Assembly (NCBI GenBank): GCA_951406725.2
Contig: OX597819.1
Span: forward strand, 5,704,001 to 5,768,000
DNA length: 64,000 nt
Origin: Octopus vulgaris
Lineage: Eukaryota
Direction: 5' to 3'
Shown here: one piece after another, positions 1 to 64,000 of the stretch
Numbering within the stretch: the stretch's first letter is position 1
How the letters are laid out: each line of letters begins with the position of its first letter
The notes under the pieces: generated by a model
What the model saw: only the letters and a program-made list of their open reading frames with translations
Database searches by the model: none
Told to the model about the DNA's origin: nothing
Made by a program: the position numbers and the translations under genes

Positions 1-181
1 TAAATGTATATATATATATATTTACACACACACCACACACACACATACATATATACGTGTATGTACGTATATATGTGTATATATATGTATATATATATGT
101 ACGTATATGTACATATATATATATGTGTGTGTGTATACGTACATATTTATGTGTATGTATATATTTATGTGTATGTATGTG

Positions 182-185
<4 letters not shown>

Positions 186-272
<87 letters not shown>

Positions 273-278
273 TAACAA
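186..278. repeat. (AAT)n microsatellite
   Basis: Direct inspection. It is the source of the poly-N and poly-I pseudo-ORFs. Confidence 0.95.
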
Positions 279-639
279 AGGGTAAAATTAATTAATCAAT
301 TAATAATTAATAATTTTACCAAGTAGTTCGGTATGTTAAATGAACCATTTTCAGCAACCTTATACAAAAATTCTATAATTACAAGCATAATTAGGGTTCA
401 GCAAATTTGCTTCACCACAAACCGAAATTTAGAAATAGCAGTTAAATACTATTCTACTACCATAAGATATCTCCCAGACAGCTGTCCATATATGGATCTG
501 TTTATAAAGACATACTAACTGATGGCGATCTATAAGTGCCTTTTGGTAGGAAGTATTTGGTTGGAGACATTTAGGTCCTATTGGTAGGAAGTTCCGGGCA
601 GGATACTGTTGATGTATATATATATATGTATGTATGCGC

Positions 640-703
<64 letters not shown>

Positions 704-1087
704 TTAAGACACTGGATTAAAAATGTTTGCATGAGCTCTGAGCATACGTACCTACTAAAATAGAAACCAGATGCGGTTTTAGCATGGCGACCTATGCTGT
801 GGTGCTACTTCCAAGTAACCAAATTAATCTCGTTGGGATTATCTCTGAGACCTGTGAAATACTTTGTGATATTCAGATGTAAGTCTAATCTTATAACCAG
901 AGTTTAAACTCCAATAAATATAATATGTTTTCTAAAACTCCTTAATGAGGTAAAAAAAAAGTTTTGGTATCTGTAAAATAAATTAGCAGTTCATGTTTCG
1001 ACGCTCACAGTTACACACATACATATACACTGGTCCTATTTCTTTTCCGGTCTTAAGTGAATACTTAAGAACACCTTATGAGATGTA

Positions 1088-1163
<76 letters not shown>

Positions 1164-1184
1164 TATAAATATAAATATATAAAT

Positions 1185-1224
<40 letters not shown>

Positions 1225-1258
1225 TATAAATACAATATATATATATATATATATATAA

Positions 1259-1302
<44 letters not shown>

Positions 1303-1998
1303 CAATATAATATAACATTATATATATATATTTATGTATAGTTTTCTTTGTGTGAAAATACAATTTGATTGACTTGAGTAAAATATAATACTTCTCATAT
1401 GCAGACTTGCAATGTTAATTCTATTGAGACAAATCAAAAATCCCTCTTGGGTAATATTGTTAGGAGTCAGTCACATGAGGCCGATGGAACAGTTTGAAGG
1501 AAATTGTCCACAGAGCACTGCTGACTGCTTGCTGTTACTAGGTAATAAATAGGAGATTATTTATTTGTTAGGAGTACTGTTTAGGGTAACTGATTGTATC
1601 GTGTTATCAATACGGCGTGGTTGTTATCGACGGTAAACAGCTAATGGCAAAGACCTGTTGAGCAGAACGAAAATTAGTAATTATGGATCTGTTTTTAAAG
1701 ACATACTAACTGATGGCGATCTATAAGTGCCTTTTGGTCGGAGACATTTAGGTCCTATTGGTAGGAAGTTCCTGGCAGGATACTGTTTATTTGTGGATAA
1801 GAAGGTGTGATTGTAGGTAAGAAACTTTGGTAGATTAAGAGTATTTGGTTCGAAAGGAAGAGTTTACTGGAAGATTAATAGTTAAAAGTTATCGATTGGT
1901 AACAACTGGTTGGTGGCAAGTTTTAAGGATTTTTGCTATATTGACTGTGCAGTACATATTGACAACTAAAGGAATGTTATTGCTTGGTTAATAATAAT

Positions 1999-2068
1999 GC
2001 CCGTAGAGTAGTGGTTAAGAGCACGGGCTACTTACCACAAGATTCCGAGTTCGAGTCCAGGCAGTAAA

Positions 2069-2111
<43 letters not shown>

Positions 2112-2380
2112 TCGAAAAATACCTAGATATTCTAGTGAACGATCTTGTGAATAAGTAATAGTTAGGAATTTGTTAATAGCTTCAAGCTGGTTGTTAATTT
2201 AAAACGCAGAGAAGAATGACAAATGTTGGAATTTCGAACCTGGGTTCTCATTCCTAGAATGAGAAACCAGGTTCAAAATTTCCCCAAGACACTTGATGAA
2301 TGCTGGAGGGTATATCCGCCGAAACGTTGTGTTAACAACAAACAAGATGGGGACAAATATCCGTCAAATGTAAATAATGT
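1999..2380 (+). mobile_element. tRNA-headed SINE-like element with a hammerhead-like tail, interrupted by an inverted insertion
   Basis: A-box-like TAGAGTAGTGG and B-box GAGTTCGAGTCC, an internal (AAT)n, and ACAC-TTGATGA-..-GCC-GAAA-CG-TT-GTGT at 2289-2332. Ends in (TA)n. Confidence 0.65.
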
Positions 2381-2690
2381 ATATATATATATATATAATA
2401 ATTTAATAAATAAAATATATGCATACATACATACATATATGTACGTACCTACATCTACATGTATATATACATGCATATACATATATATATAAATATATGA
2501 GTACAGGACACCACAAATAGACGCAGAACTCAACGAGAAACGAAAACATAAAAACATGGAAACGGACTTTTTTAACAACGAAAAAACAGAGCACAAGACA
2601 AACAACGCAAGGAACATTCCCCTTCATCAGCTGTCCCCGGTTCGACTCCATGCGTGTTTCGAAGGTAGCGTCTATTTGTGGTGTCCTATA

Positions 2691-2773
<83 letters not shown>

Positions 2774-3260
2774 GTTTATACACACACACACACATATACA
2801 CATAGGCGCACACATATGCATGTGTGTGTGAGCGTGTGTATGTGTATTGATATAATTTTATAATCTGTAATGAACACATTCATGATTCCAGCATTTGGCA
2901 TTCTTCTCTGCCTTTTAAATTAATAACCAGCTTGAAGCTATTAACAAATTCCTAACTATTACTTATTCACAAAATCGTTCACTAGAATATCTAAGTAAAG
3001 ATTCATTCAAGTAATTTAGTATTATTAAACGTTACTTTCCATTACGTATATTTGGTTCAATATACAGTCAAGAAAAAAAAGACTGGAACAAAGTGGCTAA
3101 ATTATCCTAGAGTAGTGGGTTATAAATTACTACTCGTGCTAACAGCTGTCTTGACACGGCCTATCTGATTTATGAGCTGCTCTTTGGCAGTTCAAGTTCT
3201 CACCCATCATCCATTAGTTGCGTGGCTGTTGCTGTTTCACTTTATACACACACACAGAAG

Positions 3261-3291
<31 letters not shown>

Positions 3292-3759
3292 ATGGCATCA
3301 TCTAGCTTTCATCGTTTCAATTTAGTGCTTAATTTTCAAGGAGGAAGACTGGGGATGAAACAGGTTGTCAAGACACGACCAAAAAGTTTTGGAATAGATT
3401 TCGTTAACGCAAGTTTATTTAGGGTTTTCGTAACCGAATATTGTTTTAAAATGCAAGAATTTCGTTAGCTTTTATTTCCCTGTTTGGAATTTACTCAATA
3501 AATAACTACTTCAAGCAATAATTCTTACACCGTAACTGAGTTCAAATTCCGCCGAGGTCGACTCTCCCTTTCATCCTTTCGGGGTCGATACATTATGTAC
3601 CAGATGCCAACTGGGGTCGATCTAATCGACTGCCCCCCCCCTCCCCTAATATTTCGGGACTTTGTGTCTAGAGTAGAAAAAGATTCTTCCACCGTAAAAG
3701 AACATAAAGGCTTCCGTTTAAGTTATTCTTTTGTTATAAGATATTGTTTAACGCATTAA

Positions 3760-4010
3760 CATGAGGGCGCGTGGTCTCACGATCGTGCTTCGATTCCCAG
3801 ACCAGCAGTGGGTTGTGTTCTTTAGCAAAACACTTCATTTCACGTTACTTCAGCTGCTAGTGTGTAACGCTGCCACGGACTGGCGCTTTGTTCAGGGCGA
3901 GTGTTGGTTTGCCCGCCTAGCCAGCAAGGTGGCATCATTCGCATGCTAAAACGATGCGAAGAAGCGCATTGTGAACAACAGTGTACCACGGCACCCAGTA
4001 TTCTGGTCGA
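3760..4010 (+). mobile_element. Degenerate SINE of a fourth family
   Basis: B-box-like ttcgattccc. The 3' part matches 26386-26498 (gccagc..ggtggc.tcattcg..gctaaaac.atgcgaa..gcattgtga). Confidence 0.55.
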
Positions 4011-5133
4011 TACCGTTATAACACATTTATAAAACTTTTTACATAATATTGGTCTCAAACTATGGCACAAGGCCATCAATTTCGGGAGATTACTTCAACC
4101 CCAGTAGTCAACTTGTACTTACTTTATCGACCCCGTAATGATGAAAGGCAAAGCTGACAGCAACGGAATTTGAAATCAGAATATAATGGCAGACGAAATA
4201 TCACTTAGCATTTTCCCCTGCGTGCTAGCGATTCTACCAGCTCGTCACCTTCGTTTTGCCTCATATTGTGCAATACGTTCATCATGCATTTCTATAAATT
4301 GTAGCTGTTTGATGAACGATTTTGCTTATCAGTCGTACATGGTTATATTCTAGTAAGTGGTACCTCATCAGTTCAAGGAAACATGTAAGAGAATAAAAGA
4401 AGAAAGGAATTATTGTTTCATCCGGAAATTCGAAGGCTAATCTATTCAGCTTATGAAATGATTTTTGATTATATATCTACATTCATTTGTAGCTAAAAAT
4501 GACTTTTCTTTTACATCAAAATATTGGCTATTTTAGATAAATTTCTTCTGTCTTTTACTTACAACAAATTGCGTGGGAAAAGTTGCGCTCAGTTATAATA
4601 ATTAACTTTTTTTTATCTGCCCATCAACACATGGCTACCACATTGATGTTATGTTATAAGTTTACTCTTACAGTCTGCAGAAATCGTAAATTTCCACACC
4701 GACCATAGAAACACGCTTAAGGCATGATTTCATATTTACCTTCCTCCACCATCCTTGTCACTAGAAAAAGAAAAAAATATGTAATTCATTCTGCTTGACA
4801 TTTACTAAATCTCTGATCAGTCTGCTTTACTTTCATTTTATATCTTGGGTTTCTTACTAGTGGGTGTCTCCAAGGAAAATGTCTTAGGCTTATTTCTTAT
4901 TCCTGAAGATATAGATATATATGATAGATGATATGCTAGATAAACGAATTTCAATTTCAGTGAAGAACATATGTAAAATTTATAATTTTTTCCACATGTG
5001 AGATTTTAAAAATGATGTCTGCGTGTGTTTTTTGTATGTGTATGCTCGTGCATGTATGTTTCTCTATATGGGTAGGGATATAAGCGAATGTATATTTCTG
5101 AAAGGAGAATTTCAAGTTGACACTGACTATTAA

Positions 5134-5330
5134 AGGCGGCGTGCTAGCGGGATCGTTAGCATGTCGGGCAAAATGCTAAGCAGCATTTCGTCCGTCTTTA
5201 CGTTCTGAATTCAAATTCCGCCGAGGTCAGCTTTGCCTTTAATCAATTTGGGGTCGATAAAATAAGTACCAGATGTAATCGACTTATCTCGCCCCCGAAA
5301 TTGCAGGCCTTGTGCCAAAATTTGAAACTA
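5134..5330 (+). mobile_element. SINE family B (ggcggcgagctggcagaatcgttagc..gagttcaaattcc..ggggtcgat)
   Basis: B-box-like ttcaaattcc. Roughly 20 full or partial copies are visible, e.g. 3535-3680, 4050-4250, 10930-11325, 13150-13550, 15812-16300, 36130-37315, 38745-39115 and 40785-40990. Confidence 0.8.
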
Positions 5331-5463
5331 ATATTAATAAGAAAAACTTCAATAAGTCATATGCGAACCTCTGGGTAAAACGTACCCTTGATATCCTTGA
5401 TACGTATTACATCCATCCTTCCGTTCATACAGTACAAACTTTTACTTCTATAATACACATACA

Positions 5464-5880
5464 TAGGCGCAGGAGTGGCTGTGTGGTAAGTAGCTTGCTA
5501 ACCAACCACCTGGTTCCGGGTTCAGTCCCACTGCGTGGCATCTTGGGCAAGTGTCTTCTGCTATAGCCCCAGGCCGACCAATGCCTTGTGATTGGATTTG
5601 GTAGACGGAAACTGAAAGAAGCCTGTCGTATATATGTATATATATGTATATGTATGTATGTGTATGTGTTTGTGTGTCTGTGTTTGTACCTCTAGCATTG
5701 TTTGACAACCGATGGTGGTGTGTTTACGTCCCCGTCTCTTAGCGGTTCGGCAAAAGAGACCGATAGAATAAGTACTGGGCTTACAAAAGAATAAGTCCCG
5801 AGGTCGAGTTGCTCGATTAAAGGCGGTGCTCCAGCATGGCCGCAGTCAAATGACTGAAACAAGTAAAAGAGTAAAAGAGA
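5464..5880 (+). mobile_element. tRNA-derived SINE family A, full copy
   Basis: Head aggcgcaggagtggctgtgtggtaag..gggttcagtccc, a CORE-like cttgggcaagt block, an internal TA/TG microsatellite and a (gtaaaaga)n tail. Confidence 0.88.
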
Positions 5881-6129
5881 GAGAGTAATACATACCCAAA
5901 CACAAAGAACTACAACATACAGAAGCCCTTCTCATTTTCTACTTCGTTACTTATGGATATTTGCGTGTTTGTGCGTGTGTTTGTGCGTGTGTATGTGTGT
6001 GTGTATGTGTGTGTGTGCATAAGTAACCCCTCACACACACGCATATACACATATGTATCCATTGATCTGATATATAGACGCACACTCACATACACAAACA
6101 TATGTATCCATTGGTCTGAGGTATAGATC

Positions 6130-6222
6130 CACACACACATACACACACACACAAGCATACACACAAACACAAACAAACACACACACACACATACACACAA
6201 ACACACACACACACACACACAA

Positions 6223-6284
<62 letters not shown>

Positions 6285-6297
6285 ACAAACATACACA

Positions 6298-6335
<38 letters not shown>

Positions 6336-6338
6336 TAC

Positions 6339-6371
<33 letters not shown>

Positions 6372-6422
6372 AACACACACACACAAACATACACACAAAC
6401 ACACACACACACAAACATACAC

Positions 6423-6457
<35 letters not shown>

Positions 6458-6513
6458 AACACACACACACAACACACACACACACACACACAAACATACA
6501 CACAAACACAAAC

Positions 6514-6548
<35 letters not shown>

Positions 6549-6560
6549 CACACACACACC
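6130..6560. repeat. Imperfect (CA)n array
   Basis: Direct inspection. Confidence 0.95.
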
Positions 6561-7107
6561 TTAACCGTATGAAACGATCAGTAAAAGCTGTCTTCGACAT
6601 AAAGCGATTACGTTACACTCAATATAAAACTTACATACAAACATGCATCCATTCCTACAAGAGAGAGAATGAGAGAGAGAGAGGGTGTGGGAGAGAGAGG
6701 GTGAGGGAGAGAGAATGAGAGGGAGAGGAAGACAGAGAGAGAATTACATACATATACACACACACACACAGTATTAAAGGGGTACATTCATATACACATA
6801 ACAGCAGACTCGTATATTCATCTATAAGCCGAACTTCATACGCAAGCTCTCAGACCAGCTGTCGTCTGCTTCTTTGACTGAAAAATCCACTCCCAAACTG
6901 TCTGTAGAAAAAGTTTGCATCTGCTTCATAGCGCTTTTATTTACATACATTTATACCCTTCAAGTGATGGCATAGTAACCCGTAGTGCGTAAATCTATTT
7001 TTGGAAATGTCCACTCCATATCTCAGACCAAAATCTAAAAAATAGGACTAAAAATACTTTTCAATCAATGTTTTAGCAAAGAGATTGGCATTGAATGGGA
7101 ATACCTA

Positions 7108-7337
7108 TTTCTTTATTACCCACAAGGGGCTAAACACAGAGGGGACAAACAAGGACAGACATAGGTATTAAGTCGATTACATCGACCCCAGTGCGTAGCT
7201 GGTACTTAATTTATCGACCCCGAAAGGATGAAAGGCAAAATCGACCTCGGCTGAATTTGAACTCACAACGTAACGCAGACGAAATACCGCTAAGCATTTC
7301 GCCCGGTGTGCTAACGTTTCTGCCAGCTCGCCGCCTT
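7108..7337 (-). mobile_element. SINE family B, well-preserved copy
   Basis: Reverse complement of 42305-42533. Confidence 0.85.
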
Positions 7338-8118
7338 AATGAATGGGAATACCGTGGTAGGTGATCTATAAAATCGTGTGATATACCTGACAAATATAAA
7401 CTAAGGAGATAATCTGAAGGTGATGAGTTCGATTTCTGAAGAAGAATAAGCAAGGGAACGAGAGTAAGAGAGAAAGGAGAGTAGAGAGAACAAGAGAGAG
7501 CAAGAGAGAAGGAGGAGAGAGAGATGAAAATTAAGAAAAGAAAAAGAGTGATCTTTTCATTAAGATTATTGTTCTATAGTTCTAGAAGAGAACTGGAGTG
7601 ATGGGATGATCATGCTTTTCCAAAATATCAGCATAAGTAAAATGATTTTTAGCTGGTTATTGAAACTAGATCCTAGATTCCACTAGTCGGATACTTACTG
7701 AAGCTCCCACGGTTATCTGGTTACGAAGTTTACTTTACAACTCCTCCCCGCGTCCCACCGGCTCTGATTTAGATTACTTCCTTTGAACATCTGCAATCTA
7801 ACCTGGTACAATATTCGGATATGAAAGAAAACCCGGCTCTTTAATGCATAATCTACAGAGTCGAAGAAATTGTGAGCGTGGGATAAGCCTTTTCTTGTAT
7901 GAGATAAGAGGAAGACTGAGCGAGGAGTTAAAGTGTGTAGCGATAGTTAATACAAATAATGATTACGGCATTGACAATCCTTTAATTGGCTTCAGGGTAC
8001 TTACACTGAATAAACACCTCGCTTACATCGTGAAGTTCATGATTGCATAGTTATCACACAGAGACACACGAGTACACATATACAGACATAAACGCGCGAA
8101 CACACCCACAGTCCCTTC

Positions 8119-8151
<33 letters not shown>

Positions 8152-8406
8152 TGTATGTATGTATGTATGTATGTATGTATGTATGTATGTATGTATGTAT
8201 GCATGTATGTATGTATGTATGTATGTGTGCATGTATATATGTATGTGTTTGTGTGCTAGCGTGTGTGTGCGCGCGCGTGTATGCATGTATGTATATTATA
8301 CAGCACGCTTTTAAACACTCACCGAATTCATAAAAGCACTCATATACGAAAACATTTTTTCTTTTAGATGTGATAATTTTACTCCACTTTTTTTCATGTG
8401 AGTGTG

Positions 8407-8443
<37 letters not shown>

Positions 8444-8770
8444 ATGTGTGTGTGTGTGTGTGTATGGGTTGATTGCAAGTGGGGCCCAGTTAGTATTTTC
8501 TTCAGGTCGAGTAGCCCAACCCGTTCAAAAACTCTTTGAACAAAGCTTACTTAAGGAATGAAACATCCATCTTTCCAGAAGTGAATTATTCAAGCCCCAA
8601 ATCATTCCTCTCAACACAGCTATGATGCACCCACATGTATATATATATGATATATATATATACTATATATATATTATATAGATATATATATATATATATA
8701 TATATAGCGCTAAAATATAAATAAAAATTATTATATATACACAGAAAACACAGAAAGAAGAGAGAAAAAT

Positions 8771-8805
<35 letters not shown>

Positions 8806-9430
8806 CATACATACATACATACATACATACATACATACATACATACATACATACATAGTACATACATACATATTACATACATAACACATATGTTTATATG
8901 TATGTATATTGCATTATTATTTGCACGCAAAACAGCGAAAATCGAAGCAATGATGTGTTTATTGATTTTAACATATTCCGACATATTTGGACATAGATAT
9001 ACCATTGATCTTCAGAGAAGAACTCCCTTCAGACAATGTGTTCACTTTACACAAGCTTCAGAGACGTGCCAGATTCTGAGACACTGGTGTTAGAACCTGA
9101 ATGTGCACCCTGAGTTAGAAACACCTCTCTGAACTAAGCAGGGACGAACATTCCTAGTTATAGATATTTGCTGAAGTCAGTAAGCATACTTACATCCATA
9201 TCTGAAGCAAGATGAGAAGAATGTTTGGCAATTTGAGAGACAACATTAACAGATGAATGGAAAAGGTTAGAAGAAAAAAGAAACAATTACAAAAATGTAC
9301 ACTTTTGTAAAATAAAATGAATAGCATGCGATAGATTTCTTTTTGTTAACCACTGGATAACTTCTACTAAGCTGTCTTAAAATGAAAGCTTTCAGCGGCG
9401 ACTATCTCGACATTTTTTCAGACACAGTAT

Positions 9431-9660
9431 TTAACCCTTTCGTTACTGTATTTATTTTGTGATGCTCTGTGTTTCTTTCAATTACTTTGATTATAACAAA
9501 AAATTTAGTAAAATAACTTAGTTATCATTGAGCTAATGTTAGGAACATAAATTGTGACTAAGGTTTGGTGGAAGATTTTAATATAAAATTTATGAAAACA
9601 AGACATTTGTACTACAGAGCCAGAGCCGGTTTCAGCCGGGTTGGTAATGAAAGGGGAATT
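9431..9660. mobile_element. Short MITE with piggyBac-like ends
   Basis: TTAA-CCCTTTCGTTAC ... GTAATGAAAGGG imperfect TIR. The right-hand TTAA is not preserved. Confidence 0.55.
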
Positions 9661-10556
9661 CTCTTTTTCTTTTCTTTCTTTCTTATTTTGCCTTTTGATG
9701 ATGGTTGTGTAGAACACAATAGAGTTCTGGCTGCTATGTCTAGCTGCTTGAGTGACCCTGTAGAGGCTTTCATGTTAGCTTATGGGGCTAATCATGTTTT
9801 GCGTTGTCGTGTTGAGAATTTGAGATTAGGGAGGGAGACAAAAGTATGAAGAGAAGGAAGCAAGAGAACGACGAAAATGAAACCAAAGAAAAATAAGGAA
9901 AAAATTAAATCCCAGAAGAACGAAATAATGAGAAGAAACAGAAGAAAACGGGGATTTCCTGAAATGTTAAATACTTTCATGTGGACCTTTAAAACTATTT
10001 ATTGAATATTAATCAGTTGATTTCCTTTATGACAAGAAGTCATGAGATAGACTAGTTACACCCAATGTTGGAGCTAGGAAATAGAAATATTAAGCTGTTC
10101 CTATAGAATGCTTATCTGGTTAAATCTTAATTCTCCTTGACGAAATGACAAAATGACGTTTGATACTTAAAAAGCCTTAGATATGACTTCAGATATATTA
10201 GAACATACGCATATACGCAGGCGAACAAGTGCTACTATATGTACACATATACTTAGAATCACGCCTATTTTGCTCTCTGGCATTAACGTCTCTAAATTCA
10301 TGTACTCGTAGGTACATATAGCACATACTCTCTTTCACTCTCTTTTACTCTTTTACTTGTTTCAGTCATGTGACTGTGGCCATGCTGGAGCACCGCCTGT
10401 AGTCGATCAAATCGACCCCAGGACTTATTCTTTGTAAGCCTAGTACTTATTTTATCGGTCTCTTTTTTGCCGAACCACTAAGTTACGGGGGCGTAAACAC
10501 ACCAGCATCGGTTGTCAAGCGATGTTGGGAGGACAAATACAGACACACAAACACGC

Positions 10557-10660
<104 letters not shown>

Positions 10661-11901
10661 GTGCAGAATACGGCATTTAATTACTTTTAATATTCGAAGA
10701 TGTGGAAAACATATGAGACAACGTATCACGTTCAGAGAAGAGGGAATGGTGGAAAAGCTTCCTAATCCGCATGTAAATTCACACACACACACACACACAC
10801 ACATACACGCGCGCGCGTATTCACGCTCTCACACTCGTCCACTCTCAAGCATACACAGAAAAGAACACAACACGATATCACAAACCAATCAACAATAAAA
10901 CTTCTATATTCAGAATAGTAATAATAGTTTCAAATTTTGGCACAAGGCCAGCAAGTTCATGGGAGCGGGTAAGTCAAGTACATCGACCCCAGTACTAAAC
11001 CTCGGCAGTATTTCAACTCAGAACGTAAAGACAGACAAAATGCTGTTCAGCATTTTGCCCGGTGCAGTAACAATACTGCCAACTCGCCTTTTTGTCCAAA
11101 GTAGAAATATTAGTATCAAATTTTGGTACAAGGCCAGCAATTTTGGAGACAGGCGCTAGTCGATTACATTAACCCCAGTACTTAGCTGGTACTTATTTTA
11201 TGACTCCGAAAGGATGGAAGGTAAAGTCAACCTCGGCGGAATTTGACTTGAGAACGTGATGACGGACGAAATGCCGCAAAGCATTTCGCCTGGCTCAGTA
11301 ATGATTTTGTCAGCTCGCTGTCTTCCCAATGTAGAATTATTACCTGCATCATCGATATTTTTCACAAGAATATCAGCGAACTCGGTTGATGGATGTGTAG
11401 TGTACTCTAACTATTCTACACAAATGAAGAGGGACTTGGAAAAATGTTCTCAGACTCATAATTTACCAATTAAACTCGTCACCGATTAAAATTCTCTTTG
11501 AACTATAAACTTCTGTTTGGTGTTTGAAAAAAGCCTTTCTACATCGAAAGTAAAGGTGTTGTGTATTTGGTTGGTTTTTCTCTAAATTTAGAGAAACCTT
11601 CTATATTTATATCGAACAAAAATAATGCCATTATAATGAAACTGACGGGATATAAAAAAAATTCTAGCGAAAAATTTATGTGATCGACAGAAATAAATGG
11701 TAGGGACGCTTCGTTCTTTTGCGCATAAACTAAAACTATGCAAATTTCAACGGATCAGATCAGTAAGGAATCGGAATTGATTTCTCATCTTATCGATGAT
11801 TTTATGAGTCTGAACAAAAGGGCGTCAACAAATTAACATCTCGTGCAAAGTGTAGCAATTAAATCTTAAATCAATCGCATGAACATCTTTATATAGACAT
11901 A

Positions 11902-12314
11902 TAGGCGCAGGAGTGGCTGTGTGGTAAGTAGCTTGCTAACCAACCACATGGTTTCGGATTCAGTCCCACTGCGTGGCATCTTGGGCAAGTGTCTTCTGCT
12001 TTAGCCCTGGGCCGACCAATGCCTTGTGAGTGGATTTGGTAGACGGAAACTGAAAGAAGCCTGTCGTATATATGTATATATATATATATGTATGTGTGTA
12101 TGTGTTTGTGTGTCTGTGTTTGTCCCCCTAGCATTGCTTGACAGCCGATGCTGGTGTGTTTACGTCCCCGTCACTTAGCGGTTCGGCAAAGAGACCGATA
12201 GAATAAGTACTGGGCTTACAAAGAATAAGTCCCGGGGTCGATTTGCTCGACTAAAGGCGGTGCTCCAGCATGGCCGCAGTCAAATGACTGAAACAAGTAA
12301 AAGAGAGTAAAGAG
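11902..12314 (+). mobile_element. SINE family A, full copy
   Basis: Near-identical to 5464-5880. Confidence 0.88.
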
Positions 12315-12558
12315 TATAGTAACACCAATGTGCGTTGAGTAAAACACACATTCACAATAATTTGCATGAACGCATACTAACCAAAACAGATGTCAGTGGG
12401 CGGCTACTGGAACTATTAGATCTTTAACAATCTGGCCTAATTTAGATATTGTTGCTCACTCGAAACGTTTAATAAACCCAGGAAACATCACTGATGATGT
12501 GTCCAGTTGCAGCACAGGAGGATACATGGAAAATTTCCGACGGTAGATCACAGTGAGT

Positions 12559-12948
12559 GGATGGATCGAAGCACTCCGTCGGTTACGACGACGAGGGTTC
12601 CGGTTGATCCGATCAACGGAACAGCCTGCTCGTGAAATTAACGTGTAAGTGGCTGAGCACTCCACAGACACGTGCACCCTTAACGTAGTTCTCGGGGATA
12701 TTCAGCGTGACACAGAGAGTGACAAGGCTGGCCCTTTGAAATACAGGTACAACAGAAACAGGAAGTAAGAGTGAGAGAAAGTTGTGGTGAAAGAGTAGAG
12801 CAGGGATCACCATCATCCCCTGCCGGAGCCTCGTGGAGCTTTAGGTGTTTTCGCTCAATAAACACTCACAACGCCCGGTCTGGGAATCGAAACCGCGATC
12901 CTACAACCACGCGTCCGCTGCCCTAACCACTGGGCCATTGCGACTCCA
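12559..12948 (-). mobile_element. tRNA-derived SINE family C
   Basis: Minus-strand head with A box tggcccagtgg and B box gtttcgattccc. About 390 bp long, with a ccatcc tail. Confidence 0.88.
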
Positions 12949-13081
12949 CTGAGTAAGACGTATAATACAATGTATTCGATTCATGATCACCCTGTAGTGT
13001 CTCGTAGTCTGAGAAAGTAGGTTCTACAATATCTTGCGGAACAACCTGCACAAATGGTTTGTTTGTTGTGATCAAAGGTAT

Positions 13082-15590
13082 GCGAGCTCAAAGAAAGAAC
13101 TTCCGCAATTCCAAACGGCCTTAAATTAAAGGACGATATTGGGCATAAAACTAAGGCGACGAGATGGAAGAATCGTTAGCACACCGGGCAAAATGCTTAG
13201 CAGTACTTCGTGTGTCTTTACGTTCTGAGTTCAATTTCCACCGAGGCTTACTTTACTTTTCGGGTCGATGAAATAATTACCAGTTACACACTGGGGCCCA
13301 TGTAATAGATTATCCTCCTCCCTCAAAATGTCAGGTCTTGTGCATATAATAGAAAAGATATTAGGGAAGAAACTAAAGCGGCAAGCTGGCAGAATCGTGA
13401 GTATGCCGGGCAAAATGCTTAGTAGCAGTTCGTAGGTTTTTATGTTCTGAGCTCAAATCCCTCCGAAGTCGGCTTTGGTTTTCATCCTCATCGCGGTCGA
13501 CACCAACACCGAAATTACTGTCCTTTTGCCAGAACTTGAAACCGATATTAGGTAGGAATCTGATGATTGTTTGCTACGGTGATCACCCTGAAGTTTTCTA
13601 TCTAATTAGACCTTCTTAGCGAAGTATTGTCCAGTCATAGCTGCTGAGGTCTTAGAATGACAATGGCATTTTATGTGAAAATAATTCACTGATTCGGCAA
13701 AATAACGGCACTAAGAAATTTCCAATGTCTGCGTAGTGTTAGAACGTATAGTTATTTGAAAAACGTGTACAGCTGTTACCACTTAATCCATGGACATATG
13801 GTGTATACAAATTGTCTGTTTACATGTTCTACAATACATAGCGTTTATATTCCTCGCTAGTAGTTTATCAAATGACGGCTTCAATTCTAGTACTTGTAAT
13901 ATATTGTTAGTTTTGAGTAAAATCTCATAGAAGCTAGTAAATTAGTATCAAATTTAATTTTTTTAATGAGATTTTAATGATTCAAATTCACTGTTTTTAT
14001 GAGGTTTTAGTATTCATTCATTCAATTACTAAAATACTTTTAACAAATGTAGTGTACTGTCTGTGCACTGAATACATTTTAACTGGGTGTTATATATATT
14101 GTGTCTGTGGTTGAGTACGGTTAGGGCGCGGATATGATATGGTATTTGAGTATCCTTTGTTAACCAAAGTTTCTTAACGCTCATCATAAAGCTTCTATTG
14201 TAGGCGAAAATTTAACAGTTAGAAGCACAAAGTAAATTCTTTTATTCTGCTACTTGTTTCAGTCATTTGACTGCGGCCATGCTGGAGCACCAAGTTAAAA
14301 GGGCTTTTAGTTGAAGAAATCGACCCTAGGACTTATTCTATCTAAGTCTAGTACTTATTCCATCGGTCTCTTTTGCCGAACTATTAGTTTACGTGGACAT
14401 AAACACACAAACATCTGTTGTCAAATAATTGAGGGTGGGGGGGACAAACATAAACACAAAAACACACACGCACATAAATACACACACACATACATACGAC
14501 GGGCTTCTTTCAGTTTCCGTTTACCAAATCCACTCATAAGGCTTTGGTCGGGCCACGGCCATAGGAGAAGACACTTGCCCTAGGTGTCACACAGTGGGAC
14601 TGAACCCAAAACCGTGTGGTTGGAAAGCAAGCTTCTTACTACACAGCTACGCCTGCAGACATTTTATATTCATAAGGACATTTATTGGCACCATGATACA
14701 TGTGTATGTGTGGGTCTGTGAGCACACACATACGCGCAAATACATAGATCACGAAGGTATACAGTGACACTGAAATATTTCAAAAGAATATTTTCTGTAT
14801 GGGAAGTATATACTTTGGTGTCGGCTTCTATACTTAATGCATCGTAGCATTAAAGAAAAGCGAGCACAAAGAAAGAACTTCCGCAATTCCAAACGGCCTT
14901 AAATTAAAGGACGATATTGGGCATGAAACTAAGGCGACGAGATGGAAGAATCGTTAGCACACCGGGCAAAATGCTTAGCAGTACTTCGTGTGTCTTTACG
15001 TTCTGAGTTCAATTTCCACCGAGGCTTACTTTACTTTTCGGGTCGATGAAATAATTACCAGTTACACACTGGGGCCCATGTAATTGATTATCCCCCTCCC
15101 TCAAAATGTCAGGTCTTGTGCGTATAATAGAAAAGATATTAGGGAAGAAACTAAAGCGGCAAGCTGGCAGAATCGTGAGTATGCCGGGCAAAATGTTTAG
15201 TAGCAGTTCGTAGGTTTTTATGTTTTGAGCTCAAATCCCTCCGAAGTCGGCTTTGGTTTTCATCCCTATCGGGATCGATAAAATAAGTACCAGCTGGTCA
15301 CTAGAGTAGATATCATCGACTTACACCAACACCGAAATTACTGTCCTTTTGCCAGAACTTGAAACCGATATTAGGTAGGAATCTGATGATTGTTTGCTAC
15401 GGTGATCACCCTAAAGTGCTTCTGTCTTATTAGACCTCCTTAGCGAAGCGTTGTCCAGTGATAGCTACTGAGGTCTAAGAATGACAAGGGCATTTTATGT
15501 GAAAATAATTCACTGATTCGGCAAAATAACGGCACTAAGAACTTTCCAATGTCTGCGTAGTGTTAGAACGTATAGTTATTTGAAAAACGT
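13082..15590 (+). repeat. Local direct duplication of ~700 bp (13082-13766 and 14860-15590)
   Basis: Same unique sequence and the same two family B SINEs in both copies. The first copy lacks ~45 bp near 13500. Confidence 0.92.
14250..14657 (-). mobile_element. SINE family A, diverged copy
   Basis: Reverse-complement homology to 5464-5880. Confidence 0.8.
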
Positions 15591-16988
15591 AAAGGTATAG
15601 GAAAAACATATTATTAATTGTAAACTACCATACTTTAGTTGGTAAACCGAACCTGGAACTGTGGGGTTGCATGCACTCATTTAAAATATGTACACGATAG
15701 GAAAACTGCAAAGTTCATATGATGCCCACTCCCTCCCTAGACAGAATTGTAAAGCAGTCATAAGTAAGGAATGCGTTACAATCCTGCAGATAATACTTTA
15801 TAATTTACTAAGTCGGCAAGCTGGCAGAATCGTTAACACGCTGAGCAAAATGCCAAACGGCATTTCGTCCGTCTGAACGTTCTGAGTTCAAATTTCATTG
15901 GGGTCGACTTTCGGAGACATTAAAATAAGTACCAGTTGAACACTAGGGTCGATGTAATCAACTTATCCTTCACTGAAATTGCTGGCCTTGTGTAAAAATT
16001 TAAAACCAGTAGTTTTACATTTTCAGTACTCTCCCCTCTATGTTAATAGTTTCAATTCTTCCAGTATTGTCTCTGTATTTCATATTTTCCATAATGTTAA
16101 AATAAATACTGGTTTCGAATTTTGGCACAAGGCCAGCAAGTTCGGGGGAGGAGATAAGTTGATAGCATCGAGCCCCGAACTCAGCTGGCTCTTATTTTCT
16201 CGACCCCGAAAGGATGAAAGGTGAAGCCTCTACGGAATTTGAACTTAGGGCGTAGACATTTTGACCGGTATACTAAAGATTCTGAAAGTTCGTCGCCTTG
16301 TACAAAATAAATATAAGTAATATACTGATTTTATTTCAGTTGAAATATAATTTTTCTTTGATAATTCCGTTGGACTTTGTTTGAATTCAGACATTGCATT
16401 TAACTAAAAGTACAAAAACTTCTAGATATGGAAATTGAAAACCCATCCGTGGCATTCAATTTTGAAGTAGCACAACAAACGTTGCAAGTACCGATATGGA
16501 TTTTACTCATAACTTCTATCCTATTCTTAGGTGGAAACCTGTTGTAAGAGACTATATCGTTTTTAACTAAAGAACATTTCTGGATAAACAAACAACACCA
16601 AAATAAAGAAAGCAAAAAACAAAAAAGACCCCTTTCTCTTATACTGAAATCCTATACCCTGTTTTATTATTCAAGTAAACTCTGTTTCAGATAAGTGAAG
16701 CGGGCAACTCATAGTCTCCTCTTTCCGAATCGTGCCCTTTTTTTATTTGAAAATCTGCTGTGATAGCGAAATTCATGGGGGCAAAGAATCTGTAACATAT
16801 ATAGATTTAATACGATAATTAAGCGTTATCACTCGCCATTACAATACAGTACATAAACATTCACGTCTTCTTGGATGCACACACGCATTTACAATCATAC
16901 TCAAATACTTTTTAAAACAGAGCGTGAGACTTTGCTTTCAGAGAATGTATATTTGTGATTTTATCGAGATGCTTGTATGTGTATACAT

Positions 16989-17060
<72 letters not shown>

Positions 17061-17146
17061 ACATACACACACACAAACACACACATATACATATACAGAT
17101 ATGCGCGCACACGCATATGTATATATATAAATATATATATAGATAG

Positions 17147-17191
<45 letters not shown>

Positions 17192-17200
17192 TATGTATGC

Positions 17201-17233
<33 letters not shown>

Positions 17234-17764
17234 ACAGAGAGAGAGAGGTGAGTGTGTATGAGTGTTTGCGCGTGTGCATTAATAATTATACCGTGTGTTT
17301 TCAAAAAGCGCACGCTTAATATGTACAAGGTAGGACAAAAGTCACAAATAAAATAAGTTCAATACGTTCCCGAATTGTTAAAGACATGCATCATTTTTTT
17401 TCTAAAATTGATTGAAACAAATGAAATAATCCTACACAAGACACAATCAAACAAAACAACCCCAAGACACAAGACACATTCTATATGGCAATTATCCAAT
17501 GAAATAAACTTCCACCAGCAAGCTAGACTGATGATGTCATTCCATCAACGTGGGAACGCTGGTTGCCTCGTTCAAATTTTGGATCTGAATTTCTATAATT
17601 TTGAATTTTTACGTATCACTTTCGATTTTGAACTCTGCAAAAACAGGTTAGCTGTTGAAATATCGTTCAACCAATAAAATATCTATAGTAATCGCATCGC
17701 GCTCTTCGTATTGTCTATTTACCTTTGTGGGGAGTTACGTTAATCCTTTTGAATAATAATAATG

Positions 17765-17827
<63 letters not shown>

Positions 17828-17917
17828 GCCGCAGGCGTGGATGTGCGGTAAGAAGCTTGCTTTCCAACCCCATAGTTCCGTGTTCAGTCACGCTGCGTGG
17901 CACTTTGGGCACATGTC

Positions 17918-18388
17918 TTCTACATCTCTCAACGGGAGATATTCCGCAATAGTACTTTAAAGTAAATATTATTATTTGCCAACATAATGTGGCATTACCG
18001 GTTGGGACGAATGTTACTGTTATTTAGCCCCAGGAGACATCGTCCCCAGCTGGTTATATGACACACTATCTCTGTTTCGAACAGGGGAGTTTAGCATCCC
18101 CACTCAGCATAAAGCAATATTTCCATACTGCGGTTTCTAGGTTATTTCCTTTTCTCAGCACAAAATAACTGCTAGGCTAGAGATGGCGCTGCTAAATTCC
18201 TGTTCGAACATACATATAATTTTGAAAGTGACACACAGATAGTGTGTCGTAATGCCAGCTAGAGACGATGCTTCCTGGGGCTAAATAGCAGTAGCATTCG
18301 TCCCAACCGGGACTACCACATTATGTTGGTAAATAATCTTTACTTTGGGGGTACTGTTACTGAATGTCTCTCGTTGAGAGATTTAGAA
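17918..18388 (-). mobile_element. Older fold-back element of a related family, with imperfect arms and a degenerate hammerhead
   Basis: Arms of ~150-175 bp. Shares gccccaggaga(a)catcgtc.ccagctgg with the 31224 element. Minus strand CUGAGAA-AAGG..CCU-A-GAAA-CCGCAG-UA at 18123-18160. Confidence 0.75.
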
Positions 18389-18429
18389 ATAATAATTTTT
18401 CTATTTATTAGATCAGTGACTGTGTATCA

Positions 18430-20705
18430 CTTTGAAGATTATATTTTTTGGTTCATGTGTTTCTTCACTTTTTGGGAGCAAGAATGTTAAACCATTAACT
18501 AGCCAAGCAGGCATCCTACTAGGGTGTTGCAAAACAACATTGTAAAGTTCTGTTAGCAGTTCATTGCCCTCTGGGAAGGCATTCAACCAGAAGTTAGGAA
18601 TTTTATCCTTTCCTGGAGACTTCCATTTGCTTGACCTCCTGAGAGCAGATCTTACATCTTCTACCTCGACACCCTCCCACTTTTGCTCCTCTAAGGAGTA
18701 CAAGTCCGTAGCTATTCTATCAATCCAAGGGGCCTTTTCGTTGTGTGTTTTTTCTTCTGCCCAAATTTTATTCCAAAAACCGTGCACTTCGTCTTTTGAT
18801 GGTACAGACTTTACAGTAACTGGTGTTTTCCCTATCTTCCTGTAAAAACTTTTGGGGGTATTTTTTAACATGTTGTCCTTGAAGAATCTAACACGCTTTT
18901 CATACATCGCTATGCGGGCAGCTTTAGCAGATACCTTTTGCTTGATGGTTTCTCTGGGGGCATCAATATCAAGTATAGTTTTCATATATTCTTTTCTTTA
19001 ATTTTGGGGTTTTTGTAGGTTTGGTAGTCTTGTCAACCTTAAGATTTTTCAAACATTCAATGTCAGATCTAAGTAGTTTAATTTTATGTTGGATACGCTC
19101 TTGCCAAGAAGGCTTTTTGTAGGAATGTTGCCGTTTTCTAATCTTTTCACCACATAGAATCGTTGAGATTTTCGCGGATGCATAGTAAAGGTGGTTGAGA
19201 TCTGTGATGTTAACATCATTAGCTGAAATTATATCCTTAAGTGCAAGGCGGATTTTACCAATTATTTTCATGTTTTGGTTAGAGTTGCGGATTCTAGGGA
19301 GTGTATCGCGTTCATACATATTGGTTTCTTTAAGTTCCAGCCATTCAATATTGATTTGATTCTTTAGTTCACGTAGTTCATTTGGGTTAATATTTGTGTG
19401 ACTTTCTTCTATTTGATGTTCATTTGTCTTAGTGTTTATGATTGGTTCAGTGAGTATTTCACTTTGCCTATCAGTTATACTAACTCTTTCAATCCTTATT
19501 GCGTTTTTATCAGCCCTGGGCTGGTCTATAATTATTTCCTCTGTATTATCTTCTTTAACTGCGGCTTCGTTTGTCATTTATGCTTTCCTCGTTTGTCATT
19601 TATGCTTTCCTTTCATTGTAATCTCATTTCAGTTGCCTTAATACCAGGCATCCTCCGGAGACCAAAAGTAGCAAGGGCACTTTTGTTTTGCTATGCATGC
19701 TAAAATTATCACCATGTTTATTCCATTTTAGATGGACAATGCTTTCCGTAGTATATGGGCTGTATCCATCAAGGTTATCTTTTGTATTCCACGGAGATTG
19801 GCGTCACCAAAGAGTTGCTTAATATACTTCTCAGCCCCCTTCTACTGGTATTATCGTAGTACTAAGCTTCCATATTTTTGTGACTTCAGTTTACAGATCT
19901 TTATAGTGAGAAAACTTTTCGCATTCCTTTCTTGAGACATTTTGATCTTGTGGGACAGACATATCTATTAACAGACAAGTTACTCTGTTGTAGTCCCTGA
20001 TCACAATGTCTGGTCGATTGGAGTCAATTTTTCTGTCTGTTTGTATTGGTAACTTCCAAAGGATAGTGACGCCCTCGCCATTTACTACATCATCTGGATG
20101 GTGCCTGTACCACTTATCATAGGATTTAATTTTGTAGTATTTACAAGCATTCCAGTGGATGGAATGCCCTAGTCTGTCATGTCTTATGAGGTAAATCCTG
20201 TCTACATCTGGATGGTGCACTCAGTACCTTGTAAAGGTGTTACGGATCTTTTCGTCCGTATTCTGCATGTCAGTGAGACTCCACTTAATAATACCGAAGC
20301 TATATCACTTATTGGTATGGCTAAAGAATTGATCCCATTAATTCTGTTAGCAGGATTTAATTCTGAGTTTAGGACCATTCTTACCCTTCGGTAGCATTCT
20401 TTGTGGATTTTCTCTTTCATTTTAGAGTGCTGGATACCATCACCTTCATTGGCTCCCAGATATTTGTATACTTCGGATTGGTCTAGGTTTCGAATAGCTG
20501 TGGTAGTATCAATTTCCTTGCCTCGAAAGAAGCCTTTGCATATTTATCATGTCCAAATTCCATACCTAGATCAGAGCTGAATTCTTTGACAATATTCAGG
20601 AGCTCTTCTAATTCTTTGTCGTTTTGGGTAAACAGTTTTAGATCATCCATATAGAGTAGATGATTAATTTTCTGGCCAAAGATCTTATACCCTCTCTTAG
20701 CATTA
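18430..20705 (-). mobile_element. Decayed R4/Dong-like non-LTR retrotransposon (RT plus restriction-like endonuclease), fragments in permuted order
   Basis: INHLLYMDDLKLF, ELNPANRINGINSLAIP, RHD..IHW..WY.H.P..ILW..PIQTDRKI..NRPDIVI..LLIDMSVP..K..Y.DL and TAHILRKAL-stop. These are followed downstream by N-terminal PSWQERI and WKSPGKDKIPNFWL..GLTFLLPK. Confidence 0.88.
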
Positions 20706-20749
20706 TTCATTTACGTGGATAAAGGGAACATGTTTGTGTGCATATGTGC

Positions 20750-20798
<49 letters not shown>

Positions 20799-22837
20799 TG
20801 TAACATACTGGCGACTCAGTAAAACTGGCGTGTGTTGAGGTGAAGTCTTCCCATAGGCAAAGTTAATCGCGATAGGATTGTTATCCTGCACTGGAGGAGA
20901 ACTATCTCTCATCCACTTAACGCCAAAAAGCAAAAGAAAGTGGAGGTAAACACCGTCACAAAGACCAGTAGAGTTTGTTTTTTCGTTTAGAACAACCTCG
21001 ACATGAACGCAGATAGATGATTGTGCGATTAAGTATTTCCTCACTGCCCTCAACGAAGCTTTCCACCAACAGCTTCAATAATGTTCTTGAAGTTGATTCG
21101 TTTCAAAACAATTATAAGGTTAAATTTCTTTTGTTTAGCTATACATGCATCTATGACACATTCTCAAACAATCACAAACAGCTCTGTAATATTTTTAATA
21201 AGGCCACATTACATAGTCATCTAAATCGTCGCTATAACCGGCACAAAAAAGCCAATCTATATTTGACAATCAACAGTTTTATTCCTTTACAGTTTATTTG
21301 ATAACTTTTCCTCTCTACAGACTATTAACCATCATATTTATTACCCATGTTCAGCCCTTTTCCCCTCTTCCTCTTCTTTTCCGTTCACCAGTTTTCAATT
21401 AACCTTAATATGACTTCCCCATGTCTCCCCGCCCCAAAGCTAAATCATACCAAAATCTTATCCGTCGCAATGTTGAGACATTTTGACAGTAAAATAATAT
21501 ATTAACATCTCTGCAAAACATTAAATCCCATCTGACATGGTCTATTGTGACATTCGGATTTGAAAAATTCTTTTTCATTTTGAACTTCTTTAACATTCAA
21601 TATGTTATTATCTTTGGCAATAATAACAAAGTGATCTCAGTTTCCTTCATGACTTCATTTGTATCTTAACATCCCTTCTCGCTTCCCAAAATTCCATATC
21701 CAGTTGGTCTGTCTCAAGAGAGGGGAAGATGTGGTAGGAGGGAGTCATACACTGACAACTAAAAAGAAAAAAAGAAATGCACTGCTTTCAATGAAACTAA
21801 CTAGCTTTTATCTTTCGACGAGGAAACGTTTTCAACACCAAACCAAATCACACCCTGTAGGAATTCCAAATTAGAAATGTTATTCCCACGAAGAGAACAT
21901 TCTAATTCTGTATCTGTATTTCTTGAACGAAAGTCTTGAGAAAATCGCTAGAAAATCAGTTGAACATTGCTCACCCTTCACGTGTTTGAGTAATCTGTAG
22001 TCGTAACCCTGAATTTAATCACGTCATCCATAGTCACATATTCTAAACTTCTACAATGTAACTAATTACGACGCAGAATTTCCGATGTAAACTCTAGAAT
22101 GAATTAAAATCGCTTAGACTTTTTTCAACGCTGTCATTTACAATAGGAAATTCGTAGTTGATTAATTCGAAATGACATTGGTGTAACAACCATACATTTA
22201 ACAGTTAAAAACATCATTCTACGGTCCTTTTCTGTCATCTCCCAGTCATAGATTAGGCGCGACGAGTCACCTACGCCAATGTAAGAAGCAAAATAACTAA
22301 AAAGAAAAATAAATGGCTTTGTGACATTGGTATGCTAGATTTAAAAATGACGCCTCGGCTGTAATAAAAGAAATGATTACATTCATAGCAAAAGCGAAAT
22401 TACTTGAACGTTATTCCCAAACTAACTCTTCCTTAGTGATTTTGACAATTTAAGAATGTAGGTGCAGAATGGCTGAATGATTCGTTTTGCATCCACGGGA
22501 TCCCTGAGTTTGCTCCCATTGAGGCAAATTCCATTTTCTAGGGTGGATCCAGACCTTGTGAGTGAATTAGGGAAACGAAAACTGTATAAAATCCAGTCGA
22601 GTAATTCAAAATGTACAGCCTTGTTACATAATGTGTCTTACTAATTTTTGTCCGAGAATTATGTTAAGGGCACTCATGGTTTTAAAATACCCAATCATGG
22701 TTTTAAAGTACCCAATCACTTTCATATCAATTTAGGAGCAAGCAATTTTCAGTTGATAGAACAGCTGAATAATCATCGTCAAAACTACGGAGATCCAACG
22801 AAAATCGTGTAAGGAATACAGAGAATATCTTTTTCGT

Positions 22838-23049
22838 TTTACTCGTTTCTGTCAATGGACTGTGGCCATGTTGGGGCACTGTATTGAAAGGTTTCTGTCG
22901 AACAAATCGACCGAAGTACTTATTTTAAAGTTTGGTACTTATTCTATCGTTTTTTTTTGTCGAACTGATAAGTTACGGGGGACAGAAACAAACCAATGCT
23001 ACTTGTTAAGCGGTGGTAAGGACAAATACAACACGAATCCCCCTCCCTC

Positions 23050-23123
<74 letters not shown>

Positions 23124-23298
23124 AATCATACGTAACACGGGATTCTTTCAGTTTCCGTTTACCGAATCATCTCATAAGACTTTTATCAGGCGAGGGCAAT
23201 AGTAGAAGACACTTGTCCAAGGTGCCATGCAGAGGGACTGAACCCAGAACCGTGTGACTGGGAAGCAAGATTCTTATTACGGAGCAGCGTCTGTGCCT
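22838..23298 (-). mobile_element. SINE family A, diverged copy with internal (TCTA)n
   Basis: Reverse-complement homology to 5464-5880. Confidence 0.75.
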
Positions 23299-24238
23299 AG
23301 GGGAAATTAATTTTACTATGTGCAACAAGGAAAAACAAAAAACAAAAAAAAAAACTAAAAACCTTCACATCCTCACCAATGAAATAATTTAGATCCTGGA
23401 ATCAGGCTTCTAATTCAAGCTGCCCTGCTTACCCTGATGGATCTTTCGTTTATTTATTGTATAGAAAACCTCTCATGAATTTAGACAAAGCAGCACAGAA
23501 CTATTCTTGTGTTGATATCATTTTAAGATGAAATCTTCGGTAGTGTCTCAACAAAATAATTTCTTATACTTTGGTAGGATTTGAAAATCAAACCAGAAAT
23601 ATATATTAAAACATTCGTTCGAAACTTTGCTGACGTAATTTTAGGGGCTTTGTATTATGGGGGCCTGGCATTATGGGGGAAAGGGGTTGGTCAGATAGAT
23701 TCAGTGCGCAACTGGTACTTATTTTATCGACCCCGAGAGGATAGGAGGCAGAATTTTAACTACGATCATTAAATTAGAAGAAATGAAGTTAAGAGTTTTG
23801 CCCGGCAGAGCAACGATTCTGCCAGCTCATCGTCTTCACAAACAGAAAAGAAAAAGAAAAGAAAAAAAACCACTGCTATTTGCGTCTCATTTAATGAAAA
23901 TATGACAAATGTGTCAGATGTCATGCATTAAGAACACAAACACGCTTTAAGGTTAGAACGCTATCAACTCAATTTCAAATTTATCTTGCTACTTAATTTT
24001 CATATTTCTTAATCGCTGATTATCTACTTAGAGTTTTGTTTGTACGTATATGGAAAAAATGCATACTCGGAGGCATGCATACATGCATTCATACATACAT
24101 AACGCCCAAGCGTCAAATTTCCCAAAATTTTAATCTGTCGACCAATTTATTATTAATGCGCTACTTTGTTTTGGCTCTCCTCCCTTTAAACCTCTCACAG
24201 AACATTTCTGAACAGCATTGTTAGACATTAGTATTTTC

Positions 24239-24308
<70 letters not shown>

Positions 24309-24627
24309 TAAATTAGAGATAAAACCACTATTAGGCAACTCAATATATATATATATATATATGTAAATAATATTATATTATATTATATTACGAATGTGAC
24401 AAAGACAAAGAAGGTTTTATAAATGTACAATAAATATTTTCTGATAGGGGTTGTCAGTAAATTATTTTGAATATAGAACATAGAGAAAATAATTGCTGCA
24501 TTCCAGTGAAACAATGAAGTTGTTTGCATTTACGTCACTACAACAAACAAGTATATATTATGTTATTTTTAGCTAAATATGCTACGACGATGTCTGCCCT
24601 GCAGACCTTAAGCTGCTGCTGCTACTG

Positions 24628-24695
<68 letters not shown>

Positions 24696-24850
24696 TCTTC
24701 CTTATATTGACATGGACCTTAACACATTTCGGAAAGTGGGGAAACGGTGCAAAATTTAAGGTAGAATGAGGGTAAACTGCTCTGAAATTAAGATCGAACA
24801 ATGCAAAGTCACCCTCTTGCACTTGTATCCGACAGTGTGGTTGATACTAT

Positions 24851-24904
<54 letters not shown>

Positions 24905-24907
<3 letters not shown>

Positions 24908-25190
24908 GTTAGTTAATTTTTTGGCTCAAAAAGCAAAAAGCAAGGCCATGTAGGTGGACATGGAGTTATGTACAGGGTGGTGTTCATGTAAAGAGTTCAG
25001 GCTATTTCTGGTCAAGAGAGACTTTGAACAGAGCGGTCGTCAGCATCTTCACCATCTCGTCTGGCAGCTTATTCCACAGATTCGCAACCCGGATGGAGAA
25101 AGCCCCTCTCCTTCGATTGAGATGAAATCGCCGCAGATAGAGCTTTTCGGAATGACCCCGCAGCCGACGCTCTGGAGCAGGAGTGAATAA
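24905..25190 (-). mobile_element. CR1-type LINE 3' end
   Basis: LRGHSEKL..RRGAFSIRVANLWNKLP..FKVSLD is a typical CR1 ORF2 C-terminus. Short 3' UTR ending in (TAAC)n. Confidence 0.85.
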
Positions 25191-25344
25191 CAGCTGTGTG
25201 TGTGTATGTGTGTGTGTGTGCGTGTGTATGTGTGATTTGGGGATAATGATGGAAATAAATAAACAAACAGGTTTGGACTTCATATATAAAATATACATAC
25301 ATACATGTAAATGTATATAGAGATATATATAGAGAGAAGGAGAC

Positions 25345-25700
25345 AAAAACTAGAAATATTCAGATGAACATTCATGTATAAGCAAATAGAGATTTATATA
25401 TTTACCGAACATGGAGTACAAAAGATACAGAAAATTCAGGGAAGAGGGCATAGTATTTCAGATCCGACAGGAATTTCTTCGGAATTATGTATTGGTTATG
25501 TATTGGCAGACGGAGTGTGCAAAAAGTCAAGGATATGCAACCAGTAATGGATGCATATAAACATTGTTGTAAATCTGGCCTCCGTCTTCAGGTTGTAAAG
25601 ATTGACATCTAACATTTCAGATCATAATGCAGGGAATTTAAGGGCAGAATGGGTGATGTATAAGGCAAACAGAAGTAGGTGGAAGGAAAGAGTAGGCCGT
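25345..25700 (-). mobile_element. Penelope-type terminal region, related to 29930-30210 in the opposite orientation
   Basis: Shared blocks ctgaagacg..atgtttatatgcatcca..ccttgacttt.tgcacactcc and tgcttatacatgaatgttcatctgaatatt. Confidence 0.6.
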
Positions 25701-25807
25701 TCAGTGTGAGAGAGGGAGTCACGGCTGTTACCTGTGGTAACTGACCATACGACTAGACCTGCACGGATCAATTCCAACACCAGCGCTAGTAGTTAAAGCT
25801 GTAACTC

Positions 25808-26210
25808 TGTCCACTCGGAGGTTTCTGTCTCTGCAATAATGGAGTCTATAAATGCCGGGTTGTAACACCACGCTTCCACCAGGCAAAAGATCTACACTGG
25901 CGGCACAGTCGATTTCAAGCGTTGCTACTGAACACATACGAATTCTTTCTCCAATCGAACCCCTAAACTATGTCACTTTCAAGCGACTTACATATACAAC
26001 ATGAGGTCCCAAAATATTCCATACACCCTATCCTGGTCCATTATCTGCGATGCTTTCCGCACATCACTAATCTCAGAATATGTAAATTGTGTTTAGGGGA
26101 ATAGCTCCCAATCCTCATCCTCCTCAGCCCCTCATTACTCAATAGATTCTCAGATGTAACCCTTTCAAGTAAGCACAAATGTTATTCATCGTTTGCCCAT
26201 TACATAAAGT
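25808..26210 (+). pseudogene. Decayed Naiad-type GIY-YIG endonuclease fragment (not in the ORF track)
   Basis: Manual translation across frameshifts: CPLGGFCLCNNGVYKCRV / KIYTGGTVDFKRCY*THTNSFSNR..TYIYNMRSQNIPYTLSWSII / CKLCLGE*LPILI..LLNRFSD..KHK. Confidence 0.85.
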
Positions 26211-26289
26211 CTATATAATAAATTTCATTACGAAACAAGCTTAAACTACAACTTAGCTGTGTTAGCAACATACCCCTCCTACTTATGCT

Positions 26290-26388
<99 letters not shown>

Positions 26389-26495
26389 CCTGCTCGCTTA
26401 GCCAGCGGGGTGGCGTCATTCGAAGGCTAAAACAATGCGAACGCATTGTGACCAGCGATGTGTAGCAACATATGATGGTCTGGTCGGTCACGTGG

Positions 26496-26582
<87 letters not shown>

Positions 26583-26959
26583 TATATAATTAATATACGG
26601 AGCAAATAATTCACGAAAAACTAATTTGCGAAGATGCCATTAACTTTGTTATTATCTAGTGTAACAATTTAAAAATTATAATAACAGAATCAATAATATA
26701 AGCGATTGCAGGCTCCCCACAAAAGTATCAAATTACTGAAGGATTAAAATTAATCAAAGGATATACTAAGTATGTCTACCTGCTGGAAATGTGGTATGTC
26801 CACGTCCCCGTAACATAGGGGTTCGGCAAAAAAAAAGACGATAGAATAAGTACTAGGCTTACACAGAATAAGACCCAGGGTGGATTTATTCGACTAAAGG
26901 TGGTAGTCCAGCATGGCTACAGTCAAATTACTGAAACTGCTGGCAGAAGCGGATCTTAG

Positions 26960-27348
26960 ATGGATGGAAGCACTCCGTCGGTTACGACGATGAGGGTTCC
27001 GGTTGATCAGAATCAACGGAACAGCCTGCTCGTGAAATTAACGTGTAACTGGCTGAGCACTCCACAGACACGTGCACCCTTAACGTAGTTCTCGGGGATA
27101 TTCAGCGTGACACAGAGAGTGACAAGGCCGGCCCCTTGAAATACAGGTACAACAGAAACAGGAAGTAAGAGTGAGAAAAGTTGTGGTGAAAGAGTACAGC
27201 AGGGATCACCACCATCCCCTGACGGAGCCTCGTGAAGCGTTTAGGTGTTTTCACTCAATAAACACTCACAACGCCCGGTCTGGGAATCGAAACCGCGATC
27301 CTATGACCGCGAGTCCGCTGCCCTAACCACTGGGCCATTGCGCTTCCA
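26960..27348 (-). mobile_element. SINE family C with TSD
   Basis: TSD ggatcttag at 26951-26959 and 27350-27358. Confidence 0.9.
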
Positions 27349-27635
27349 AGGATCTTAGCTATCACACCACTGTGCAGGTACGCGCGGTTGAGGATGAGCC
27401 AAATAGCTTGAAACTGTGCCAGACCCACGATCCTGTCAGGCAAGATTCTGTTATTATCATTTCTAATTTGTTGCACAGATGGTATCTTCGCAAATTATTT
27501 TTTTGTGAATTATTTTCTCCATATTGAAATTATTTTCACACTGATGGCTGCCATAACCGCCATGATTTCTGCGCAAAACGAATCAGTTGCAACCCTGACT
27601 TCATCACGACGAGTTGGGGCTTCCTGTCATGGTAA

Positions 27636-27688
27636 CACGTGCTGAAGAAGGCTAAACTATTATGCTAGTCCAGAAACCGGTCCACGTG
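27636..27688 (+). ncRNA. Type I hammerhead ribozyme in a Penelope-type terminal remnant
   Basis: CACGUG-CUGAAGA-A-GGCUA..UAGUC-CA-GAAA-CCGG-UC-CACGUG. Stem I is 6 bp and stem III is palindromic. Confidence 0.8.
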
Positions 27689-28052
27689 AGTCCAAATACT
27701 TGAATGTATGCTGAAAGATTGTCTTAGCCCGTTTGTCTTCGGACAGTTGATTTCTGTAGTTATTATAAGTGTATTTTGGCGATTTAAATAAAAGTTTTGA
27801 CTCTCAATTTACACCAAAATCTCAGACAATAACAATTAACATCGTATTTATTGTCTGTGAAAATTATAGAAAATAAAACAACTTTGATAAAAACTTATAC
27901 CTACTTTTCTGACGAAAACAATGCTGTTCTGAACATTTTAGCCGCAACTGTATAAATAAATATATATATATATAACTATACACATATATATGTATATACA
28001 TACACAAACACACACACACACATATATATACACACACATATATATATATATG

Positions 28053-28119
<67 letters not shown>

Positions 28120-28122
<3 letters not shown>

Positions 28123-29030
28123 AAACAAGTCAAAAATAGAAAATGCTAAGATAATTTTATAGTGAATCTTTCAGTACCGGTTTCGGTCATTTTGAGACCT
28201 TTTCAACTGTAACGATTAAATAATTAAATTTAGAAAAATTAGAAGAAAAGTTTTTTTAAAAGAATATTTCTATTGTAGTGTTCAGATATAAGTGGCATTC
28301 TGCCTTTCTCTGACTCCCTTGTTTGCACTTGTGTGTTGGAGGTCGTTGTGAGTTCTTGGTAGGGTAGAAGCAGAAGGCTGATGTGGAGAGGGGGTGGGAA
28401 ATCTGGGAATGCCTTGATGGTAGTATTTTGAATGGTCAGTGGCGGACAGCAGTGGCAGTTCAATTCAGGAATTGTTTATGGAATTTGCGTAGGCGTTATA
28501 CTGAAAGGCATTAGTGACAAGGTTAAGGGGTAGAAGGTGGAGAAGTAGAAGAAGGAGAAGATGACGATGTTGATGATGATGATGAAGAAGAAGAAGAAGA
28601 AGAAGAAGGAGAAGGAGAAGGAGAGGATGATGATGATGATGGTGGTGATGATGATGACAACGATGATGATGATAATGATGATGATGAAGAAGAAGAGGAA
28701 GAAGAAGAAAAAAACAGAGAAGGGAGAATATGAATGGGTGAAAGTATAGCTGTGATGGGGCTGATTAGTAATGGATTCTATGGAATGTAATATTTGTGTG
28801 TGTATATATTTCTTTTATTCTAAAGTTGAGATATATTAATTGTTTGTCGTAGACCCGTTAAGAAGTGGCCTGTGTTTTGTAATAAAGAGATTTTCTTTAC
28901 TTATTCGTTGTCTCGAGGTTGTATCGTCCCTAAATTGGTAGAGGGGGAAAATCCTGAAGTTTGGTGTTTTTTTGTTGGCGCAAGTATCTATGTGTTGGCT
29001 ATATATAATCTGTGCTGCAGCACGGATTTT
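28120..29030 (-). mobile_element. Penelope-like 3' remnant: GIY-YIG C-terminus, UTR and hammerhead
   Basis: SQHIDTCA..FRIFPLYQ..RISKENLFITKHRPLLN. Hammerhead at 28172-28209. 3' end abuts (TA)n. Confidence 0.8.
28172..28209 (-). ncRNA. Variant minimal hammerhead (core UUGAAAA)
   Basis: Minus strand reads CAG-UUGAAAA-GGUC-ucaaaau-GACC-GAAA-CCGG-UA-CUG. All three stems are intact but the core deviates from CUGANGA. Confidence 0.65.
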
Positions 29031-29160
29031 TGTCAGTGAACAGGTCGCGGTCTCAAAGCGACGAAAATATTTTGACAAATTAAACTTAAATGTTGAAGTG
29101 AATCGAACGGCTTTTGTGTGTTTCTTAAATGGCTTACAAACACCTTCCACGCTGCAATTG

Positions 29161-29200
<40 letters not shown>

Positions 29201-29369
29201 ATCTTATAATTAAGGGCTATAGAAGGTTATTCTAAAGCCAATACACTGATTTATCCACTTATAATCAACTTGTTACAGGAAAATTGAACATATATGTATA
29301 TGCATGTATGTATGTATGTATAATGAATTCATACATACATATATATATATATGAATTCGTCCTACGTAG

Positions 29370-30210
29370 CAGATACTCCTATGCCACCACCCTACCCACA
29401 TCTTTCAAATTTCTTCCCCACCTCCCCCTAGCTTTATCCTTAACCAGAACGAGTCACTACTACCTACCCATTGCCATTGCTACCCTCTTATCCCTCTCTT
29501 TCTCCCTCTCTGTTCACCTCTCTCCATTTATCCTCATACCCTCCTACCTAATTCACCATTCTCCCTCTGCCGCCAACCCACCTTTATTCTTCGAATTTCC
29601 CCTCCGCCTTCCGGCCGATTTTTTTAACTACTTCGTTTCCCTATTCTGAAGGGTGTCGTCGTTTATAACTAAACGACGCCACCCTTCACAATGCGACCCA
29701 ACCCACCCCTTCTCACTCATCTCTCGACTCACGACTTCTACCTCTTCTGTCAATACCCTGACCACTACCCCTCTTCCTCTCCGGTTTATTCTTCCCGTTC
29801 CCTCTATTTTAACACCACCGCCCCTGAGCCGCCTACTCCCTCCTACCCCCTACTTCTATCTGCCTGCTTGCTACTTCACCCATTCTATCCTTAAATTCCT
29901 TGCACTTGGATTTGAAATGTTATATTCCATTCTGTCCACCCTGAAGACGAAGGGAAGGTTTACGGTAATGTTTATATGCATCCAGAACTGGCTGCATTTC
30001 CTTGACTTTCTGCACACTCCAACAGCCAACCCTACAACTATTACTTTTACTTAAAACACCATACCCTCGCCCTTAGTTTCCTGTATTTTGGTTTTAATAT
30101 TTTTGGGTATTTTCTGTTCTATAATTATATAAATTTCGGTATTATTTACTTAAATTTCTTTATGCTTATACATGAATGTTCATCTGAATATTTTCAGTTT
30201 TTCTCTCTAT
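29370..30210 (+). mobile_element. Penelope-type 3' region (pyrimidine-rich UTR plus terminal block)
   Basis: Terminal block homologous to 25345-25600 (minus). Bounded by TA/CT microsatellites. Confidence 0.5.
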
Positions 30211-30218
30211 ATATACAT

Positions 30219-30258
<40 letters not shown>

Positions 30259-30259
<1 letters not shown>

Positions 30260-30418
30260 GGAGTGGCTGTGTAGTAAGTAGCTTGCTTACGAACCACCTG
30301 ATTCCGGGTTAGGTTCCACTGTGTGGCACCTTGGACAAGTGTCTTCTACTATAGCCTCGGGCCGACCAAAGCCTTGTGAGTAGATTTGGTAGACGGAAAC
30401 TGAAAGAAGCCCCTCGTG

Positions 30419-30491
<73 letters not shown>

Positions 30492-30712
30492 ATGTTTGTG
30501 TGTCTTTGTTTGTCCCCCCAACATCGCTTGACAACCGATGCTGATGTTTTACGTCCCCGTAACTTAGCGGTTCGGCAAAAGAGACCGATAGAATAAGTAC
30601 TAGGTTTACAAAGAATAAGTCCTGGGGTCGATTTTCTCTACTAAAAAAGGTGGTGCTCCAGCATGGCCACAGTCAAATGACTGAAACAAGAAGAAGAGTA
30701 AAAGAGTAAAGT
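30259..30712 (+). mobile_element. SINE family A copy
   Basis: Homology to 5464-5880. Confidence 0.88.
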
Positions 30713-31133
30713 GTATATATACATATAGTTGAAATTTATAGAAGAACGATAGACGAAAACAGGTGTATGAACGGCATGCAGGTATATTAGTTTGACGCTG
30801 GGGAAAATGAAACAGTCTTTTACGTTTAGAGCCTACGCTCTTCAATAGAAATGAACAAGAGAAAATAAACAGAGAGAGAGGACGAAGAAAACTTGTAGCT
30901 TTAGCGGTCAAGCATGGCGAATCACATATATATATATCTGGCGATTTTTTCCTCTGTCTTCCCTTCTTGGGATCTTTCCTTCTCCTATGTTTCTATGTTT
31001 CCGACGAAGAGCTCCGCTCGAAACGTTAAACCCTCCTTCTGCCCTTCTTTCCTGAGCGTCCAATAATACTTTATTTGTTCCACGTCCTCGCGTTGTTATT
31101 TTTTTGTTTTTTTTTGTGTTTTCTTGTTTGGAT

Positions 31134-31187
<54 letters not shown>

Positions 31188-31223
31188 CATACAAATATAT
31201 ATATATGTGTGTGCGTGTGAGGT

Positions 31224-31653
31224 ATACTTGCCATCTCAATATGGCTAACCACTAAGGGTGGGTGTTACTGTAGCTTGTAGCCCCAGGAGAACATCGTCTC
31301 CAGCTGGCTTTAGGCACACTTTCTGTGCTCTTATGGTATTTGCAAAGGGAGGTCACCCTTCCCTTGTCAACCTAAGTGATACGCACGGACTGCAGTTTCT
31401 AGGTTTTGACCTGTCATCAGCGTACGACAATCACCGGTTTTCGATGAAAAGGTGTTCCAATGCAAATCTTTATATCGTTTTTCCAGTAACTTTTCGTCAC
31501 TGATCTCGAAAAACTGTCTGCAAGCAATAATAAATCTCTGAACGAGGTATAAACAGTAACTGCCTAAAGCCAGCTGGAGACGATGTTTTCCTGGGGCTAC
31601 AAGCTACAGTAACACCCACCCTTAGTGGTTAGCCATATTGAGATGGCAAGTAT
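31224..31653 (-). mobile_element. Fold-back element with 93 bp inverted arms and an internal hammerhead
   Basis: 31224-31316 is the reverse complement of 31561-31653, with one mismatch seen. Confidence 0.85.
31382..31426 (-). ncRNA. Type I hammerhead ribozyme in the spacer of a fold-back element
   Basis: Minus strand reads CGUACG-CUGAUGA-C-AGGU-caaa-ACCU-A-GAAA-CUGCAG-UC-CGUGCG. Confidence 0.85.
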
Positions 31654-31838
31654 GTATATATAAGATACAAAATGGGACAAGAACGCAAAACATCTGGACA
31701 ACTAGGTGATACAAAAGGGGACAACAAAACATCCAGAAGACGATACAAAAAAACACGGACGGGTCATTCGAAGCCTTTTATCTTCAATCAAGAACCGGAT
31801 CGTCCTCGCAATTTCGGCTGATTAATCTTGAGATTGCT

Positions 31839-31898
<60 letters not shown>

Positions 31899-32769
31899 GT
31901 AAACAGAGTTAGCGGTTATAGTACCCAACTAAGGGATAGAATACCCGTATATACTATCGGTATCCGTTACCTGTATTATCCCCAGGCAATGGAGTATTGC
32001 TCTTTGGTAATCATGTTAGTATTTTCCTTATATATAGTTTCTTGATAATTTCTTTTTTAAATTAACACATCCTGACCACCCCCACCCCTTCAAATTGCAC
32101 CTACCCGTTAATAAATTGTAGTATCCTCTAGGCCTTTACTAGCTCACTCTTTTACCTACCGACCTTGTAGCCCTGATAGTAAATAATTATTTGCTCTTAA
32201 CATATTGGACTTCTAGATTATTTGTGTAAGCCATGTTTTCTTTCTTTTGCAAGCATCCGGTACCTATCGATCCCAATGGCAGTCATGGAATGTGAAGGTG
32301 GGTGTGCGGGCCGTGTTTGTAATGCTGTGTGTATGTCGTCTGCAGTGGAAACAAGGACAGTTTTCTCTATGAAGGCCTTTTTTGAAGTCTATTTACTGAT
32401 ATAGTGTCTTTACGACCATAAAGGTCTATAGTGAAAATTTTATCCGTGCGTGAAAGAAAACGGAAGGGACCTGCATACGGTGCTGTTAACGGAGGTTTAA
32501 CAACATCGTTGACCTCAAAAACGTGAGTCCAAGAAGTAAAGCTTCCTTCTAGGCAGAGCTAAAAATGCAATTGTCAAGTAGCAATATATTAAAAATTGGT
32601 AAAGCTAAAAATTGAGGATGATAAATTTATTATTGTTACTGAATATGTTAGTGTTATTTAATTTCTGAATGGTTTTGCTGCCGTTTGTTTATGTAGTTTA
32701 ATTTCTTTATCCATCAGTTTCTACTCGAGTAAAATTAATAATAGACAAACGAAAATAAAACTTTGGAAA

Positions 32770-32824
32770 GAGCAACGCCGCCATAACATACGTGGAGACC
32801 ATGAGCGTGCTTTCAAGGGAGATA

Positions 32825-32875
<51 letters not shown>

Positions 32876-33107
32876 GAAGATCTTAAGAATGCTTCATGTT
32901 AAAGTAAATATAACAAATAATCCAGAACCTTTGTCCGGTACCGGATCGATTCCAAAATCTAATCGGTTTGTGCAGCTCACAAGACAAAACATCCATGAAA
33001 GTGTCATCAGAAACCATTCAGCGATTCTTGAGATATCTTGTTCACGAACAAACAAACAAACACAACTAAAAACAATACCTCCGCCTTAGCGAAGGCGGAG
33101 GTAATAA
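32770..33107 (-). mobile_element. Second copy of the HINE-like family
   Basis: tacctccgccttagcgaaggcggaggtaataa terminus. Body is homologous to 40392-40680 in reverse. Confidence 0.7.
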
Positions 33108-33764
33108 AGAATCATACTTGACTGAAACGCTACCGCCTACTTCTGGATAGTTTATGTCGAAGATGACCTGTATAGAATTGTTTGAAGGTGACCCAGGAAG
33201 TTGCAACCCTGCTTAGAAAGACATAAATTTGCATCCGTTTCCAAGCTTATCTCTCCTTTCAGCAACATGTTAAAATACAACACTTCAAGGTTGCAGTAGT
33301 TAGTTCTCTTTTTTTCTTTTCTTTAAAGTACAAGTTAAATACTAATGAATGTTCAGATAGAAAAGTCAATGGAGAACGATTAAAGTTCATATCGGTAATA
33401 TATTTTCTCTTGAAAAGTGATTCTACTGCTGCTACAAATGGTGATGATAAGAGGAGAGAAGAGAACGAGACGTTCAAAGCAGAAAAATGAGAAACCTTAG
33501 CGCTCTTATAACTTTCTATGTAACATTTAGATCAGAAACATTATCGTAGCTTCTGCTTATCTAGATTTTGAAACTGCAGCAATTATCAACTTATCTACAC
33601 AATACTGTCAATTACATTTAATTGCATAACCCTGTTGATTAACATTCTTGTGCAACTAAATGGATAAAATCGCATGCTAAATAATAAATAAAAACTGCAA
33701 TAAAGTTTCGGCTGTAAGCTATTGTAGCTATGCCACACATAAAATGATTACACTTTTTAAAATT

Positions 33765-33925
33765 CTTTTACGTATTTCAGTCATTCGACTGCAATCATGC
33801 TGGGATACCGCCTCCGAGGGTTTTTTTTTAGTCGAATGGATAGACCTTAGGACTTATTTGTTAAGCCTAGTACCAACGATGATTGGGGGGAAGGACAAAA
33901 CAAAGACACACTCATATACATATAC

Positions 33926-33998
<73 letters not shown>

Positions 33999-34134
33999 TA
34001 CACGACTGGCTTCTTTCAGTTTCCGTCTACCACATCCACTCACAAGGCTTTGGTCAACCCGAAGCTATAGCAGACTTGCCCAAAGTACCACGCAGTGGGA
34101 CTACACGGAAACATGTAATTGGAAAGCAAGCCTC
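33765..34134 (-). mobile_element. SINE family A copy cut in its head by the Tx1 insertion
   Basis: Family A homology runs up to ggaaagcaagc (34121-34131), then switches to the Tx1 3' tail. Confidence 0.78.
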
Positions 34135-36105
34135 TTTATTTCATTAGATTTGCCATAAAGGCGGCACATAGATGAGACGTACAATGACAGACAAGCACAA
34201 AGGGTGAAGAAGCTGCATAATTAAAAATTAAGGTCCGAATGATGAGAGCAGATGAAAATGATACAATTAAAAAAGTATTTAAGTATAATTATTATTGCAA
34301 TATATAATAATTCACGTCAGAAGGAAAGGCATCCAGCTATCTGGGTAGAACCTTTACCCGTTACCATTGACCCCGCTTACCTGGTGTCGGTCACTCTCAA
34401 CTTGCTTACCACAAGCTTCCTTCTTTTCATGAATGTACTTAGCGTCGGGCACCTCTTTTCCAGCCTTATCTTATTTACGAGGTGGTAACTAAAAAAATTT
34501 ACCAACCCCTGGCCAGAGACAAAGGTACCTGTCACTATTCCTCTTACACGCGTCTTCCATACTGTTTCTTTCAGTATGGCTACTATGCAGAAAAACCAAG
34601 CCTTCCTTTCCATGTTAAGGGAGGGAGGCGGCACAATCTTGATGATAGACTCAGCCGATAGCTGTACTCTTCCCATCGATGACAACAGTTGCTCTGTGAA
34701 AACTATCAGTCCCGTTAATTCCAGGCATTCCACGAATACGTGCAAGACGGTTTTACTGTCCTGCCCGCACCTCGGACATGTCGGCGAGACAGCACTTCCG
34801 TACCTTGATAGGTTATCTCGAACAGGTAACACCGCACGGAAGCACTGCCAAGCCAGGGATTTCTGGTAATTATCCAAATACCCCGGCCCGAACGTTCTGA
34901 ACTAATTTTCATCGTTGCCCAGGGTCTTCTCCAAGGCGTCTTCGGACATAAATTCCACTAACCCGCTATAAAAATCCGCGGTAGAACTCCCGTTGACGGC
35001 ATTGCCTGCCCGAGAGAGTAGCTGAAGTGTCTGACGGCACCCCAATTGCCAGTCCCTCAGCCCAGGTCTCTACTTGATCTATGTACCAATGTCCGTTAAA
35101 GGCGTTAACCGCGGAAGGTAAAACCGGACGTGCGGTGACCATACCTGCTCCTTATCCAGGTAAATCCAGAGGTGCCTCAACCTTAACGCGAGTTTTCGCA
35201 TCTTCAGCTAAGGCGTCCCTAGCCCACCCTTTAGCGGTTTCTGGTAGCAGACAGAGCGCTTCACAAGAGGCTCTCCTCCCTTCCACAAAAAGCGGAAAAG
35301 GATTCTCTCCAACTTGTTCATCCACAAATCAGGGCAAGGCACCACGGTCAGATGGTAGGTGATAACTGATGTTATAAACATCTGCACCACCTCCGCCTTC
35401 CCTAGCAAGGATAACGCCCGCCCAGACCAGGTCTGGGTTAGAACAGTCACCTTACTGGTTACCTCTCTCCAATTTTATCCTATCTGGAGGTCTGGGCCAA
35501 ACCAAACCCCAAGCAGCTTAACAGGACCTTCCGTCCAACGCCCCACGAAGTTATTGGACGTCATCAGCTTGCCCCTCCTGGTGCCGAGTTGCAAACCGAC
35601 CGACTTGTCCTTGTTAACTTTTGCTCCTGCCACCGCCTCGTAACTTTTGATAGCCTCTTCCACCAGTGGAAGCTGGCCCTCATCCGCATACACCGTAGCT
35701 CCTCTTCCGCTCCACAGATTATTCGGCGCGCCCCCTAGTGCTTCCAACATCCGCAGCAAAACATACAAAATATGAGACAGGGGAAACTCCTGAGACACTG
35801 AGCGCTCGATCCTGAATGGTTTCGCAAAGAAACCATTCACTTTGACGACAGACTCGATGTCGCTATACAAAGCAGCAATCCTACCGCGGAAGGTCGGGCC
35901 CAGGCCAGCCTTTTCGAGGACCGCCGCCAGGTACCGATGGTCGACCCTATCAAATGCTTTAGACTGGTCTAAATGTACCAGTGCCAACCCCCCGCGCCAG
36001 AAAGCTCCCCTACCTTCTCTAAGGAGTAGCGTATAAAGTGGAGATTGTCGTGGATCGACCTGCCCGGGTTGGCGCAAGCCCCCCCCCCCCCAGTCTATCC
36101 ACGAC
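34135..36105 (-). mobile_element. 5'-truncated, decayed Tx1/L1-clade LINE (RT, CCHC finger, 3' UTR)
   Basis: Motifs LDQSKAFDRVDHRYL, SVSQEFPLS (GVRQGCPLS-like), YADE, KLLGVWFG, LSLLGKA, KGGLG and CPRCGQDSKTVLHVFVEC. Frameshifted. Higher GC than the flanks. Ends ...GAAATAAA. Confidence 0.9.
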
Positions 36106-36547
36106 CCGCGCCAATTTTGGTAATTTTGTGGACTGAGGTCGGTAGAGTACATCAACCCCAGTGCTCAACTGCTACTTATTTTATCGAATTCGGAAGTCAA
36201 TGTCGGCGGAATTTGAGCTCAGAACATAAAGAACCGGAAGATGTACCACAAAGCATTTTGTCCGGCGTGTTAACGATTTTTCTGGCTCACTGGTTTAATA
36301 ATACTAATAATAATCCTTTCTACTAAAGGCAAAAGGCCTGAAATTTTTGAGAAGGGGGCTAGTAGATTATATCGATCCCAGTGTTTCATAGATACTTAAT
36401 TTATCGACCCCGAAAAAATGAAAAGCAAAGTCGATCTCGGCGGAATTTGGACTCAGAACGTAGCGGCAGACGAAATACGGCTACGCATTTCGCCCGGCGT
36501 GCTAACGGTTCTGCCAGCTCGCCGCCTTAATAATAATAATAATAATA

Positions 36548-36590
<43 letters not shown>

Positions 36591-37314
36591 TGATGATGAT
36601 GATGATGATGATGATTCTTTCTACTACAGGTACAAAGCTTGGCTTTTTGGAGGAGGGGACTAGTCGATCACTTCGACCCCAGTGCAAAACTGATACTTAT
36701 TTCATAGACCTCGAAAGGACGAAAAGTGAAATCCACCTGGCGGAATTTGAACTCAGAACGTAAAGACGAACGAAAGCAGCTAAGCATTATGCCCGTCGTG
36801 TTATCGATTCTGCCAGTTCATCGCCCTAACAACAACAACAAAAACAACAACAGTAATAATAATAACCCTTTCTACTATAAGCACAAGGCCTAAAATTTTG
36901 AGGAAAAGGACAAGTCTATTATATTAGCTCCAGTACTCAACAACAACAACAACAACAATAGTTCTTTCTAATTTTGGTGCAAATTCACAAAATTAGAGGA
37001 CTGATGCTGGTACTTTATTTTATCGAACCCTAAAGAATGAAAGGCGAAGTTGATCTGGATGGAATTTGTATATAAAATCGCAAAGTTTGACTTTCTAACG
37101 ATTCTGTCCATAAAAATAATGTTTATATTGCTGACGATTATAACTTGCCAATAATGTTAAAACTAAGGCAACGAGCTGGCAGAATCGTTATCATACCAGG
37201 CAAAATGCTTTGCGGCATTTCGTCCGTCTTTACGTTCTGGGTTCAAATTCCTCTGGGGTCAACTTTGCTTTTTCCTTCTTTCGTGTTCGATGAAATAAGT
37301 ACCAGTTGAGCACT

Positions 37315-37701
37315 GGATGGAAGCATTCCGTCGGTTACGACGATGAGGGTTCCGGTTGATCCGAATCAACGGAACAGCCTGCTCGTGAAATTAACGTGTA
37401 AGTGGCTGGAGCACTACACAGACACGTGCACCCTTAACGTAGTTCTCGGGGATATTCAGCGTGACACAGAGAGTGACAAATCGGCCCCTTGAAATACAGG
37501 TACAACAGAAACAGGAAGTAAGAGTGAGAGAAAGTTGTGGTGAAAGAGTACAGCAGGGATCACCACCATCCCCTGCCGGAGCCTCGTGGAGCTTTAGGTG
37601 TTTTCGCTCAATAAACACTCACAACGCCCAGTCTGGGAATCGAAACCGCGATCCTATGACCGCGAGTCCGCTGCCCTAACCACTGGGCCATTGCGCCTCC
37701 A
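37315..37701 (-). mobile_element. SINE family C with TSD, inserted in a family B SINE
   Basis: TSD cagttgagcact at 37303-37314 and 37702-37713. Confidence 0.9.
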
Positions 37702-39362
37702 CAGTTGAGCACTTGGATCGATGTGATCGACATACCCAAACCACGGAAATTGCTGGCGTTGTAGTGAAATTTGAAACCAGTAAAGTTGTGAACTAAACAC
37801 GATATTTTAGTGACAACTAAAAGTGCTTTCTGTGATAAACCTGATGTCATAAAGTTTGTAACATGAGACGAACTCCTGATCATCCACCGTATTTTAACAT
37901 GTTTGTAATACAGTACAAACATCTTGAATTTGTTAGCTCATAATACCAACAAGTATGTTTGTCTTAAGTTTACTGAACCCCTCCGAAAATATTTTCATAT
38001 TATTGTTATGCCGATACCGACAAAGCTGAAGGTATTTATTTCTTTATATGTTTTGACAAACCCTTTCTAACTTTGCATTGCATATGTTCCTCCCCGTTAG
38101 GGTTTATTTCTACCTATCACATGATATCATTAACCTTTTAATATCAATTTCTCCCCAAGTACAAGACTAATTTCGTAAAGGAAGGATATAATTGATCAAA
38201 ATTTTTTCCAGCATAATTTTGTTATATTATCGTCTCTGAAGGGATGAAATGCAAACTCAGACACGGCAGGATATTAACTCTCTGTGTGTAAAAGAAACAA
38301 ACGAAGAAAAAAAAACGCAACTAAATATTTTTTGAAGCATTTAGTCCAGAAAGCCACAGTTCTTCCATAACACCTTCCTTTAAATAACGATTTTTTTAAT
38401 AGACACAAGGCCATAAATTTCTTGGAAAGATGGAAGTGAAAGGTAAACGCAACATGATTTGAAGTCAAAGCGGAAAGGCCTGTAACTAAATACTACAAGA
38501 TATTTTTCGTTGATGATCTCAGGATTCACCACTATAATAATCATCTAATGAATCATATCAACAATAGTAATTACTGACGTAGGCAGAAATTTGGCCAACT
38601 AAATTTTAAGGAAATAGGGGAAGCTGTTAATTATACAAAAGCCAGTACTTAAGTGCTTAATTTACAGCAACACCCACGGGAATAGCAAAAGGCTAAGTGG
38701 ACATCGGCGAGGTTTGAATTCATAACAACAACAATAATAATGATTTCAAATTTTGGCACAAGGCCAGCAATTTCATGGGAGTGCGTAAGTCGATTACAGC
38801 GATTAGCTCACTGTTTCTGCGGTGCAGAAACAAATCCCCCACCCCCAAATTTCAGGCCTCGTGCCTATAGTAGAAAGGATTATTACAATAAACAGAGGGT
38901 GGTGAACTGGTAGAATCGTTAGCATGCTGAACGAAATGCTAAGCAGCATTTCGCCCGTCGCTACGTTCTGAGTTCAAATTCCAACGAGGTCGACTTTGCT
39001 TTTTATCCTTTCGGGTCGATAAATTAAGTACCAGTGAAAAACACTAGGGTCGATGTAATCGACAAGTCTCCTTCCCCGAAATTTTTTGACCTTGAGCCTA
39101 TGGTAGAAAGGATTGTTACCATACATACAAAAAGACATTGGGAAAGTCTTACAAAACTTTGGTACACTTGCAAATTTTATTTACACCTTACGCTACACTT
39201 ATACGTACACTTCTGCATTTGGCATACACCAGACCTTTCTTTCTTCTTTTTTTTTTGTTTTTATTCAATTCTTTTATATTGCACACACAACAAACTTTCT
39301 TAAATCTCTATATCACATGTGTAATCGAAACCTTATTACCTCCGCCTTCGCTAAGGCGGAGG

Positions 39363-40390
39363 TGTAGGAATGGCTGTGTGGTAAATAGCTTGCTTACCCT
39401 AAAGCTGAGGGAGGGGTGAAACTGTGGCCCCTCCCAGAGCGACGAGAGATGATTTTGTTGTCTTCTTCCAAAAGGGAGGGGCAATTCAGAGCTTCTTAAG
39501 GAAGATAGGGGGCCGGAGGAAGGATACCATGCCCTGGACTTAAGACTTGGATTGGCCTCCGCAGGTGACTACGGAGGTCATATCGGACGTCGACATATTC
39601 AGGGTGATGGACTCCTTTCCGAAGGACCAGTTTAGGTTCGTCTTCTGGGGCCCCGACATGGTGCTGGAGCATAGCCTGCAGGAGGCATACGGCCTGATCA
39701 GGGAGGAGGGATAAAGAGGCTTTAGTGCCTAAATGCTTATTGTTTGTAAGAGGCTCAGTACCTCAATTTCTAATGGACTATTAAGTCCAGTAATTGTAGA
39801 ACTGAGGTAAGAGGTTTCATACCTCGTTTTGTTTTTCGTTTTGAAAAAAAAAAAAGAATGATGTTTTAGAGCAGCAGAAGATCGACGGGCATCTTATACC
39901 TGCTCCCATTTATACCATCCTTTTCATCACTGATCTCATTAATGCTTTTTGTCCAGCCAGCAAGCTACTCCTTCTGTATACGGCCTTCATGGCCAATGAA
40001 ACGAAATAAAGTAGCTTGCTAACCAATCACATGGTTCTGGGTTCAGTCCCACTGCATGGCACCTTGGGCAAGTGTCTTCTACTATAGCCTCGGGCCGACC
40101 AAAGCCTTGTGAGTGGATTTGGTAGACGGAAACTGTAAGAAGCCCGACGTATATATGTATATATATATATATGTGTGCATATATGTTTGTGTGTCTGTTT
40201 GTCCACCCAACATCGCTTGGCAACCGATAGTGGTGTGTTTACGTCCCCGTAACTTAGCGGTTCGGCAAAAGTAATCGATAGAATAAGTACTAGGCTTACA
40301 AAGAATAAGTCCTGGGGTCAATTTGCTCGACTAAAGGCGGTGTCCCAGCATGGCTGCAGTCAAATGACTGAAACAAGTAAAAGAGTAAAA
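39363..40390 (+). mobile_element. SINE family A copy interrupted in its head
   Basis: Head at 39363-39398 and remainder at 40009-40390. Confidence 0.85.
39399..40010 (+). mobile_element. 5'-truncated retro-insertion with a Tx1-like 3' tail, inside a family A SINE head
   Basis: Flanked by an imperfect ~16 bp TSD (aaatagcttgcttacc at 39383-39398, aagtagcttgctaacc at 40009-40024). GC-rich coding-like frame at 39421-39714 with one internal stop. 3' end gccttcatggccaatgaaacgaaataaa. Confidence 0.75.
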
Positions 40391-41296
40391 TAGTCGCGTT
40401 TGTTTGTTGGTCCGTGGACAAGATTTCTCAAGATATGGATTCGGATGACACTTTCAGGGATTTTTGGCCTTGTGACTGGCACGAACTGAGTAGATTTTGG
40501 GATCGATCTGCTATGGGACAAGGATTCTGGTTTATTTTTCCGTTTTTTTTTTACTTAATTTTTGAGAGTGGTCGGGTTCATTTTTAGTATTCTCGTTTGT
40601 GAGAGCAATCGAGTTTATTTCAGATATTCTCATTTTAAAAGTCATCTCCAGGTAATCGTTGAGAGGACGTTGATGTTGCCTTGGCGGATGTTTGCGCTCT
40701 CTGAGTGCTCTTGTTATTAACTTTTATTTCACCTGTATAAATTCTTTTTTAACGCAATTGAGAGTATTCAATCATTTACCTTACCCTTTCTACTATAGAC
40801 ACAAGGTCTAAAGTTTTAGTGGAAGTGGGCTAGTCGATTACATCGACCCCAGGGCTCAACTGGTACTTATTTCGTCGACCTAGAAAGGATAAAAGGCGAA
40901 GATGACCGCGGCGAAATTTGAACCCAGAACGTAATGGGTCGGACAAATTGCCGTTAAGCGTTTTGTCCGACGCGCTAGCGATTCTGCCAGCTTAACAAAA
41001 AATTTTATTTTGTGAGGTCGTTGTGCGTGTATGTGTGCGTGTCTGTGCGTGTGCGTGTGCGCGCGTTTGTGTGTGCGTGTGTGTGTGTGTAGCTAGTCGA
41101 TTACATCAATTTCAGCGCTCAACTGATACTTATTTTATCGACCCTGAAAAGTTTAGAGATAAATCTCTTATATAGACCCAAGGGGCTAGAAATTTAGAGA
41201 AGAAAAAAATCGATGAAATAGTTGTAACCTGTGTAGTAGATATATAAGCAGGTAAATTCAACTATTTGTATTTGACTAGTATTTTATTCCATCGAT

Positions 41297-41680
41297 GGAA
41301 GCACTCCGTCGGTTACGACGATGAGGGTTCCGGCTGATCCGAATGAACGGAACAGCCTGCTCGTGAAATTAACGTGTAAGTGGCTGAGTACTCCACAGGC
41401 ACGTGCACCCTTAACGTAGTTCTCGGGGATATTCAGCGTGACACAGAGAGTGACAAGGCCGGCCCCTTGAAATACAGGTACAACAGAAACAGGAAGTAAG
41501 AGTGAGAGAAAGTTGTGGTGAAAGAGTACAGCAGGGATCACCACCATTCCCTGCCGGAGCTTCGTGGAGCTTTTAGGTGTTTTCGCTCAATAAACACTCA
41601 CAACGCCCAGTCTGGGAATCGAAACCGCGATCCTATGACCGCGAGTCCGCTGCCCTAACCACTGGGCCATTGCGCCTCCA
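41297..41680 (-). mobile_element. SINE family C with TSD
   Basis: TSD attccatcgat at 41286-41296 and 41682-41692. Confidence 0.9.
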
Positions 41681-42304
41681 CATTCCATCGATACCCGAAT
41701 GATAAAAGGGAAGCATGTACTCGATGAGAATTGAACACAGACTCCAACCGCACATGCCTAATAAAATAATACAATTCACACGACCCATCCTCTTCATAAT
41801 ATCCACTTAATGGCATAATGCAACCGGGACAGTGCAGAATCCACACAATTACTCCCAATAAAATAACACAGCAGATATACTTATATAATACGTACCGAAC
41901 ACTATAATGCTTTCAACTCACACAGAACATACTAAAGATAAACGCCACCCTTCGAAATAACAACTCACATATCACATAGTTTACAAAATAAACAAACGAA
42001 ACTCTAAAATAATATCAGTGAAATAAATAACAAAGCAACAACTCCCCACAACAAAGCAAACTCGATATGCCATACAAACATAATTCTACACCTCAAAGTC
42101 AATGGTGCACATACCCCACAAACACGGTGGTGTACCTGTTGTTGCAGTATAAACTTACATAAAACTGTTGAAAACCAACATAATTGATGATCATGATGAT
42201 AATAACACTTCTTTCTAATTTTATCTCAATACCAGTAGTTTCTTTTAGGGAATGGGTAAGAAGTTGATTAAATCGATCCCAATGCTCAAGTGGTACTTAT
42301 TTTA

Positions 42305-42533
42305 CCGAGCTGGCAGAATCGTTAGGATGCCGGGCGAAATGCTTCGCGGTATTTCGTCTGCCGCTACGTTCTGAGTTCAAATTCCGCCGAGGTCGACTTT
42401 GCCTTTCATCTTTTCGGGGTCGATAAATTAAGCACCAGTTACGCACTGGGGTCGATATAATCGACTTAATCCGTTTGTCTGTCCTTGTTTGTCCTGTCTG
42501 TGTTTAGCCCCTTGTGGTTAGTAAAGAAATAGG
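42305..42533 (+). mobile_element. SINE family B, well-preserved copy
   Basis: Homology to 7108-7337. Confidence 0.85.
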
Positions 42534-43339
42534 TATTCCCTCCGTCGTTATGGTCTGAGTCCAAATTCCGCCGAGATCGCCGGACATTGCAGAGTTTTCA
42601 CACTGGGCCATTGCGCCTCCACCGCTAACGTGAACATATCAGGATCACAGAGGGTGTGTACAAATAATCTCGTCATCAGTCGGCAGGAGTTCGGGATTGT
42701 AAAACTTCTTCATTGAATTGAATAAATTCTTTTCGCTTCATGCAATAACATCAGTGTGCTATTCGACATTCACGCATGCATGCATACATACAGACAAACA
42801 AACATACATGCACACATACACACAGACACACATATATGTACGCACACATGCTCGCACGCACACACAAACAATTATATGTACATACATTATTCGGGCCCTG
42901 GGATATGTAAGACACTACCTAAATTCCAATCTTGAGAAATTAGGCCTCTCAAAACCAGAGCTAATTCGAAGACTACAGGAGTGGCTGTGTGGTAAGTAGC
43001 TTGTTTACCAACCACATGGTTCCGGGTTCAGTCCCACTGCGTGGCACCTTGGGCAAGTGTCTTCTACTATAGCCTCGGGCCGACCAAAGCCTTGTGAGTG
43101 GATTTGGTAGACGGTACACGTGTCTGTAAAAATCTGTAAAACTTTCCAGAAGTTTATCATTTAAATATATATGAGCATGTCTAGATATGAAACTATATGC
43201 ATGAGAATACATACATGAAACATACAAATCTGCACATACATACATACATACATAATACATACATACACACAAACACACACATACATGCATACATATCAAA
43301 ATACCAAAAAAAAGAGGTTCTATGGAACTTACAGGTAAA

Positions 43340-43440
43340 TAGAACCATTTTTTTGAATTCATCTTCGAAGGATATTCCTATACCATCTAGAAAGGAATAT
43401 ATTTTAAAATTTATTAATAATATTCACGATGTAATTTTTT
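43340..43440 (+). pseudogene. N-terminal fragment of a second Naiad ORF
   Basis: IFLNSSSKDIPIPSRKEYILKFI aligns with ILINSSMKDVPIPTKDHYTKELI of the 53218 ORF. Confidence 0.65.
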
Positions 43441-43496
43441 CTAAATGGTATCATTTAATTTTTTCATTGTTGAATTGATAAAAGGTTTTTTTTTTC

Positions 43497-43565
<69 letters not shown>

Positions 43566-43586
43566 ATATATGTAGATATATGTATG

Positions 43587-43617
<31 letters not shown>

Positions 43618-43627
43618 GTATATATAT

Positions 43628-43687
<60 letters not shown>

Positions 43688-43688
<1 letters not shown>

Positions 43689-44044
43689 GGCACTCCGTCG
43701 GTTACGACAACGAGGGTTTCAGTTGATCCGATCAACGGAACAGCTTGCTCGTGAAATTAACGTGTAAGTGGCAGACCCCTCCACAGATACGTGTATCCTT
43801 AACGTAGTTCTCGGAGAGATTCAGCGTGATACAGAGAGTGACAAGGCCGGCCCTTTGAAATACAGGTACAACAGAAACGGGAAGAAAGAGTGAGAGAAAG
43901 TTGTGGTGAAAGTACAGCAGAGTACGCCACCACCCCCGGCCGAAGCCTGGTGGAGCTTTAGGTGTTTTCGCTTAATAAACACTCACAATGCCCGGTCTGG
44001 GAATCGATACCGTGATCCTACGATCGCGAGTCCACTGAGCCATA
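43688..44044 (-). mobile_element. SINE family C, diverged copy within (TA)n
   Basis: Homology to 12559-12948. Confidence 0.82.
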
Positions 44045-44130
44045 ATATATATATACATAAGAGAGACTATGTGTGTGTGAGAGAGATAGGTATAGGCATG
44101 TATGTGTATATATATATATATATATATATG

Positions 44131-44276
<146 letters not shown>

Positions 44277-44822
44277 TATATATATATATATACAATGAGA
44301 GAGAGCAAGAAAGGAGAGGAAGTTCTAGAGAAAAATATAATAAACAAATAATATATCTATTAATGAGAATCATGTGAGGAATCTAAAACTCTATAATTAC
44401 CAAAACATAAACATGATGAAGTACAATATAAATATGTAAACTATGCAGTCGTCTACGATCAGATATTCGTACATTTGGCAGTTATAAACGCCCCGCTCCC
44501 AATGCGGTTGTCATTCGTTGTATGCATGTACTTGCATATTGCGTCAGATAAAAGAAAGGTCACTCACTGCATGATAAGAAAACGGATATTCTGTAATTAA
44601 GCGGGGTGTATAATGTATATGGGAAAAATGTTTGTCTGATGTTTATCTATCTGACATCCTTTTTTTGGCTCCAGCATAGCTTTGTATAATCAATGGACAA
44701 TGGCATGTTTGCTTCCCAACTTAGTTTCCGAAAAACTATTGCTTTATGTGTACATATATACATATATATGATATGATATGCATGTATGCATGCATATCAT
44801 ATCATATCATATCATATCATAT

Positions 44823-44877
<55 letters not shown>

Positions 44878-44952
44878 GAAATATATATATGAATTACATT
44901 ATTTATATTTTATATATGTATGCATATATATATACGTATATATATATGTATA

Positions 44953-44984
<32 letters not shown>

Positions 44985-45079
44985 CAACTGAGGGTAAAAT
45001 TAATTAGTTATTAATCAATTTTACCAAGTAGTGTTCAGTATGTAAAAGGACCATTTAAGGCGAATTCAAAATATTACAT

Positions 45080-45278
45080 TATATAATTAGGGCTTAGTAA
45101 AATAAATTACTTTGCCACACACTGAACTTTCTAGAAATAGCAGCCAAAAAGTTTTTAGCCATTTCCACTACTTTAAGAAAAAGTACTTTTCTTAAAGTAG
45201 TGGAAATGGCTAAAAACTTTTTGGCTGCTATTTCTAGAAAGTTCAGTGTGTGGCAAAGTAATTTATTTTACTAAGCCC

Positions 45279-45288
<10 letters not shown>
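45080..45288. repeat. Spacerless palindrome with ~104 bp arms
   Basis: Arms are reverse complements around gtac at 45183-45186. The only difference seen is A5 versus T4 at the centre. Confidence 0.93.
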
Positions 45289-45360
<72 letters not shown>

Positions 45361-45472
45361 TACGTGTATATATATATTCATATGTATATATACTTATATA
45401 TGTGTGTGTGTGTGTGTGTACTTACTGCCAAAGGCGATCCTACCCCATATTAAAATTAATTTGTTTGAAATG

Positions 45473-45508
45473 TTAAGGTGTTTCCATTATTTTGTCGAAC
45501 CACTGTAT
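45473..45508 (-). mobile_element. Solo Tc1/mariner-like terminus
   Basis: TA-CAGTGGTTCGACAAAATAATGGAAACACC on the minus strand. A neighbouring block (45563-45652) recurs at 29072-29162. Confidence 0.45.
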
Positions 45509-45518
45509 GCATATATAC

Positions 45519-45562
<44 letters not shown>

Positions 45563-45707
45563 TGACAAATTAAGCTGAAATGTTGAAGTGAATCGAACGG
45601 CCTTTGTGTGTTTCTTAAATGGCTTATAAACACCTTCCACGCTGCAATTGTTTTCGTTCCAGCACACGATCTCAGATCAAATAACTTGCTATGCGAGTAC
45701 ACCTCCG

Positions 45708-45764
<57 letters not shown>

Positions 45765-45804
45765 TAATCAAAATAAGCAACAGGATATCAAGAGATGATG
45801 CAGT

Positions 45805-46431
45805 ATGACCGTTGGCTGACCGGTTCGCGGAACAATTCCGAGGCATCAGACTCAGCAATGACACCCAGGTCTCACGCCATTTCCGCTCTACTTGTCATTC
45901 TTTACAACACCTGTCTGCATTCGGATTGTCCTTGCACAGGGGCCATCCGGATTCCTGTCTTCACCGTGAACAGGAATTAATCTCGTTTTGCTCCTTTGCG
46001 CAACAGGTGCTCAACAACCGGCCCTGCTTCATCTAACTCCCCTCATCTCTCCTCTCTTCCTCTCGTACCTACTTCCACTCTTCACTCTCACCCACCTCTC
46101 CTCTCCCCCCTTGCTCTGACACCTTCATCCTGCTCACCTTCTCCCTTCCACGTTCTATCTTCATCGTTACCCCATCGTTACTCCACCCCTACACAAACCA
46201 ACTCCACCATCTCTATACATCCCTATCCACATGTACACACACGCTCTCACATACCTCTATCCGGCCATCGCCATGATTGACCGCCTCTCTGTTAATTTCG
46301 TGTTTTCCTTTCAGTTTCACGTCGTAGGCTCGAAACATAAGACTTTCTCACCTTCCCTAGTGTTAAACTTTTATACATGTTTGTTGTTTACATACCTATC
46401 TTCGTCTTTTGGTTTTTTTGTGAGTTCCAAC

Positions 46432-46432
<1 letters not shown>
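45805..46432 (+). mobile_element. Penelope-like (Neptune-type) 3' remnant
   Basis: LADRFAEQFRGIR..VSRHF..HSLQHLSAFGL..REQELI..LN is a GIY-YIG C-terminus. C-rich UTR, a half-hammerhead gtaggctcgaaac at ~46325, and the end lies in (TA)n. Confidence 0.75.
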
Positions 46433-46476
<44 letters not shown>

Positions 46477-46479
46477 GTA

Positions 46480-46567
<88 letters not shown>

Positions 46568-46644
46568 TACATATATACACACATATATACACACCAGGTC
46601 TTTTGGTTTTTTTGTGAATTCCAACTATATATATATATATATAT

Positions 46645-46709
<65 letters not shown>

Positions 46710-46747
46710 TATATATATAATATATGTATATATATATATATACATAT

Positions 46748-47876
46748 ATAGGCAAGGAAAAATTGTAAAAATGCAGAATGCTCGATTGAAAGGAAATTTT
46801 AATGAAAGGAGAAAATGAAAAAATATATAAATATATATTTATTCAAACCGGTTTTCGTCATAGTTTGACATATCAAGAATAGTTAGGTGAAAAGATTTTT
46901 TAAAAATGAGAAAGGGGAAAAAAGTTGCATTGTTTTTTGCAAAAGAATAATAATAAATATGTATAAAAATTAAAAAATAAGTTCTCCGATACATTGTGAG
47001 TTCGTTGTGTATCTTGAGTTTAATGATTGTTCATGAAAAAATTACCTTGAGGTATTAGGATCCAATGGGATTAAGGCCATGTGTTGTTTGGTTTAATTTG
47101 GGATGTTGGTAAAACAGGAAGTAGTAGTAATTGTGGTTCTTCAGTTCCTGTGTTGTGAATAAGGGGAGACAACTCTTTTGAGTTCTTCAATAAAGGCTGC
47201 TGATAAACCCCAAATTATAAAATTGTCATTTTAGCTTCATTTGCATTATCTTTTTTATATAATTGTTTGTTAATTTAACTTTTAGATTTTAACACTTTAT
47301 TTATATTATTTTCTACTTATATAAATTTGCATAAACAATTGCATTTCAGATTGTTATATCATAAATAATAAAGATGATGGTAATAACAACAATAGTAAAA
47401 ATGACATTTAAAGAATATAAGTTTTTGCTTGAAGTGATGAATCTATGGTATCCTTATATATTTGTGTGAGTCCATCCATGAAGAATGAGGTAGAAAAGGG
47501 AAGTTCGATCAACAAGGAGTTTGTATATTAAGTTGTGTTTGGAATTTTTCAATAAAGAGATTCCCCTTGTTAATTCTCTCCTGTGTGGTGATGCCGTCTT
47601 TACATTGGTAGAAGGGGAATATATAGAATTTGGGGTTTAAGTCTTTAGCGCATGAGTCTATGTGGTCACTCAGTGGAATGTGTCGGTATTCCGGGAGATT
47701 TATTTGTTCTTTATGCACCGCTACTCGTTTACGTAACGAGAATCTCTTTATTGAAAAATTCCAAATATATAAGGATACCATAGATTCATCACTTTATATA
47801 TTTTTTCATTTTCTCCTTTCATTAAAATTTCCTTTCAATCGAGCATTCTGCATTTTTACAATTTTTCCTTGCCTAT
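46748..47876 (-). mobile_element. Penelope-like 3' remnant with an inverted 5' terminal copy
   Basis: LRKRVAVHKEQI..LSDHIDSCA..FYIFPFYQC..RINKGNLFIEKFQTQLN. An ~84 bp inverted repeat at 46748-46831 / 47793-47876. Flanked by (TA)n. Confidence 0.85.
46841..46880 (-). ncRNA. Variant minimal hammerhead (core UUGAUAU)
   Basis: Minus strand reads AUUC-UUGAUAU-GUCA-aacua-UGAC-GAAA-ACCGGU-UU-GAAU, near the 3' end of a GIY-YIG remnant. Confidence 0.55.
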
Positions 47877-47914
47877 ATATGTATATATATATATATACAT
47901 ATATTATATATATA

Positions 47915-47960
<46 letters not shown>

Positions 47961-47961
<1 letters not shown>

Positions 47962-48148
47962 TACAAAATTAGAGAATGGAGAAACATATTTAAATCAATA
48001 AAACATCAACTATCCGATGATACTCAATCCATACTTTAATACACCATTACATAGGAGTAAAGGCAATATATAAAATGAAATGAGATATACAGTAATAGTA
48101 AAAGTAAAAAGATAAAGAGATATAAGTAAAAAATTACAAATACAATAT
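47961..48148 (-). repeat. 3' pLTR copy of the Naiad element
   Basis: ctacaaaattagagaatgg...aattacaaatacaatat recurs at 53533-53720. Confidence 0.95.
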
Positions 48149-48163
48149 GCAAATAAATCAAAA

Positions 48164-48271
48164 CTGACAGCTGTTTCGGCAGTGAGGACAGTCATACCTC
48201 ATTTAACCTATAAGCCATAAAGGCAGGTATAAATGAGGCATTAACAAAGATGCCCCACGGCCTCTTCAGAG
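48164..48271 (-). ncRNA. Type I hammerhead ribozyme with extended stem II
   Basis: Minus strand reads CU-CUGAAGA-GGC...~80 nt hairpin...GCC-GAAA-CAGCUG-UC-AG. Canonical core, palindromic stem III, GUC cleavage triplet. Confidence 0.85.
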
Positions 48272-48613
48272 AATTAAATTAAATTTGTTATAATAGTGAA
48301 AAATATTATATAATCATATACATATAAATATAAAAATATAAAAAAGTAAAATATAAAAACTTATACATCATAATGCTACACTTGTATAATATAATACATA
48401 TTTGTACAAAAAGGAAGGTAACCAGAACAAAATAAAACAAAATATATAACAGTGTATATATAATATTAATAAGTACCGATATCATACATATTTAGCTAAT
48501 AGTTTTTTTTATAAAAAAAGGGGCTAACACATATGGAGATGAAAAATAATAATAATTAAATCCGTGGTACAGTTCATAAAATTCTAAAGCTATAAAAGTT
48601 AATAAAAATTACT

Positions 48614-48647
<34 letters not shown>

Positions 48648-50375
48648 GTAATAATAATAAAAAATAATAAAAATAGATACAGTTAAGTTATCACCAAGTC
48701 CATCCTTCCAAGATCGAAATAACTATGAGTTAAGAAATGCTGACCACTAGGTAAAGAAAATTTAGATTAATTCGATTGGCTATTGGTTTGAAATTTAAAT
48801 CACAAAAGAAAATTATACGGTTGGTTAGTCAGGGAACGCCAATATTCACACACGCATCTACAGATCAATCGCACATACACACATAGTTATATGTATATAC
48901 ATACACTTGTACATATACATAATCATAAGCAACAACTAACACTTAGATAAACAAATAGGGAAGCAACCATGCTAACACTAAGTCCTTCAAAATTATAACT
49001 GAGCCTCAATAACAAAAAAAGAACCATCCATGCATTCTATAAAATATTTAATTAAGATATAAATGTATTTTTAAATATCAGTATGTTACTAATTCAGATA
49101 ATTATTTCATGGGTAACTTAAAATTTGTAACACCGGTTTGTTGCAGAGTAAACATACGGTTGTTAGGTTTATCGTAAGTTTGTTATGATTTAAAGTACGC
49201 TAAATTATAAAATATAAAATATAAAATATATTAATTTAGATATTATAAATAAGTCACTTATTAACTTAATAAATATAGTGCCAAAATATACCAGTTTAGG
49301 CAATAAAAAATAGAGGGGGAAGTATTAATGTAAACGCTTATGAGAACATCACAGAAATTTTAAATAAATTTTATATTATAAAGACTTAATATGAAAAGAG
49401 ATAAAATAAATAAAAAGGAATAAATACGAAGGAATAAATACGGTTATACACATAATTATAAGTACAAACTAGTATATATGTATTCATATATTATTAAAAT
49501 AAATAAAAATAAATGATAGATATGTATGTATAAAACTACACCAGTATAAGTAAATAAGTAAAGAATAAATAGGTAACAAATTAAATGACTAGATATGTAT
49601 GTAAACATCTACACTTAAATAGGCAAATAAATAAATAAATAGAAGACTAGATGCAAATATTGATAATATTACAATAAAATGGGAAATAAATAAAAATAAA
49701 TAAAGTGAATATATATATTTTATATTGTTGAAAGTAAATATGTATGGAAGGATAGTTTAAAGTACAGATCCAGAGGACTATAGATATAAACTAAATATAT
49801 GAGGCTGGTAACAATTATAAAGCAAAATGTATGTAAATGAGAAAATGAAAAAAATGAAAAAGGTTTATCAGTGAATAACATAAGATACAAATTAAGGTGA
49901 GTACATAAAGACCAAATATATAATAAAAACCTTCCAAATCAGCACATACAAAAAGCCCATAATCTCAACCTAAACCCACCAAACTCACAAAAGGCTCTCA
50001 TATATTACATATTATACAATATCATTACATTATCCAGAGCTAGGTATCTAACCAAGATATACATATATACTTTGCAATATACTATGCAATATTGGAAAAC
50101 TTCAAAAATCACACATTACAAGGCAAATACCAAAATGAATATGTTATTTTATGTCATATTGCATTTCTCTTAAAAAAAACAAACAAAAACCCACATACAA
50201 AAACCAAGAAACCAATAATACTAGACACATCCAATTAGTTATTATACAAATGTAGCTATAAAAATTATAAAATTATGAAATTTATAAATTGTATACTTTA
50301 GAATTATAGAAGACCACAGGTATATTTAGTTAAAGAAGGGAATTAAAAAATTGATAATAGTGGAAGTGCTAAGTT

Positions 50376-64000: not shown

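Follow-up and report, generated by a model that had tools for sequence, protein, structure and literature searches.

In the octopus genome, an APE-encoding LINE with two ORFs and several families of ORF1-only passengers end at one base in the head of a dispersed, high-copy SINE (SINE A). It is likely that they reach this base by TPRT from a sequence-specific nick made by the LINE endonuclease, a reading based on a 3' junction that is fixed and has no poly(A), target duplications, a 5' target copy supplied by the element, a shared stem-loop, and stacked arrays. Both kinds of element occur in the window, which is the whole 64,000-nucleotide stretch analysed here and which contains the following features:

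33764 to 34134, minus strand: SINE A body of an older GAAG/TTCC-type subtype, diverged and lacking the head, 3' of the LINE junction (80 to 82% identity to an intact window copy by blastn)
34135 to 36114, minus strand: broken, 5'-truncated copy of the APE-RT LINE lineage targeting the SINE (81% DNA and 79 to 85% protein identity to a young intact family; zf-RVT; tree placement)
34152 to 34162, minus strand: 3'-terminal stem-loop of this LINE, common to all families of the system
34207 to 34214, minus strand: antisense copy of the target, AGCTTCTT, in the 3' UTR of the LINE, fitting the older GAAG subtype
39360 to 39384, plus strand: SINE A head with an A-box-like motif, upstream half of an interrupted SINE
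39385 to 39398, plus strand: 5' copy of a 14-bp target duplication (12 of 14 bases identical to 40011 to 40024)
39399 to 39417, plus strand: 19-base filler at the 5' junction
39418 to 40010, plus strand: passenger element of the ORF1-only kind, 2.07 kb when complete and here 5'-truncated (88% identity to the full-length L236:6783-8848; tblastn to passenger ORF1s, E = 1e-13)
39960 to 39969, plus strand: antisense target copy in the 3' UTR, a 10-base reverse complement of the junction read directly in the sequence
39982 to 39994, plus strand: 3'-terminal stem-loop of this second element
40011 to 40393, plus strand: SINE A body of the GTAG subtype, completing the interrupted SINE on its downstream side (88% identity to the intact window copy), its first 14 bases forming the 3' duplication copy

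The window LINE retains ORF2 residues 554 to 1133 (the C-terminal half of the RT and the zinc finger; 36067 to 34380, minus strand), and its 3' UTR terminates in AATAAA, without poly(A), directly against the diverged SINE A body that begins at 34134. Its 5' junction is lost, as homology ends at 36114 against another repeat with no SINE A head there. The second element retains a broken C-terminal part of ORF1 (39433 to 39687), followed by a 3' UTR ending in AATAAA at 40010; the 19-base filler upstream of it is absent from its relatives and had no match among the fetched loci. The original prediction placed both 3' junctions at the base after TGGTAA, in the same orientation relative to the SINE, and this can be read directly in the sequence, where both follow the SINE's own orientation; the shared base comes immediately after the SINE A A box. 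The second element had been described as having a different body and a duplication of about 16 bp. It is indeed distinct from the window LINE, but it is a 5'-truncated ORF1-only element rather than another LINE body, and the duplication is real but 14 bp long, reaching 16 only if the AA common to tail and target is counted.

Collection of tails and mapping of their junctions, proposed from these two events, showed clustering at one base of the SINE head rather than scatter. In the young intact two-ORF family, GTAG lies directly 3' of the element in 97 of 98 fetched copies. Eighty-seven copies run straight into SINE A, exceeding the 20% of flanks of one sequence type by which Kojima's rule, in the wording of PMC4494074, recognizes target specificity. 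Five run into a stacked relative, and altogether 95 of the 98 lie in a SINE site or in a stack built on one. GTAG also follows all 100 exact tails listed, out of 105, and SINE A was present at the same base in 29 of 30 loci chosen by protein alone, the remaining locus being a tandem copy. Exact empty sites number 68,385 in 2.8 Gb (exact 29-mers), from which the chance of hitting that base and strand is about 1 in 80,000 per insertion; the observed concentration is more than chance. Since at least 499 exact sites are occupied compared with the 68,385 empty ones, the effect on the SINE is small. Full-length copies account for 78 of the 98, with a SINE head (68) or the tail of a relative (10) upstream; among the other 20, 8 have neither upstream, which counts against the explanation we favor.

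The fixity of the junction holds for the young family but is looser in the older passenger family to which the second element belongs: of its 30 best copies, 15 terminate outside any SINE body, most of them at GTA-like motifs, and 13 of the 30 best relatives lie at the SINE junction. For the 3' end of the window LINE, 19 of the 30 best relatives are at the SINE junction (21 to 22 by eye; 5 are without a scored tail). The older passenger family would suit a simpler reading in which only a short motif (approximately AA^GTAG) is recognized and SINE A is hit as its commonest carrier. We find this quite improbable, as a 6-base motif is estimated to occur over 1 million times in 2.8 Gb compared with about 1e5 SINE heads, and yet the young copies are almost confined to SINE sites and their stacks.

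The LINE belongs to the L1 group by its RT, with human L1 ORF2p as the best solved relative (E = 5e-67, compared with 7e-20 for R2), and in the RT tree it falls among L1-like sequences of animals and plants, separate from the RTE-like outgroup. Its neighbors there are lancelet, sea cucumber, and coral elements (SH-aLRT 90, by a quick method with no animal L1 reference). Pfam domains of the young family are Exo_endo_phos, RVT_1, and zf-RVT, with a weak zf-CCHC (E = 3e-4), and copy L095 encodes an ORF1 of 467 amino acids and an ORF2 of 1,133. A CCHC knuckle in ORF1 is typical of the Tx1 clade. Indirect evidence, namely the position in a tree built without the named elements Tx1L, Keno, Kibi, Mutsu, and Dewa and a full-length alignment to a protein automatically named "Transposon TX1 putative 149 kDa" (26% identity, E = 2e-98), the sole Tx1-labelled protein turned up by the searches, makes Tx1-clade membership likely though tentative. 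Among 19 loci of a sister lineage whose ORF2 is 66% identical, 18 end in (TC)n, one of these being a duplicated locus. An RT of 64% identity is present in an argonaut. Separately, in contigs from sequencing runs (n = 8 runs), the element was present in two organisms, and these contigs showed neither RNA ends nor polymorphism for its presence or absence.

The position of the cut, directly after an A-box-like motif, raises the alternative that the elements are tethered to the Pol III machinery at the SINE A box, as TRE5-A is near tRNA genes, with the endonuclease reading only a short local motif. The region upstream of the cut is better conserved in used targets (1.6% mismatches in the A-box region) than in intact SINEs (7.4 to 8.3%), and of the 10 truncated copies that have a head, 9 show this too. 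Tethering nevertheless appears unlikely to us. Insertion occurs at one base inside the target and not at a distance, a contrast drawn from the account in PMC3706591; the non-SINE targets carry the motif too, two of three in the young family beginning GTAGC; the (TC)n of the sister lineage has no Pol III promoter; and no true tRNA gene was found among the 98 young-family junctions.

Target duplications are visible in truncated copies. True 14-bp duplications flank L147, L189, L202, and L206, those of older truncated copies measure 6 to 14 bp, and target variants private to L147, L190, and L202 are duplicated. The breakpoints at which SINE heads join truncated copies are many and varied. The 5' 14-mer of full-length copies, by contrast, is derived from the element itself: the leader ends in TAACC in 76 of 77 copies, including all 23 with TTA-type targets. 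An extra T is present at 20 of 31 mismatched targets compared with 7 of 42 matched ones (P = 6e-5). Leaders with the extra T cluster weakly on the tree (P = 0.015), and some may therefore be inherited rather than made at insertion.

An element-derived 14-mer is what would be expected if the SINE halves were the termini of a composite element moving as a unit, with no targeting at all. To this possibility we give practically no credence. In the 14 youngest copies, divergence is 0.34% in the body compared with 6.7% in the SINE flank, and the two are uncorrelated over 66 copies (Mantel P = 0.56), which rules out a composite for the 3' half; the many breakpoints and the duplicated private variants also stand against it. 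The roughly 20-fold greater divergence of the flanks marks the SINE as target and not cargo.

SINE A is about 410 bp long, with a tandem-repeat tail and a duplication of its own. An 18-bp duplication belonging to the SINE surrounds the composite L165, the sole clear case among 44 rows; in many other composites this duplication is unreadable because they lie in (TA)n. A partnership in which SINE A is the passenger of the LINE was considered and rejected, there being no significant blastn match between SINE A and the 3' ends of the LINE or its passengers. As the SINE A tail is unlike that of the LINE and, among the 151 tails of SINE A found in fetched DNA, none abuts a head-less SINE A, SINE A does not look like a passenger of the LINE, and the description of the system as a parasite of a parasite stands. 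A tRNA origin of the SINE A head is weakly shown: relaxed ARAGORN calls a tRNA-like fold, global alignment to host tRNA-Lys(TTT)-like copies gives z of about 4 to 5 with only 6 to 7 isotypes sampled, and Rfam returned no tRNA match for the head, only microsatellite-driven hits. The octopus SINEs named in the cited texts are OK, OR1, and OR2 (PMC4824008, PMC4758252).

The passengers occupy 1.5 to 2.25 kb between SINE head and body and match ORF1 but not ORF2. In several families, ORF1 is under purifying selection (dN/dS of 0.14 to 0.25 in 7 pairs). Because the passenger ORF1s are just 26 to 41% identical to that of the driver LINE and form long separate branches, we rejected direct deletion of the co-resident driver as their source, and their origin appears to be older. 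The 3' stem-loop common to the families is 90% paired, with 8 double changes (0 of 500 shuffles). Passenger families also stack with relatives at the same SINE site; the ages of nearest relatives in 17 pairs point both ways as to whether new copies land upstream or downstream, with passenger families thinly sampled.

In the TPRT reading, ORF2p would cut the bottom strand at TAA^G(T/A)AG, and its second nick, in the top strand, would fall up to 14 bases further on. The Tx1L endonuclease, as described in PMC1950540, nicks its target almost exclusively. Reading of the sequence is supported by the use of GAAG at 0 of 100 young junctions, compared with 20 among the first 100 empty sites listed (by eye), and by the GTAGC start of two of the three non-SINE targets. 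The RNA would start inside the duplicated target, and the cDNA end would anneal to the overhang in the way proposed for R2 and its 28S leaders; such annealing would explain both the prevalence of full-length copies (78 of 98) and the appearance of the extra T mainly where target and leader mismatch. Each insertion would leave AA plus the 14-mer at both ends and thus regenerate the site, allowing relatives to pile up. Passengers may borrow ORF2p through the shared stem-loop, with selection maintaining the ORF1 that each of them encodes. Transcription probably continues past AATAAA, so that the RNA would include SINE sequence with which the antisense motif of the 3' UTR could pair.

This motif could imply a different division of labor, in which its 8 to 10 bases pair with the top strand of the target or set the RNA 3' end via read-through SINE sequence and are a main determinant of SINE subtype, with specificity following the SINE by compensatory change in the RNA and not in the protein. 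Among 116 junctions, mostly of one family, motif and target bases were A with GTAG in 85 and T with GAAG in 9, with none discordant and 22 without the motif. In 40 further junctions across families, T motifs met GAAG in 6 of 6 cases and A motifs met GTAG in 11 and GAAG in 5 (one doubtful), with 18 lacking a scored motif (Fisher P = 0.012). Each version of the motif occurs in several separate branches. When the young 3' UTR is shuffled, only 0.15% of the shuffles yield a 9-mer match, and the predicted fold has the motif paired to read-through sequence. Even so, we regard RNA-assisted aiming as rather doubtful: A-motif elements do occupy GAAG sites, several passenger families without the motif still hit the site, target subtype shows no clear clustering on the young tree (P = 0.07), and the covariation could reflect only selection on RNA folding or 3'-end processing. 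Beside the endonuclease nick, we tentatively suggest that specificity may be partly borne by the RNA, in the 5' target copy, the 3'-UTR antisense motif, and probably the downstream target. It would be renewed each cycle from the host SINE. After a switch from (TC)n, the driver and several passengers would have kept pace with the SINE as GAAG gave way to GTAG, through compensatory substitutions arising in parallel.

These elements add a SINE promoter region to the targets of site-specific APE retrotransposons; in the literature searched, we found no SINE described as a landing site of Tx1-type elements. They also provide an unusually rich natural record of specificity change: a (TC)n sister, element families that match SINE subtypes of known relative age, and a candidate motif in the RNA that shifts with the target. 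As to how APE endonucleases become retargeted, grafting of endonuclease loops, as recounted in PMC1950540, did not transfer specificity. With two intact ORF2 proteins that are 66% identical and have different targets, retargeting becomes directly testable. As a tool for gene insertion, too, a short two-ORF element with a one-base target and a majority of full-length copies is of interest.

Several known systems, as portrayed in the cited reports, share parts of this biology. In R2 with 28S leaders, as would be the case here, a target copy carried at the RNA 5' end accounts for uniform 5' junctions, for variants that are propagated, and for upstream target duplications now and then (L093 and L167 here); a restriction-like endonuclease, a single ORF, and a ribozyme are features of R2 (PMC3774820). 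The passengers resemble HAL1 (half-L1) elements in being non-autonomous, encoding ORF1 only, and having several independent origins (PMC5753468), but they differ in being site specific, residing in mixed arrays, and having an ORF1 so distant from that of the driver. The (TC)n sister recalls Kibi and Koshi, Tx1 elements specific for (TC)n and (TTC)n, a likeness by target that could be convergence (PMC4494074). Like Mutsu (5S rRNA), Keno (U2), and Dewa (tRNA-Leu spacer), the LINE is about 5.5 kb with two ORFs and a fixed site 20 to 25 bases into a small-RNA-type unit (PMC5340908, PMC4640811, PMC3706591), whereas the targets of those three are host genes. Mutsu subfamilies track target variants as the octopus families track SINE subtypes, but Mutsu has a 3' poly(A) stretch that is lacking here. 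Tx1 elements that target other transposons are known, namely, Tx1L in Tx1D of Xenopus and the crocodilian Tx1-Mar, Tx1-8_Crp, Tx1-4_AMi, and Tx1-9_AMi (PMC4494074, PMC1950540), and in these, too, an APE-encoding LINE of the L1 group lands in another mobile element. Short passengers likewise use a common site there and pile up in tandem at a duplication (SINEU-3; PMC4494074); the octopus passengers differ from those in encoding ORF1. The targets described for Tx1L and the crocodilian elements are piggyBac, Mariner, Harbinger, and LTR elements, whereas the octopus site lies within a SINE, in its Pol III promoter region, and about 68,000 exact empty copies of it exist.

The original prediction placed two 3′ junctions at one position in the head of SINE A, an abundant tRNA-like SINE with the empty site TGGTAA-G(T/A)AG, and in the sequence of the window both are as it described. 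The elements and their flanks are as follows.

36114-34135, minus strand: LINE copy, 81% identical to the young intact family, 5′ junction lost
39360-39384: SINE A head at the second element
39418-40010: second element, with SINE A head upstream and body downstream
40011-40393: SINE A body at the second element

The second element consists of the 3′-terminal 600 bases of an older family with ORF1 only (full copy in locus L236, 2.07 kb), and it shows a 14-bp target duplication (12/14 identical) and 19 extra bases of unexplained source. Other features of the window include a short perfect hairpin repeat in two opposite orientations (33077-33104 and 39334-39365), one copy of which adjoins the interrupted SINE head; a second SINE-like family clustered densely in both orientations (36115-37300 and 38750-39110), one copy of which truncates the LINE 5′ end; and a third repeat family (37316-37700, again at 41296). 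Two neighboring stop-free frames of 581 and 383 amino acids (50376-53257, minus strand) have no Pfam match, and a short-period satellite over several kilobases (57400-64000) is the source of many spurious long frames.

Genome-wide mapping (2.8 Gb, 227 contigs), which the original prediction had proposed, placed the 3′ junctions on one SINE A base. A protein search with the reverse transcriptase (RT) piece from the window gave 150 matches; in 29 of the 30 best loci, taken regardless of flanks, SINE A begins at the identical base directly after the tail, and the remaining locus has a tandem copy there. Exact 28-base tails of the youngest family number 105, and GTAG follows in 100 of the 100 listed with flanks. 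Among the 98 of these 105 copies fetched with both ends, GTAG directly follows the tail in 97, and a SINE A body was scored downstream in 87; the others have a diverged SINE (1 copy), a stacked relative (5 copies), an upstream head with a disrupted body (2 copies), or a non-SINE site (3 copies, 2 of which start GTAGC). By script scoring, 19 of the best 30 of 42 relatives of the window LINE end lie at the SINE A site. For the second element, with 45 relatives, the count is 13 of the best 30; 15 of these 30 end outside the SINE body, mostly at GTA-like motifs, and the second element's family is clearly looser in its targeting. Exact SINE A sites number 68,385 empty and at least 499 occupied, with lineage-type tails in 99 of the first 100 occupied sites listed (by-eye count). 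A LINE system targeting the SINE A head is strongly supported as real.

SINE A is the target of this system, not its cargo. The bodies of the 14 youngest copies differ by 0.34% and the adjoining 115 SINE bases by 6.7%, and body and SINE flank distances are uncorrelated across 66 copies (Mantel P value = 0.56). Truncated copies join SINE heads at many breakpoints, the LINE tail is not shared by SINE A, and none of 151 SINE A tails abuts a head-less SINE A.

The LINE that drives the system is 5,439 bp at full length, encoding an ORF1 with a CCHC knuckle and an ORF2 with apurinic endonuclease (APE), RT, and zinc finger, and it ends in AATAAA without poly(A). ORF1 is kept in 14, ORF2 in 9, and both in 2 of 78 full-length copies. 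The repeats of the window resemble those of octopus, and the closest protein to the LINE that bears a name comes from an argonaut (64% across the RT region). In a quick-method RT tree of 52 rows, the SINE-targeting copies, including that of the window, form one clade (support of 100), with a family of 66% ORF2 identity as sister (support of 100). Because named Tx1 families were not among the rows, Tx1 membership is only likely. The sister family (L241-L259; e.g., L242:2940-8360) is young and partly intact, with (TC)n microsatellite at both ends; its end meets (TC)n at 18 of 19 loci, of which one is duplicated and one lacks the tail, as is the habit of Kibi (PMC4494074). A third related LINE (L237:5461-8100; 63% ORF2 identity), a single copy, runs at its 3′ end into (TATC)n, a possible additional microsatellite target. 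One SINE (contig interval G000:C9:2664508-2680911; L099 and L187) holds three full-length copies of the driver arranged head to tail.

Full-length copies (78 of 98 young copies) have a SINE head upstream in 68 cases and a relative's tail in 10; 8 of the 20 other copies have neither. The 5′ target copy ends in TAACC in 76 of 77 full-length copies, including 23 of 23 with a TTA-type 3′ target, and is thus not simply target sequence. An extra T at this leader occurs with 20 of 31 mismatched versus 7 of 42 matched targets (P value = 6e-5), and such leaders cluster weakly on the tree (P value = 0.015). Heads are duplicated in L093 and L167. Duplications reach 14 bases in truncated copies L147, L189, L202, and L206 and span 6 to 14 bases in older truncated copies, and some truncated-copy junctions have small deletions.

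GAAG-type sites make up 20 of the first 100 empty sites listed (by-eye count) and none of 100 listed young junctions; older families occupy them with GAAG-type leaders. The 3′ UTR contains a motif that is an antisense copy of the target; its base matches the target base in 94 of 116 junctions, mostly from one family, with none discordant and 22 lacking the motif. Among 40 further junctions (20 GAAG and 20 GTAG, chosen for tail diversity from the first 100 occupied sites listed), the T-motif lies in GAAG in 6 of 6, the A-motif in GTAG in 11 and in GAAG in 5, and 18 have no scored motif (association P value = 0.012). The motif thus tracks its target along several branches but is neither exact nor required. 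The A-box region has 1.6% mismatches in 56 used targets versus 7.4 to 8.3% in 37 to 42 intact SINEs and is also better kept in 9 of 10 truncated copies with a head, in keeping with either a Pol III tether or upstream recognition by the protein. Of the best tRNA matches genome-wide (L261-L290), about half are dispersed copies resembling tRNA-Lys(TTT) that differ slightly from one another and may form a young tRNA-derived repeat.

Up- and downstream neighbors of young copies are 1.5- to 2.25-kb elements with ORF1 and no ORF2. They fall into at least five families, all lying between the same SINE head and body, and stack into arrays that are pure or mixed (four near-identical 2-kb units visible in L231; mixed in L225 and L227). 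Their ORF1 is 26 to 41% identical to that of the driver, with dN/dS of 0.14 to 0.25 (7 pairs). A 4-bp 3′ stem-loop is common to the driver and all of these families (23 tails, chosen as distinct from 58, with pairing in 90% of cells and 8 double changes), and its pairing score was reached in 0 of 500 shuffles. Older ORF1-only elements in GAAG-type sites (L297, L302, L303, and L306) lack the antisense motif, carry an ORF1 most similar to the (TC)n family's (36 to 47%), and are probably another independent passenger origin.

On the best reading, the LINE endonuclease would nick the SINE site sequence-specifically; the RNA may start within the duplicated target and in some cases at the SINE start; and the cDNA end would anneal to the overhang via the RNA leader, as in the model for R2 with 28S leaders (PMC3774820). 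The ORF1-only passengers would be mobilized in trans, the insertion site would regenerate itself, and the antisense motif may have a role.

A full-text literature search turned up no LINE that is specific to SINE heads; one may be recorded in Repbase Reports, subscription papers, or Dfam notes, which lay outside its scope. In a curated octopus annotation that counts 13 L1-Tx1 families as recently active, the words “target” and “nested” do not occur in the main text (PMC13282606); “Tx1” is absent from the accessible text of PMC9115989, and that of PMC4824008 and PMC4758252 names octopus SINEs and nothing more. Described Tx1 targets include piggyBac, Mariner, Harbinger, and LTR elements, as well as U2, U5, 5S, tRNA spacers, and microsatellites (PMC4494074, PMC5340908, PMC4640811, PMC3706591, PMC3747384, and PMC1950540), and HAL1 is a precedent for ORF1-only elements (PMC5753468).
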